Of a DNA stretch of 64,000 bases, positions 1-64,000 are shown piece by piece. The notes under the pieces were generated by a model, which worked only from the letters and a program-made list of their open reading frames with translations, was not told the DNA's origin and ran no database searches. The translations under genes and the position numbers were made by a program. Every line of letters starts with the position of its first letter. Within the stretch, counting starts at the first letter, position 1. The stretch lies in assembly GCA_025594325.1 (NCBI GenBank), contig JANHCV010000009.1, positions 1,054,001 through 1,118,000 on the forward strand, read 5' to 3'. The DNA is from Blastocladiella emersonii ATCC 22665 (lineage: Eukaryota > Fungi > Blastocladiomycota).

Positions 1-2237
1 AGCTTCGGGATCAGCGAGACCGTCCAGCGCGCCATCAGGAGCGAGACGCAAAACGGCCAACGGAAGGCTGCCCGCGACCACCTCTCCCCGCAGCGTGTCA
101 AAAGCACGGCGAGGATTGGTTGTAAACAGCATGCGTGCGACAAGCCGGGCGGACGCGAGGCGATCACACGCGCAAGTCAAGGATTCTTCAACGTCCAGGG
201 ACTTGCACAGTCGCGACCAAAGGTCGTTTACAGGAGGAAGCAGCGATTCGCAATGCTCGAGTCCGCACTTGTCCCAAAGAGCCTCGACAATGTCGCGCCA
301 GATTTGCTGCGCAGTGAGCGGGCATGTTGGGCAAAGCGTGAGGTGAGGCTCGTCGATATTTCCGAATCTGTCCAGCGAGTCGGGAACGCCATCAGGTTTG
401 AAGAGCGAGCGGAGGACAACCTGGAGGTAAAGGTGAGCGTTGTTTGACTGGTCGATCAAGCGCGTGAACCAGCTCTTGATGTTCACTCGCGAAAAGGCTG
501 ACGCGAGCAGCCGAGAAATGTCGAGGGATGCAAGCCAGCTCGAGCTCTCATAATAAGACGCCGGGGAAGAGGTGAGAGCGCTGAGAAACTCGGCGGGGAT
601 GGCAAGTGTCTCGCTGTCGAACAAAAAGGCAAAGAAACGAGCATCGACGACAAGGTCGAACTCGTCCACTTCGCGCGCCGCTGCGGCGTACAAGTAAAAG
701 GCATCAACGAAAGCTGACAGGGTAAGCTGAATGTCCGTGTAGCTGCGCGGACCCAGGACGAGTGCAACCGGAGCACGGCTTCGCCAATGTGGGGGTTGGA
801 ATAGGGTCTTCCACGCCCAACGCAGAACGCTATACGTGCGATATGAATTAGCCTGCATTCATGTGGTGACCCAAGTACAGGATGGGGTCACGCACCGTCA
901 AGAAGCAACTGCTTCCACTTGTCCGAGCTGTACCGCCCGCGGAGCCGCCCAACGTATTCAAGCTCGTTTCGGGCGATAGCCGAGCCGAGAAGCGCGCTAC
1001 AGTGCTTCGTAGCAACGAGCCCCTGCGCGTGGAGAAACTCGAGGTCGTCGACAGGCAAATCAATGTCAAACCATTCAACCACATGCTCTCCGAGCTGGCG
1101 CTGCACGGGTACGTCGAATCCGTTGTCCCCCTTATCATCTCCGCCGTCAAGAGGCGTCCGATGAATCGGAAAGTCTTGGAGTTGTAGATCGAGGACGAAG
1201 GCGGACCTGATTTGGTCAGGGAAGCGACGGACAAGCTCAACAAAGACGTGTGAGCCCACGTCAACCGCCGAGTGCACGTAGAGGTTGTGCACGTTGAGAG
1301 GCATTTGCGAGCTGTGCTTGATGAGCCAAATGTAAAAGTCGGTGAACTTGCGAGGAACATAATACATTTCCGCGACGCCCTCTGCAACGCAGATGGCCAG
1401 TTTTGCCGGGTTGGGCGCTCCGTACAAGCCAGCAAGCACCGACGTGTCAACCGTGAAGCGAGAGCCTTCCATGAGCAGCTGGAATGTCGGAAGGTTCCAC
1501 GACAGCAGCGCAAGGTAGCATAGGCCGTCGATGAAACGCACAGGAGACGCGGGAAGATTGAACTCGGCGATGTCAAGGCCAAAGTCGTAGAACAGGTCAA
1601 AGAATAGCGGGACCCAGTCTGCCAGCGCGAGACGGACCTCGAGCAGCGAGGTCGATTTGATGACGATGTCGGTAAGAATTAGTTGGAGCGGATCCGTCCA
1701 GCCGGAGATGACGGCAGCAGCGACAAGTCGCACAAGCGTCGACAGCGGGCACGTCAAAATAGAGCTGTAGTTAATCGTGTGCGAGTCCTCGAGCCGCTGA
1801 CGTAGGGTCTCCGAGTTGACGTCGCTGGGTCGAATACGGCGCCGCAGAAGCTTGGCCAGGTTGACCAAGATCGCAGTCGGTGCAGGGGCTCGGACATAAA
1901 AATCATTTCTTGATCTGGCAGCCTTTTGGATCTCCGTGGAATTGAGGTCGATCATGAAAAGGCGCGCGAGGGCATCGCGAGGACGCCTCGGAAACGTGCT
2001 GACGGACGTTTTAAAGAGCCCGTCGAGGATAGCCATGGCCCACGAGAAGCAACCGGGTCCGTCAAGCAACAGCGCATGGAATGAGTCAGACGCCGCAGCG
2101 ACGGCGGCGCACGGGGTCGCGAGCTGGAGAACGGTAGCGGTCAGCTCGGTTGGAAGCTGCGTAAGCGACATTGTGTTGCCCGGGTCCCCTTCATTCGATT
2201 GCATCAAGTTGCTGTGATTCATGGCGGTGGGTGTCAT
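1..2237 (-). CDS. F-box-like lineage-specific protein, paralog A (two exons; 3' end runs off the window)
   Basis: The N-terminus SLTQLPTELTATVLQLA is F-box-like and matches paralog B (LTLAEIPTEIAELVLQLV). The ORF-track stop at 888 falls in a predicted phase-1 intron 895..714 (GTGCGT...CTGTCAG). Splicing gives LDG|AFVDAFYL, versus VVG|AFESAFYW in B. Exon 2 (713..1) is open to the window edge and aligns to B exon 2 (LCPTCPLTAQQIWRDIV vs TCSQCDLDLQEAWYTTV; LAPDGALDG vs LIPEGRLDG). Start ATG is 2237 or 2222. Confidence 0.7.
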
Positions 2238-2897
2238 CGTCGTCGAGAGAGTGGGCGGGTGCGGGGATGGACGCGAGTCGAGCGCCACCACGCCAACGAG
2301 CGTTCCCACGCGCCGGAAAGCCACACGTGTTTCCACCTGATAGATCGACGCGCTGCCCGACCTTGACGAGCGTGAACTTTTTCCTCGAGAATGATTGGGA
2401 CTCTAACGTGGGTCGCGATGGGCTGCACAATCGCGTTCCGGTCGAAACTCATGTCAAGGTGGGGCTTGCCCGAGTCACCCAAGAAGGTCTGGCCAGCCGG
2501 ACGGCGCAAAAGTTGCCGAATCGAAGAATACATGCGGCTTCACGGATGATCCGAGCCGCGGATCGAGTGGAGAATCGCCCTGACCGCGCTTGCGCATCAC
2601 GCTGGGAACGAAGCGTCGAAGCGGACCAACGCATCTCCGCCACGCAAGAGCAACTCCACACCGGCCAGACCAGTGAGAGAGAGGTTTAAGCTGGAGCCTC
2701 CGTGTGCACCGCGAGCCCTCAACGAAGGGGTTTTCGCGGCGGCGTTCGCACGCGCAAGACGCGTCGTTCAATCAGGTGACGGCGGTGCGCCACGTCGCCA
2801 CGCCGCCCGATGTGCTCCCAGCGCCGCCATCGGCTTCCCCCCCTTCTCCCTCTTACAACCCTCATCGAAGCACCCGCACTACATGCAACGCACACCC

Positions 2898-4360
2898 ATG
2901 GCATCCACCAACGTCCAGGTCCTCGACGACGTGCAGGCTGCCGTCGCGGCGGCCACCCTCGCCGGCGCCGTCCTGGTCGTCGCGCTCGAACAGCCCGCGT
3001 CGCAGGACATGACCGAGGCTGCGCGTGAGGGAGCCGTCTCGCTTGCTCCTACGCCGGTTATTGTTCTGCGTCTCGAGGCTGGCGGGGCTGGGGCGGCCAT
3101 GTTCGGCCAAGTCTAGTACGCCTGGCCGCGGTGCATTCGTGGAGTGCGAACCAACGCTGACAAGTCCGTTCTCCACGTAGCCCCGTTAACCGTGTTCCCG
3201 CACTCTACGTGCTGCGCCAGGGCCTGATGCTCGACACCGTCTTCGAGCGGAGCGAGGTCGCCGACCGACTCGCGCGAGTCCAGCAGTCGCTCACGTCGGG
3301 CGCTGCGCCCGTGCCTGTACCGTCCGCAACGACGGCTCCTGTGCCGTCAAATATCTCCGCTACCGCTACTGCTACCGCACCGGCTGCCGCTCCAGTACCT
3401 GTACCTGTCGCGTCGCCACCTGCCGCGCCTGCTCGACCAGCGGCCGCGTCGTCCCCTGCACCGGCATCTGTGCCTCAACCTCAGCATGTTCCGCCACCGG
3501 CTGCCGCAGCTCCGCGCCCGAGCGATGCTTCTCGTCCAACCTCGCCACATGCAGCTGCACCCGCTCCTGCCGCCGCCCCTGCAGCCGCGCCGAGCCCTCT
3601 CTCCTCGCGCCGCGGCGCGCCGATCCGGTCTACGACCTCGACCGACGCGGCGTACCTGCGCGAGGTGCGGGATCAGATTGCGCAAGACCGCGCCAACCGC
3701 GCTGCCGCCGCTGCCGCCACCTCTTCCGCTTCAACGCCGGCGACCCCACCGCGCACCGCGTCCTCGCCCGACCTGGCCACCGTGCAGCTCGCGATCCGCC
3801 AGCTCGACGGCTCGGTCATCCGCACCACATTCCCGGCGACGGACGCCGTGTCTGCTGTGACCGACTGGATCCGCGACAACGCGGCATCGACGGCGGCGCC
3901 CGTCCCGCCGTACTCGCTCGTTCAGACGTACCCGATCCGCCGCGTGCTGTGGACGCCCACGGGCGTGACCGAGGACGGCAAGGGGTCGCTCGGCGAGCTC
4001 GGGCTCGCGCCGTCCGCGACCGTGGTCATGCGACCCTCGTCAATCGCCGCCTCGGGCTCGCGTGGGGTGGCGGGCCCGTCGGCGATCGCGGCGCTGTTCG
4101 CGTGGATCGCGGGCCTGTTCGGGTGGCTGTGGCAGTTTGTGACGGGGTTCGCGTCGTCTTCGCCCGCGCACGATGGCGCCACTGACGCCAAGGACCACGC
4201 GTCGTCTGCCGCATCGTCGTCAGCGACGCCCGCGGTCGAGGCTGAGCGGATCCGCCAGCGCCGCCTGCAGACGCTTGCGGACCTCCAGCGGCGCCAGTCG
4301 GACAGCGGCGATGGGCCTGTCACGTCGTACAACGGCAACTCGACGAGCCATGAGGAGTAG
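2898..4360 (+). CDS. UBXN4: UBX-domain p97 cofactor, UBXN4/erasin-like
   Basis: Intron 3117..3180 (GTACGC...CTGAC...TAG) joins FGQV|YPVNRVPALYV, resembling the UBXN4 thioredoxin-like domain. The UBX domain (VQLAIRQLDGSVIRTTF...SLGELGLAPSATVVM) is followed by a hydrophobic membrane segment and the C-terminal YNGNSTSHEE motif typical of UBXN4. Confidence 0.85.
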
Positions 4361-4431
4361 TTGGAGCAATTCAAAATCAATATATGCACATCACATCGCA
4401 TCAAACTCAGCGCGCCACATCACATCCAAAC

Positions 4432-6036
4432 TCAGCGCGTCAGCGTGCAGGCCGGGTACCGCGCATTGAATCGCGTCACACGCGGGTCGTTGGCGTGGAT
4501 CCCGCAGTAGCCGACCTGCACTCTCTCGAGCGAGTCGAGCTCGAGCTCCACGAGCTGCGCGAGCGTCGCGCCCGTGATGCTCGTCATGGAGAGGTCGAGC
4601 CGCTTGATCCCGCGCGGCACCTGCGCGAGGAACGGGGACACCGCCGTGTCGCCAACCATTACGTTGGTGAGCCGAAGGTCCTCGAGGGCCGCGGGGAGTT
4701 GCTGAGCAAACGTCGCGAGCCCATCGTGCACCGGGTCCACCGCCTCGAGGGCGAGGAGCCGAAGCGACGGCGGGAAGTGCTTGGCGAGCAGCGCGATGTC
4801 GCTCTCGCTCAGGCCGTACAGGAACAGGTGCAGCGCGCGCAGCGTGGGTGGAAGAACGGAAGCAAGCTTGCCGGCGCCGCGCGAGCCAAGGTTAATCCCG
4901 CCCAGGTTGAGGATCTCGAGAGTTGGCGGGAGCGCCTTGGCGAGCGCGAGGATGGCGCGGTGGCTGAGGTCGGCCTCGGCCAGGTTGAGCTCGAGGAGCG
5001 AGGGCGGAAGCAGCGAGACGAGGGCCGTGTCAATATCCTTGCCAAGCGCGTTGCCGCCAAGCGTGAGCGAGCGCAAAGTAGCCGGGTACGCCGAGGCGAG
5101 CGACTCGGCGGCGGCCATGGACCACTGCGCGCGGAACAAGTTGAGGCGCTCGAGCTGCGGGGGCACGGCAAGCGCGAGGCTCGTGATTCCGGCGGGAGGA
5201 AGGCGGGAATCGTTGTGAGAGGCGAGATTGAGGTTCTTGAGCGTGGATGGAAGATGGCGCAGGAACCCGAAGGTATCGGAGTCTGGGTCGGAGACGTCCA
5301 AGACGCCCTTGGACAGGTCGAGGTGCTCGAGACCCTCGGGCAGCCACGGACCCTGCACCTCGTTTGCGCGATAGATGAGACATTGCTCGCTGAGATCAAG
5401 CGAGCCAAGCGTTGCAGGGAGCCGCATCTGTGCCACGAGGGGAAGGAATACGGCCGAGCCGGCAAAGGAGATGCTCGAGACCGCCTGGTTGGGGCTCGAG
5501 AAGGCGACGCGAAGGGTCTCGGCACCGCGCTCGGTGATGCGCATGTTCGTGATCTCGACGTGGGTCAGCTTCCCCGAAGCAATCATGGGTGCAACGCGAG
5601 CTGCCTCCGTGTCTCCGGGCACCTCCCCGTGGTGCTCGGGCTTGACGCGCAGGTCGAGAAGCGCTGCAAATGGTCGCGGGATGTCGTTGGCGTACTGGGT
5701 GTCGAACGGGATTCCAGAGTCGCGCCACCACTCGATCAGGGCAAAACGATGTGCGAAATACAACCCCACAATGATATTGAAGACGTCGGCCGGCGGCGGC
5801 GGCTGATGGCCCGAAATCTTCCAAAGCTTAAGCAGGCTGAGGCGGCCGAGCGCGCTCGCATCCTCCATGGACACGTTCGAGACGACGTGGTCGACGATGG
5901 ACCGGAAAACACGCGGCGCAGCGTCCCGGGGAAAAACGCGAGAGTAGTGCGCGAGTGCGGCAGCGTTGTCCGCGCGGGTGGCGTAGACTGCCTCCACGAG
6001 GATGGCCTCGATGAGGAAAACGTCGCTGAGGCTCAT
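4432..6036 (-). CDS. RNI-like leucine-rich-repeat protein with degenerate ankyrin-like N-terminus
   Basis: Intronless ORF with about 10 LxxLxLxxN/C repeats (e.g. LPPTLEILNLGGINL). N-terminal DASALGRLSLLKLW and LIEWWRDSGIPF segments. ATG 6036 is in a CGACCATG context. Confidence 0.85.
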   Translation of the reverse strand: MSLSDVFLIEAILVEAVYATRADNAAALAHYSRVFPRDAAPRVFRSIVDHVVSNVSMEDASALGRLSLLKLWKISGHQPPPPADVFNIIVGLYFAHRFALIEWWRDSGIPFDTQYANDIPRPFAALLDLRVKPEHHGEVPGDTEAARVAPMIASGKLTHVEITNMRITERGAETLRVAFSSPNQAVSSISFAGSAVFLPLVAQMRLPATLGSLDLSEQCLIYRANEVQGPWLPEGLEHLDLSKGVLDVSDPDSDTFGFLRHLPSTLKNLNLASHNDSRLPPAGITSLALAVPPQLERLNLFRAQWSMAAAESLASAYPATLRSLTLGGNALGKDIDTALVSLLPPSLLELNLAEADLSHRAILALAKALPPTLEILNLGGINLGSRGAGKLASVLPPTLRALHLFLYGLSESDIALLAKHFPPSLRLLALEAVDPVHDGLATFAQQLPAALEDLRLTNVMVGDTAVSPFLAQVPRGIKRLDLSMTSITGATLAQLVELELDSLERVQVGYCGIHANDPRVTRFNARYPACTLTR

Positions 6037-6854
6037 GGTCGCACGATAACCTGAATGCAGCAAGTTTAAGCAAACGAATTACATTAGCTTCAGGGTAGTG
6101 AGGTCGCTGGGAGGGCGGCAACTTCGGTGCGCCCGAGAACAGGGGCACCGGATGGGTGTTCATGTCCGCGACACGCTTGATCAAGCCACTCCGAGCATCA
6201 CATGATTTCCCGACGCGTCTCTCGACCATAGTCCCGCGAAAGGGCCCTCGCGGCTTCGCTTTTGAAGATGAAGTGGTATGCGAGTATAGTGCTCATTTAT
6301 TGCAGAGTTATTCATCAGCATTAGGGCTGAGCGCTTGCACGGCCAAGGTCCTCTATGCGTTTAGCTGCTGTAAAATCCCCAAGCTTCTGGAGAAGAGCTC
6401 CGAGGCGTTCACGGCGAGACCCCAGTCGCCCGAGCGCTTCAGCGAAGGGACGAGCTTGTTCACGGGTGAGTGTGACTGGCCTTGAGCCTGAGCCATGCAA
6501 AAGTGGGAGCAGTGGTTGGATGTTGACGTAGTCGTTCGCCATTTCGGCAGCAAGCTCCTGAATCTCTCGGTGAACGAGACGCATCTGTACTGAAAGAGGT
6601 ACTGGCTCGCGTCGGCAAACCTTTTTGGAATCGTGCGAGTTGGGTGGTGAGCCGGGTCGCTTGACGTGCTGCGAGGGGTAGCCCGAGTTGTGCTCGGCCG
6701 TGGTTAAGTGTACAAGTGGTTTCAGTGGAGCTGAAAGGTTTGTTCTCTTGAAAGGAGAGTGCGAGGCAACCCTTTATAGCCCGGACTTGGCGGCGGATCG
6801 AGCTTGAGTGTGGAGGCGTGCATACATGCATTCAATGCACTCCAACCTTTTTAA

Positions 6855-7011
6855 GGGTCCGTTTGGTTCGAGGTTAGCTGGATCAGCTGAATCAATCCTG
6901 AGCAAAATGCACGGGGTGAAGTTGCCACATTTCAACTGGCTGAACACGGGACAGTGTAAAATCGATTGATCCAGCTGATCCAGCTGATCCAGCCGGGAAC
7001 CAAACGGACCC
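6855..7011. mobile_element. 157-bp Tourist-like (PIF/Harbinger) MITE
   Basis: Perfect 15-bp TIRs GGGTCCGTTTGGTTC (6855-6869) and GAACCAAACGGACCC (6997-7011), flanked by TAA (6852-6854 and 7012-7014). Subterminal AGCTGGATC repeats extend the inverted symmetry. No coding capacity. Confidence 0.9.
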
Positions 7012-7202
7012 TAAGTCTCGGTGGATGCGTTAACGAGCTTACGAACGTGCCCGCAAGACAGGACCTGCATTGTCGACTGGTCTTCAAAAAAACCTGCTCC
7101 CTTGAACGTAAAGCTGCTCCTCTACCACGCCCACAACTTCACTTCAAGTGCGCCTTGATCCCGTCCATCGAAAACGGCGCTCACTAACTGCGCCAGATAC
7201 CA

Positions 7203-7718
7203 GTGCCCGATTCACACACAAAACTTGTCGATACGCTCTCGGAACTCTCAGGCAAACGTCTTACACCGTTGGCGAGTGATGCGGCAGCTGTTCAAGTAGT
7301 CCACAGCTCAGCGCAACCAACACGTGCCCTTCATGTCCATCGGGCTCAGCACGCACCAACCGTGCAACCCGAGATGTTTGTGGCCGTCAAAACGGCCGAC
7401 CTCCTTCGTCTCGCTACCTTTGCTCGTAAGCTTACCAAGTACGTCAAGAACCAGATGACCATGGCCATCCCTGCCTCGCGAACCGTCGACTCGCGCGAAG
7501 AATTGGTTGTGGTGATTGATGCTCTCGAGGAAATGCTCCCTTTCCTGATGACTGTGCCACTTCGGGTTCCCAGCCCATTGGCCGCGCTTGCCCGCTTGGC
7601 AACGCCTCTTCTGGGCAACAACGGCAAAGCTGTCAAAGTCAACACCAGGGCTTCAAAGGTCGTAGAAAAGCAAGTCGCTGCGCCGGATGTGAGTTGCTGG
7701 GAGCTGATAGCTCAATGA
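7203..7718 (+). CDS. hypothetical 171-aa ORF
   Basis: ORF track only (GTG start). No recognisable domain. Confidence 0.25.
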   Translation: MPDSHTKLVDTLSELSGKRLTPLASDAAAVQVVHSSAQPTRALHVHRAQHAPTVQPEMFVAVKTADLLRLATFARKLTKYVKNQMTMAIPASRTVDSREELVVVIDALEEMLPFLMTVPLRVPSPLAALARLATPLLGNNGKAVKVNTRASKVVEKQVAAPDVSCWELIAQ

Positions 7719-8176
7719 AGCAGCTCAAAGCCAATTACCTGGCCAAGTGCGGAAGCAGGAATGCAGCACACCAGGCATTGCGCTACGGCGCCCATTCTCC
7801 AGCCTATCCTCCTCAAGCAACGGTAATCCACCAGTCCCGCGGCACCATTAATAAGACTCAGGCACTCGTCGCTGCATGAATCGTCGCTCTTCACAATAAA
7901 TCAATCTCTCTTCCCGGCACAAAGTTCTTAAATCGTTGATACTTACTTGTCTTTGGGAATGAGCCGAAAGCTCTCACGCGAGCCGGCTTACGCTCTGAGG
8001 TGAGCTGCACCATTTGCCCCACCACCGCTATCTAGAGCAAGAAACAGTGCGCCTTTCACTCGCACGTGAGTGGCGCAGCGCGTCCACACGCGTCCAAAGA
8101 CTCGCGTTCGAGTTGGGTCTCTCACAAGCCACCGGAAACCAACATTCCACATTTGTATTGCATCGTGCGCTTTGCG

Positions 8177-10519
8177 TCATGGTGCAAATTGGCCGAAGGT
8201 TACTGCAAACTCGTGGGACGCAACGGTAATCGGTGCGATCTTGCGCATCACCTCCATCGGATCGTTCCCAGCTTCTGCGTCTGATGGTGCCCTGAGTTGA
8301 CGCGCGACGAAGCCAATCCAAGCTGTATCTCGGACCCCGTCTAACCGGCCCTCGGGGATCAGCGCCCACAAGGCGGGTTCAGCTGAATGCCAGGTGTAAA
8401 GCAGGTGATCAACAACAGAGTCCATGTCGGCAGTGAGCAAGATCTGAAGGGTCTTGAGTGATGCTGTCAGTCGACTCTCGGAGCTTGAGCGCGACGTGAT
8501 GGTACAGCACTGTCGACGTTCATTCCCACTAAACGCGGACTTGACTAATTTGTTGACCGAGCTTGCGAGCATCGGGACGCGTTTAAGCGATGGGAGAAGT
8601 GAAGCTAGCTGAGAAACGGTCGTGTACCACGCCTCCTGCAAGTCCAAGTCGCACTGTGAACAGGTTCTTCCTGCGTCCCCAACTTTGAAGTCGTGTTTAC
8701 CCACTTTGCCCGTAACTTGTGCGTGAAGCATCGCGCCAAGGAAAGCAGGAGCTGATGAACTTCGATCAAGGACTTGGAGGGTAAAGCTGCTCAAGGACGG
8801 ATTTCTGAGCATCGCGACAGGGATCCAAACCAGCGAATCGCATGACGCCCCCTTGCGACGAGTAACAAGTAAGCATGCGAGTACAAACGGACCGCGCAAG
8901 TCGGGACTGCGAGTCAGGGTAAAGACGCGGGCAATTCGTTGCGAAACCACAGCGGGACCCCAGCGGAGGTCCTCGTGAAGCGTCACATGCGCGAATCGTT
9001 CAGCAAGAGTGGGAAACGAAGGCTTCAGGTGCTGGTAAGCGAAGATGACGACGTTCGTTGCGGAATCGTTTGCGCGACCGAGTGAGCTGCTGGGCCAGTA
9101 GAAGGCCGACTCGAACGCTACAGTTGAGGATTGCAATTGTCAGTCAACCGCATACTGGGCGCTTAAGTAATTCGTACCTCCAACGACGACATCGTCGATG
9201 TCCTCGCCTGCCGTTTCAATGATGAGCGATCGGCAAGTCGCATGAAAGTTAGGTTGGGCAGGACTCTGTCCCTCTTGCAACGTGTGCAAGTACAGCTCGG
9301 AAAGGCCCCAAGTGTCAAGGCAATCCTTGTCGATGAGAAGTCGAAAGGTGGCGGCGTCGTTGAGCGAGGCGGCGGGTCGCTCGCTGTCAAGGATGGACGC
9401 CAGAAAGGCCCGTCCATCTGAAGTGGGTTGACCAACGACAATGGCGGGGCACGACTGCATCGCGTAACCGAGGAGATCAAGTGTGCCGAAGCCAGCGAGC
9501 GCTCCGAACGTTTCGAGGCCGCGCCCGGGTGCGGCTGCCGAAGACATCCAGCCACGACCGCGATTGAACAGGCAACCCAGCATATCTTTAGCCTCAGCTA
9601 GAGTGGTTCGCTCCAGGGTGCATTGGCGGAGAAAAACCGCGCGATGCTGCGTCAGGACTTTGGCAAAGCTTGGCATGATGATCCCAAAGCTCCGTTTGAG
9701 TAGCACGCGGAACACGCTGCCGCGCCATCGAAATGCAGCGAGTAGGGCCAGGAAGTCAATGAGCGTAAGTTGGACAGTGTTCAGGGGATCGGTCGTGTCC
9801 GTATCAAGGCGATACTGCTCCACGCCAACCGCCCACTGCGGAGCGGCAACAAGGCGAATCCATCGATCAAAGTAGCCACGAATCTGCAAGACTTGAGGCG
9901 CAAGCCGTTGGACTTGATACAACATTTCGAGCAAGGACGGCGCGTCGGGTTGATTTGTCGCGAGCACAAGCAATTGGCAGAGTGAAAAAGTCGGGAAGTA
10001 ACGGACCGGGATACGCAAGGTGTACTCGCTTCGCCCGCGCTCTAACAGGAACGCGTTTCGAAACCCGATCTCATCCTCGACCTCGTACTCTGCGGGAAGC
10101 TGCGACGGTTTCCGGATGTAGTACAAGATGCGTTCGAGCAGGAGGAAGAGGAGGTCAACGGGCAGGTCGACGTTACCGGCCCCGTGTTGGCGCTGGTGTG
10201 GCTCTCGAGCCAGCCCGACAAAAAGGAAAAATGCGAGAAGCTCGGTGCCAACTTCGACGCTGCTGCGGCTGTGGTTGCAGATATAGCCGCTATGAAACAC
10301 GGGCATCGTGCGAAGGACGATGTCGAGCCACACCAGTTGGACGCGTCGGCTGCGCGCGCTTCCCACAAGGCAGCCAGTCGCTGAGCACACAAAGGTACGC
10401 GGGGAGACTAGCTGCAAGACGAGTTCCGCGATCTCGGTCGGGATTTCGGCGAGCGTCAAGCTGTGTTCTCGAACATCAAGTTGCATCAAGTCCATAGATT
10501 CATTCAGGTGTTGCTCCAT
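8177..10519 (-). CDS. F-box-like lineage-specific protein, paralog B (~760 aa, two exons)
   Basis: ORFs 9140..10519 and 8177..9136 are in one frame. The separating TGA lies in a 60-nt intron 9177..9118 (GTACGA...CTGAC...TGTAG). F-box-like N-terminus, CxxC in exon 2, homologous to paralog A. Confidence 0.75.
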
Positions 10520-10582
10520 GGTAGTGGTCGTCGCTGAAGAGCGAGCGGGCGCGTCGATGTCGCGCTGAGGTGGGCTCGGCGC

Positions 10583-10607
10583 ATCACATGATTGATCGAC
10601 GCGTCTC
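10583..10607 (-). promoter_or_regulatory. ACGCGTCGA-N5-CANGTGA composite upstream element
   Basis: 25 nt identical to 21150-21174 and 22300-22324, about 65 nt upstream of the paralog B ATG and oriented with transcription. Related copies at 2334, 44315, 47117 and 51480. Confidence 0.6.
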
Positions 10608-10947
10608 GCGCTGTTCGCTCCGCGTCGGCTCCGCCTCCGTTAAGGCTAGTCCAACCCTGTAGTTTGTGTGGATGCGTTTGTGCGCAATTCTTACGATCAC
10701 TGCTGAGCTCCCGACTTGGGTGGAGCACGGAGCCTACTGAGTTCGTCAGCGAACGCCTGCGGGTCGAGAAACGCGTCCCTTCACAACCACATGTTTTGAT
10801 CAACGCAGATCGCTGCGAGATGCGACAGGTGTCGTCTCTTTCGCTCTGGTTACGCTTACACGGCAAGCACTCGGCTTGATTCATGTCCGCAAAACCGGAT
10901 CCCCTATTACAATCGAATAACCTCGCACAATTCCACAACCTCGCCTC

Positions 10948-13900
10948 CTACTCGTCAAGCTTGACCACGGTGAACTCGATCCCGAGCCTCTTGAACCCAG
11001 CCACCGTATCCTCGAGCTTACTCGGACCCGTGACGCCGACCAGCAGCGCGGTCGCGGGATCAAACAGCCGCGGGAGGTACTCGCGGCAGACGCGCATCGC
11101 GTCCTCAGCGGTCACCTGGTCGATCTGCTGGACGAGCCACTGCGTGTACCGCTCGGCGGAGGTCCCGCCGTTGGCGGCGAGCGCGTGCGCGGTGAACGAC
11201 TCGGCGGCCGCGTCGCGCGGGGACTCCTCGCGGGCGATCACCGAGTAGACGATGGACGCCTTGGCGGCGTCGAGCAGCGCGGGGTCGAGCGCCTTGTGCG
11301 GGTCGGTCTCGGCGAGCACCTCGTTGACAATGTCGCGCGCGCGCTCGTACGCGAGCACGACGTTGGCCGCGCGGTAGATGGACAGCGACACGAGCCCGGA
11401 GTTGGGGTCCACGGACAGGGACGCGCCGTACGCGAGACCTGCGCCGCGGATCGACTTCCAGAAAGGACCCTCAAGCGCCGAGAAGAAACCGTACGCGACC
11501 ATGGTCGCCGCGAGGTCGGGGTGCTCGGGGCCGGTCATCCCGGCCGCGACGACCTGGAGGTACCCGGACTCGTTGGACGGGATGTTGACGAGCTTGGCGT
11601 TGCCGTTGCCCGAGTTCGGGTTGGTCCCGAGCGCGGTACGGAACGCGGCCGCGGGGAGGACCGGGTTGGTCTTGACGACGGGCGACGGCGACGGCGCAAG
11701 GGGCGCCCAGGGCGCGAGGACCGCGGGGACGCCGAGCTTGGCGACGGCGCCCGAGACGTGCAGGCGCAGGTTGGCGGGGACGAACAGGGCGTTGTGGAGA
11801 CGCGCGAGGTCGGACACAACCTTGGCCGCCTCGTCGCCGCCGGCCTCGACCTTGGCGAGGAGCGCGGGGAGGATCGACTGCTGGTTGGGCAGGGCGAGTG
11901 CGGCGTGGTTCGACTTCTCGACGTCGTACACGAGCCCCTTGACGGTCCACGCCGCCACCGCAAACGCGTCGCGGCGCATCTGCGGGATATCGCCGACGAG
12001 GTTGCGGAGGACGGTGGCGATGCGGGCGGGGTCAAAGACGGTGCCGTGGACGACGCGGGTGATCCACTCGACGCCGCGCGCGTACCTCTCGGGAGTCACG
12101 CGGACCGCGAGCGAGATCTGCGACTCGTACGCGCCGCAGGCGAAGGACGCGCCGGACCCGCCGCCGTTGGCGCCGCACGCCGCGCTGAAGCTGACGGTGT
12201 CGGCGTTGAGCCCCGCGACCACGTCCTCGTGCGCAACGACGGCGCCGTCGATGGTCAGCGGCGACGCGAAGAGCAGCTGGAGGTACAGGGACAGGAGGTT
12301 GCGGAGGTCGGCGGGCAGCGCGGCCGTGTCGACGACAAGGCGAACCCCCAGGAACTGCGAGTGCACGTCGTCGAGCTGGACAAAGAAGGGGAGCGCGGGC
12401 CCGTACGACTCGAGCTCGGTCTGCAGCTTGTTGTTGAACTTGACCTTGGCGGTGAGCGGGACCTGGGCCGTGGTGGTAGCGGGGAGCTCGGCGTCGAGCG
12501 GCGGGACCTCGAACCCGGTGATGATCTCGGGCGGGATGGGCGTGTCGTTCTCGGCCATGGCCTTGGCGAGGATCGCGGCGCGGCGCTCGAGGTCGGCGGG
12601 GTCCTCGTTGCGAAGACGCACGCGCTCGGCCTCCTCGGCGGCGAGCTTCTTGGTCAGCTCGGCCGAGGGCGTGGCGAGCAGGGTGACGCGCTTGGCGTTG
12701 ACGAGGTAGCCGTTGAGGACGGCCTGCCAGTCGTCGGCGGTGGCGGCGGCGAGGTCGGCGGCGAGGTGCGACTCGTTGAGGAACCCGGGGAGCGACGCCT
12801 CGGGGTTCTCGCGGTCGCCGTACAGGTAGTGGGTGATGACCATGCCGGCAATGGCCATGGCGGGGTCCGACTCGACGGCGTTCATGGACCGCAGGCGGCG
12901 CAGCTCGAGCACGTTGCGCATGCGAGTCATGTCGATCTTGTGGTCAGCGAGCGCGCGCATGACCTCGGTCTCGACCTTGGCGAGGTCCTCGGTGGCCACC
13001 GAGTTGAAGAAGACCATGACGCCCGTCTTCTTGTACTGGGCCATGTAGTAGTTGACGTCGGTGGCGAGCGGGGTCTCGGCCTCGACAAACTCGCGCTTGA
13101 GCAGCGACACGGACGAGTCGGTGAGGTACATGAGGAGGGCGTCGACCATGGCGACGGCCTTGGCGTCGACGACGGCGGGGCCGCGGAATCCCAGCACGAC
13201 GTTGCCCGTGGACTCGTCCTCGTCGGGGAAGTAGACGGTCTCGGTGGTGGTCTTGGCGACGTCGGGCAGGTCCGAGTGGACCCAGGGGCGGACGAGATCG
13301 GGCAGCGGGCCCTTGGCGACGATCTTGTCCTCGACGGGCACCAGCTCGCGCAGCATGGCGGCGTGGTCCGTGTGGCCCGTGATGATCAGGCACAGGTTGT
13401 CGGGGCGGTAGTACCGGGTGTGGTACGCGCGGATCCGCTCGATGTCGAGCTCTCGCAGCTTGCGCATCAGGCCGCCCGTCTCGGAACCGTAGCCCGAGGG
13501 GGTCGGGTAGAGGAGCTGACCCATCCGGTGCATCGCGAGGTCCGAATCGGTGTTCTCCCGTCCCAGCATCTCGGAAAACACCACACCGCCGTCCTCGCCC
13601 TTGGCCGTGACGTGGTAGACCTCGGTGATGAACCCGGCCTCGGTCAGCGTCGGGTACAGGACGTGGTCGAGGTAGATGGGCATGATCTTGGCGAACCCGT
13701 TGGCGCCGGCCGTGGTGATGGTGTAGGCCGTGTGGTCGGTCGCGGTCCACGCGTTGGTGCCGCGGGCGCGCGCGCGGTTGGCGAGCGTGTCGAGGACACC
13801 TGCGAGGCGGGGTGGGAGGAGTGAGTGAGTGGTCGGTCGACCCAAGTCGCGACTCGCGACACGCGGCACGCGCGTACCCTTGTACGGGTACAGCTCCGAC

Positions 13901-14118
13901 CCGAGGAAAATCCCGTGCTCGAGAACGTGCGGCTGGCCGCGGTCGAGGTCGTCGCCGGCCTCCTCGGTGGCGAGCGTGAAGAACCCGTTGACGAGCGGCG
14001 TGTCGACGTCGACAAACGTCACCTCGAGCCCCGTGCGCTCCGACCGGTACTTGGTCACCGGGATGTCGTAGTCGGTCGCGACCGTCGCGATCTTCTTGAA
14101 GCCTGCCGTCGCCGTCAT
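10948..14118 (-). CDS. M16C-family (insulinase-like) zinc metallopeptidase
   Basis: Inverted HXXEH motif (PHVLEHGIFLGSELYPYKG), NAWTATDHTAY, and downstream IRSAGLAYGA-type motif (IRGAGLAYGA). In-frame 78-nt intron 13877..13800. Likely ATG 14118 (ATCAACACCATG); the frame stays open to ATG 14508. Confidence 0.9.
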   Translation of the reverse strand: MTATAGFKKIATVATDYDIPVTKYRSERTGLEVTFVDVDTPLVNGFFTLATEEAGDDLDRGQPHVLEHGIFLGSELYPYKGTRVPRVASRDLGRPTTHSLLPPRLAGVLDTLANRARARGTNAWTATDHTAYTITTAGANGFAKIMPIYLDHVLYPTLTEAGFITEVYHVTAKGEDGGVVFSEMLGRENTDSDLAMHRMGQLLYPTPSGYGSETGGLMRKLRELDIERIRAYHTRYYRPDNLCLIITGHTDHAAMLRELVPVEDKIVAKGPLPDLVRPWVHSDLPDVAKTTTETVYFPDEDESTGNVVLGFRGPAVVDAKAVAMVDALLMYLTDSSVSLLKREFVEAETPLATDVNYYMAQYKKTGVMVFFNSVATEDLAKVETEVMRALADHKIDMTRMRNVLELRRLRSMNAVESDPAMAIAGMVITHYLYGDRENPEASLPGFLNESHLAADLAAATADDWQAVLNGYLVNAKRVTLLATPSAELTKKLAAEEAERVRLRNEDPADLERRAAILAKAMAENDTPIPPEIITGFEVPPLDAELPATTTAQVPLTAKVKFNNKLQTELESYGPALPFFVQLDDVHSQFLGVRLVVDTAALPADLRNLLSLYLQLLFASPLTIDGAVVAHEDVVAGLNADTVSFSAACGANGGGSGASFACGAYESQISLAVRVTPERYARGVEWITRVVHGTVFDPARIATVLRNLVGDIPQMRRDAFAVAAWTVKGLVYDVEKSNHAALALPNQQSILPALLAKVEAGGDEAAKVVSDLARLHNALFVPANLRLHVSGAVAKLGVPAVLAPWAPLAPSPSPVVKTNPVLPAAAFRTALGTNPNSGNGNAKLVNIPSNESGYLQVVAAGMTGPEHPDLAATMVAYGFFSALEGPFWKSIRGAGLAYGASLSVDPNSGLVSLSIYRAANVVLAYERARDIVNEVLAETDPHKALDPALLDAAKASIVYSVIAREESPRDAAAESFTAHALAANGGTSAERYTQWLVQQIDQVTAEDAMRVCREYLPRLFDPATALLVGVTGPSKLEDTVAGFKRLGIEFTVVKLDE

Positions 14119-14687
14119 GGTGTTGATACGTTGCACCCGCGAGCCGGTGTTGGGGGAGGAGGAGCGCAAACCCTCTGGGCGGCGAGGTGACGAAGCCAGC
14201 GGCGACGGCGGGCCAACTCGCGGCTCGCCCGCGCGTTTCAGGCCAGCGTGACTTGCAGCTGACGACGAGACGCGTCCACTCGCGCGCGCCGTGTCGTCGT
14301 CCTCGACATCGTCGTCATCTCGGACGCGGCTCAGCGAGTGCTGCTGCTGAGGAGCTGTGCGGAGCGCGCTCGTGAGCGGGTCGAGGAACGCGGCCGCGCT
14401 GCACCCGGACGCGTTGCGGACGATGGGCAGCGGGTCGGCACGAACGACGGTCACCGCGGCCAGCACGGCGACGAGCGCGACGGCGAGCGTGCGCCGGGGC
14501 TTCTTCATGGTCTATCGGTTGTGAGTGATCGGCGGGCAGGAGAGCGAGAGGGTCGCGGTGGTCATGGCCACGGTCCCGACCAGCGCCGCGACCTCTCCCA
14601 TCAAGTCTCCCACACGCGCGCGAGCAGGAGGGCAACGAAGCAACAATTAAAAAGTATTCACAACAACACAACCCATCCCTCCTCCAC

Positions 14688-17490
14688 CTACACGCCGTTC
14701 CGCCGCAGCTTCGGCTTGGGCGCCGCGAACCCGCCGCCGCGTCCGGCCGCGCCGCCGCCGCCGACGCTGATCGCCGACCCGTCCGCGGTCACCTCGCCGA
14801 TACTATCGTTCATGCTGTTGAACTCGTCGAGCCGCGACGCGGCCGGCTCCTTGACCGGCGCCGCGGGCACGCCGCCGCCGCTACTGCTGACCATGCTGAT
14901 ACTCCGGTCGAGCACGCTCAGATCGTCGAGCGGCGACGACTGGAGGTGTGCGTCCGGCGGGGGCGGGGGCGGGGGCGAGAGGAACCCAGCTTGCACACGG
15001 TGGTGTTCTTGCGACCGCTGCTGGCGGATCTCCTGGCTGCGCTGGTGCCGCGGCGACTCGGCGGCGGCCGCCTGCCGCGGGCTCTGAGAGACTCGCTCGC
15101 GCGCCGCGCGGGCCGAGGACGACGAGCTCGAGGCCGCCTTGGATCCGCTCGCGGAAGAGCCGGACCCCGAGCGCGGGACGGGTGGTGGAAGGACGGCGAT
15201 GGCGGGGATGCTGGGCGGGTATAGCGCGGCCGATGACGAGGCCGCGGCCGCGTGGTTCGCGGCCGATCCCGCGACGGGCAGTGGCGGCGGGGACGGGGTG
15301 GTGGTGGCGAACTCGGCGGCCTGGTTGTTGCTGGCGAGGGCGAGGAGCTGCGCGACGCGGGCCGAGACGCCGTGCGCGGGGTTGCGGTTGCGGCGCCGGT
15401 TCCACGCCGCGACGAGCATCGCGTACCGCGTGTCGAGGTCGCCGCGGTGTTCCGCGATCCACGCGTGCCGCAGCGCGTCGTTCATGGTCAGGCTGCACGC
15501 GCGCGTTCAGGGTGAGCCCACGGCGCAACGAGGCAATGCGGCAAAGGTGACGTACCGGTTCTCGACGTTCTTGTTGAGCAGGCCAATGATCAGGTCCTTG
15601 GCCTCGTCCGAGATCGTGTCCCAGTGGTCGCGCAGGGCGGGCGTGTGGCCAAACTCAAATTTACCGGCCTTGATGAGCTGCTTGAGCGCCGCGTCGGCCT
15701 TGTGGTCAAACGGCAGCGACCCGCTGAGGAGCAGGAACATCATGACGCCGACCGACCAGCAGTCGACGCTGCTGCCGTACCCGGCGACGCGCGACTGCGA
15801 CAGCACCTCGGGCGCGAGGTAGTTGAGCGTGCCGCTAACATTCGAATTGGTTTAGCGATGGCGGTGTCGAATGCGGGCATGAAAACCGTACCACAGCGTC
15901 TTCATGCGGGTCACCTGCGTCGTGTTCTTGGCGAGCCCGAAGTCGCCGAGGAAAATCTGCGGCCAGTCCGAGTCGTCGCCGAGCAGCACGTTCTCGGGCT
16001 TGATGTCGCGGTGTGTGATGTTGCGGTCGTGCAGGAACTTGACCGCGTTGAACACCTGGAACATGACGTACCGCGCGTTGGCCTCGGGCATGGCGCCCTT
16101 GCGCGCGAGACGGTCGAACAGCTCGCCGCCCTTGGCGCTACACGGTGCGAGTGGGTGAGCGGCTGGTCCGAGTGGGCGCAACGCGGGAGAGAGAGAGAAG
16201 ACGTACAGCTCAAGGTAGACATACACCTTCTCGCGGGTCATGGCGAAGTCGTGGACGCGGAGCACGTTCGCCTACACACGCGGGACACATGTCGGTCAAC
16301 ACGCGCACCAGCCAAGCCCTCGAGAGAACGAAAACGTACGTGCGCAATCTGGCACATGACCTCGATCTCGCCAATCACATCCTGGTCGTTGTCGGTGGCG
16401 CGGATGCCGGCTTTCCGCTTGTCAATGACCTTGCAGGCGAACTTGGCGCCCGTGTGCTTCTCGGTGACGAGCCAGACGGCGGCGTAGGTGCCCGTGCCGA
16501 GGACGCGCACGAACAGGTAGTTGTCGGTGGCGTCGCGGAACTCGGGGTCGTTGATGGCCTGCGCCTCGCGGTCGTTGTACTGGAACGTGAAGACTGGGTA
16601 ATGGGGAGCGTGAGTGGGTCGTTCGCGGAGCGGGACGAGACAAGTGTACCGTTCCCGATCTTGATCTCAATGACGCAGCCGTGGGTGAGCGGGGTCGGGA
16701 CGCGGGACGTGAGGCGGCGGCCGTCGACAAAGGTGCCGTTGGTGCTGAGGTCCGTGATCATGGCCCGCGTCTCGCCGGGCTCGGCGGCCGGGTTGGCCTG
16801 TGACGGCTCCTCGACGAGGCGGGTGATCTTGAGGTGCAGCTTGGAGCACTCGAAGCTCAGGATCGGAATGTCGCAGCCGACGGCGCGGCCCACCGTGTAC
16901 TCGTCCTTGGTGAGGTCTGTTCGAGACGGGACGCGCGACGCGCGACGCGGGTGGTGGTGGTGAGTCACGGCGGTTCAGGTGCACGTGAGGGGGAGCGAAT
17001 GAGTCGATGGGCGAGAGGCGAGAAGTGACGCACTGAACCGCTCGTTGTCCGAGTGGCGGATAAGAAACGCCCACACCGCGGGCCCGTTCTGCGCGAGGGT
17101 CGCGGGCGCCGCGGGCACGACGGGCGCGACGTGCGTCACGTCGTAGGTGGTGTCGCCGCCGACGCCGATGTCGTCGCGCGGCGACTGGTAGTGCATGGCG
17201 GCGGGCGCGACGGGCGGCGGCAGATGTTGGCGAGGGGCCGGTGCGGGCGGAAACGCGCGGTCGGGCGGCGAGGCGTAGTTGCGTGTGGCGGAGAGCTCGT
17301 CGAGGCGGCGCTGCAACGCGGCCTGCTGCTCGCGAATCTGGCGCCGAGCTTCCTCGACGAGAGCGTCTTCGCGGGCGGCGCGCGCCTGGTCGAGACGCCG
17401 CTGCTGCTCCTCGCTCTGCGACGACGTCAGGTTCTCGTCCGACAGCACAGGGTACGGTTGCGCCGTCAGCTTGACCGGGTTCGGGTACAT
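14688..17490 (-). CDS. FHA-domain Ser/Thr kinase, Chk2/Dun1/Rad53 family
   Basis: Multi-exon. FHA (YTVGRAVGCD...SKLH...DLSTNGTFVDG), kinase motifs LGTGTYAAV, ACKVIDK, HRDIKPEN, DFG, TL|CGTLNYLAPEV, DCWSVG, and a disordered C-tail. Start could extend to 17670. Confidence 0.88.
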
Positions 17491-18635
17491 GGCTGGCGGG
17501 GCGGGGGCGGGTGCGGGTGCGGGTGCGGGGGCCCGGGGGATGGGCGGGCGGGCGGGCGGGTGGCCGGGCAGGCGGTGCGTGGTGTGCGGGCGCGACTCGG
17601 GATGCAGCAAGTCGGGTCGCAGCGTCGGTGGGGACGACGGTGACGGTGCGGAGCAGAGTGCGCCGTCCATCGCTGGTCGGTCGGCCGCTCCGCTGCACGT
17701 CGGCGGCGACCGGGGCGCGACCCGTCACGTGCCGCGAGCGTGCACGACGCGTCCGTGTCTCGCACCTCCCCTGCCGCTCGTTGCCGCTATCAACGCGTCG
17801 CGAGCGAAACGTGTTTTTGGCCCCCTCGTTCCCGGCTCTGCAAGTTAATGCCCGAATATACCCGCGTTGCCCGCAGGCCCACGCTTCGCGCGGCAGTCCT
17901 ATCTGATTTCACTTCCCAGCTCCAAACGTTTGCAACACGTCCGCGACCGTGGGGACGCGCCGCGTTTGCTTCCATCGCTCTCCCATCGCGGAAGGTTGGC
18001 GAATTGGGCGGGCGCTTCGAGAACACCAAAGGCGCCTTCTCGAGTGCCCGCGGGCGCGAATCCGCACTCCCACGTTTGGGCAGGGCCGGTGCCGATGCTC
18101 GGGGATCTGATGTGCACCGCACCGCAAGGTACACCACGCCGAGCGGCTTGGCGTCGCGTTGCGTCGAGCCGCGGGCGTTCCCCGCCATCGCCGATGCCCC
18201 GGACCGCTTCGCTTGGGTACGCGCAGCGACCACCGCGCCGTCGGTTCAGCGTGTGCGTCGCCCTGGGTCCGACGAAGCGGAGAGGACGCGGCGTGCGGTG
18301 TAGATCGCCTCGGGACGCGCGCGAAATCGGCGGCGTGGGGGAGCAGCGCGGCCCAGGAGACAAGCAACGACGCGTGGTGGCCGCTGATCCCGCCCGCCCG
18401 CGACCCGACCCCACGCCACCTCACTTGTCCCACCCTGCCCGGCCCGTGGCCTTGCCTCGCCCTGGCCCTGGCCCGCGTCCGGCCAGCGTACAAAAGCCGC
18501 GCTCTCTCCACGCTCCCGTCCCCGCTCTCTCCCGCACCCTCGCTCGCACCTCGGTCGACCGCCCTATTGGCCGCTCCCTCACTCACGCATCGCACGCGCA
18601 TTTCAACCCTTCCTCGCTCGATCCACCGACACACC

Positions 18636-20232
18636 ATGCGCTCCACCCTCTCCGCCATCCTCGCCACCCTGGCCGTGGTCTCGCTCGCCAACCTCGCCGC
18701 CGCTGCCGAGGCCGGCACCAAGTCGTGGACCTACGAGGGCGCCAACGGTGCGTTCCTGCACCTCCGACATCATCACCGAGCCGATCGCTCACATCTCTCC
18801 CCTCCCCTCCTCCAGGCCCGCTGCGGTGGGACTCGCTCAACCCGGCGTACGAAAAGTGCGGCAAGGGCAAGCTGCAGTCGCCAGTGTCGTTCAACGCGAC
18901 GGCCGACCTGCGCACCTCGGGCTTCCCGACCCTGTCGCTGCCGCCCGTCAGCCAGTTCAACCTCACCAACCTCGGCCACACGATCCTCTTTGCGCCGGCC
19001 GACGACCGCACCGCCATGCGCACCCTCGCCATCGGCGCCAACACGTACAACCTCAAGCAGTTCCACAGTACGTTTTCTTATCGTGCTGCTGCCGCCGCCG
19101 TCGCGTCGCGTGGGTGGTGAGCGCGGTGACGCGTCGTCGCGCGCGTGGCAGTGTCTCCCGCCTGCCTTCTCGGCGCGGCCGGCCTGCCTCGATCATGCAT
19201 CACATCACCGCCGCGAGCGCGCGCTCTCGATCACTTTTCGACAGCGACTCAAGCTCAAACTCAAACTCACTTCCACTTTCACGCGCCCCACCTCCACCTT
19301 CACAGTCCACACGCCGTCCGAGCACCACCTCGGCAAGCAGTACTACGACGCCGAGATGCACTTTGTGCACGCGACGCCCGACGGCAAGCTGGCCGTGGTC
19401 GGCGTGTTCGTCGAGGCGTCGGACCGCGTCGACCGCCGCTGGTCGCGCGTCCTCGAGACCATCCCCGACGAGGACGAGACTGCCATGATCCGCGCCTTCC
19501 TCGACACGTCCGAGATCGTGTCGCTGACCCAGCGCGGGTACTACTCGTACACGGGCTCGCTCACGGTACGTCCTGCTTACTATATCTCCTTGTTGTTGTG
19601 GTTCGGGATCGTCGGCTGTTGTCGTGCGGGGTGGAGCGGGCTTGGCGTGTCATGCGGACCCGGATCCGCGGAAGCTCGCTGCGACGAAGCAACGCGTCGC
19701 GCGTGTCCGGCGCGGCCGCTGAGCCACGCCGGCCGTCGGATTCGGTCCCGCACCACGCGCTTCCGCTGCCGCGCCTCACGTCATCTCCCTCTGCCCCTCC
19801 GATCATCACGCGTGCCCCCCACCCGATTTGCCGGATCAACTTTTTTCCTGCCCGTCCTGCACGGGCTTGCCGCTTCACCTCCCGCTACGCGATAAATACC
19901 TTATCACTCACTCACACCTCTCACACCCTCTCGCCCGCACTCAGACCCCGCCGTGCACCGAGGGCGTGTCGTGGTTCGTGGCCGCGACCCCGCTGCGCAT
20001 GTCGGACCGCCAGATCCGCCGCATCAAGTCCGTCATCGGCAACTCGGCCCGCCCGACCATGTACAACGAGGACCTCGAGGCACGCCGCGTCAACGGGACC
20101 TCGTCCGCCGCCGCCAAGAGCCTCAAGGACGGCGACGTCGCGGCCATGTCGGTCGAGACCAGCGGCTCGGGCGCGCTCCGGCCCGCGGCCGGCGTCGTCG
20201 CGCTCGCGGCTGTCGCGGCGATGCTCGCGTAA
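18636..20232 (+). CDS. alpha-class carbonic anhydrase, secreted and probably GPI-anchored
   Basis: Signal peptide MRSTLSAILATLAVVSLA, WTYEG, QSPV, zinc ligands QFH|IH...SEH...EMHFVH, SLT|TPPCTEGVSWFV, and a Ser/Gly spacer with hydrophobic C-terminus. Introns 18748..18815, 19068..19305, 19566..19944. Confidence 0.9.
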
Positions 20233-21147
20233 GCGGGTAGGTGGAGGGGATTAGGTTTTGGGTGACGGTGGATCGCATAGCGTAGATGTATTGCATTAGC
20301 TTAGCAACTGTATGTCTGTCTCTCCGCAAGGAGATCCTGCGGGTCGCGGTGCGCGATGGATTCGACGGGGACCCGCTCGCGGCGATCTACCTTGCACCTG
20401 GACTTGGCCACGCGGCGCACGTATCCGACGGGATCTGGCCCATGGCAAGAAGCGGCCGCATCGTTGACTGCACAATCACGCGCGAGGCATACTCGATGCT
20501 GTGCGACGCGAGCCCTTCCGTGCTACCGTTGCGCCGCTGGAGCTCGTCCGCAACACCACAGTGGGACAGCCCTCGAGCTCGGCCGCGAGTTTGAGTTCCG
20601 TCGTCGTCCGCGGTTGGAGCGCGCCGACCTTGAAGCGGTTCCGTTTGATGAGAGACAACGTGTCAAGTCGATTACGATGAGAAGCGGCGGCAGCGTGGCG
20701 TTGCTGTAGCGCAACGCGTCCCCGATCGTCTCGAGAGCGCGGCGTTCACGGCCTCGCACTCACGGGTCTCGGGTAACAAGAGACTCCGGAAAGAGCAAGA
20801 CGCTCACTTCGTTGCTTTTGGTGGATGTCTGGTCATCGCCGTTGGCAGATGCTGATCCAACTAGTTGTTTCTCACCACCGATCTCCAGACATGGCCAATC
20901 ACCGCAGCGGTGCCAGGCAAGCCCTCTACGCTGTAAGCTGCGATGGGGACGCGAACAACATGTTCGGGCTCTCGGGGCTCGTTCGAGTGCCTGTCGGACA
21001 TGGCGCGCGGCGACGAGTCACTCCTTTCGCAGCTGTCCATGATTGATAGCGCGCAGCCGGATGAAATGATGCTCTCGACGCTCTCGATCTACAGCGGCAA
21101 CGGCGAAAAACGCTACCGGCGCCGAGGCCCAGGCCGAGGCCATCGCC

Positions 21148-22050
21148 GAGAGACGCGTCGATCAATCATGTGATCGGGGCCGCGAATGCGCCACTTTCGA
21201 GTCTCGCGGTCGCGTCGCTTCTTCGCTCCCCCACCCGACCTGTACTCCGCCATGTATTCCTAGTCCATGCATAGACTTGCGGCAATGTTTTATACTTGAT
21301 TGGATGTCCTGGGTACATTCGCTACGACGCTTGGTTCGATTCGCCTGGAGAAAGGCTGACTACACCATTTTCCCTGCGATCCTTATAGGAAATGCCAAAT
21401 CACGAACCCAATCCAGACTTCTTCCGCTGCAGGGCAAACCCTCCTGAGGGCGAATACGATGTGTGGCCGGGACTTGGTGAGGTAACCACATGGTGAGCGC
21501 GTGGTACGTTATCATCTTCTGAAGCAGTGCTTGATTCGCATCACGCTCAGCCGTACTAATCTCGTCTTACGCCAGGTATTCGCAGATGTTGACGACTGCT
21601 ACAACTCCAGACTCCAGCACTTCCCGCATTTTCTGTTCAAGCTTGAGTGTCTCACTCGAGCGCGTCGATCCCAGCGAGACTGCGGCATCCACGGTCTCGT
21701 ACTTTTTAGCATCCACCACTCCCGAGCGAGAGCAGCTCCTCACACTAGCTCATCATCGCACTCGATTTATTCTTCTGCAAGCATCAACCCAGTGCGTGCC
21801 CTCAATTCGAGGCTGGCAGCGTGAGTCGCGACTTGTGGGTGACGTGCGTCATTGCATTCGTTCTCGCTGATCCGCGCGACTTCGTCCCTCACCTGGAATC
21901 GGTTCCTGTAGCTGGGCTCAGCTTATAGGCCCCGCACAGGCACTCGCAGGACGCGAGACGATCACGCTGCGGGCCTTGGCGAGGCTCCGCTTTGTGGGCC
22001 CGCACCTCTCGTTGCTGCTGCGAAAGTGTCGTCTGAAGTGAGTTGCGTTC
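21148..22050 (+). ncRNA. putative spliced non-coding unit 1 with 3' long hairpin
   Basis: Upstream composite element and AGACTTGCGGCAA at 21273. Intron-like segments at ~21313..21388, ~21504..21575 and 21844..21911. No recognisable ORF. The hairpin 21808..21978 is homologous to unit 2. Confidence 0.5.
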
Positions 22051-22297
22051 ATACACTCGATGCCTTGACTCAATTTTCTATCAATGACACCACCGGTGTT
22101 GCCAAAATCCTTGTGGACAGCAACGCGGCGACCGCTCAGGTCACTCAGCTCTGCTTGAATCGAACGGGAGCCTTGTCCGCGTTCGCTGCGACCTGAAGAG
22201 GAGGAATCAGTTGGCAACCTGTACGACCGTCGCAAGCCTGACAGTAGTGCAGGCTGCCTGCGCCGAGACATCGTGTCTTTCGCGACAGGGGCGAGGC

Positions 22298-23400
22298 GAG
22301 AGACGCGTCGATCAATCATGTGATCGGGGCGCCGGTGTGGCGCACTCTCGTCTCGCGTTCGCGCGGCGCCGCATCTCCGCTCCCTCACCCACCCCCCTAC
22401 TCGACCATGCAACCTTAGATCATGAATAGACTTGCTGCAAAATATGAATCCAGCTTGGCGATCTCGAAGTCGTCGAGGCGCGAGGACCGGCCTGCACAAT
22501 GTTTTCGTCACGCCGGCGCGCAGTTTTCGCTCCATGCCTTGAGCGGACGGCGCGGGTCACCGGAAGGCTAGTCTTAGTCGTTTGGGCAAGATTTTGTGTG
22601 CTCGAATGCCATGCATCCCGTACATGGGTCTCATCTCGTGGATGCACTGCTTCTGGGCTACCCGGACGACTGAGCCCGGTTTGTCTCCGACGACTTGTAC
22701 GCCACCTCGACACCCATGCGTCGATTTACTGACGCGCCTATGTTCGCACCGGTTAGGGATACACCGCGCTGAACGTGAAGCTCACTCGCGAGCAGTTTGG
22801 CGATACCCCCGGCTCCTTAACTCGAAATGGTCGCTTCGCCATGCAACGGCTGCAACTTTTGACTCTCAGCACTCGTGCTGGCGTTCACGAGACCCCTCGA
22901 ACTGAACGCTTGGCTCTCGGTCGCACCCGTGGTCTCTTGGGCCGATTTTCAAACTCGCACTATGCTGCCATCATCGGCAGCGCATGACCATACCTCACGT
23001 AGTACGTATCGAGGCTGTTGTCCGTTGCGCTCGTGGAAGGCTCGTAATCTGACTACGACGACGTAGCGCATCGCTTAGCTATCACTTCCTGTCCTCGTTA
23101 TCCTCATGCCACGCGGTCCACGGCGATTCGCTTCTACCCGCTGTACGCCCTCAACTCGGACCCTGGTCGAGGCCGGCAGCGTGAGTCGCGGCTCGCGGGT
23201 GACGTACGTGTTCAGCGTGTTCTCAGCCTTCAATCATGGCTGACCCGTCCTCCGCGCACGCGTAGCTCGGCTCAGCCTATAGGCCCCGTCGAGGCACCCG
23301 CGCTGTCCGCGAGCCGATCACGCTGCCGTCCTTGGCGAGGCCCCGCCTTGCGGGCGCGCACCAGTGCGAACGCACCGCCGCGAACGCGTCGTCGTCGTGA
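22298..23400 (+). ncRNA. putative spliced non-coding unit 2 with 3' long hairpin
   Basis: 34-nt upstream identity with unit 1 and AGACTTGCTGCAA at 22428. Intron-like segments at ~22698..22757, ~23002..23078 and 23204..23265. Conserved hairpin block 23167..23362 with compensatory changes. Confidence 0.5.
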
Positions 23401-23436
23401 GGAATGGAATGAGTTGCGTATAAATGCGTGAGTGCG

Positions 23437-24893
23437 TTATTTCAAAATCAACCGGCCCATGGCGAGGTAGATGGAGATGCCGACCACATCCTGCACGGCC
23501 GTTTCTACACGCAAGGGTGTTGGTGAGTGGTGGGAGCGGAGGGTGAGGGGGTCCGTCGAAAGCAGCGTACCGAGTGGTCCCGCGCACAGCGCAGGGTCAA
23601 AACCGAGCCGCTTGAAGAAGATGGGCGCGAGCGAGCCGAGGATGCCGGCCGCGGACGCCGAAAGCATGATGCTGAGGCCCGAGACTACGATCGCACGCGT
23701 AGAGGATGTCAGTACTACGACGCGAGCGAAGCGACCAAATAGAGCGTACCGAGACCGGTGCGTAAGCTGTTGGTCCACAACGCAATGACGCCCGTGAGCC
23801 CAGCGAGGAGGAGGATACCGAGACAGAACGCGGACGTGAACTCGCGCCAGAGCACCTTCGAAATACTCTTCCAGCTAGTATGCGACGCGTGCCCGGTCGC
23901 CAGCGCGCGCAACGTGCTTGTGGACGCCTGGAGCCCAATATTCCCGCAGATACTCGAGACCATGGGCATGAAGTTAACGAGCACGACAAACTTCTCGAGC
24001 ACGTCGCTGAAGGTGCCGACCATGGCGCCGACGCCCATCTCGAGGACCACCGTCAGCATGATGGCGGGCAGGCGGCGCACGGCGAGCGCCCACGGCGACA
24101 TCTTGCCGAGCCGCCCCGCGTCGTCGTCGCGCAGCAGCTTCTGCACGCGCGCGCCCACCAGCAGGTGCATGTCGTGCCGCGTCAGGCCCGGGTCCAGCAT
24201 CGACTGCAGGAACTCGAGCTCCGTCAGCGTCGCGGCCGCGTGCGCCGCACTCGCCGGTGTCAGGTCGCCGTACCCGTGCGCGCCCGCGGCCGCCGCGAAC
24301 GTCGACGCGAACGATCCAGACACTTTGGGCGAGCCCGGACGGCTATGCCCGCCGTACGACGAGAGCAGCGACGGCTCGCGCGACGCCCCCGCAATCGACC
24401 CGCCGCCGGGCGCGAGCCCCGTGCCCGCCGACGCCACGGACGCGGACCGGTACGACGTCGCGGGCGACGGCGCGCGCACCTGCAGGCGGAACGGCGCGTG
24501 CGGCACGTCGGCGTGCAGCGACCCGGAGCGCGACCCGCGCGCTGCTGCTGCGGTGGCGCCGCCGCCGTTTGGGCGGTGTGGCGAGGGACCACCGCCCAGG
24601 AGCAGGTCGCTGTCACCCTCCCCGCGTGCGTCATCGTCATCATCATCGTCATCCAGGTCGAGCAGCAGCGGCGACGTGCTGAGCGATCCCATGGCAATCG
24701 CCTCGAACTCGGGCGGCGCGTCGCTCGCCCCCGCCGCGCCGAGTGGCGGTCGCAGGCGCGTTGCTGGTGGTGACCGCGACCGAGACTGCGAGCGGAGGCG
24801 CAGGAAGCTGGTGCCGTTGTGCGCGGCGGCGGCAGAGGGGCCGTCGAGGTCGTCGTAGGGCATGCCGTTCGTTGTGGCGCGGTGTTGATGCAT
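23437..24893 (-). CDS. MgtE/SLC41-type divalent cation transporter (membrane domain plus disordered N-terminus)
   Basis: RRLPAIMLTV, GNIGLQASTSTLRALATG and DPALCAGPL|ETAVQD are MgtE transmembrane signatures. Two GTACGC introns near the 3' end. Start uncertain (24893, 24863, or 25115). Confidence 0.8.
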
Positions 24894-25461
24894 GGGGGCC
24901 GGGGGTTCCGAGCCAGCGGAGCGGGAAGGGAGTTGCAGCAAGCTAGCTTCGTGTGCGAGAGGGATTGCGGGAGGAGAGTAGGGAGGGCGGGGAGAAGGGA
25001 GGGAGGGAGCGGGCGCGGGAGGGGTGGCACAGGCGGCGAAGGCGGCGAAGGCGCGCGGCCGCGAGGCGCGAGACGCCGCGCCGATCGCTGCTCTCACGCT
25101 CTGAAGGCGGTGCACTCGATGTCTGTGCTCAGCTCTCAGTGATCTGGTGCTCTAGGAGTGCTTACGGTCGTGCTCATGGCCATCTCAACTGTGCGGGGGT
25201 CGGCGTTGTCGGGGCCGCGCAAGGGGGACCCGCTGCCGCTGCGAGGGCAGATGGGCTTCACGGTCAGCCCCCACACATCGGCCAAGCGGTCGCCCAGCGA
25301 GCGATCTCGTTGGGCGGGAAGTGCGTTCAGCCCTCGACGAGGGAGTGGGCAAGCGGGATGGAGGGGTGTCGAGTCCACGGCGAGCGAGCGGGCGGGCGGG
25401 CGATAGCAGTTACGAGTACATTTCAAAAGGAAGGGGTACGAGATCATGGCACAGGCCCACA

Positions 25462-25909
25462 TTACGCCTTGTGCGAGTAGGGCATGAGGCGGTGCAGCGT
25501 CCGGGTCATGGCCTTGCCGTAGGGCTCGGCCATGGCGCTCAGGCGGTTGAACCGGCTGCTCGACATGCCCTGGTTGAGATGCGACTACACACACGATGCG
25601 GAGTTAGATCACACGCCGGTATCGTAACAAACGAACCGACAACGCACCTTGTTGACCTTCATGCGCTTGAACTCGCGGTCGTTGCCAACGGCGAGCCAGC
25701 GCTTGGCCGTGCCCTTGTGCGTCTTGAGCTTGTACTTGGACAGCGACCGCACGGGCGTCGCGAACGGCGTCCATGCTACTCTCCGCCCACAGAACAGCGA
25801 TCAGTTCCATGGTCCCCAATCTCCGAGTTCAGTGGGACCCACCTGGCGCGCGGGCCACCGACACGACCGACCGCAGCGACGACGAGATGGAGGACAGGAG
25901 GCTGCTCAT
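25462..25909 (-). CDS. MRPL35: mitochondrial ribosomal protein bL35m
   Basis: Introns 25842..25776 and 25647..25585 give a Ser/Arg-rich presequence followed by KYKLKTHKGTAKRWLAVGNDREFKRMKVNK|SHLNQGMSSSRFNRL, the L35 signature. Not captured by the ORF track. Confidence 0.85.
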
Positions 25910-26143
25910 GACGTGCGTTGCACCAGGTTAGGGTTGATTCGTGGCAGTGGTGGTGGCGTAGCAAGGAGCGGCGATTCCACGTAAAGCGTGAGGCAAAACC
26001 GATTTCATTGCAACGCAGCCTCCACCTGATGAAACGTGATGTCTCCAACCCCGCGAGACGCGTCGGCCGCGCGACGCGTTCGTTTCACCGCGCGCAATCG
26101 GCCCTCCCTCTCTTCCTCGCCCCTTGGAACCACCTCCGCCGCC

Positions 26144-27490
26144 ATGAACGCAGAAGACGATGCAGTCACCGACCTGTCGGCCTCGGCCACCGTGACCGCC
26201 GCCAGCAGCGGCGGCGCGCGCGGCCTGCTCAAGTCCAAGTCCAAGAGCTTCTCCAACATGTCGTTCGGCCAGAAGCAGCACATCCTCAAGGCCATGTTCG
26301 ACAAGCGCAACGGCGTCCCGCCGCCCAAGCAGGACCCGCCGCGCCGCGCCAAGATGCCGCCCCCGCCCCCGCCTCCCCCACCGCCCATGGCGGGCGACGA
26401 CGAGGACGATGACTACGAGGACGAGACGCCCGAGGACGCCGCTGCGGCATCCGCCGCCAAGAAGTCGGCCGCGCAGCCGATTCAGCAGCTCCCGCGCCGC
26501 CCGCCCTCCCCGCGCCGCATGTCCAAGTCGCCGCTCAGCCAGTCGGTCGCCGAGGACGCGCCGCCGCCCGCGCCGCCGTCGGGCAAGACGGGCATCCCGC
26601 TCTCGCCGTCCAAGAACCAGGAACTCAACAACAGTGGCCGCCTGTCGCCGCTCGAGCAGCGCGCGCTCGAGAAGGAGGGCGTGGCGCGGCGCCGGTCCAA
26701 CTTCGAGGACCGTGGCGCACCATCCACTGAGCGCCGCACCAGCGGCAGCGAAGAGGGCGGCGCGCTGTCCGTCTCGCGCTCGTCGCGCCGCACGTGCCGG
26801 TCGACGCCGCCCGGCCCGTCCATCAGCGTGCAGCTCCCGTCGCCGAGCGAGTACGCGCACCCGCCACAGCCTCAGTTCCAGCACCACCCGCAGCTCGTGT
26901 ACCAGGCTGCGCCAGCCCCCACGCCGCCCATCGTCGCCGGCCCGTCGGACCAGCTCTTCAAGCAGACCGTGTTGTCGTTCGAGCAATGCCTCCACCACGC
27001 CATGGACATGAACACGATGCTCCTGCAGCACCTCGCGCGCGGGTCCGCCGCCGCGACAACGGCGGTCGCGGCGACTCCCGCGGCGGCACGCACGGTTTCC
27101 GCGCCCATCGTGTTCCCCTCGTTGCACCACCACCACCCACACTTCTCGCACGCCGGCTCGCCCGGCCACGGCGCCAAGTCCCCGACGTGCAACTACTGCC
27201 ACGCACCGCCGCTACCCGCGCCGAAACCCGTGGCAGCCGCGGTACCGCGCCGCTCTGAGTCATCGCGCGCAGAAGACGCAACCAACTACGCGCGCGGCGT
27301 GCAGCGGCTGCAGGACCTGGTCGCGCTCGTCCGCGCCAACACCCAGCGCCAAGCCAAGGTCATGGCCGGGCTCCAGGAGCAGGCGTGCGCCGAGCAGCAC
27401 CGTCGCGCGCAGCGCGAGGTCGATGGGCTCGTTCAGCTGCTGGCCACCGGCGGGGGTGGTGGAGCGGGGAAGCGCGGGCATGGGATGTAG
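26144..27490 (+). CDS. hypothetical, largely disordered protein with C-terminal coiled coil
   Basis: Long intronless ORF with coding-like codon bias, ATG in GCCGCCATG context, and Pro/Ser-rich composition. Confidence 0.65.
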   Translation: MNAEDDAVTDLSASATVTAASSGGARGLLKSKSKSFSNMSFGQKQHILKAMFDKRNGVPPPKQDPPRRAKMPPPPPPPPPPMAGDDEDDDYEDETPEDAAAASAAKKSAAQPIQQLPRRPPSPRRMSKSPLSQSVAEDAPPPAPPSGKTGIPLSPSKNQELNNSGRLSPLEQRALEKEGVARRRSNFEDRGAPSTERRTSGSEEGGALSVSRSSRRTCRSTPPGPSISVQLPSPSEYAHPPQPQFQHHPQLVYQAAPAPTPPIVAGPSDQLFKQTVLSFEQCLHHAMDMNTMLLQHLARGSAAATTAVAATPAAARTVSAPIVFPSLHHHHPHFSHAGSPGHGAKSPTCNYCHAPPLPAPKPVAAAVPRRSESSRAEDATNYARGVQRLQDLVALVRANTQRQAKVMAGLQEQACAEQHRRAQREVDGLVQLLATGGGGGAGKRGHGM

Positions 27491-27672
27491 ATGGGATGAA
27501 TACATGCGACTGGGTTGAGCGGTCGAGGATTGTGAAGGGTGAGGCGAGGCCGGGGAAGCGATGAGTGTATTCGTGCAATCCGACCCGTTCCAGCGTGATC
27601 ATGGCCACCAACTGCACCGTGTCCGAGTCTCGGGCAGCCGTCCAGCACCGCGGTGCTACTTGATTGTACAAA

Positions 27673-27729
27673 GGGCCGCACTCGCGCGGACAGCGCGGTC
27701 TTTTCACGGCGTCCGCGCGAGTGCGGCTC
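27673..27729. repeat. conserved hairpin copy A (19-bp stem, 19-nt loop)
   Basis: GGGCCGCACTCGCGCGGAC pairs with GTCCGCGCGAGTGCGGCTC. Paralog of 28893..28949. Confidence 0.8.
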
Positions 27730-28892
27730 AACAACGCGGAGCCGGGCGGCGGTCCGGGGGTGCCTATAAGCACGTTCGCGGCTCGAACCGAACGTCGCGA
27801 GGTCCCGTTCCGAGCGGTACAGGATTCCAAGCGGTCAATGTGCGAAGTTGAAGCGTCAGCCAAACATAAACGAATGTGCTCGCCCGCAGCCAATGGTAGC
27901 GACGAGTAGCCTCACGACGAACGCCGCAGTGTTGCCCGATGCGTGTGTAAACCTCGAAATCATCGAGGTGCAACGCGGTGGCCAGGGTGTAGCACGCTGA
28001 ACGAACTTGATCCTGGAGCATGACCAAGGCGATTAGCAGCAGAGTAGCGAGTGGCTTTTGACCGGTGGAACAGCGGAGAGGTTGATACGATGGCAACGAG
28101 GCGAGTCCATGTCGCTTCCACCGGTATGCGCATGGTCCATTGCTTACGGCGAATGCGACGGTGCATAGGCTGCGCCCATTCGCGCCTTGGAGATCTCTCT
28201 GCGGTTTTACACGTTCATCACTGGAACAGTTTGCGACTAGCTGTGTGAGTCGGACACAATTTGGACACGTCGAGAACGTCTTTTTCGCCTATCATCATGC
28301 ACTACACAACGCGCATCGTGCAGGACGCCCTCATGTTCGCCAGGTCGTACTGGGCAAACGTGTGTGAGCAGTCGCCAAGGGAAAGCGTAGAGCATAATCG
28401 CCTAGATTAACCAGCATTCCGGGATCCGGGCTACTTCAACCGCTTGAAGCGGGACATGCAAGCCGAGAGTGGCGCGTCAAACATGAGCAAGCGCCGGCTG
28501 GGCGCGAACGGTGGCGAGCCAAAGTGGCGGCGCGCCAAGTTTTCCAGAGGTAATACAAAGCGTCGAAGCCATAAAATCTATTGCAGCAAGTCTTGATACA
28601 TGGCGATGCGTGTGTACATGGTTGTCTAGTGGGTCGAGGGAGCGAGAACGGGTCGCGGGCGCAGAGCGGCTGAAACAGTCACGCCGTCGCGACGCGGAGT
28701 TCATCTCGCTTGCACGCGCGTCCGACGAGCGAACCTTCTCGACCCGCTCGACGTCGCAAGCGGAAGGCACAAGACTTAAACATGTATTCGACGCGAATCA
28801 TAACTTCCCGTAACCTCGATCGCCTGCAACCGCGGCACACTTGCGCCCCGCTCCATCGCACTCCGCTCCGCGCTGCGACGCGAATGTACCAA

Positions 28893-28949
28893 GGGCTGCA
28901 CTCGCGCGGGCGGCGCGGTCTTTTCACGGCGCCCGCGCGAGTACGGCCC
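28893..28949. repeat. conserved hairpin copy B
   Basis: GGGCTGCACTCGCGCGGGC / GCCCGCGCGAGTACGGCCC. The loop matches copy A at 18 of 19 nt, and there is a compensatory A-T to G-C change in the stem. Confidence 0.8.
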
Positions 28950-29843
28950 AGCAGCGCAGAGCCACGCGACGGGCGAGGCGGCCATGGCCGTAAGATCGCT
29001 GCACAACCAATGCTGCAAGGTTCGAGTCTTGAAGGCGCACGATGACGCGCTGCTCACTGGCAAGCAATCGAGACGGGATACGGAAGAATGGCGGCAAAGT
29101 AATGGGCAAAATGACTAGTGCGCGTGGCGCGACCAAAGACGACGGTCTACGCGCGGCGAGACCTGAGCGTCGCGAAGGCAGCAGCTCGACCCAGCTTGGC
29201 GCGGCCGCTGTAGAACGCCGATGGTTCGGGAAGTTGCGGTTTCAGCATGCGTCTGAGCGAGATCTGCGCCCCGTGCGACCCGTCGTTCATCTGGATCCCC
29301 ACCACGCGCATTTGACCAGTGCGTCTTGAATTGTGCGTTGCACGGCATGAACGTGATGATGGTCATGCCGCCCGAAGCACGGGAAAGTGGTCCGACCGTG
29401 CTCGTAGTCCAGCGCGTGACGGGTGCTACTCAGCGACAGAACGAGCACTGGTGAGCAGGAGCCCCGTGGGGGAATAGGGTGGCCGCATCATACCGTACAC
29501 AATGTCATGAGCACCTTGCTACCTGATAAGCCCGATCCCACACGGTCGTCGTGGCGCGGGAACACTTCTTGCAGCGCATGTCGTGTTTGGGCGCCGCGAG
29601 TCGAGCAAGCCGGTTCCGCGCGACGGTGAGACACACGATGGACGCGCCCCGCCGACTGCGAGCGCGAGCCGGGGCGGCCGCCCAAGGACGTGCAGGTCGA
29701 CGGCCGCCGGCGCCAGAGACGCGAAGTGGGAGGAAGTTGCAAGGGGAACGATTGAAGTGGGGTCGTAAGGGAGCGAGAATCGAGCGCGACCGACGCGCGG
29801 CATTTTCACAGCAGCGCGGCTAGCTCCAGTCGGTGCAGCAAGT

Positions 29844-30701
29844 CTAAGCTCTCCGTTGTATGGGTCGCGACATGATCTCGTACGGTTCGTCGAGCGGGTT
29901 GCCGTCGTCGTCGACGTAGTTGCTGGGCGAGATGCCGTCAATGGCGAAGCCGAGGCGGCGGTAGAAGGCGATGGCCGCCGTGTTGACTACGTCGTTCGTC
30001 AGCACCGCTCTTCAACCAGACCGATCGAAGAAGACGGAGCGTACCCTTGTACACGGTGAGCATAAGCTTCTCCATCTTATTCTCGCGGCCCACGGCGTCC
30101 GCGACGCGCACGAGGAACGCGCCGAGTCCGCGGCCCTGGAACGCGGCGCGCACCTGGACCTCGTACAGGTAGCCGACGGGCACCTCCCAGTCAAAGTCCG
30201 GGTGGTCGTCGGTCGAGAACTGGAACATGAGGAGCGCGGCGACGTGCGAGGTCGCGCGGTCCGTCAGCACCAGGAACCGCTGCTCGGGCGCGTCCATGTC
30301 GCGGCGCTTGTTGGCGTCGTCCCACTGCTCAGCCTCGTCGTAGATGGGCTCCATGTTCTCCTTGACGAGCGCGAACAGGGACTCGAAGAGCGGCGCGGAG
30401 AGGTCCGTGCGACGGTAGAAGGCGAGCGCAAAGTCGTCGCCGTGCCGACTGTTCACGTCCCGCGTCAGCGCACGGTTCGTAACCCCGCAACGTCAAGCGT
30501 ACCGCATCCAGTCGGCGAACCACGGCAGCCGCGAGTACTCGGCCTCGCCGAACGTGAACCGCTGACACGGCCAGCGCGTGCGTCAGCGTCGTGCACCCCT
30601 CACCGTCGTCGCTGCACCCGTACCTCGGTCGCGCGCTCCGCGATCCGGCGCGCCTTGCGCGTCTCCTTGGGCACCTCGTCGCCGCCTTTAGATTGCTCCA
30701 T
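29844..30701 (-). CDS. NAA40: N-alpha-acetyltransferase 40 (Nat4/NatD), GNAT fold
   Basis: LVKENMEPIY...WDDANKRRDM, YLYEVQV...QGRGLG, MEKLMLTVYK|TNTAAIAFYRRLGF, YEIMS. Three introns. Confidence 0.85.
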
Positions 30702-31083
30702 GTTAGGTGATGCGCGCTGCCGATCTGGCGTTCGCAAGGGCAGGGACGAAAGACGCGGCGCGTCGCCGATCCAGCTGGCGGAGGCGCCCGATCCCGCGTG
30801 TCTCGCACCCCCTCGCAAAAGTGTCTCCACCCTCGCACGTGCAGCGCGCGCGCGACGCTTCTCTCCTCCCTTGCGCGGGTAAACACCAGGCGCGGAGAAG
30901 GAAGAAATGGGGAGGGTTGCTCGTTTGCTTGCGTGCGGCGGCGCCGTGAGAACGCCACCGCCCATCGGATCGCCATGGGAGCCAACGGCCGCGGTCCCGG
31001 CGGCTTCTCTCCCTCTCTCCCCGCGCCGATCGCGCTGTTCATCACCCTCCATCGCTAATTGCAACGTCATTAACACCACCACC

Positions 31084-33314
31084 ATGGACTCGGCCGCCGA
31101 CGTCGCGGCAGTCCCCGCCACCGCGAGCCCAGGCGCCGCGAGGGACATGACGCCGTCGCCCGTTGGCAGCGTGCGCGGCCGGCTGTACGCGGACAAGCAC
31201 GGCCCACCGCCGGCGCTGAGCGAGGAGAAGCTGCACCATCACCATCGCGCGCATGTCCCGCCGCCGCTCGCGCCGCCCGCGAACACGGCGTCGTGGAGCT
31301 ACCGCCTGCGCCACCACCCGTGGGCCGTCGCGTCGCTCGCGGCGTTTACCATCTTTGTCGATATGGTCGTCTGTGCGTTGCCTGTTGTCGCTCGGCGAGG
31401 TTACCGCGGTGTGACTGTACTGTGGGGGGTTGTAGACTCGGCGGTGATTCCCATCCTGCCCGACATTACCATCAACACGCTCGGCCTGACCACGTCGCAC
31501 ACGGGCATTCTCGTCGGCGTCTACGGTACGCGCCCACACTGGCTCCTGCCACTCCACCGGTCCCTGACCCGAACCCATCCATAGCTGCGGGTCTGCTCGT
31601 CTTCACGCCCGTGTTCGGGTACTGGTCCGACACGCGGCAGGACCGGCGCCTTCCCGTCCTCGCCTCGCTCGCGGGCCTCGCCGTCTCGTCAGCGCTGTTC
31701 CTCGTGTGCACCGAGTTCTGGCAGTACCTGCTGGTGCGCATCCTGCAGGGCGTGGCCGCCGCGGGCAACTGGACCGTCTCCCTCGCGCTCGCCAGCGACG
31801 TGTTCCCCGCGGACCAGCTCGGCGTCGTCATGGGCTTTGTGCTGTCGGGCATGAACCTCGGGTACCTGTTCGGTCCGGCGATCGGCGGCGTCCTGTACGG
31901 CAGCGTCGGGCACCGCGCGCCGTTCATCTTCTTTGCCGTGCTCTCGGTCGTCGCGATCGCCGCGCGCCTGTTCGTCGACGAGACGTACGCGCTCGCGTTC
32001 AAGCAGGCCGCGCCCACCACGCCCGCGTCGGCCGCACCGTCGGCGTCGGCGGTCTCGTCGGTCGAGAGTAGTGGCAAGAAGGTGACGTTCATGACGCTCA
32101 TCAAGGCGCGGCCCGTCTGGGTCAACGCCCTCGCCGTGGTCGTCACGGGCACGCTCAATAGCGGGCTCGAGCCCGTTCTCCCGCCGTTCCTCTCGTCCAC
32201 GTTCGGGACCTCGGTCACGACCAACGGGCTCCTGTTCCTCGCCGTGTCGGTGCCTGGACTTGTGACTGCTCCGCTCGGTACGATCGGTTCCGCGCGGTTC
32301 CGTGAATTGCGGACTAACCCAGCGTGTGTAGCCGGCCACTTCTGCGACCGCTACTCCGGCCGCCTCGTCCTCATCGCGGGCCTGATCCTGACCGCGATCG
32401 CGGCGCCGCTCATGGCCGTGATGCCGACGCTCTTCACGACGGCCGCGGCCATGGTCTTCTTCGGCGCCGTGTTCCCGATCGCCGTAACCCCGCCCCTCCC
32501 GGAAATGGGCAACTACGTCAACGACCACTACCCACAAGCCGCGGGCCAAGTCTACTCGGTCTTCAACGTCGCCTACTCGCTGTCCATGTTCATCGGCCCC
32601 ATCATATCGGGCACGCTCTACGACAAACTCGGCCTGATCCCGGTCTTCGCCATCTTCGCTGGCCTGTGCGTCGTCATGGCCGCCGCGTACCTTTACTACG
32701 ACCGCACGCTCGCGCGCGAGGAGCTCGCCGACACGCTGCGCCAGGGCGACCGCGAGCTCGTCCGCGCGCTCGACCGCCGGCCCGAGACGGGCGGCGCGGT
32801 GCCGTTTTCCCCCGCACCGCCCGCGACGTTTGCTGACTTTTACTACGCCGCGCGCGCTGACGAGGACGCGCGGCGGCGGAGCGGCGTCTCCGCGGCCGGG
32901 GAAGGTGGGGTCTCGCGCCGCACGTCGCGGCTCAGCCGGCTCAGCTTCCTCAGCCGCCGGCGCAGCGAGGCCGCGGCGGTCGCGATGGCGGCCACGATCC
33001 CGGCGGCCGCGGCCGACCGGCTCCGCGCCGAGTACGCGGCGGCTGAGGCGGGGGCGGTCCCGGAGGTGCCCGCCGTGGCGCTCGCGGAGACTGGGGCGGT
33101 GGCCGGGCCGGTGGCGGCTACGCCGCGGGTCACCGGCGACGCGTCGCCGTCGATTGCCGAGGCGGCGGGGGCGGCCGAGCTGGAGGTGGTGAGCGAGAGC
33201 GAAGGGGTCCCGCCGACGCCGCGGTCGCCCGAGACGGACCTCAGCGGGCTAATCGGGAGCTACTCGGACCCGTCGAGCCCGGCGGTCCCGGGGACTGTCG
33301 GGGAGCGCAGTTGA
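31084..33314 (+). CDS. MFS transporter, vesicular amine transporter (SLC18)/DHA1-like
   Basis: About 12 hydrophobic helices, motif A (GYWSDTRQDRRLP; GHFCDRYSGR), LVRILQGVAAAG. Several introns, some in frame. Confidence 0.85.
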
Positions 33315-33611
33315 GAGGGAGAGTAATATACACCTAATAGACGCCATCGCGCCCATGCGGAGAAGAATGGACGAGTAGTATGAGTCACGGGACGGGCTGC
33401 AGCTCCCCGGCCGCCCCGCGTTGCGCCCGCCCGCCGTCTCGAGCTCTCGTCGACGCACGGTCAAGCGCTAGTGAACTCGTCAATCGCAATGTAAGTCTAT
33501 GCAACATGTTATCCGCGCCATGCTCTCGCGGATGGGGTGGTACAGACATGGGAAGCGTCACTCACGCCCGGCTCCCGACGACCGCACGCGGACGTAGACT
33601 CTCGCCCGAAC

Positions 33612-34071
33612 ATGTCCAGCGCGCCCCAGATCACCATCCACATCCGTCACGACGAAACGGACCTCGGTACGCCGCATCATTCTTGTGGTTCGTTTGCGGC
33701 CGCTGCTCACGCAATGGTGTGTGAATGTAGACTTTCGCGTGCGCGCGTCGACCAAGTGGTCCAAGGTCCTGGTACGACTCCCCCGTTACTCGGCTGAGAA
33801 GCGAGGGCACTAACAGTCGACGTCGCCGAATGCGTAGAAAACGTTCACGTCCAAGACGGGCAAGAAGGCCGACGACGTCCGGTTCACGCGGTCCGACAAC
33901 GGCCAGGTGATCCCGACGACGCCCGACCTGCCCGTCACCGAGGTACGGGCCGTGCAGCCGTTACGGCGCACCCTCGCAGTTGGCTGACCCTTCCCCGCAA
34001 TGTAGCTCGGCATCAAGGATGGCGACGAGCTGACTGTCGAGGAGATTCAGGTCGGCGGCGGCCGGTCGTGA
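33612..34071 (+). CDS. divergent SUMO-like ubiquitin-fold modifier (~88 aa)
   Basis: Four exons give MSSAPQITIHIRHDETDLDFRVRASTKWSKVLKTFTSKTGKKADDVRFTRSDNGQVIPTTPDLPVTELGIKDGDELTVEEIQVGGGRS. It aligns to the Smt3 pattern and ends in QVGG plus a short tail. Missed by the ORF track. Confidence 0.8.
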
Positions 34072-34314
34072 TCGCGCGCGCGCGCGCTGTGTGTCTCTCG
34101 TTTGTCTCTCCCATGCTTCCCCACCGGTAATATAAAACGCTGCGAAACCGACCCGACCCATGCATGCGTGCCCGTCTGTGGGCCGCGTTGGCCGATCAGC
34201 CTGGCGTGTGAGCGACGCGATCGACCAAACCTCCCTCCCTCTCCCTGCCCATTCGCACACCCCCCAGTTTTGATTCCCCCCTCCACACTCCATGCAACAC
34301 CGATACCAACACCA

Positions 34315-37300
34315 ATGAACCATCATAGACCCGCCACGGCCGCGCTGCCGTACCTGCGCACGCTGCGCGCGCCCGACGCGGTGCAGGCGTTTGCCACGGG
34401 CGAGTTTCTCGAGCGCGACCGCCACGACCTTGTGCTTGCGCGCGTACGCCGTCGTGACTCTGTCAGCCTCTCCATGCGCACCGCTCATTCTATCGACTTT
34501 TAGGGCGACGCCCTCGAGCTGCACACGCTCGACCCGGAGTCGCTGACGCTCGCGTGCCGCGGCACCTACGCGCTGCACGCGGCCCCGCTCGCCGTCCACG
34601 CGTTCCCGCTGCGCGACGTGCGGTCCAGCGTGTTCGACGATCTCGACGTCGAGGATGACGGCGGCGACGACGCCGACGCGATGCCCGTTGACGGCGAAGC
34701 CGTGCACCCGCTGCGCGCGGCCAAGTGGGCCGGCGCGGATATCCTCGCGGTGACGACGACACGGGCCGCGGTCGAGTTCTTTGCCGCGACGTGGGACCGC
34801 GACGGCGGCGGCTCGGGTGTCGTGTTCCATGCGCTCAAGGAGGTACGTCGCGCCGCGCCGCGCCGTGTGCGATCACGGCGGCGCCTGACTCGAAAAATTG
34901 TGTAGATTTCACTCCCCGGCCGCCCGCTGGCGTTCGACCACCGCGAGCTAGGCGCGCACCTGGCCGTGCACCGCGGGACGCGCGACGTGGCCGTGGCCGC
35001 GTTCCAGGACGTGGTGCGGGTGCACTCGCTGGCGTCCGTCGCCGCGTTCACGTCCCCCGATGACTCGTCGCTCCTGCCGAGCGAGTACGCAAACCTCGAC
35101 CCCCTGCTCGGGCCGGTCGTCATCTGGAACACCTTCTTCCTCGAGCCCCACCCGGTCCTCGGCACCTACCACCTGGTCGTCCTGGGGTACCGCGACCTGA
35201 CGAAGCAGGTCGTCGCGTTCCTCGTCGAGCGCAACGCGGCCACAACCCCGACGGCTGCCGCGGACGCGTTCGCGCAACCACCAAACTTCCGCTGCGCGTC
35301 GCTCCCGCTCGACGTGTCGACGTTCCCGAGCCTGGCGGCCTCGTTCCCGCTGCCGTACAAGCACGACGCGTTCGCGCTGGTCATGGGCGCCGAGCTCCTC
35401 GTCATCTCCGCGTGGGACGTGCAGAACGGGAACGTCGCGGGTCTTGCGCGCCGCCGCTTGCCGTGCGCCGGGCTCGTGTCTGGGTGGTGCACGGTGCCCG
35501 ACCGCGTCTCCGAGTACTTTTACCTCGTCTCGGACCAGGGCGAGGTCATGAAGGCCGCGGGCAACGTCAACGCGCGCGGCGTCGCGAGTGTTGGCGGTGT
35601 GGAGATGGTCAAGCGGGTGCCGAATGTGCTCGATGCGCAGCTCGCGCACCTCGGCCGCGATGAGCTCGATGGGGTCATGGTGGATGTGGTCCTTGCTATG
35701 TCGCCGCGGTCCGACTGGCAGATCTTGCTTGTACGCACTTCCATCTCCCCGCGAGGCATCAACTAACCGCGTCTCCTTGTAGATCGGCACCGGCGTGTTC
35801 CACCAAGTCGAGGCCGCGCCCGTCATCGCGCCGGTCCTGCACGCCGTCCGCATGCCGCTGCCGCCCACCGGGTCGCCGTCGGCCGCGGCCCTCGCCACGA
35901 CCAAGCGCCCACTCGTGCTCGCGGCCGCGAACCAGCTCGTCGAGGTGTACGAGCGGATCCCGTTCGTCGTCGAGTCCGCGGCCGAGACGGGGCTCGAGGG
36001 GTACGGTTTTTTGGTTTGGGAAGGTGAGTTGGACTGACGCCCAGGTGGTGTAGACTCGTCTCGGTGCACGTCGCGGACGCGGCCATCGTACTCTCGTTCA
36101 GCTTCCAGACCGTGGTCCTGCACTACGCTGGTGCGTTTCTGCCGCCCACTTTCCCGCCTCGCTGCGCTGACCCGTCGTTTGTGTAGCCGGCGAAATCGAC
36201 GACATCTCCGAGTCGTCGGCGTGGGACTGCACCGCGTCGACGCTCGCCGTCGTGTCGACCGCGGACCACCACCTGCAGGTCCTCGCGCACCGCATCGTCG
36301 CCATCCCGCGCGCTGCGGCCGACACTGACGATTCCGCCACAGCGCCACCGCCCACGTACGTCCCGCCCGAGGGCAGCCACATCTTGCACGCGGCGCCCGT
36401 CGTCACCGACGACTCCTCCCCCACCGCCTCATCCGGCCTCGCGCTCGCCCTACACCTCGCGTCGGGCGAGTACTCGGTCCTCCTCCTCACCCCCGCCCTG
36501 ACGCTGGACCCAGCGTTCCCCGCCCCGCTGCCCTTCACCTCCGCGCCCACCTGCCTCGCCGCGACCCGCGCCGCCGTGTGGGTCGCGACGCACGCGCACC
36601 AGGTCGTGCAGTACCCCGGCGGGGTTTCGGCGGACCTCCCCGACGCCGCGACCGCCAACGCGATGCACGCGCACCCGGCGACGGGCGCGGTCGTCGTGGG
36701 TCTGCGGAACGGCGCGTGGTGCACGCTCGACCCGGCGACGGGGGTGGTCGCGACGCATGCGCGCGCGCTTGGGTTGGGGCCGGTCGGGCTTGTCCCCGCG
36801 AAGGAGGGGGATGGGGTTTGGGCGTTCTGCGACGGCGGCGTGTACGTCGTCCGCGCGAAACGGCGCGACGCGAGTATGCACGCGCACCGCGTCGATGTGC
36901 CCGATGGGGACGGTGGAGGGAAGGTGGTCGCGGTGGCCGGGTTCCAGGGGATGGTGCTCGTGGTCTCGGACGCCGGGCGGCTCACGTTCGGCCGGTTCGC
37001 GGAGGGTGAAGCGGGCGTTGTGGTCAAGAAGTACCCGGACACAGGGGCGAGGAACTTTGTACGTTTTTTTCATCACCCGCGTCGCGATCCACCACTGACT
37101 CTTCTCGTCCGCCGCAGATCCCGCGCAAACTCCTCGCGACCGCCCACGGCCCGACGCCCGCGCTCCTCGCATGCGGCTCCGAACGCTCCGCGTCCGTGAT
37201 CCGCGTGCTCGACGCAGCGACGATGCGCACGGTCTCGCAGCTCGCCCTGCCCGAGTACCTGGCCGCGTGGTGCGAGTGGCCCATGGCCGCGGCGCGGCCC

Positions 37301-38308
37301 AAGCTGCTCGTCGGGACCGCGACGGTCGCTCCGCGCGGCGACGGTGTTGGGCAGGGGACGGTGGCCGGCGGCCACTTCTACGTGTACCAGTTCAAGCGCG
37401 GGACCAACGAGATCGCGGCCGACGCGTACAAGTCGCCCCCGTTTACGGCGCCGGTGCGCGCGGTTGTGGCGATGACGAAGACGTACGCTCTGCCCTTTCT
37501 CACTGTTCCGTACCCTGAGGTTCACGCCGAGTTTGTGTAGCGTGTTCGCGGCAGGCATCGGCAAATCCGTCGCGCTGCACGCCTTCGACACGGTGGCCAA
37601 GACCGTGGTCGCCGCCACCACGCTCGCCCTGCGCAGCTCCATTACGTGTCTTGCCGCATCTTCCCACAGCGGCAACGACTGGCTCGCGATCGGCACTGTG
37701 CGCGACTCGATCGTCCTCGCGCGGCTCACGGGCACGGGCGCAGCGGCCGGGCTCGAGGTCGTGGCGAGCGACGCGTTCGCGCGGCACATCACGCACGCGG
37801 CGTGGACGGGCGGCGGCGGGACCGTGGTCGTCGCGGCGGACCGCGCGGGGGTCGTGGTTGGGCTGCGGCACGGTACGATCATTCCCTCGCGATGCGTACG
37901 CGACCTCGCACTGACCCTCGGCGGGTGTGTGTAGACCCAGACTCGGAAACCTCGACCCTGACGACAACCTTCCTCGTGAACCTGGGCCACCCGCTGTCGG
38001 CGCTCCTCCCGCCCGCCTCCCCCGACGAGGGCGACGACCGCGTCACGGCCGTCTCGGTCAGCGGCGCCGTGCACACGGTCGGGCGCGTGGGCGACGCGCG
38101 CACCGCGGCCGAGCTGCACGAGGCGCACGAGTCGCTCGCGACGCGCGCGTACCGGGCGTACCGCGCGCCGCTGGCGGCGGGTGACTTGTCAAGTGTGGTG
38201 GATTTGGGGCTGGTCGCGCAGTACCGCGGCGAGCGCAAGGAGCAGGTGAAGGAGGCGGTGCGCGATCTCAACGAGGACGAGACGACGGGGGCAGGGCGGT
38301 TTGAGTAG
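34315..38308 (+). CDS. DDB1/SF3B3(Rse1)/CPSF1-family multi-beta-propeller protein (MMS1_N and CPSF_A-like)
   Basis: About 8 exons. N-terminus AVQAFATGEF...DLVLAR|GDALEL; C-terminal CPSF_A-like IRVLDAATMR...LLVGTA...LAIGTVRDSI...VVAADRAG. The orthologue cannot be resolved by eye. Confidence 0.65.
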
Positions 38309-38419
38309 GAATAGGATAAGAATGTACCGTCACATTGCACGACACACGGCGGCGATCAATGATGAGGATGAGGGTGGAGGTGGGTGGATATTCACAAACG
38401 ACGAGGGAGGGCGGGTGCT

Positions 38420-39657
38420 CTAGTACTTGTAGTTGGAGACGTAGAGCGACTCGGAGGCAGCAGCCGAGCCGGCGCCGCCGGCGTACTTGCCGAGCGAGGC
38501 CTCCGAGTTGGCCTTGGCGCGGACCAGGAGCGCCTCCTGGGCGGCGCGCACGTTCTCGGGCTTGCCCGACCACACCTTGAGGACGGTCGCCTGGAGGGCG
38601 CGGCCGTACGAGAAGGTGAGGGCCCAGGGGCGGAGGAGCGGGACCTGGTTCATGGCGTTGAGGTGCAGCGTGGCCGCCTCCTCGGACTGGCCGCCCGACA
38701 GGAACGTGACGCCGGGGACGGCCGCGGGGACCGTGCGGCGGAGCACCGTGGCGGTAGCCGCGCCGACCTCCTCGGGCGTGTACTTGGTCGGGCAGTCGAC
38801 GCCCGCGCACACCATGTTGGGCTTGAGCAGCGTGCCCTCGAGGTACACGTGGTGGTCGTTGAGCTTCTTGTACACGGCGGCCAGCACCTTCTCGGTCACG
38901 AAGATGGCGCGCTCGAGGTTGTGGTCGCCGTCCATGAGGATCTCGGGCTCGACGATCGGGACCAGCCCGTTCACCTGGCAGATGGACGCGTACCGGGCGA
39001 GCACGTTGGCGTTCTCCTCGATGGCCACGATCGACGGCTCGTTGGCCCCGATGCGCAGCACCGAGCGCCACTTGGCGAACCGCGCGCCGAGCTTGTAGTA
39101 CTCGGCGCACCGCTCGGCCAGGCCGTCGAGCCCCTGCGTCGTGGTCTCGTCGACGGTGCCGGCGAGCGGGACCGTGCCCTTGTCGACCTTGATGCCGACA
39201 ATGATGCCGCGCTTGGCCAGCACCTCGGCGAAGGGCGTGCCGTCGGCCGACTTCTGGCGCAGCGTCTCGTCGAACAGGATCACGCCGCCAATGTACTTCT
39301 CGAGGTCGCCGGGGGCAGTGAACAGCAGGTCGCGGTACGCGCGGCGGTTCTCCTCCGTGTTCTCCACGCCGATCGACGCGAAACGCTTGGCGATGGTGCC
39401 CGTCGACTCGTCGGCGGCGAGGATGCCTGGAGAGCGGGGGAAGGTGGCGGGTGTGAGTGCGCGTTCGGGATCGGGGCGGCGCGCGTGCGTGCGCGTGTCT
39501 CATAGCGAGGGCACAGGCACAGGCACACACGCGCGCACGGGCAAGGCGCAAGGCGAGGCGTACCCTTGCCGGCGGCAACGATGGCGCGCGCGTTCTCGGC
39601 GAGCTCCTGGCGGCGGGCCTTGTCGGCGACCGTGGTGGCGGTGTAGTTGTTGGCCAT
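38420..39657 (-). CDS. class I (Schiff-base) fructose-bisphosphate aldolase
   Basis: GK|[73 protein letters not shown]-terminal Tyr. Intron 39563..39427. Confidence 0.97.
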
Positions 39658-40699
39658 GGTAGACGTGTGCGGGGTGTAGCAGTGCAGGTCGGTGCGTGCG
39701 TGAAGGAGAGCGAGGACCGGGCGCGGGGGGCGCGCCGCGTATTTATGTGTCTCGGCCGGATGCTTTGGGGGCGGGCGGAAGGCGGCGCGGCGGGCGGCGC
39801 GTGCGGGAAGCAGGCAAACCTTCGCGGCGCGTCTCTCACCCGCAACGCAAAACCTGACATGGCGGTCGGGCTTCGGACTGACTCGGGATCGGCGCACGTG
39901 CGCGCCGCGCTTCCCGGTCCCCGCCGACTCGCCGCCCTGCCAACACGCTCGACGTGTCTGTCTCCCACTCCGCGCTCCCTGCATCGCCGTCGCGGCCTGG
40001 GAAGCGTCTCACGTCTCGCTCGCTGCTCGACGCGGGCGCGACGGCGGCGGCGACGACGCGCTCGTCTCCCTCCCCTCGCGTCGCGTCGCCGCCGCGTCTC
40101 CGTCCCCTTGCGCAGCCGCACCGCTTCGCCACGATGACGGCGGCCGGCGTCACCCCCTGCAACGTGCCGAGCCGCTCATTTTTGGCCGCCCCGAAACGCG
40201 CGTCGCTCATCTCGGCTCGATAAGATTGCTTATCCCGGCCCCGCGGCTGCGAACCTGGTGACGCTCTCGCTGCGCCACCCTCATGCGCGGATCCCAACCC
40301 GAAACCCTATCGCGGGCAGGAAGCGGTCGGGGTTGATGCACGCCGTGCATGAGGCGCAGCGCGCAGCGCGCAGAGGGAAGGTGCGCGACGCGACGCGACG
40401 CGGCGTTGTTGCACGGCATGCACGCTGGCGGCGACCTGGGTGGTTGACGTCGCTTCACTTCGCGGCCGGGTTCGCGGGTGTGAATCGCAGGCGGGCGTGA
40501 TGGCATCGAGCACGAGAGAACTTGCCGAGCAGGGAAGAGGAGGGGCGGAGCGAGTTGCTGCAAGACACGCGTGATGGGCACGCGGCTGTGTCCGGCGCGT
40601 GTCTGAGCGGGCCAACGGTCGCTGCCGTCGCCGTCGGGCCAGCTATCACGAGCGCACTGCCCGAGGCCTTCTGTCTGTTCCTTGTTCACCGTTGTTGCC

Positions 40700-41698
40700 A
40701 TGAGTCTACCCGTATGAATCTGTCGTGCGCAATGCCGCCAACTCGTGCAAATCGTGAAGCTGATCCGAGCCATCATGCAGGTCCATTACGTCAAGTCCTG
40801 CTACAACGCCCCGGGGTCGTTCTCGGGCAACACGTCGCACGACTTCTACTTCACCAGGCCCTCCGCGATGCGCGACGCAAGCTGCACCATGGGTTGTGTC
40901 ACGGAAGCCGTCGCCCTTCCTTCTGAAGTCGGCAATGGAACCTTCTACCTTGCCGCTCAACCCGGTGCGCTCAGTGGCCAGACCAACATCATGGTGATCA
41001 CGTCGCTGCTGGCATGCTTGACCACAACCTCGGACTGGCAGATCACGCTTGGGCAGCGCCAAACCCTGGGCTCCGTTCGTGTCCAGCCAACTGGGAGCAC
41101 AGCACTTACAATTCACGGGTTCGTCTCAAACAGCAGCGTTTACAACCGCGAGGACTTCTTCACCGCCGACTCGATGACGGTCTCAATTCGTGTCGTCCCG
41201 CCTCCTCCCGCCCCCGCTCCGATCGTCGTCCCTGCTCCCCGTCACCTCGACGCGACGCTGCTTGACTCGCTCAACGACCCGGCCGTGTGCGACGTGGCCT
41301 TCCTCGCTTGCGACTCGACTTCGCCCATCCACGCGTCGCGCGCGATCCTCAAATCCCGCTCGCCCTTCTTCGCCGCCATGTTCCGTGGTAACTGGGCCGA
41401 GTCCATCAAGTCAAGCGAGCCCATCAAGCTGCCCGAGTGGGGCCGCGTCACGCTTGTCGTTGTTCTGCTTCACCTCTACTCTGGCTGGTCGCCGGCCGGG
41501 TCCAAGGCCGCGGTGCCCGCCGAGATCGCGACCGTCTTGGCGCGTCTCGAAGTCAAGACCACCGATCTCGGCAGTCTCGCCGAGCTGACCAACTGCTTCG
41601 AGATCGCGGGCATGCTCGAGTGCTGCGACCTTGTCAAGTCGCTGCGCGACAACGTGGTCGTCGTGCTTGACGACCAGGTCAAGGCGCTCAAGATGTGA
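40700..41698 (+). CDS. MATH-like/BTB protein, array copy 1
   Basis: 12-nt first exon (MSLP) and intron 40712..40780. BTB signature DATLLDSLNDPAVCDVAFL...IHASRAILKSRSPFFAAMFRGNWAES. Confidence 0.85.
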
Positions 41699-42148
41699 TC
41701 TCTGGCCAATTAAGTTTTGTAAACATGTTGTCGGACAGTCAATAAACATGATTTTTAGTTGATTTCAAACAATCTCGCCGGTCTGACGCGCGATCATAGT
41801 GGCCGTCAGAAGCGCGGGGCTTCGCGACCGTGTCCCTCGATAGTTTTACGACGTGGCCAACGTCGCGCTGCTGCGACGCGTCGCTGACGCGTATAATATT
41901 GGTTCAGAATCAACTCGTTGACGGCTCATCCGTGCGACTCCCTTGAGCGCGAATGTTGCGCGATCGTGAAGGCACCGAGCAGGGAAGAGAGAGAGCGCGT
42001 ATCCAGCTGCAAGGAAAGCTTGACGAGCACATGGGTGCGTCCAACGCGTGTCTGCGGGAGCGAGCGGTCGCCGCCGCCGCGGCCGGACCGGCCATCGCTC
42101 GCGCTCTCAAGATCACAACAAGCTTGATCGTTGTTCACAGTCTTTGCC

Positions 42149-43162
42149 ATGAATCTGCCTGTACGGGCCACAATGCACTACCCACGCGCTCAGCCGTGAT
42201 ACTGAACCAGCCAACCATGCACCATGCAGATCGTTTTCTCCGCACACTCGTACACGCCGCCGAGAGCTGGCGATCCCAAGCACTACTTCTCCTTCAGTTG
42301 GTCGGCGGCGGACAACGCGCGCTGCAGCGACGGAGTCATATCGGAGGTTGTTGCGCTTCCTCGCGAGATTGGCAACGGAACTTTCTACATTGCTTTACGC
42401 CCTGGTGTTCAGCCCGAGCTGACCGACGTTAACATCGTCATGTCGTTGCTGACAAATGCGCAGGTTACTGCGGACTGGACTATCTCGTTCGGCCAGCGGT
42501 CCCTCGGGACCATCCGAACTCGGCCAGCCGAGGACAACGTGTCAGCGATTTGCGGGACCGTGGTCGCCAACAGTCGTTTCGGCTACAACCACCCCTTTTT
42601 CGGCGGCGGCATGAGCATCACAATCAAAGTCGTCCCTCCGCCTGCTCCAGCTCCAGCTCCAGTTCCGGCACCGGCACCGGTACCGGCCGCTGTTCCTGTC
42701 GCTTCCCGCATTGACATGACGCTTCTTGGCTCGATCAACGACCAGGCCGTGTGCGACGTCTCGTTCCTCGCGAGCGGCTCGACCACCCCGACCTACGCTT
42801 CGCGTGCCATCCTCGCGTCGCGCTCGCGCTTCTTTGACGCCATGTTCCGCGGGGACTGGGCCGAGTCTGTCAAGTCGAGCAAGCCCATCCGACTCACGGA
42901 GTGGACTCCTGTCGCGCTCGCCGTCGTTCTTCTCCATCTCTACACGGGCTTGACGCTTACGAGTAGCGTGGACGGGACCGATGATGAACTCGCGGTTGTT
43001 TTCAAGCACCTGAACATCGAGCTCACCGACGTTCACCACCTTGCCAATCTGACCAACTGCTTCGAGATCGTGGGCATGCTCGAGTGCAACGAGCTCGCCG
43101 CCTCCGTGCGTGACGGGATTGTGTGCGTGCTCAACAACCAGATCAAGGCTCTTAAAATGTGA
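42149..43162 (+). CDS. MATH-like/BTB protein, array copy 2
   Basis: First exon MNLP, intron 42161..42229. FSFSW...IGNGTFYIALRP beta-sandwich pattern, APAP linker, BTB. Confidence 0.85.
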
Positions 43163-43529
43163 TCACGGGTCAAGTCGGCTTCGTGAATCTGTTGTGTAAG
43201 CTGTATAAATCTGCTTTCGTTGTAATCGGTTGAGTCCCAGGTGATCCCGCGCTGATCCGGCGCGTGATCGGCTGTCTGACGGGTCGTTCATGTGCAGTGC
43301 ACTAGGTCGGACTCGTTGACGTTAACTCGCCGCGGCTCCCATGAGCGTGAAGACCGTGCGAAAGCAAAAGAATTCGGCGTAATTCGCGACCGGGCGGGAG
43401 CGAGGTGGAGGACCTCTCGCGCGTCTGACGCGTGTTTCAGGGTGGATGAGCGCCGCGCGAACGCGCCTCTCCGCTCACTCGTATTCTAACTTGAAACTCA
43501 CCAAAACAGTTGCGCTCAACCATAGTCTC

Positions 43530-44152
43530 CGAGAGGCGTGTCGAGGTTCGCAAGTGGACCACCCTTGGCCCTGCTCGAGTCGAGCTGCCCTAGGGCCTCA
43601 CGTGCGTGGTTGCTGGCGGCGCGGTCGCACCGCAAGATTGTTCCTACGACAACAACCCGTTCACGGTTGATCAGAATGTTGTCTCGGTCCGCGTCGTTCC
43701 GCCTCCTGCCCCAGTCATTGTTGCCGCTCCGCCGCGCATCGACACTACATTGCTTGACTTTATCAACAATCCGGCCGTGTGCAACATTTCCTTTCTCGCG
43801 GGTGACTCGATCTCACCAATTTACACTTCGCGCGCGATCCTCGCCGCTCGGTCGCCCTTTTTGGCCGCCATGTTCCGTGGCAACTGGGCCGAGTCCATCA
43901 AGTAGACCGAACCCATCAAGCTGCCCGAGTGGACCCGTTCCACGCTCGTTGGACTCCCGCGGGATTCAAGGAGGCGGTCCCCGCCGAGATCATGGCCGTC
44001 CTCAAGCGTCTCGAGATCCAGACCGCAGTCTCGCCGACTTGGCCAACTGCTTCGAAATCGCGGGCATGCTCGAGTGTCGCGATCTCGTCGCGTCGCTCCG
44101 CGACAACGTTGTCGTCGTACTTGACGACCAGGTCAAGGCGCTCAAATTGTGA
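43530..44152 (+). pseudogene. MATH-like/BTB array copy 3, disrupted
   Basis: 5' truncated. In-frame TAG at 43903 after NWAESIK, deletion of the VLLHLY segment and frameshifts. The C-terminus NCFEIAGMLECRDLVASLRDNVVVVLDDQVKALKL is nearly identical to copy 1. Confidence 0.85.
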
Positions 44153-44777
44153 ACTCGCGTTGAGTCGATTCGATGCTTGATCTACTTGTACCGGCACTTT
44201 CTCCGTGGCCAATAAATATCCTTATGTGTTATTGCTATAGTTTCCCGTGTTTCTGCGGCGAGCTGCATTTTCGGTCGTGGCCATGGTACGAGACATGGTC
44301 CACGTGATATCGAAACGCGTCGATCAACCACGTGACAGGTGCGAGACACTGTGGGATCACATTGGTACGGTTCATCGCACTGCCACCGACTTTCTCCGGG
44401 CCTCCGTTCATCGAGTTTTGTATTATCCGTATAAACTGCTTAAATAGCGTGGCTCTCAAGCTCACGCACTAACCTGCCCCGCTCCGCATTTCCTGCCCCG
44501 CTCCGCATTCCCTGCCCCGCGTTGATGGACTCGGGCTCGTTCGCGCTCCCGAATGCGGCAAAATGCGCGATCCGAACGGAAAGAGATTACTGCGCAGTTG
44601 GCGAAGGATTCTCCTGTGCATTGCGGTAAAGATCAACGTTAGCCGTGTACGGTCAGTGGCGAGGAGTGAACGGTAAACGGCGAAGGGGCCAGCACGGACT
44701 ACAAAGGTGCGAACTTCCCCCCGCCGCCAATGTTTGCAACTCCACCTGTCTACGACCTTTCTTCCTACTCTGTTGCC

Positions 44778-45774
44778 ATGGAAATGCCTGTACGAGCACC
44801 GTCTCGCCATCGTCTACTAGCGCAAGGTTACGTCGCTGACGGGAGACGCCAATGTGCAGACCGTCTTCTACAACCGCAGCCTGGCCTACTGCCCGCCCAA
44901 AATCGACGGCGGCAACCACGAGTACTTGTTCGAGAAGCCGGGCAGGCGCCCAGTCGATTACACGTACGGTTGCCGATCCAACGCCGTCGATTTGCCTCCC
45001 GAGCTTGGCGACGGAACCTTCACGATGTCATTCCGTCCCAGCACGTGCAACGACTTGCTCGAGTTTGCCGTTACCGTGTCGCTGGAATCCTACTCGGACG
45101 TCGTCACCGAGTGGGTCATCAAGGTTGGTCCGTGGAACCGACTTGGCCCTGTTCGGATTGAGCCGTCCAAGTCGTTCAAGTGCATGGTGGGTGGTGGTGC
45201 CGTCGAGAAGCGGTTCTGGACGATGAACGACACGCCGTACACGGTCAACCAGATCTCCGTCTTTGCTCGCGTCGTTCCGTCACCCATCGAATCGACTTCT
45301 GGCCTCGGACCTGCTTCTGCTCTGCGCTTTGACACGACTTTGCTTGACTCGCTCAACGATCCGGCCGTGTGCGACGTCGCCCTTCTTCCAGGTAACTCAA
45401 CCGAGCCGATCTACGCCTCGCGTGCAATCCTCTCATCTCGTTCGCCGTTCTTTGCCGCCATGTTCCAAGGCAGCTGGGTCGAGTCAAGCAAAAATGACGA
45501 ACCAGTCGATCTGACTGAGTGGAGCCGCGTCGCGCTCGCCGTCATTCTCCTTCACCTCTATTCTAGCTGGACCCCAGCAGATGACGTGGTACCCGCCGAG
45601 ATAGAGTCTGCTCTCGCGCGTCTCAAGGTCAAACCAGCCGAGCTTGGAACACTTGCCAACCTGACAAGCTGCTTTGAAATCGCGAGCATGCTCGAGTGCC
45701 CTCGACTCGTCCTGTCGTTGCGTGACAGTGTGATGCGTGCCCTTGACAATCAAGTCATGGCGCTCAAATTGTAA
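44778..45774 (+). CDS. MATH-like/BTB protein, array copy 4
   Basis: First exon MEMP, intron 44790..44859, intact BTB. Confidence 0.85.
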
Positions 45775-46029
45775 TTTTTGCTGTGCGCCGAACCTGAATA
45801 TACTCACGAGGCTGTGTTTCTCAGTCTCCTTTTTCGTTCCTGCTCGAGTCTCCTGCACACCCGACTGATCACCCTTGTGATCGCAGCTGCCATCATTGTC
45901 ACACGTCGATATGCCCATTCACCGTCCATCACAAGTCCATGCCGTGTCCGAGCCTCGGACCTCGAAAGTTTCGCCGCCCCATAAAACTACGCTCTTCGCT
46001 ATGCGTCAATTTCGCGATCGCAAGGAACC

Positions 46030-46984
46030 ATGTCGAACTTACCTGTACGTGATGGAACTTGGTGCAGAGAGGATTTCGGCTCATAGTCTTGTCTAGGTCC
46101 TCTCTTCTCACGCCAACTCGACCGAGGGATCGACGTTCGCAACGTACACCATCCCGGCCGTTCACTTCACCCCTGATCTTCGGCGGTCGGGCTTTGTGAC
46201 GCGTTCTATCCCTCTCCCGCCCGCAGTCGGCGGTGGTGTCTTCGAGGTCGTCTTGCGTCATTCGATTCGCGAGCATGAACGAGAATTTGGCATCATGATC
46301 CACCCGTACGGTCGGCTCACAGTCGATCTGGAGTGCTCGCTGCAGCTGCGCGTGACGAACCGCCCGGTCCCGACCCTTACTTTGCTCGAGTTCAAGGCTG
46401 ACGTGCACCGCGGCACGACTTACTACTCCACGCCTGCCTACGTCGGCAAGCGCGTCCAATCGGATCACGTCGGCATCCGCGTCCACTTGTCGTGGTCCAC
46501 TTCGCAGGAGTACGATGCGACGCTTCTTGAGTCTCTCAACAACGCAGACTTTTGCGACGTCTCGTTCCTCGTCGGTGACGCCAAGCTGCCCGTTCACGCG
46601 TCGCGCGGCATTCTCGCTGCACGCTCGCCGTTCTTTGGCGCCATGTTCCGCGGCGACTGGGCCGAGTCCACTGATGCCAAGTCCACTGATGCCAAGTCGC
46701 CTGTTCTTCTGCCCACTTGGCATCGCGCTTCGTTCGCTCTTATTGTCATGCACCTCTACACGAAGTGGGTCCCGGTCCGCAGCGACATCCCCGAGCCAAT
46801 CGCGGCCGCGCTTACCAAGTTTGACGTGTGTGCGGCCGAGTTCGACTCGTACGAGGTGCTGATCAACTGTATCGACTTGACGGCGATGCTGGAGCTCCCC
46901 AAGCTCTGCAGCGCGCTTAAGCCCAAGCTGATGGACGCGCTTGATGCCCGGATGGCCGCGGCCAGCGTGTCCGCTGCTGAGTAG
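46030..46984 (+). CDS. MATH-like/BTB protein, array copy 5
   Basis: First exon MSNLP, intron 46045..46096, in frame with ORF 46196..46984. A 15-nt duplication gives STDAKSTDAK. Confidence 0.8.
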
Positions 46985-47327
46985 TTAATTTTTTCTATCT
47001 CGTTATGTATTCATGAAAGTGCGGTTTGTTTCGCCATGTGTATGGTAGGTTAATTGACTGCTCGGCGCACGTTTTTTCGTTCTGGGACTGCGAGACACGG
47101 CTCACGTGGTATCGAAACGCGTCGACTGGCCGCGTGACCGGTGCGAGACAGTTTTTTCACACAAATGATGAAGGGCAGTCTGTCAGTCAGGAGTCAAGGG
47201 GATGTTTCAGGGTTGTCCCCTCATCTTCCGCTCATTGCTTAGCCGTGTTTGCTCTATTTAAGGATGGCCAGACCGCGGGACCGGCTTCGCCCTCTGTACG
47301 CTCACTCGACGCGAAAACAAGAAAACA

Positions 47328-48216
47328 ATGAAGCTTCCAGTGCGGATTTAATTCACTCTTATGCTGCGGCAACTGTCAGACTCACCTCATAGTTGCAGAT
47401 TATCATTCATTCGGCAAAGCTGGCCTGCTCGGCCAACAATCGCTTTGTGTACAAGTTTCAGGTAAAGCCTGATAATTCTCAGGGCTATCCAAGTGGTTTC
47501 AGTTCGGAGGCTGCCGCTCTTCCCACGGCCGTGGGGTCTGGTAGTTTCACGCTCATGTTTCGGCCAGGGCCTTCCAACGAGCAGAGCGAGGTTGGGATCA
47601 TCTTCGCTCGCAATACGAACCTCGCTCATTTGCTTAAATGTCAAGTAATTGCCAAGTGTTTTAACTCAAGTTGCTCGGTGACTCTCTACGCCCATCCAAC
47701 TGGGGCCCAAAGCTCGACAATTTATGCCACCATCGCTGACTTCAACATCATGGCCTACATAACTGATTCTCGACTCAACTCTCGAGTTTATGAGCTAGCG
47801 GTGGAGATGGAACCGATGAAACCGGTGGGACCGCCACAACCGGCAGATTCTCTCCACGACTTTTCGTTGCTCGCTACTCTCAACAATCCCAAAGTCTGCG
47901 ACGTCTCGTTTCTTGCTCGTGGCGCGTCTTCTCCACTCTATGCCTCACGTGCCATTCTTTCTGCCTGCTCAGATTTCTTTCTAAAGATGCTCAGCGGAAA
48001 CTGGGCCGAGTCTGCAGCTACTGCTCAGCCCATCTCGCTTTCCTCGTGGAGTCACGCTGGACTTGTGGCGGTTCTGCTTCATCTTTACTCTGGATGGACG
48101 CCCTCAGCGAATGCTTTGAGCTCGCTGAGATGGTTGAACGCCGCGACCTCGCCGCCGCGCTCAAGGAGCAGATGATTACGGTGCTGTCGAAGCGTGTCGA
48201 GGCCGTGAAACCCTGA
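47328..48216 (+). pseudogene. MATH-like/BTB array copy 6 with frameshifting deletion in the C-terminal part
   Basis: First exon MKLP plus intron from 47340. After GWTPS about 30 codons are missing relative to paralogs, and the conserved tail ECFELAEMVERRDL...KP* (stop 48214-48216) is out of frame. Confidence 0.7.
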
Positions 48217-50526
48217 TGTTCAGCGGATCAATCTATTACCGTAGTTAATAATATATTTGCGTAATAGCTATCATTTCTTTTACCGCCGGCTTTGCGTCCT
48301 AAGGGTCTTGTGCGTCAACTGCAGGAGACGCGTTGCGAGACGCGTTGCTCAAGTCACGTTTTGTGGCTGAGCGCGCGTCCAGCCTGATCGACTATTTTTG
48401 GCTGCAGCGACCGGCGCAGCGGCGGGCCGTCTGTGAGGCAAGGATCTCAACAAATAGTATTTACTAGCAGCTCGCCTTTCATAGCAATGCGGGGCTTTGC
48501 CCAAGCTATAGGCGCTGCGATTTCGTTTTGACGCTCGTCACGCGTCCCAATCACGTTGCTCCCAATGGCATCACTCCCCGTGTCTCGTTGCGCCACTTCG
48601 CTTCGGCTCTCGCTTCCGCTCTGCTCCCCTCCCGTTTGCTCCCCTCAATCAATGAAGCTGATTTACTCCATGCAATGAATCTCATAAATCATGAAATCGA
48701 CGGCGGGCTGGTCCCGTCTCTCCTGCAGCGCTTTGGGTGGCGCTCGCGCGGCGACGTGCTGTGCTCGACTTGACCGGTGACTTGAGTGTTCCGTTAGCAT
48801 GGCTTTCGCACTCTGCTCTTGCGACTGCACGAGCGCTGCTTAGGAGAGCTCGCGAGCAGAGAGGCATGTCGCGAGACGCTTTCGCGTCGCCTGAGCTTGC
48901 AATATCTGGCGTCGCAAAGCGACCCCAGCTCGAAGTTGATGCTATTTGTGTTCTTATTCGTCCGCTTGCGCCCATGTACTCGCTTTTCTTGCGTTGCCGC
49001 CGCCGCCACTACACCCGCGTTGCGCCCGCCAAGCGTCGCGTCGCATCTCGCTTACTTGTCGCAGGACGTTGTGCTGCGCGAATTGGCACGACAAAGTCAC
49101 TTTAACCCTCTCAACGACTAGCTACGCGGTCTCTCTGCTTCGGCGGTGCGGGATGCAAACTCATGAGCGGAGCGCGCATCTGGCTTTGCTCCGGCGCAAG
49201 CACGCCCAACTCATCTGCTGTGCTGCTGATCGCTTCTGACCCCGACCGCTGCCACCTGCACGGCGGCGGAACTTCGTACGACCAAATCACTAGAACCCTT
49301 GTCGAGCTCGGACGAGCTCTATTCTATGCGCGCCGCGAACCATCATTACTTTCAACATCGCTGACAGGCTTCCCGTGCAAAATTTGTACACGTCGACCAC
49401 CGCGCAACTGGAGGCGAGCGTAAGGCGGCTGAGCAGGGAGGTCGTCACGGGCGCGGTCGGGAGTGCCTCGTGTCGCTGTCAGCGACATGCCGTGGGCACC
49501 GTAACGCACTTCAACCTTTCGCGATCCTTCCACCGTAGGTCCGCTTCATCCGAGCTCTCTTGTTCCGTGCCCAAGGAAGCGAGCTCGCTCAAGGTCTCAA
49601 GCTGGATCATAGCGTGCGACGCGAACGCCATCGTCGTCAGGTGCTTTCTTGGCGGAAAACCAACGCGTTGGTCGAGATCGAGTCGCCGCGCGCATTCGTT
49701 GTGCTTAGTTTATTCATGCCCTTCGCTCACGATTGCCAACTACCTCCATATCGGCTTGCCGAGAATACCAGCATTCTGTTGTGAGCGAGCGGCTCACCTT
49801 GACGCGTCCGTCATAAATCTGATCTCAGTTGCCTTGAGCGAGCTACGCGCTACGTGCCCGGATGCTGCAGTGAGGCGCTTTACAAGGTACTCGGCGCCCA
49901 CAACCAAGGCGCGCTAGGGCTCCATCAAGAGGACCATCACCAAAGCGTGACTGGCCGCGATTGTGCGCGCGTGAGCGCAGCTAGCTGTACGACGAGTTGC
50001 TACAGAAGGTGGAAAAGCAATTTGTTTGGCAACCTTTAGGTTGCTCCGTCCCGTCCATAGTCAACTTGAGCAGGAAGGCGAGCAGAGCAGAAGCGAGAGA
50101 AGACTTGCGGTGACGGCTTTGACGCGCTGTACTGACGCGTCGCGACTTTCAATCGCGAGCCCCTCTGCGTTTTACGGGTCCGAAACACGATCTCAGTCAG
50201 CGCTGTGCTTGATGCGAGTCCCGTGTCTTCCACTTCATAAGTCATGCAGTTCCTTGCATCACGCGTCAATAACCGCGTCTCCAGTGCCAGGTGATCGTGG
50301 CGAGAGGGCTTTTGGGCAAAGCCCCGCACAGTTGACACCAGAACGGAGTGAGTGGTGGAGGTACTGGCAATAACTTATGATGTTGGACGTGATTACACGT
50401 GAAACGTGCAGTCGGCTCCTTCCGCGCGTCCAAAGCGTATCCAGGCCGCATCGGAAGCAAGTTCAGCGGCCTTCAGCACTGGACCGGTGAACCCTCCTGA
50501 AGTGTACTGAAGCGATACCGCACACC

Positions 50527-51218
50527 ATGGATCAGCCTCAAGTATGGCCCAACAAAAACTTGCGCATTTATCAACCAACTGATTACAGACCCCCGCAAAC
50601 AGGTGCTAGAGCAGCCTCCCATCATCTGCGACGAGTTCAACGAGGTCTCGTACACCTTCAACTGCGGCCCCATCGAGGAGACTGCGTCGAAGGCGGGCTT
50701 CGTGACCACGCGGATCGATTTTCCACCCGCGTTTGGCGGTGGCAACTTCAGCTTTGGCGTCCGTCCCTCGATTGAGCCTGGAAACTGGGAGAAGTTCCTC
50801 GTCCTCCGACCGTACAACAACTACCACCTCCCGTTCGACATCCAGTGCGACGCGGACCTCCGAATCTCGCACAAAATGCGCTTCTTGGCCTCCCTTGCCC
50901 GATCGGCGACCATGTGCTGTTACATTCTCAAAGAGCAGGCACACTTGGTTTATGGCACCCCGACCGATCCAGCGTTCTCCGTTCCCAGTGGAGAGCTCGT
51001 TACTGTCACCATGACAATCCGTTTCAGTCGGGTGGACATTCCCACTGCGCGGTTCCCAACTATGAATGGTGCGTTCGAGTTACCGGGACTCGCAGCTCTT
51101 GCGCTGACCGCTCAATTGCGCTGTAGTCACAACGATGGCCGCAGCGCGTCCTCGCCCAACTTCCTCTCGCGAGATTGTCCCCTCGCGTCGTGCTCGCCCC
51201 GCCACTCGCACCGGTTGA
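50527..51218 (+). CDS. MATH-like-only relative of the array (no BTB)
   Basis: Same micro-exon architecture (MDQPQ, intron 50542..50602). AGFVTTRIDFPPAFGGGNFSFGVRP resembles copy 5 (SGFVTRSIPLPPAVGGGVF). A second intron 51069..51126 leads to a short Arg-rich tail. Confidence 0.65.
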
Positions 51219-51645
51219 TGGAAAACGGTGCCGAGGCAGAAAATTTGCTTGGTTTTGAAATTTATGCGTTTTCTCTTGCCTGAACTCTCGACGCGAGCGC
51301 CCGCTGAATGCTTTCCAGGGAGCCAACTATTGGGAACGTGTATCACTCTTTCGCGCGCTACTCTTGCAAGCTACGAGACGCGTGGAGCACCACTTTGTAA
51401 TGAGTCATGTTGCTCTCGTCATTGCGAATGGTTTCAGGTTCGCAATGTTGCAGGTGAGACGCGAAACGCGAAACGCGAGACGCGTCGAGAAAACACGTGA
51501 GGTCAGGTCGCCGTTGATCAGGATCGACGATCACTCGCCTCGCTGAAACGTTGATTCGAGGCACGATGGGAGCCTCACAGCCCCCGGAAGTCACTCTACA
51601 CTCATCTACCTCCCACACTCCTCCCTCGCAGACTGCCACCTCGCC

Positions 51646-52407
51646 ATGAATCTTGACCTCGTCGAAGACATCCTCCTCTTCACCGCGGCGGCCACACTTG
51701 GCGGCTACTCGGCCTGCAAGTGCACCAACCGGCTCTTGTCAGATGCCAAGGGCTGGCCCTTCGACTACGCGCGTCAGTGCCCGACGGGCCCGCCGCGTCG
51801 GTTCGGCCGCGACCTTCGAGCGTACCTGCACGTCGCGCCGGACCTCTGACGGCTGCAGGACTTCATCAAGCCGCGGTTCTCAGGGATGCAGCGGTTCCAC
51901 GCCTACGCCGACGACCGGCCGGACTGGCTCCGCGTGCTCCGCATGAAGTGCGGCTGCCCGGTGAAGTGGGGTGGCGGGCCGCACGTGTGCAGCGCGGGCG
52001 AGGAGCCGATACTGATCCGCGCGGCGTACAAATACCAACGTCACCAAGTCCTGGGCGAGGTGCTGGCGCGGGCGCCCACGCAGCTGGTCGACCCGCTCAG
52101 CGCGGCCGTGCGCGAGGCGCGCTCGAACCTCACAAAGCTGCGCATTCCTGATTTTGCAACGGAGCTGCAGCGGCTCTCGCTCATGCGAGTGAACGAGAAG
52201 ACGGGGATGCCGTACTTGCCGCCCCTCGAGTGTGTGATCTGCTACCCGCAGTGGGGGGGGGGGGGGGGGGGCGAGACGTTGAACAAAACTGGTATATTGC
52301 GCAAATCAAGAACGAGCCGGCCAGCGACGCGATTCAGGCAATCGACGCGCGGTGCGAGTGGCGGCCGAGGTGCTTCTTGCGCACGTTCTCCTGCGACGGG
52401 AGGCTGA
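51646..52407 (+). pseudogene. F-box-like ORF interrupted by in-frame TGA and ending at a G19 tract
   Basis: MNLDLVEDILL start with CGCCATG context and the composite element upstream (51480). ORFs 51646..51849 and 51886..52407 share a frame. G19 at 52253..52271. Confidence 0.45.
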
Positions 52408-54087
52408 TGCCGCGCGGGGTCTCGTTCTCGGTGCTGCGCTGGGCCATGGGGACCCACTCGCGCGGCGCGGGGCCGTCGTACATCTGGACGCGGAAGCGAG
52501 GTAATGAGTGTGGGTGGAGGGCGAGGGAAGAGGAGCGTGAGCACGGCGTACCTGCTGTGGGCGGAAGATCTTGATCTCCGAGTCAACGAGCTGTTCGCGC
52601 CAGTGCGCGAGCCAGCCGGCGTTCCTGTTCGTCGACGAACGAGAGTGAGCGCGCAGCGACGACGAGGGGGAACGCGGCGAGAGCGTACCGTGCGATGGCG
52701 AAGAGGACAGGGAAAAAGTCGGTCGGGAAGCCCATGCCCGCGTACACGAGCCCTACGCGTCGCATCGGGTCAGCGTCCAGGTCAACGACGAAGAGAAAGA
52801 AGAGAAGCACGCACCGGCGAAGAAATCCGTGTTCGGGTAGAGCTTGCGCTTGATAAAGTAGTCGTCGCTGAGGGCGATGCGCTCAAGCTCGAGGGCGACC
52901 TCGAGGAGCGGGTTGGTGCCCATGACCTCGAACACCATGTCGACGACCTTGCGCATAATGCGGGCGCGGGGGTCGTAAGAACGGTATACCCTGTGCCCAA
53001 AGCCTAAAATGGCACAAAGTTAGTACATGAGCTTGGGCAGGGCGGGTGGCGCGGGCAACGAGCGCGCAGCACCAGCGGCGGCGGCCGAGATCGAGATGAC
53101 GCGTACCCATGAGCTTGCGCTTCTTCTGCTTGACCTGCTCAATGAAGGCGGGGACCTTGTCGACGGTGCCAATCTCCTGGAGCATGCGGAGGGCGGCCTC
53201 GTTGGCGCCGCCGTGGCTAGGCCCGTACAGGGCAGACGCGGCGCCGGCGACGCAAATGTACGGGTCGATGCCCGTGGAGGCGATCTGGCGGAACGCGGAA
53301 GTGGAGCAGTTGAGCTCGTGGTCGGCGTGGAGGATCAGGCAGATGTCGAGTGCGCGGACGAGCTTCGGGTTCGGGCGGTAGTTGGGCTCGGACAGGCGGT
53401 CGAGCATGTAGAGGAAGTTCTCCGAGTAGCCCATGTCGTTGGACGGGTAGTTGTAGGGGCGGCCGATGCGGTGGCGGTACGCGCAGGCGGCGATGGTGGG
53501 CATCTTGCCGAGGAGGCGGAAGATCTGCTTGTTGACCATGGCGTCGGCGGTGTAGATGTGGTCGCCGTGCAGGTCCGTGGACGCCTCCGGGTGAAACGTC
53601 TCGAGGGCGGCGATGGCGGACACGAGCATGCCCATCGGGTGGGCGTCGTAGCGGAACGAGCGCAGGTAGTCGATGAGGTTCTCGTGGATGTACGTGTGGC
53701 GCATGACCTTGTGCTGCCACTTGGACAGCACGTCCGGGCTCGGCAGGTCGCCGTAGATGAGCAGGTAGCTGACCTCGAGGAACGTCGACTTCTCGGCCAG
53801 GTCCTCGATCGGGATGCCGCGGTACCGCAGGATGCCCTTCTCGCCGTCAATGTAGCAGATCTGCGACTTGCACACGGCCGTGTTGAGGTACCCGTTGTCG
53901 TAGACGCGGAGCCCGAACTGGCGCAGCGCCGACGACTTGATGGCGCCGTTGTGCACCTCGACCTCGGTCTCCTCGCCGTTGCGGTTGTCGCGGATGACGA
54001 CGCTAGATGCCGTGGTTTACGTTGAGCGTGGGGCTCGGTGCGGGCACGCGAGTGCTGCCAGTACATTTGCTTCTCCGTCGTTGACAT
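52334..54087 (-). CDS. citrate synthase, bacterial/peroxisomal type
   Basis: [57 protein letters not shown]|FGHRVY, YPNTDFF, R|TAGWLAHW, IFRPQQ. Five introns. Last exon MYDGP...HRASIA*. Confidence 0.95.
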
Positions 54088-54391
54088 GTTCATGCTTTCA
54101 TGGGTTCGAAGAGCGAGAGAGAGAACGCGTTGCGCTCGCTCGGTTCGGGCGGCTCGGCCCGCGGTTCCGCGTGGCGGCGCGGCAGGCCAACGCGGACGCG
54201 CGCGCAGGGACGCGTGACCGCGCCTCCGGTGACATCACCGTGCTCGGCGACGCGTCACGCGGCGCGGCATGACTGGGACCACGCCACACGTTCTTCGCGA
54301 CCTGGCGAGCTGCCGATCCATCGCGCGGCCTCGCGCTCTTCGCGACAACGAGCCGAGTGGCACCACGTAACTTTTAAACCAACCCCCAAAG

Positions 54392-55304
54392 ATGCTCTAC
54401 GTGATCGGGCTCGGCCTGGGCGACGAAAAGGACATTACCCTGCGCGGGCTCGAGACCATCAAGACGTGCGAGCGCGTGCACCTCGAGGCGTACACGTCGA
54501 TTCTGCCGGGCATCGACATTTCGCGCCTGGTGCGTCTTGCACGGACTCGTATCACGCGAGAGAGCCCGAACTTAACGTCCCCCGACGCGAGAACAGGAGG
54601 AGCTGTACGGCAAGAAGATCCAGCTGGCGCACCGCGAGACGGTGGAGAGCGAGGCCGAGTCGATCCTGGCGGACGCGGACAAGGTGAACGTGGCGTTCCT
54701 GGTGGTGGGCGACCCGTTCGGGGCGACGACGCACACGGACCTGATCCTGCGTGCCAAGCAGGAGGGGATCCCGTTTGAGGTGATCCACAACGCGTCCATC
54801 ATGAACGCGATCGGGTGCACGGGCATGCAGCTGTACAACTTCGGCCTGACCATCTCCATGGTCTTCTTCACCGAGAACTGGCGGCCCGACTCGTGGTACG
54901 ACAAGATCAAGAAGAACCGCGACCTTCACCTGCACACGCTGTGCCTGCTCGACATCAAGGTGCGCGAGCAGTCGTTTGAGAACATGGCGCGCGGCCGCCT
55001 CATCTACGAGCCGCCGCGGTACATGACCGTGAACCAGGCCGCCGAGCAGCTGCTCGAGGTCGAGGAGAAGCGCAACGAGGGCGCCTACGCCCCGACCACC
55101 ATCGCCATTGGCGTCGCGCGCGTCGGCACGCGCCACCAGGTCATCAAGTCGGGCACCATCGAGGAGCTGCTCACCGCCGACTTTGGCGAGCCCCTGCACT
55201 CGCTCATCATCCCGGCCAAGATGCACGAGCTCGAGCGCGACTACGCCCGCATGTACGCCATCAACACCGAGACGTTCGACAAGTACGTCGAGATCGAGCA
55301 CTAG
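54392..55304 (+). CDS. DPH5: diphthine methyl ester synthase
   Basis: [54 protein letters not shown]. One intron at ~54530..54596. Confidence 0.97.
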
Positions 55305-55513
55305 GATTTATGGGGGAACGGGATATAATACACGCAACAGTTGCTGGATTGCAATGACGCGCGGTTCAGCTGACGCGGATCGAATTTCCGCCCCACCCGT
55401 TTTCGGACACACTCACACGCCCGGGCGCGTCGCGACGCACTCCGCCCCGCCTCAAAATCGACCGGCCCGTCCCTTGCCCGCCGAGCCGCAACTCGCTGCA
55501 TCTCTCACTGCCC

Positions 55514-57532
55514 ATGGATCACGACGCACACGACGCTCCGCCACCGCCGCCGCAGCAGCAGGCTGCCGACGCGCCCGCCCACCACCCACCATCTGCACCC
55601 AACGGCATGGACGTGCACTCGCCATCGACGGCGCCCGCTGGCCAGCCGCAGTCGCCGCGTCGCCGCTCGCCATCGCCCATGCGCGGGCTCGTCACGGCCG
55701 CCGACGGACCGTCCGAGGCCGAGCAGACGAACGGCGGCGAGGCCAACGGCGGTGCCGGCGGCGACGAGGAGACGCCCATGGACACGGACGCAACCACCAC
55801 CGCCGTCGCCACGTCGACGACGCCGCGCCCTGCGGCCAAGCAGGCGATGGAGCTGAGCTACTCGAAGCTGGACGAGGAGGCGCGGCGGTACCTGATCGAG
55901 CAGACGCACGAGATCATCATCCCGTCGTACTCTGCGTGGTTCGACATGAACCGGATCCACGACGTCGAGACCGCGGCGCTGCCCGAGTTCTTCAACGCCC
56001 GCAACAAGTCCAAGACGCCCGCCGTCTACAAGGAGTACCGCGACTTTATGGTCAACGCGTACCGCCTCAACCCGACCGAGTACCTGACCGTCACGGCGTG
56101 CCGCCGCAACCTCGCCGGCGACGTGTGCGCTATCATGCGTGTGCATGCGTTCCTCGAGCAGTGGGGGCTCATCAACTACCACGTACGTCTTTTCTCCCCG
56201 ACGTCCCCGTCAACGCGCGCTCACACACTCCCCCAAATCTAGGTCGACCCCGAGACCCGCCCCGCCGCCCTCGTCCCGCCATTCACCGGCCACTTCCGCG
56301 TCACCGCCGACACCCCGCGCGGCCTGCAGCCGTTCCTGCCCTCGGTCATGCAGCAGGCCAAGCACGCCCAGGACGCGCAGCACCCGGGTCCCACCGGTCC
56401 CGCGCTCTCGACCGCCATCGGGTCGACCGAGCTCACCGCCACGACCACCACGACCACGACCCTCGCCGTCACCAACACGACCACCACCACCGTGTCCATC
56501 AACGGGAACGGTTCGGGTCCTGCGCCCGTCGCGGCCAACCTCGCGCTGCGCCAGGACGTGTACACGCGCGACGCGTCGGCCGTCGGGACCGCCCCCGCGA
56601 CCGAAACCACCGCGACGCGCACGGCGCACCGGTGCAGCACGTGCGGCGTCGACTGCACGGCGCAGCGGTACCACGCGCTGACCGTGGCCGATTTCGATCT
56701 GTGCGAGGGGTGCTACCTCGAGGGCCGGTTCCCGAGCCACCTGTACTCGGGCGATTTCGTGCGCCTCGACCACGTCACCGAGCGCGTGTCGTCGGGGACC
56801 ACCGGCGCCGGGGCGCCGCAGTGGACGGACCAGGAAACCCTCCTGCTGCTCGAGGGCATCGAGATGTTCGAGTCGGACTGGTCGGCCGTCGCCGCGCACG
56901 TCGGGACCAAGTCGCGCGACGCGTGTGTCGCGCACTTCCTCGCGCTGCCCATCGAGGACCCGTACGTCGGCGTCCCGATGCGCGACCTCGGCCCGCTTCA
57001 GTTCCACCGCCACGCGTTCTCGGACGCCGAGAACCCCGTCCTCTCGCTCGTCTCGTTCCTCGCCGCGACCGTCCCGCCTACGGTCGCGGCCACGGTCGCC
57101 AAGGCCGCGCGCGAGGCTGTCGCCGCCACCGCAACCGCCGAGGGCGAGACCGCGGAGGCCACGGAGAAACTCCACGGGATCGCCGCGACCGCCGTCGGCC
57201 TGTCGGCCGCGCGCGCCGCGACGGCCGCCGCGGGCGAGGAGGCCGAGATGCGCGCCCTGATGCACTCGCTGCTCGACCTGCAGAGCAAGAAGGTCGACCT
57301 CAAGCTCGCGCACTTTGACCAGCTCGAGGCCGCGCTCGACTGGGACCGCCGCGTCCTCGAGCAGGAGAAGCACGCGCTGTTTGTCGAGAAGCTCGCGATG
57401 CGGCGCGCGGCCACGGGCGCCGTCAGCGTCGAGTCGCTCGCGGTCGGCGGCGGCGAGGCGGGGTATGTGCCAGGGAACCCGTTCGCGGACGCGGCGGGTA
57501 GTGGCGGGGAGCCGCGGTTGGTGCAGATGTGA
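55514..57532 (+). CDS. SWI3/RSC8 (SMARCC) chromatin-remodelling subunit
   Basis: SWIRM ([10 protein letters not shown]...[12 protein letters not shown]), ZZ finger (CSTCGVDC...LCEGCY), SANT ([14 protein letters not shown]), and C-terminal coiled coil. Intron ~56183..56241. Confidence 0.95.
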
Positions 57533-57663
57533 GTGTCGTGTTGTGGGACTGGTGGATGGCGTATATATTTCTCTCTTTTGATCGAGTCGGAGACCAACGA
57601 AGGGAGAGAGAGGTGATCAAAAACGAACATGTACTACTTACTAAACTAAATCAACCAACCAAC

Positions 57664-60630
57664 TTACAGCCCAAGCGCCTTGGCAATCACCGCGGCCTGC
57701 TCCTTGCGGTGGATCGCGCCGACGCCCGTCGCGGGGGCCGCCGACGCGACGCGGCCGACATACTGGACGAGCTTGCCGTCCGTCATCTGGGCGAGGCGCG
57801 GGGCGACGTACGAGTAGGCGCCCTGGTTCTCGGGCTCCTCCTGCGCGTACACGATCTGCTTGACGTGCGTGAACTTGGCGAGCTCGGCCTTGAGCTCGGG
57901 GACCGGGAACGGGCACAGCTCCTCGAGGCGGACCAGCGCCACCTTGTCCGTCAGGCCCTTGGCGTCGCGCTCCTTGGCGAGCTCGTAGTAGAACTTGCCC
58001 GAGACGATGACGAGGCGCTCGGCGGTCGCCGGGTTGGCGATGGCGGGGTCGGCGAGCACGGGGAGGAACTTGGTGCCGGGGCCCATCTCGGTCAGCGGCG
58101 ACACGGCCGCGGGGAGACGCAGCAGGGTCTTGGGGCCCACGACGATCAGGGGCTTGCGGAAGTCGCGGACCATCTGGCGGCGGAGCACGTGGAAGTACTG
58201 GGCCGGGGTGGTCGGGAACACGACGTGCATGTTCGGGTTGCGGGGCATCTCGGGCGTGTGCACGTTGGACGGGTCGGCGCACAGCTGCAGGAACCGCTCG
58301 ACGCGGCACGTCGAGTGCTCGGGGCCGGTCCCGTCCCAGCCGTGCGGGAGCAGCATCGTCAGACCCGACTGGCGCAGCCACTTGGCCTCGGACGAGTTGA
58401 TGAAGGTGTCGATGATGATCTGCGCGCCGTTGAAGAAGTCGCCGAACTGCGCCTCCCAGATCGGCAGCGTCTTGGGCGACTCCCACGAGATGCCGAACTC
58501 GAACCCGAGGACGGCGAACTCGGACAGCGACGAGTTGGCGATCTCGAGCTTGCCCTGGTTGGGGGCGTTCATGGCGTTGAGCGGCGTGTACACGTTCTCC
58601 GTGTTCTGGTCGACGAGCATGCAGTGGCGCTGCGAGAAGGTGCCGCGGCCGACGTCCTGGCCCGAGATGCGGATCCCGAACCCGTCCTTGAGCAGCGAGC
58701 CGAACGCCAGCGCCTCGGCCGTCGCCCAGTCCACGGGCTTGTCCTGCTGCAGCCGCTGCGCGCGCGCCTCGACGTGGAACTTCTTGAGGCGCGGGTGCAC
58801 CTCGAACCCGGCGGGCGTCGCGACCGAGGCCAGGCCGACCTCCTTGAGCGAGTCGACGGCGACGCCCGTGGGCGGCGACACGACGGCGGCCTTGGGCGAC
58901 ACGAGCCCGGCCCACTTGCCCTGCAGGTGCGTGGCGGGGGCCTCGTACTTGGGCACGGCGTCGAGGTCAGCGTCGAGCTTCTTGTACCAGGCGTCGCGGA
59001 GCGACTCGGCCGACGCGGCGTCGAGCACGCCCTCGGCGATCAGCTTCTTCTCGTAGCCCTTGGGCACCGACTCGCGGGCGCGGATCACCTTGTACATCTT
59101 GGGCTGGGTGAACCCGGGCTCGTCGAGCTCGTTGTGGCCCCACCGGCGGAACGCGATCAGGTCGAGGATCACGTCCTTGTGGAACTTGTTGCGGTACTCG
59201 ACGGCGAGCGCCGTGGCCGCGGCCACCTCCTCGGGGTGGTCGCCGTTGACGTGGATCACGGGCGCGTTGATCATCTTGCCCACGTCCGACGCGTACGTCG
59301 ACGACCGCGCGTTGGTCGCCGGCGTCGTGTACCCGACCTGGTTGTTGACGATCACGTGCACGGACCCGCCGCACGTGTAGTGGGGGAGGTTCGAGAGGCC
59401 GAGCGTCTCCATGACCACACCCTGCCCCGCGAACGCCGCGTCGCCGTGCATCTGCACGCACATGACGCGGTCGCCGAGGTAGCAGTCGGACCCCTCGGCG
59501 CCGGTCGCGGCCGACTCCATCTGGCGGGCGCGCGTCTTGCCCATGGCGACGGGGTTGATGGCCTCGAGGTGCGACGGGTTGTGCAGCAGCGACACGTGCA
59601 GCTTGCGCTGGCCGGCGGCGTACTCGAGGTCAACGGACTGCGCAATATGCGACAGCACGTCGCCCGTGCACACGTCGGCCTCGTGGGCGGGGTACTCGGG
59701 GACGCCCTTGATCTTGGCGAAGACGCCCGTCGGGTTGTACTGGAGCAGGTCCGTCAGGAGGTTGAGTCGGCCGCGGTGCGGCATGCACAGGACGAGGTCG
59801 ACGATGCCCGCAGCGTTGGCGGTGCTGAACAGCGTGTCGACGGCGACCATCATGGCCTCGGCGCCCTCGAGCCCGTACCGCTTGACCTGCGGGAACTTCT
59901 TGGTCATGAACAGGTCAAACACCTCGGACTTGGCGAGGAGCGCGTGCATGCGGCGCTTCTGGTCCGCCGACAGCGGCTTCTTCTCGTACGACTCGACCAT
60001 GTGCGCAAACCACCGGCGCTCCGACGCGTCCGCAATGTGCGAGAACTCGTACGCGATCTTGTTGGCGTACGTGTTGCGCAGGTGCTTGACGATGGTCGCC
60101 AGGCTCGCCCGCTCGCGCGACAGCGTCGCGTCGCTCGTCTGCCCGACGTGCAGGATCCCCGTCAGGTTGTACGAGGCCGCCGCATCGAGCCCGTACCGCG
60201 CCGGGTCGAGCTCCGAGATGTTCTGCGCCGGGTCGTTGAGACCGAGCGGGTCGAGCGTCGCGGCGCGGTGCCCGTGCACGCGGTACGCCTGCACCAGGCG
60301 CAGCAGGTTGGCGTTGGCCTGGCGGTTGGCGAGCTCCTCGGGCGTGTCTAGACACCGCCAAGCAAAGGTCAGACTCGGGCCGCGCAGACGATCGAGATCC
60401 CCGAGAAACGTACAGTCGGGAAGCTGGAACTTGCGCGACACGCGGTACCCGTACGTCTCCTGCGGCACCTCGTGGTACGCGCGCTTGTGCAGCAGCGAGG
60501 CGGCGGGGGCGCGGACGGCGGAGGCGGTGCGGGCGGCGAGGCGCGGGACGGCCGCGGCGGTCGCGAACGTGGCGGCGGCGAGCTTGGATCTCACCGCGGG
60601 CTGGGCGGCAGCGCGGCGCAGGGCGAACAT
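57664..60630 (-). CDS. DHTKD1: 2-oxoadipate dehydrogenase E1 (DHTKD1-type), mitochondrial
   Basis: GDVLSH, WGHNELDEP and IRARESVP match DHTKD1 rather than OGDH (GDVKYHLG). TPP motif HGDAAFAGQG and presequence MFALRRAAAQ. Intron 60413..60348. Confidence 0.88.
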   Translation of the reverse strand: MFALRRAAAQPAVRSKLAAATFATAAAVPRLAARTASAVRAPAASLLHKRAYHEVPQETYGYRVSRKFQLPDCTFLGDLDRLRGPSLTFAWRCLDTPEELANRQANANLLRLVQAYRVHGHRAATLDPLGLNDPAQNISELDPARYGLDAAASYNLTGILHVGQTSDATLSRERASLATIVKHLRNTYANKIAYEFSHIADASERRWFAHMVESYEKKPLSADQKRRMHALLAKSEVFDLFMTKKFPQVKRYGLEGAEAMMVAVDTLFSTANAAGIVDLVLCMPHRGRLNLLTDLLQYNPTGVFAKIKGVPEYPAHEADVCTGDVLSHIAQSVDLEYAAGQRKLHVSLLHNPSHLEAINPVAMGKTRARQMESAATGAEGSDCYLGDRVMCVQMHGDAAFAGQGVVMETLGLSNLPHYTCGGSVHVIVNNQVGYTTPATNARSSTYASDVGKMINAPVIHVNGDHPEEVAAATALAVEYRNKFHKDVILDLIAFRRWGHNELDEPGFTQPKMYKVIRARESVPKGYEKKLIAEGVLDAASAESLRDAWYKKLDADLDAVPKYEAPATHLQGKWAGLVSPKAAVVSPPTGVAVDSLKEVGLASVATPAGFEVHPRLKKFHVEARAQRLQQDKPVDWATAEALAFGSLLKDGFGIRISGQDVGRGTFSQRHCMLVDQNTENVYTPLNAMNAPNQGKLEIANSSLSEFAVLGFEFGISWESPKTLPIWEAQFGDFFNGAQIIIDTFINSSEAKWLRQSGLTMLLPHGWDGTGPEHSTCRVERFLQLCADPSNVHTPEMPRNPNMHVVFPTTPAQYFHVLRRQMVRDFRKPLIVVGPKTLLRLPAAVSPLTEMGPGTKFLPVLADPAIANPATAERLVIVSGKFYYELAKERDAKGLTDKVALVRLEELCPFPVPELKAELAKFTHVKQIVYAQEEPENQGAYSYVAPRLAQMTDGKLVQYVGRVASAAPATGVGAIHRKEQAAVIAKALGL

Positions 60631-61178
60631 GGCTGCAGGTTGTTGGTGGTGGGGTAGTGAAGGGAGAAGGAGGAGGGCGGCGACAACACGCCGAGAGGAG
60701 GAGATGTGCAAGTGCGCAAACGCTCTCCGACACGAGAGAGAAGAAGAGGGGAGAGAGAGGACGGGTTAGAGTGCGTGCGTGCGGCCGGGCGGGCGGGGCG
60801 GCGGTGCAGCCTTTATAGCGAGATCGGCGTGTGTGCTGGAGGCGAAACGCACTGGCGGTTATCTAACAAAAGCTGGCGCAGCGCTCCGGCCGCGCGGCGC
60901 TCGGTGACTGGCCCCCGCCACGTGCCCGGCTTCCCCACCCATGGCTTGCCCGCCGTCCCCGCCAATGAGCGCGCGCGCTTGCAAAACCTCGGCGTTCCGG
61001 CCGCGCCCGACCCGCTCCGGATGCAGCCGCGCGAAATGAAGGGCCGGCCGCGTGAGGGTATTCTTAGGTCGCGTCTCGCACGCGTGCGGGCTATCAGACG
61101 CACGATCACGGCCTTGATCAAGAGTACGGGTTACATTACGGGGGAGGTGTGAAGATCAAACAGGGGGCGGGAAGCGAC

Positions 61179-62397
61179 CTAGTCGTCGTCCTCGTCGTCG
61201 TCCGACTTGAGCGTGAACGGGCGGTTCTCCTCGTCGAAGGTCGCGAGCATGTGCACCTCGCTCGGCGCCACGCCGCCGACGCCGATGCGGCCGGTGCGCT
61301 GCTTCTCGAGGAGGGCCGCCGAGCTGGTGGCGGCCGCGAGCTGCTGGGCCTTGTCGTTCTTGCCCTTGGCGTTGAGCATGAAGACGCCGATGAAGATGGT
61401 CGAGAAGCCCGAGAACACGGAGATGATGTCGGTCGACGAGCTGTCGTTGAACCCCTGGAACAGGACGATCGACGCCACGATGGTCGCGGTTGTAAACATG
61501 ACGTAGTAGATGGGCGTGACCAGGTTGGTCGAGTACGCGTCGAGCGCCTTGTTGAAGTAGTTCATCTGCGTGACCGCCGACACGCCCACGACCACGGCAA
61601 AGAACCACGTCGACACGTGCCCGAGCTGGTTGTTGCCCTCGAACGTGAGCTTGAGCGCGATCCCGAACGCCTTGACCGCCATGACCGAGATGGACCCGAC
61701 CAGCGAGCAGATGGCAATATAGACAAGCATGTTCTGCTTGCCGTACACGGGCGCCACCTTGAAGATCAGCCACGTCGAGATCCCGCACACGAGTACCGTG
61801 TACACGATGAACCCGGGCTGCACCGCGTACCCGAGCATCTCATCCACGCTCTTCACCGCGACCTCCTCGGGCGCGTGCAGGATGATGATCACCGACCCGA
61901 TCACGCACAGCGCGCAGCCCATGATGCCCTCGCGACCGAGGCGCTCGTTGAGGAAGAAGGACGCGAGCACCGCTCTACGTTTGGGGCGGAGCTGTTAGTT
62001 TTGGTCGGTTTCGACGGGTGTCTCGTGAGCACGTACCCGATGAGCACGCTCAGCGCGCCCAGCGGCGTCACCAGGATCGCCGGCGCGTACGTGTACGCCG
62101 CAAAGTTGGCCGCCTCGCCGCACACCACTACACGCACACCCGACCCGTTAGCACACTCGACCCACCCGCAACCCCGCAAAGAAACGTACTGGTCATCATG
62201 CCGAGCCACCACTTGGGGTTCTTGAGGTAGCTGTGCGAGTCGCCGGCGGACCCGCCGCCGCGCGAGTGCCGCGCCGCGTCCGTGAGCCCGACCTTGGTCA
62301 GCACGAACGACGACCCGATCAGCAGCGCCGACAGGATCGCGAGCGTCAGCCCAATGTACTTTTCGTGCGCCGCCGTGGTCCCGGTTTCTGTTGACAT
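61179..62397 (-). CDS. NIPA-family magnesium transporter
   Basis: [88 protein letters not shown]. Two introns. Confidence 0.95.
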
Positions 62398-63056
62398 GGT
62401 GGCGATGTGTGCGCGAAGAGAGAGTGTCGCGGGAGGGAGGGAGGGTTACAAAACGAGTCGAGTCCAAAGTCGCTACTGGGCCCAGTTCCGGGAGCCACGA
62501 TTCATGTGCAGGGGGTTATCTTCTACTAGTAGTGCGTTGCAGAGTCGGCTGCATCAGGTTGCGAAGAGGAAGCGAGAGCGCGGACGTGGAATTCGAGGAC
62601 GAGAAGGGCAGGTGGGTGGCTTTTCCGCGCGCGCGCGGCGACGCGTCTCGCACCGCGAACACGTACACATTCACCCGCCGGGTGTCAGAATGTCTCCAAG
62701 TCGCCCCTCGGCCTCGCGCGTGTCGCCCGAGCTCAGACTTCGACCGTGGCCACTGATCCGTCGGTACAGATATCCACCTGGCAGGCCCACCTTGGCTGCC
62801 GAGGAAATCGATGGCTCGCAGCGAGAAAACACGCGCCGCGGCGCGTCTCGCAGCAACGAAACGCGACGCGACGCGTGGTCACCTGAGCGCGTGACCATGG
62901 GTGATGTCACCGCGCGGGTCGGCCGGCAACGCGTTCCGCTCTTCTCGCGCGTGCTTCAAGAGCTCCGCGTGGGGCGCTCTTGTCGCCACCGCCGTCGATC
63001 CTCTCTCTCGCAAGACGACGGAACGAAACCGAATGAATTGCTGCATGCACTAAGAA

Positions 63057-64000
63057 ATGGCGACCGAGACCCAAACCGCGACCGCGTCCCTCACGCTCAC
63101 CAACAAGGCGACGGGGCAGGCCGTGACGGTCCCGATTGACCCGACGCACAACGTCGTGGTCGCCGCCCACATCAAGCCACTGCTCGTCACCCCCGAGAAT
63201 CCGCCGCCCGCGTCCGAGGCGGATAAGGTCGGGCTCATGTTCTACGGTCCGCTGCTTACCGCGCCCGCAACCGCTCCACGGACCGCACCCTAACCACCGC
63301 ACCACGAAAACAGACGCCGGGTTCACCAACACGGTGGCGTGCCGGTCCAAGATCTCCGAGGTGGGCGGGCAGACGGGCGGGCTGACGTACCGCGGGTATG
63401 CGATCGAGGACCTGACGGCGCACGCGAGCTTCACCGAGGTGGCGTACCTGCTCATCTACGGCGAGCTGCCGAACCGCGCCCAGTTCGACAAGTGGCAGCG
63501 CCAGCTGCTGCGCCACACGTACCTGCACCGCGAGCTCGAGCGCCAGCTGCAGACGTTCCGCTGGGACTCGCACCCGATGGGCATGCTGATCGCCGGCCTC
63601 GCCTCGCTCTCCACCTTTCACCCGGAGGCCAACCCGGCGCTCGTCGGCGACGCCCTCTACGTGTCCGGCCCGCGCGAGCAGTACCTCGAGTACTACAAGG
63701 TCGGTACGCTGCAGTCCGCGGCCCCGTCGCCCGCCGAGGTCCGCGACTACGTCCGCACCAAGCAGGTCTACCGCATCCTCGGCAAGCTGCCCACCATCGC
63801 CGCCAACGTGTACCGCCACCGCGAGGGCCGCCCCTACAACCACCCGATGCCGAACCCGCGCAGCTACACGGAGAATTTCCTGTACATGATCGACCGCCTC
63901 AACGAGGACGACTACGTGCCCGACCCGGAGCTCGTGGCGGTCCTCGACAAGGCCTTCATCCTGCTCGCCGAGCACGGGTCGTCGTGCTCGACCATCGCCA
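63057..64000 (+). CDS. second bacterial/peroxisomal-type citrate synthase-family protein (partial, runs off window)
   Basis: FY|DAGFTNTVACRSKISEV...LTYRGYAIEDL, SHPMGML, RILGKLPTIAA, YTENFLYM, ILLAEHGSSCST. Confidence 0.9.

Follow-up and report, generated by a model that had tools for sequence, protein, structure and literature searches.

A hairpin of plus-strand RNA, whose pairing evolution has retained to judge from a comparison of its two copies, occurs twice in tandem in Blastocladiella emersonii ATCC 22665, in homologous blocks at 21807-22006 and 23167-23362 (+ strand) of the window, the whole 64-kb stretch of DNA that was analysed. We give an even chance to the overall reading that this is a selected + strand RNA hairpin carried by two paralogous, spliced and probably non-coding transcripts; transcription and splicing of the two units are inferred from sequence signals and promoter context. 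The features on which the argument draws are as follows.

21147-21180, + strand: unit 1, bipartite motif (putative promoter), GACGCGTC-N7-CATGTG in a 34-nt block identical to 22297-22330
21243-21285, + strand: unit 1, conserved promoter-proximal block ATAGACTTGCNGCAA, 77% identity to 22398-22440
21504-21575, + strand: unit 1, predicted upstream intron, 72 nt, GTACGT..TACTAAT..CAG, from a pattern scan
21792-21843, + strand: copy 1, 5' strand of the hairpin, with outer helix GTGCGTGCCC, then CGAGGCTGGCAGCGTGA, TCGCG and CTTGTGGGTG
21844-21911, + strand: copy 1, predicted spliceosomal intron, 68 nt, GTGCGT..CTCAC(19)/CTGAT(41)..TGTAG
21912-22006, + strand: copy 1, inner stem, near-invariant apical loop, 3' strand, small second hairpin and GCACC
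22034-22048, + strand: copy 1, conserved tail TGAAGTGAGTTGCGT, 87% identity to 23405-23419
22297-22330, + strand: unit 2, bipartite motif (putative promoter), 100% identical to 21147-21180
22398-22440, + strand: unit 2, conserved promoter-proximal block, counterpart of 21243-21285
22697-22756, + strand: unit 2, predicted upstream intron, 60 nt, GTACGC..TACTGAC..TTAG, from a pattern scan
23002-23066, + strand: unit 2, predicted upstream intron, 65 nt, GTACGT..CTGAC..GTAG, from a pattern scan
23143-23203, + strand: copy 2, 5' strand of the hairpin
23204-23265, + strand: copy 2, predicted spliceosomal intron, 62 nt, GTACGT..CTGAC, with CGTAG 22 nt later
23266-23362, + strand: copy 2, inner stem, apical loop, 3' strand, small second hairpin and GCACC
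23405-23419, + strand: copy 2, conserved tail, counterpart of 22034-22048

The tandem duplication described in the initial annotation is real. The copies lie head to tail, spaced by 1.36 kb, and are 84-88% identical block by block (88% for 21807-21849 against 23167-23209, 85% for 21908-21947 against 23262-23301 and 84% for 21945-22006 against 23301-23362). The units to which they belong (21147 to ~22060 and 22297 to ~23420) would be old, species-specific tandem paralogues of RNA polymerase II type on the + strand, each with two or three short canonical introns and coding for no conserved protein; besides the promoter, a ~270-nt block close to the 3' end appears to be the sole part of them that has been retained. 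Searches of the 64-kb window with blastn and tblastx returned no further copies, only the pair itself and the short promoter motif elsewhere, and neither the hairpin loop nor the promoter motif found a match in a metagenome scan. The syntenic locus of B. britannica holds no related sequence and has no room for the units, and the NCBI annotation places no gene at either of them.

When the intron-like segment is excised, the two copies adopt a common predicted fold, an interrupted hairpin of ~45 bp, slightly longer than the ~40-bp common stem originally noted. The predicted + strand energies of these folds are -80.0 kcal/mol for copy 1 and -87.6 kcal/mol for copy 2 (z = -5.9 and -6.1 against dinucleotide shuffles), compared with -62.1 (z = -2.8) and -86.0 (z = -5.0), respectively, for the minus strand. 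The copies differ by 20 substitutions, none of which breaks any of the 46 pairs of the consensus fold: 38 pairs are unchanged, six carry a one-sided change and two are compensatory (T-A/C-G and the G-C/C-G swap that had been picked out in the initial annotation), a covariation that consists of few events since the comparison is limited to two copies. All six one-sided changes exchange G-U for G-C and so keep the pairing on the + strand only, which, with the energies of copy 1, agrees with the earlier argument from G-U pairs; strand-biased mutation could nevertheless yield part of the G-U excess, since eight of the 11 transitions have T in copy 1 and C in copy 2. Differences between the copies fall in 10 of 92 paired columns versus 12 of 42 unpaired ones, and shifting the partners by 1-3 columns reduces pairing from 92/92 to 26-44/92. 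The fold of each copy taken by itself gives a similar result, with 4 of the 51 pairs of the first copy broken in the other (8.3 expected, P = 0.007) and 3 of the 50 pairs of the second (8.2 expected, P = 0.002), the expectation being obtained by placing the same substitutions at random. An invariant duplex of ~16-20 bp within the hairpin would be formed by GGCAGCGUGAGUCGCG paired with CGCGAG.CGAUCACGCUGC. The apical loop, CTCAGCYTATAGGCCCC, is near-invariant as had been stated, and occurs in the window just twice, once in each copy; no inverted repeat within 250 nt anywhere in the 64-kb window is longer than the hairpin of copy 2.

Tandem copies 1.36 kb apart can swap patches of sequence, and the 34-nt promoter block is 100% identical between the units, as would be expected if the similarity of the blocks reflected gene conversion between neutral copies and the hairpin had no function. 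A single conversion tract cannot account for the pattern, since the 62-68-nt interior of the intron lies in mid-block at background identity, and conversion leaves both the compensatory changes and the lack of broken pairs unexplained; we regard this explanation as very improbable.

The hairpin is interrupted in both copies at the identical point, GGGTGAC|..|CT. Introns of the B. emersonii type are defined here by GT..AG ends, a GTRCGY donor and CTRAY ~15-30 nt before YAG, with a length mostly of 60-79 nt, which is the modal class of published B. emersonii introns (PMC2773782). Both interrupting segments have these sequence characters and match in type and size the two introns of the neighbouring MgtE gene that were verified against protein P0001 (65 and 66 nt, GTACGC..CTGAC/CTCAC..GTAG), in line with the canonical intron claimed for this position, here as a predicted GT..AG intron. 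The intron interiors were said to be unalignable between conserved flanks, and indeed they are 54% identical, equal to the background of 52% in unalignable upstream sequence, in blocks whose flanks are 82-88% identical. Ten of the 34 full intron patterns on the + strand of the window fall within the 2.1 kb of the units, where the minus strand has 0-1. Unconventional splicing of the HAC1/XBP1 type was considered for the interruption and rejected on the basis of the canonical GT-AG ends.

Two claims of the initial annotation are not borne out, namely that splicing is a precondition for the inner stem and that the RNA is splicing-gated. A single nucleotide of the inner stem lies in exon 1, and in the predicted folds of unspliced RNA both copies keep the outer stems and copy 2 keeps the inner stem as well; the long stem, being predicted in unspliced RNA too, is thus independent of splicing. 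Within the 5' strand the intron would occupy an internal loop, and its excision would turn a three-way junction into one continuous hairpin.

Alternatively, the hairpin may act in cis on the pre-RNA, controlling how that RNA is spliced or how stable it is, and not give rise to small RNAs. The pairing would then choose between splice sites, and use of the first donor would delete the entire 5' strand. Three donor-like hexamers (21792, 21821 and 21844 in copy 1; 23143, 23181 and 23204 in copy 2) and three apical YAG acceptors (21911, 21921 and 21928; 23265, 23275 and 23282) do occupy matching relative positions in the two copies, with the first two donors inside helices, a GUGAGU within the invariant duplex and two of the acceptors within the invariant 'loop'. 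In predicted accessibility, however, the third donor is like the other two (mean P(paired) 0.78-0.89 for all three), and GT[AG]NG[TC] strings are frequent in G+C-rich DNA of this kind. A known system of related form is that of the 'zipper' stems of yeast introns, which bring splice sites together. As in those stems, the helix here surrounds the intron and holds donor and acceptor close to each other; but the yeast stems lie within long introns and offset their length, whereas the stem described here is exonic and much longer than such a role requires, and the intron is already minimal. We consider a cis-acting role of this sort possible, if doubtful.

The hairpin is also set in a recurrent promoter context, on which the initial annotation is silent. 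A 28-34-nt bipartite motif of a known promoter type, GACGCGTC-N7-CAYGTG (21152-21179 and 22302-22329), precedes each copy by 0.6-0.9 kb, and on sequence grounds it is the putative promoter of units 1 and 2. The same motif is found in transcription orientation ~65 nt upstream of the ATG of an orphan gene at 10519 (motif at 10583-10611, minus strand) and ~160 nt upstream of that of another at about 6034 (motif at 6197-6224, minus strand), and the assembly contigs branch at the motif, which is multi-copy in the genome. In the units the motif would take the place it has in such genes, ~60-160 nt upstream of the start and in transcription orientation. Transcription would begin ~100 nt downstream of it in each unit, and the promoter-proximal block of unit 1 is probably the start region; strings related to this block occur at the starts of both orphan genes.

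Since the motif elsewhere in the window stands upstream of protein-coding orphans, the units might themselves be protein genes that have escaped annotation, species-specific and quickly evolving like those typical of this promoter, with the hairpin inside coding sequence. Against a non-coding reading, removal of both predicted introns from unit 1, and only of both, opens a 188-codon ORF that runs through the hairpin (P = 0.003, shuffles); a 24-codon frame across the junction is common to both copies, with six of its ten nucleotide changes synonymous on manual reading, and differences between the copies are distributed as 10, 6 and 2 over the codon positions (manual count, P ~0.07). The 2-nt indel in the 3' arm, which is confirmed, nevertheless shifts the frame, and no combination of donors and acceptors gives matching products on both sides of it, so that no frame is kept all the way through both copies; the initial annotation was right that the indel breaks any shared reading frame. 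The N-terminal parts are unrelated between the units, the long ORF is preceded by several ATGs with short ORFs, and a hairpin of -80 kcal/mol would impede translation. GC3 is 0.57 as against 0.88 in neighbouring genes and 0.66 in orphan genes, and the exon-3 frame has no homologue among 1.84 billion representative proteins, where three weak, low-complexity-like matches were the only ones. The units show neither a shared frame nor homologues nor the genome's codon bias, and we judge a coding origin of the hairpin to be quite improbable.

Known structured RNAs do not account for the units either. Rfam 15 gave nothing at gathering score in the window and, between 20000 and 25000, only chance-level matches at E up to 10, none of them on the hairpins, for which it should be borne in mind that the models cannot bridge the intron. 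In the initial annotation, too, the hairpin could not be matched to the snRNA, SRP, RNase P/MRP, snoRNA or SECIS patterns considered there, and the Rfam search that it proposed gives no covariance-model match to the hairpin even at E = 10. Among individual candidates, telomerase RNA was rejected because the + strand has no template-like repeat, and snRNA, snoRNA, SRP and RNase P/MRP because there is no Rfam match and the pair is tandem and species-specific.

Other repeats of the window include a true MITE at 6854-7012, with a TTA duplication, and a 57-nt hairpin with a CCGTGAAAAG loop at 27673-27730 and 28893-28949, which represents a separate dispersed family and, like the promoter motif, went unremarked in the initial annotation. 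A four-member family that would join units 1 and 2 with units 3 and 4 (27490-29880) was rejected, as they have just short strings in common. The 57-nt hairpins resemble those of units 1 and 2 in their G+C-rich stems, covarying pairs and conserved loops but are short, dispersed and intronless, whereas the hairpin of units 1 and 2 is ~130 nt after excision, single-copy by k-mers and intron-interrupted, and has a putative promoter of its own.

The hairpin could alternatively be a single-stranded-DNA signal of a non-autonomous mobile element, either foldback or rolling-circle and Helitron2-like, the 'intron' being a variable insert. Conserved 5' and 3' blocks around an unalignable middle are typical of non-autonomous elements, and the head-to-tail arrangement, the location of the units at both synteny breakpoints with B. 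britannica and DNA energies that favour neither strand all fit such an origin, as do the 14 of 14 nt that the copy-2 3' arm shares with the dispersed hairpin at 27685-27698 and the GGCTCCGCNTTGT block common to all four units. Yet in the DNA assemblies (four DNA contig sets from one sample) the k-mers of the hairpin are single-copy, with depth equal to that of the flanks and contigs unbroken at the hairpins, unlike at the promoter motif. In contrast to the MITE at 6854-7012, the units have neither terminal inverted repeats nor a target-site duplication; there is no duplication at the base of the stem, and both flanks are co-duplicated and conserved, unlike in a MITE or foldback element. Helitron2/Helentron elements have asymmetric terminal inverted repeats (ATIRs), short terminal hairpins, a T-rich insertion site or ends, and many copies (PMC5148889); the units, by comparison, lack both an ATIR and a T-rich end, and theirs is a hairpin of ~45 bp (130-200 nt) with single-copy k-mers, an exclusion that is not strong because two tandem copies cannot define the borders of an element. 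The supposed insert, moreover, has complete and properly spaced splice signals in both copies, and the promoter motif, a discrete 28-nt site that is sharply bounded on either side, is not an element terminus. A mobile-element origin therefore seems rather unlikely.

Because the pairing of the hairpin has been kept while the rest of the unit diverged past alignment, the units provide a concrete candidate structured non-coding RNA that can be tested at low cost. To our knowledge, almost nothing is known of the regulatory RNAs of zoosporic, early-diverging fungi. Once spliced, the hairpin may serve as a double-stranded RNA substrate, for example as a small-RNA precursor analogous to the intron-split microRNA precursors of plants, or it may act within a non-coding RNA as a domain for sequence-specific protein binding or for stability. 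The boldest form of the former, that the two units are genes for intron-split small-RNA (microRNA-like) precursors, the first outside plants, in which a covarying 45-bp hairpin becomes a Dicer-type substrate only after splicing under a species-specific promoter switch, is in our estimation unlikely. Splicing in B. emersonii is inhibited by stress. If the RNA is spliced and processed, intron-split hairpin precursors would be extended from two plant lineages to fungi, and stress-inhibited splicing would be tied to the production of double-stranded RNA; if the hairpin is instead a mobile-element signal or orphan coding sequence, the finding is an ordinary one.

Among fungal systems, the units recall milRNA and other hairpin-RNA loci, with which they share a long imperfect hairpin, an invariant ~20-bp duplex and, probably, a non-coding transcript. 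We know of no milRNA precursor described with an intron inside its hairpin. A search for targets complementary to a hairpin arm gave no match of at least 18 nt in the 64-kb window. For Allomyces a Dicer has been reported; in the Catenaria proteome, which is incomplete, none was detected (PMC12663654).

The intron-split microRNA precursors of plants comprise the monocot miR444 family and miRtop14 of the Solanaceae (PMC11706861). Their small RNAs, targets and splicing requirement have been proven experimentally, whereas the units are known from sequence alone. In the units, moreover, the intron lies in the 5' strand rather than in the loop, the stem is predicted in unspliced RNA as well, and the host is an early-diverging fungus and not a plant. 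What the two would have in common, on the predicted structure of the units, is a spliceosomal intron between the arms of a long hairpin, such that splicing is needed to give the mature hairpin in continuous form, and a polymerase II transcript that is non-coding (probably so in the units) and restricted to its lineage.

The duplicated, interrupted hairpin on the + strand (copy 1, 21807-22006; copy 2, 23167-23362) is real. Sequence comparison within the window resolves the homology of the two copies into three pieces of 84-88% identity, and both break at the same point, between GGGTGAC and CT, as the initial annotation had described. Its further observation, that the interiors of the interruptions are unalignable while the flanks are conserved, is borne out by a global alignment in which the interiors reach 54% identity vs 52% for unalignable upstream sequence. 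The hairpin-bearing stretch has a G+C content of ∼60%, compared with 66-72% in the coding DNA of the window.

Segments interrupting the 5' strand of the hairpin
21844-21911, + strand: interrupting segment of copy 1, 68 nt
23204-23265, + strand: interrupting segment of copy 2, 62 nt

Without these segments, both copies adopt one common interrupted hairpin, with minimum energies of -80.0 (copy 1) and -87.6 kcal/mol (copy 2) and z-scores against dinucleotide shuffles of -5.9 and -6.1, in agreement with the common stem proposed earlier. An extra outer helix is present in both copies in the extended fold (GTGCGTGCCC/GGGCCCGCAC and GTACGCCC/GGGCGCGC), no inverted repeat within 250 nt anywhere in the window is longer than the copy-2 hairpin, and the loop string is found at no other place in it. 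RNAalifold, applied to the two copies without the intron segment, gives a consensus of 46 pairs, with 38 unchanged, 6 carrying one-sided changes that still pair, 2 carrying two-sided changes and none broken; the copies differ at 10 of 92 paired columns vs 12 of 42 unpaired ones. The two compensatory changes are the G-C to C-G swap noted previously, which requires two transversions, and a second, T-A to C-G. Since broken pairs are impossible in a consensus fold, the count was redone on each copy's own minimum-energy fold, with the same 20 substitutions placed at random positions as the expectation. Only 4 of the 51 pairs of copy 2 are broken in copy 1 (8.3 on average for random placement, P 0.007), and 3 of the 50 pairs of copy 1 in copy 2 (8.2 on average, P 0.002). 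Sliding the 3' partners by 1-3 columns lowers the paired cells from 92/92 to 26-44/92. For two sequences, this suggests selection on pairing in a modest but consistent way.

The pairing looks to be under selection on the + strand. Each of the six one-sided changes exchanges G-U and G-C on this strand, where the opposite one would have an A-C mismatch; the initial annotation had noted several such + strand G-U pairs. However, 8 of the 11 transitions between the copies are T in copy 1 and C in copy 2, and a mutation process with strand bias could account for part of the pattern. The fold energy of copy 1 is -80.0 kcal/mol on the + strand vs -62.1 on the minus strand, that of copy 2 is almost equal on the two (-87.6 vs -86.0 kcal/mol), and DNA energy parameters give no preference for either strand.

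The interruptions resemble introns of the organism. The reading frame of the neighboring MgtE gene matches a B. emersonii ATCC 22665 protein at 100% identity. The two introns of this gene, reconstructed so that the translation equals the annotated protein, are 65 and 66 nt long, start with GTACGC, end with GTAG and carry a CTGAC or CTCAC branch motif ∼20-25 nt before the end; published B. emersonii introns range from 55 to 333 nt, the majority being 60-79 nt (PMC2773782). The hairpin segments match both in signals and size. Full intron patterns, comprising a donor hexamer, a properly spaced branch motif and YAG, number 34 on the window's + strand, and 10 of these fall inside the 2.1 kb made up by the two hairpin-bearing units (unit 1, 21147-∼22060; unit 2, 22297-∼23420; each including its upstream motif); the minus strands of the units contain 0 and 1. 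This clustering, together with the MgtE-like signals, makes each unit look like a + strand spliced transcript with two or three introns, and we infer that these predicted introns would be removed from the RNA. Three donor-like hexamers (21792, 21821 and 21844 in copy 1; 23143, 23181 and 23204 in copy 2) and three YAG acceptors (21911, 21921 and 21928; 23265, 23275 and 23282) keep their relative positions, and the invariant loop contains two of the acceptors.

The proposal that the inner stem forms only after splicing was not confirmed. Exon 1 contributes a single nucleotide to this stem, and the unspliced copies (z -3.7 for copy 1 and -3.6 for copy 2) retain every outer helix; unspliced copy 2 also retains the inner stem and apical mini-hairpin, while the apex of copy 1 is paired differently. 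In these predicted folds splicing would convert a three-way junction into a continuous hairpin, and stem formation would not require it. Splicing-gated behavior of the hairpin is a conjecture.

A 34-nt block upstream of unit 1 is identical to one upstream of unit 2, with the core GACGCGTC-N7-CATGTG, and the two units also have a promoter-proximal block, ATAGACTTGCNGCAA, in common.

Occurrences of the bipartite motif
21147-21180, + strand: upstream of unit 1, along the predicted direction of transcription
22297-22330, + strand: upstream of unit 2, along the predicted direction of transcription
10583-10611, minus strand: the same 28 nt, preceding the ATG of an orphan gene (10519) by ∼65 nt and oriented with that gene
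6197-6224, minus strand: slightly degenerate, preceding the ATG in the paralogous orphan gene by ∼160 nt, likewise oriented with it

The 28-nt motif is discrete, with sharp borders on both sides, and multi-copy in the genome, where DNA-assembly contigs branch at it, the depth is elevated and at least four further contexts are seen. It is most likely the promoter of units 1 and 2, and its orientation is an independent argument for their + strand transcription.

Conserved ends around a variable interior, the head-to-tail arrangement and a location at synteny breakpoints would also fit a non-autonomous mobile element, a reading that we consider improbable. The supposed 5' end of such an element is the discrete promoter site, the variable insert carries complete splice signals, and the hairpin k-mers are unrepeated, being single-copy in the DNA assemblies. 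Helitron2 termini combine short hairpins with asymmetric inverted repeats and lie at T-rich sites (PMC5148889), in contrast to the units, which also have no target-site duplication, unlike a Tourist-like MITE in the same window.

6854-7012, either strand: Tourist-like MITE with perfect 16-bp terminal inverted repeats (GGGTCCGTTTGGTTC..) and a 22-bp inner repeat

The two orphan genes stand on either side of this MITE, which has a flanking TTA duplication and a fold energy of -78.8 kcal/mol (z -7.2).

The breakpoints were located by comparison with B. britannica, in which the block encoding a 448-residue protein, bL35 and MgtE (window 23437-27500) is syntenic at MU624563.1. There, different genes from those of B. 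emersonii adjoin the block within 33 and 63 nt and no sequence resembling the units is found at the locus, which argues that at this position the units are confined to the B. emersonii lineage. Hairpin-bearing stretches of B. emersonii occupy both breakpoints of the rearranged block, in inverted orientation; that at 27490-29880 has only short strings in common with units 1 and 2 and contains a second hairpin pair.

27673-27730 and 28893-28949: a hairpin of 57 nt, present twice, with a G+C-rich stem of 17-20 bp and a minus-strand loop reading CCGTGAAAAG

These sit within a 108-nt block, 82% identical between copies, and show one compensatory change (A-T/G-C) and no strand preference; a GGCTCCGCNTTGT block is common to them and to the tails of the copy 1 and copy 2 hairpins.

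In the NCBI annotation the interval from MgtE to carbonic anhydrase contains no gene, and neither does the corresponding gap on the other side. The claim that an indel breaks any shared reading frame is supported: the copies have a common frame for 24 codons across the junction, after which the 3' arm carries a 2-nt indel that shifts it. None of the nine donor/acceptor combinations yields matching products on both sides. Removal of the predicted introns 21504-21575 and 21844-21911 from unit 1 leaves a 188-codon ORF (21490-22196, + strand) whose length exceeds that reached in 99.7% of shuffles (P 0.003) and is not explained away. Against its being coding are a GC3 of 0.57 vs 0.88 in neighboring genes, several short upstream ORFs, an N-terminal part without a counterpart in unit 2, and a C-terminal 94 residues with no homologue in 1.84 billion representative proteins. 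Judged from sequence, the hairpin is most likely part of two paralogous non-coding transcripts, each spliced and driven by a promoter of its own.

The initial annotation could not match the hairpin to familiar RNA patterns, and in Rfam 15 it has no match either. The invariant ∼16-20-bp duplex and adjacent covarying helix would suit a small-RNA duplex; no target complementary to the arms was found within the window, and a role as small-RNA precursor is conjectural. Among described concepts the intron-split microRNA comes closest, known only from monocots (miR444 family) and Solanaceae (miRtop14; PMC11706861); the interrupted hairpin, here read from DNA sequence, may be compared with it.

Follow-up and report, generated by a model that had tools for sequence, protein, structure and literature searches.

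Related non-coding units with long hairpins in Blastocladiella emersonii and their link to an orphan protein family

Units 1, 2, A, and B, which lie in a 64,000-nucleotide stretch of the Blastocladiella emersonii genome (the window), are real, related, and non-coding, and they are local samples of a genome-wide class. The initial annotation described a four-member family, which proved to be a large undercount: the type-1 hairpin carried by units A and B has at least 100 genomic copies, and the 12-mer shared by all four units, AGACTTGCKGCA, has 50. The explanation that best accommodates the evidence, and in which our confidence is about evenly balanced, is that the units are transcribed non-coding offshoots of an orphan gene family and have retained function in a 3' hairpin. 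Transcription probably occurs from the proposed strand, given the homology of the promoter module to its counterpart in intact coding paralogs and the strand-specific excess of G-U pairs in the hairpin. Origin as a foldback transposon is the main rival.

Map of the units and their shared motifs

Features of the window are given by coordinates, strand, and description.

891..2402, -, second, more distant orphan-family member (family HMM E 1.6e-15)
9143..10607, -, intact orphan-family gene (family HMM E 5.5e-131)
21147..21180, +, unit 1 promoter block CGAGAGACGCGTCGATCAATCATGTGATCGGGGC (ACGCGT box plus CAATCATGTGA), 100% identical to the unit 2 block
21243..21285, +, unit 1 start region with short-ORF ATGs and the 12-mer AGACTTGCGGCA (21273-21284)
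21786..22010, +, unit 1 type-2 long hairpin (alignment of 5 genomic copies, consensus fold of 65 pairs)
22297..22330, +, unit 2 promoter block, 34 nt, 100% identical to the unit 1 block
22398..22440, +, unit 2 start region with AGACTTGCTGCA (22428-22439)
22697-22756, 23002-23066, and 23181-23265, +, three strict intron-like segments of unit 2
23146..23362, +, unit 2 type-2 long hairpin (inverted repeat, RNA fold, alignment of 5 copies)
27612..27785, -, unit A type-1 three-helix hairpin (core model match 27640-27746, 107 bits, E 9e-28)
28582..28745, -, unit A 5' module: CGCGTCGCGACGGCGTGACTG block, CT-rich tract, two ATGs, and the 12-mer (28582-28593)
28830..29005, -, unit B type-1 hairpin (core model match 28860-28966, 109 bits)
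29834..29845, -, unit B 12-mer, overlapping the acetyltransferase stop codon

Much of the initial description of these units was borne out. The 12-mer is located as claimed, at 21273(+), 22428(+), 28582-28593(-), and 29834-29845(-). A CT-rich tract and two short-ORF ATGs precede it in units 1, 2, and A. The unit B copy overlaps a stop codon, that of a GNAT acetyltransferase gene. The motifs GCTTATAGGC, CCGCGCTGTCCGCG, GATCACGCTG, and ATACACTC, each found only two or three times in the window, are collinear and lie where they had been placed, and the stretches between shared motifs are unalignable. The 12-mer differs in frame between units and is read in three frames. The relatedness of the four units to each other is supported. 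The motifs also beat shuffled sequence, with 4 occurrences of the 12-mer in the window versus 0 in 100 shuffles, 50 exact copies genome-wide versus 2 for the reversed control, and 17 10-mer positions common to unit A and units 1 and 2 versus 4.4 in shuffles (0/300). Shuffle comparisons, here and for the hairpin, are inflated by shared descent, since the family is known from one genome only and all conservation is among paralogs.

A promoter-like context is common to about 40 of the 50 genomic 12-mer sites. The 12-mer and the hairpin coincide only in part: a type-1 hairpin lies 550 to 920 nt downstream on the same strand at 6 of the 50 sites, where about 0.04 would be expected, but most sites lack one. 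Conversely, a recognizable 5' motif was present in only a minority of hairpin units, as judged with a short nucleotide profile of the start region that is too insensitive to serve as a census of 5' modules. The two modules are thus associated, not inseparable.

The hairpins and their genomic setting

The RNA of the type-1 hairpin folds back on itself over about 170 nt in three helices. The outer helices P1 and P2 pair across this length, P3 comprises 20 bp plus 4 invariant pairs and is about 94% paired, and an asymmetric internal loop of 23 nt lies on the 3' side. The apical loop, GUGAAAAG, is invariant. The hairpins of units A and B are 82% identical over 108 nt, and that of unit A folds at -92.3 kcal/mol (z -5.5). 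Among copies, paired cells amounted to 83.8% versus 35 to 49% when the partners were slid, and 27 pairs had changed on both sides, a level reached by 0 of 500 shuffles. G-U combinations outnumbered A-C combinations by 125 to 61 (p = 3e-6; 23 sequences versus 6), a strand-specific excess that points to an RNA on the sense strand of the units.

Units 1 and 2 carry a second long hairpin, type 2, of which the genome holds 5 copies. In unit 1 its arms are about 50 nt long, and its variable apical part contains a GTGAGT..CTGAY..YAG segment and a small TATAGG hairpin; the unit 2 copy folds at -120.4 kcal/mol (z -5.3). A tRNA was considered on account of the tRNA-like string TCGAACC in this module, and the tRNA scan found none.

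An Rfam covariance scan of window positions 20000-31000 at E<=1 yielded only mir-790, at 22.9 bits versus a gathering score of 63. In a metagenome scan for the type-1 hairpin, all 51 loop matches were due to chance, reaching at most 24.6 bits versus 60 to 114 for true copies, and the scan of viral collections found no copy.

The main rival to transcribed offshoots is a mobile element. A non-autonomous transposon of foldback or MITE-like type would have the hairpin as its core, or the whole 1-kb unit would be such an element. It would have spread via low-GC islands and the gaps between convergent genes, and the shared 5' motif would derive from frequent insertion beside, or capture of, the 5' ends of orphan-family genes. 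We regard this origin as rather unlikely, but several observations are in its favor. The copies are dispersed, form tandem arrays of up to four, and sit in low-GC, gene-poor stretches, and for 11 of 23 array-terminal units an unrelated convergent gene has its stop codon 120 to 540 nt away. Each copy is an imperfect palindrome with P1 and P2 as terminal inverted repeats, similarity between copies is confined to about -60 to +60 around the loop, and in one pair of copies identity changes sharply, exactly at the 5' edge of the hairpin.

Other features fit a transposon poorly. No target-site duplication is visible, as the P1 flanks of 32 copies, inspected by eye, showed no direct repeats, with ends that are fuzzy and pairing that in some copies continues outward. 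The loop is invariant and the stems well paired, yet the internal loop and flanks are only 60 to 70% identical between copies and the bodies are unalignable; conservation this uneven is not the pattern expected from the neutral decay of insertions. Compensatory changes and the 2:1 ratio of G-U over A-C point to selection for RNA pairing on one strand. Tandem neighbors have only the hairpin in common, no coding partner was seen, and, as noted above, the viral and metagenome collections yielded no copy. If the hairpin does turn out to be a foldback transposon, the result would be an ordinary repeat annotation and a useful covariance model. Helitrons, which have a 5' TC end and a hairpin 10 to 12 nt before a CTRR 3' end, were rejected as a source because the hairpin is not subterminal: there is no common CTRR end, and conservation and pairing run symmetrically for 60 to 85 nt on either side of the loop.

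The position of the hairpin relative to genes also bears on whether it acts as DNA or in both transcript directions, as a terminator, insulator, or fail-safe RNase III site separating convergent genes, or as some other cis element of the chromosome, with the 5' module coming from unrelated neighboring pseudogenes. In at least 10 loci between convergent genes, including those of unit A (facing gene 26144-27490) and unit 2 (facing MgtE), the hairpin follows the facing gene's stop codon at a distance of 120 to 300 nt, and a near-palindrome would fold in an antisense transcript too. Such a role is nonetheless improbable in view of the strand-specific G-U excess and of the asymmetry of both the conserved loop and the 3'-side internal loop, with the reverse strand of type-1 copies scoring 36 to 46 bits versus 107 to 114 on the sense strand (model R1). 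Upstream members of arrays are not beside a gene end, and the orientation preference is modest, with 11 convergent neighbors versus about 4 that are co-oriented. The idea that the convergent neighbors form one gene family was discarded, as they are mutually unrelated.

The 5' module, the orphan protein family, and coding capacity

Three elements make up the 5' module: the ACGCGT...CAATCATGTGA block, a CT-rich tract, and the sequence ATGAAYGAA..GACTTGCTGCAA. The module of units 1, 2, and A can be aligned with the region of the promoter and start codon in intact paralogous genes. In the intact gene at 9143..10607(-), positions 10583-10607(-), upstream of the start codon at 10519, are identical to 25 nt of the unit 1 promoter block, and the start region is ..AATGAATCTATGGACTTGATGCAA. 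In the gene at 891..2402(-), the promoter block is degenerate and the start region reads AACTTGATGCAA. Units 1, 2, and A can thus be said to have their own promoter; for unit B, no promoter module of its own was found.

In intact genes the start region encodes M-N-E-x-D-L-L-Q, and the 12-mer opens a real ORF at three genomic sites (L083, L084, and L060), with one intact 478-aa protein. The family to which these genes belong is an orphan one of all-helical proteins; a six-frame search of the genome recovered at least 90 paralogs, and the window contains two intact members. Broken copies are many, with stop codons inside the matches and, at L083 and L084, frameshifts. Searches of Pfam, of a large word-indexed protein collection, and of the PDB with Foldseek provided no name for the family, whose N terminus may be F-box-like (L..LP.E....VLQL) on the reading of one alignment.

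The initial annotation had raised the possibility that the units are decayed coding paralogs. The 5' end does correspond to the start region of this large family, but the bodies carry no protein trace. That the units are ordinary dead pseudogenes of the family, functionless and sharing only remnants of common descent, has a low probability in our judgment. The many broken copies and the clear 5' homology to intact genes speak for this reading. Against it, the unit bodies have diverged beyond detection, yet units 1 and 2 still have a 34-nt promoter block in common at 100% identity, and 50 copies match the 12-mer exactly. In addition, the hairpin covaries, and no hairpin or inverted repeat follows the stop codon in the intact family genes examined, so the hairpin is not simply a leftover of the gene. 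The same observation led us to reject the hairpin as a 3'-untranslated-region element of family genes.

By every test run (ORF, GC3, tblastx, and family HMM), the units are non-coding, as first proposed. Their bodies contain no ORF longer than about 100 aa with codon bias and have a flat GC3 profile, ORFs after the unit ATGs span only 3 to 50 codons, and tblastx detected no protein-level similarity among 32 units. When the family HMM was run over the units exon by exon in six frames, with candidate exons searched piece by piece, the best domain scored 0.9 bits, within the shuffle range, and the six-frame family search of the whole genome gave no match inside units. Missed small or spliced proteins are therefore very improbable: the family-type start region with its ATGs and the three strict intron-like segments of unit 2 would suit them, but the three reading frames of the 12-mer, the short ORFs, the absence of a GC3 signal or tblastx similarity, and the blank HMM search would not.

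Claims about introns fared less well. The initial annotation credited units 1, 2, and A each with at least two GT..CTRAY..AG segments, but in none of the units does this loose pattern occur more often than in shuffles. A strict splice-site pattern rises above chance only in unit 2 (5 versus 0.47; 0/200 shuffles), being marginal in unit 1 and absent in A and B, and a multi-intron structure is not a feature of the family. The GTGAGT of units 1 and 2 pairs with TCAC in the long conserved stem and so need not be a splice site.

Possible roles and known systems

If the units are transcribed offshoots of the orphan family, the genome would contain a class of units of about 1 to 1.5 kb descended from a large, lineage-specific family of protein genes. 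Units 1, 2, and A keep the family promoter and leader (the ACGCGT/CAATCATGTGA block, the CT-rich tract, and ATGAAYGAA..GACTTGCTGCAA), none of the four bodies still encodes the protein, and each unit ends in a long GC-rich hairpin of type 1 or type 2. RNA polymerase II may transcribe the units from a promoter of the family type, alongside their protein-coding relatives, and the compensatory changes and G-U bias point to selection on the hairpin as sense-strand RNA. Set on a rigid stem of about 45 bp, the conserved loop would then be a putative sequence-specific protein-binding site or an RNase III/Dicer substrate, in which case the transcript would act through its 3' hairpin, not its body, in 3'-end formation or stability, as a protein decoy, or as a small-RNA precursor. 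Against this explanation count the missing promoter module of unit B, the intact family genes examined, in which no hairpin follows the stop codon, the small share of hairpin units with a recognizable 5' motif, and the restriction of all conservation to paralogs. A broader proposal, which we consider possible but doubtful, is that this early-diverging fungus maintains over 100 non-coding genes, each with its own promoter, that arose from a fast-evolving orphan family and are regulated along with it. The 170-nt hairpin would be their only conserved product and would constitute a new class of structured RNA, such as a protein-sequestering RNA or a small-RNA precursor system governing the family or convergent transcription.

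Transcription of the units would mean that few paralogous families of structured non-coding RNA as large as this one have been seen in fungi, and this one has no match in Rfam; it would also make their 5' ends a visible route from protein-coding genes to RNA genes. The compact regulatory module common to coding and non-coding relatives (ACGCGT-CAATCATGTGA block, CT-rich tract, and conserved start region) is directly testable, as are the candidate protein-binding RNA loop and a possible link to RNA interference in Blastocladiella, an emerging model organism; PMC9730499 counts 23,370 public B. emersonii ESTs.

Such an origin would resemble that of Xist from Lnx3, in which a long non-coding RNA gene was born from a decayed protein-coding gene. 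Here too, the promoter and start region of a coding ancestor are kept while the coding body is lost, and function would sit in an RNA element that is structured or repetitive. In contrast to that single locus, dozens to more than 100 paralogous loci are involved, and the putative functional element is one conserved 170-nt hairpin at the 3' end of a predicted transcript.

MITEs and foldback elements are likewise dispersed, short, imperfectly palindromic, and non-coding and occur preferentially in gene-poor stretches and gene 3' flanks, but the hairpin differs in having no visible target-site duplications, uneven conservation with an invariant loop, a one-strand G-U bias, and a regular association with a promoter module 0.6 to 0.9 kb upstream. 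Proteins recognize 3' stem-loops in histone mRNAs, and reverse transcriptase recognizes the 3' tails of LINEs and SINEs. The hairpin recalls both in its covarying stem, topped by an invariant loop and placed close to the predicted 3' end of a transcript, whereas about 45 bp in three helices is far longer. Unlike LINEs and SINEs, the hairpin units have no reverse-transcriptase partner, poly(A), or simple-repeat tail, and the sequences upstream of the hairpins do not represent a single element truncated at its 5' end to varying extents.

Conservation in classical microRNA loci is highest in the arm and not in the loop, a point that counts against the transcribed-offshoot explanation. Two further ideas were tried and dropped: the hairpin arms matched family genes only by chance (12 nt or less) when considered as inverted gene fragments on the Drosophila hpRNA model, and the 12-mer is, by inspection, not complementary to the hairpin loop. 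Fungal microRNA-like RNAs have been re-analyzed (PMC9757828), with no mention there of a blastoclad, Allomyces, or a chytrid. The units differ from microRNA-like and hpRNA loci in that the loop is most conserved, the stems covary and are interrupted by the 23-nt asymmetric internal loop, and more than 100 near-identical paralogs exist. The likeness, drawn from sequence, lies in intergenic transcripts predicted to be independently promoted and to hold a long stable stem-loop, with P3 and its invariant pairs exceeding a stable stem of at least 21 bp, in a genome that contains Argonaute (Piwi-domain) genes and one weak match to RNase III.

Shared motifs of the four units

The genome searched is eukaryotic and comprises 32.65 Mb on 21 contigs (C-numbers; the window is G000:C21:1054001-1118000), with GC-rich genes, mostly at GC3 of 0.83-0.96, and low-GC islands between them. 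Two pairs of units flank the MgtE-bL35 block:

21.15-23.4 kb, + strand: units 1 and 2
27.55-29.87 kb, - strand: units A and B

The initial annotation had grouped these units by short nucleotide motifs. The 12-mer AGACTTGCKGCA indeed lies in all four, at the positions given there (4 copies in the window vs. 0 in 100 dinucleotide shuffles), the four proposed 3' motifs were recovered where it had placed them, each with only 2-3 copies in the window, and 10-mers common to unit A and units 1/2 number 17, vs. 4.4 in shuffles, a count reached by 0 of 300. Five blocks are collinear in units 1 and 2, and one of these, 34 nt long, is 100% identical (21147/22297); units A and B have a 108-nt block in common at 82% identity. 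Sequence between the conserved pieces is unalignable even between tandem neighbors. The proposed introns fared less well, as the loose GT..CTRAY..AG pattern is enriched in none of the four units, and a strict version stands out in unit 2 (5 vs. 0.47), is marginal in unit 1, and is absent from units A and B.

A 5' module related to an orphan gene family

Searching the genome for the 12-mer returned 50 copies vs. 2 for a reversed control. When all sites were extracted, about 40 of the 50 had one architecture: a block containing ACGCGT or GCGCCAC, a CT-rich tract, ATGAAY repeats within a short stretch richer in A/T, and then AGACTTGCTGCAA. The identical layout recurs in the promoter (26036-26143) of an ordinary window gene. 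GAGACGCGTCG, with its MluI-box-like ACGCGT core, occurs in promoters at 26045-26065, 21140-21160, and 10583-10607, belonging to an ordinary gene, the units, and an orphan-family gene, and is a candidate for a common transcription factor site in this genome.

In three copies at C21:498-514 kb, the 12-mer opens a reading frame (M-N-E-R-D-L-L-Q...) with differences largely at third codon positions; one of the three is an intact 478-amino-acid gene and two are broken. A six-frame genome search with this protein gave 98 matches, representing about 90 paralogs, many on C21 and some with stop codons. The protein had no match in Pfam and no relatives in a large protein search, and its structure model, all-helical at moderate confidence (pLDDT 66), had no significant match in a PDB fold comparison. 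The N terminus (L..LP.E....VLQL) looks F-box-like, a resemblance. A family profile made from the recovered members detected two intact genes in the window, both inside low-GC islands:

9143-10639, - strand: intact orphan-family gene, profile E = 5.5e-131
891-2402, - strand: intact orphan-family gene, profile E = 1.6e-15

Upstream of the first of these genes lies the block GAGACGCGTCGATCAATCATGTGAT of units 1/2, matched at 25/25 nt and followed by a CT-rich tract and ..AATGAATCTATGGACTTGATGCAA (N-E-S-M-D-L-M-Q), an arrangement that identifies the 5' module of the units as the orphan family's predicted promoter together with its start region. Members whose proteins share only 25-50% identity still have the 12-mer without a mismatch, and its reading frame varies (DLLQ in loci L083/L060, ETCCN in L064, and RLAA in unit 2), bearing out the view that conservation is at the nucleotide level. 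The unit bodies were likewise correctly described as non-coding, having no long ORF, a flat GC3 profile, and no mutual protein-level similarity; when searched against the family profile in six frames, as separate unjoined pieces, their best domain scored 0.9 bits, inside the shuffle range.

The exact 12-mer start module was also seen 25-330 nt upstream of unrelated high-GC3 ORFs, two of which may encode a D123-like protein and the N terminus of an ABC transporter. Other genes may thus also use the module, either as a leader or as an alternative promoter:

G000:C16:1631552 (L067), 1902780/1941061 (L068/L069); C20:276894 (L074): start module before ordinary ORFs

Two classes of 3' hairpin

When used as a DNA query against the whole genome, unit A gave 35 matches, each limited to about 100 nt. 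An alignment of 32 copies of this element, the type-1 hairpin of units A and B, has an invariant loop, GTGAAAAG, atop a 20-bp stem, a second helix of GCACCGCGCTG/CAGCGCGGTGC, and a third, outer helix of CTCGAGTCTCGC/GCGAGACTCGGG. Across 43 pairs, 83.8% of cells are paired, vs. 35-49% with partners slid. Both sides changed at 27 pairs, and 0 of 500 shuffles reached the observed values, a significance that is overstated because the copies are paralogs within one genome, so that the slid controls and per-helix counts weigh more. There is an excess of G-U over A-C cells (125 vs. 61, p = 3e-6; 23 sequences vs. 6), so pairing is kept on the strand of the units' proposed transcription direction, a bias that argues for a putative RNA over a DNA cruciform or an antisense transcript. 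The predicted fold of the unit A element is -92 kcal/mol (z = -5.5).

A covariance model of this hairpin (R1) gave 140 genome matches at E<=0.01, representing at least about 100 distinct loci after removal of reverse-strand echoes, itself a lower bound with 150 candidates scored. The description of a four-member family must therefore be abandoned, since the type-1 hairpin alone occurs at all these loci. Copies frequently follow one another on the same strand, two to four in tandem at periods of 0.8-1.5 kb, and the hairpin is the sole sequence common to such neighbors. No counterpart was found in Rfam or a viral collection, and the 51 loop matches in metagenomes were all chance. A partial R1 match at 26064-26100(-) falls in the promoter region common to the bL35 gene and gene 26144-27490; it covers positions 28-64 of the model (20.3 bits, E = 0.004) and is probably GC-rich chance.

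Scanning units 1 and 2 with R1 gave no match. Their 3' module, present in five genomic copies, forms a sister, type-2 hairpin that differs from type 1 and is longer, with arms of about 50 nt and 65 consensus pairs; in unit 2 the predicted fold is -120 kcal/mol (z = -5.3). A conserved GGCAGC|GTGAGTCGCG resembles a 5' splice site and also pairs with TCACGCTGCC on the opposite arm, and it is followed by a variable stretch and then CTGAY and YAG ahead of the next conserved block. This GT-to-YAG segment would fit a real intron or a variable hairpin apex equally well.

Pairing of the ends, genomic niche, and possible duplications

At six of the 50 exact 12-mer sites, a type-1 hairpin follows on the same strand at a distance of 550-920 nt, where copy density predicts about 0.04 such pairs by chance:

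Window: units A and B
Other contigs: C5:671093; C18:338205
Extracted loci: L075; L076

The type-2 hairpin accompanies the 12-mer in three cases, namely units 1 and 2 and a copy on C17. The association of 5' motif and hairpin is real but partial: in most hairpin units the 12-mer is present only as degenerate variants, such as CTAGATGCAAT, and most 12-mer sites lead to an ordinary gene or to a different type of 3' end. Unit B is, as first noted, a weak member and has no promoter module. Because its 12-mer runs over the final codons and the stop of the acetyltransferase gene, this unit may be read solely within a long 3' extension of that gene.

Among 23 array-terminal hairpins examined, 11 are faced by a convergent high-GC3 gene whose stop codon lies 120-540 nt away, and a co-oriented gene end 0.8-1.1 kb upstream is frequent. 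The convergent neighbors, which include the C-terminal part of methionine synthase and, presumably, from their translations, an SPRY protein and a TRAF-like zinc-finger protein, bear no relation to each other. Both window arrays match this niche: units 1->2 run toward the 3' end of MgtE, and units B->A toward that of gene 26144-27490. The convergent preference is modest (11 convergent vs. about 4 co-oriented neighbors), and tolerated insertions predict the same. A foldback transposon, the main rival explanation of the hairpin, accounts for this niche along with the copy number and tandem arrays, but leaves the uneven conservation and the G-U bias unexplained. Selection in situ is the simplest account of the data: promoter blocks, 12-mer, and hairpins are intact, with compensatory changes, while all sequence between them has diverged past alignment.

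Retained blocks amid diverged bodies, together with the strand bias, favor a model in which the units descend from the orphan gene family, are transcribed without encoding a protein, and act via the hairpin. In this model coding would have been lost from the body, and the hairpin would be the working part. A loop that does not vary, set on a stem that covaries, points to a putative sequence-specific binding protein, and the location of the hairpin hints at a function at 3' ends; given the overall stem length and the Argonaute genes in this genome, it may also be a small-RNA precursor.

Two tandem pairs of motif-bearing low-GC units, L057 (G000:C4:886364-890420) and L071 (G000:C18:817973-822312), have no type-1 hairpin, and each is followed by a convergent high-GC3 gene. 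Loci L025 (G000:C11:2543696) and L023 (2624287) are 94-100% identical for >500 nt downstream from the hairpin 5' edge, a stretch spanning a TRAF-like zinc-finger gene, and only 40-70% identical upstream, placing the boundary of a duplication or gene conversion exactly at the hairpin. Other pairs with identical sequence or scores lie tens to hundreds of kilobases apart (G000:C5:544080/703724; C11:2706502/2742541, inverted; C18:484301/787898; C17:1404132/1586553); they are large segmental duplications or uncollapsed haplotigs, and Argonaute genes make up one of them.
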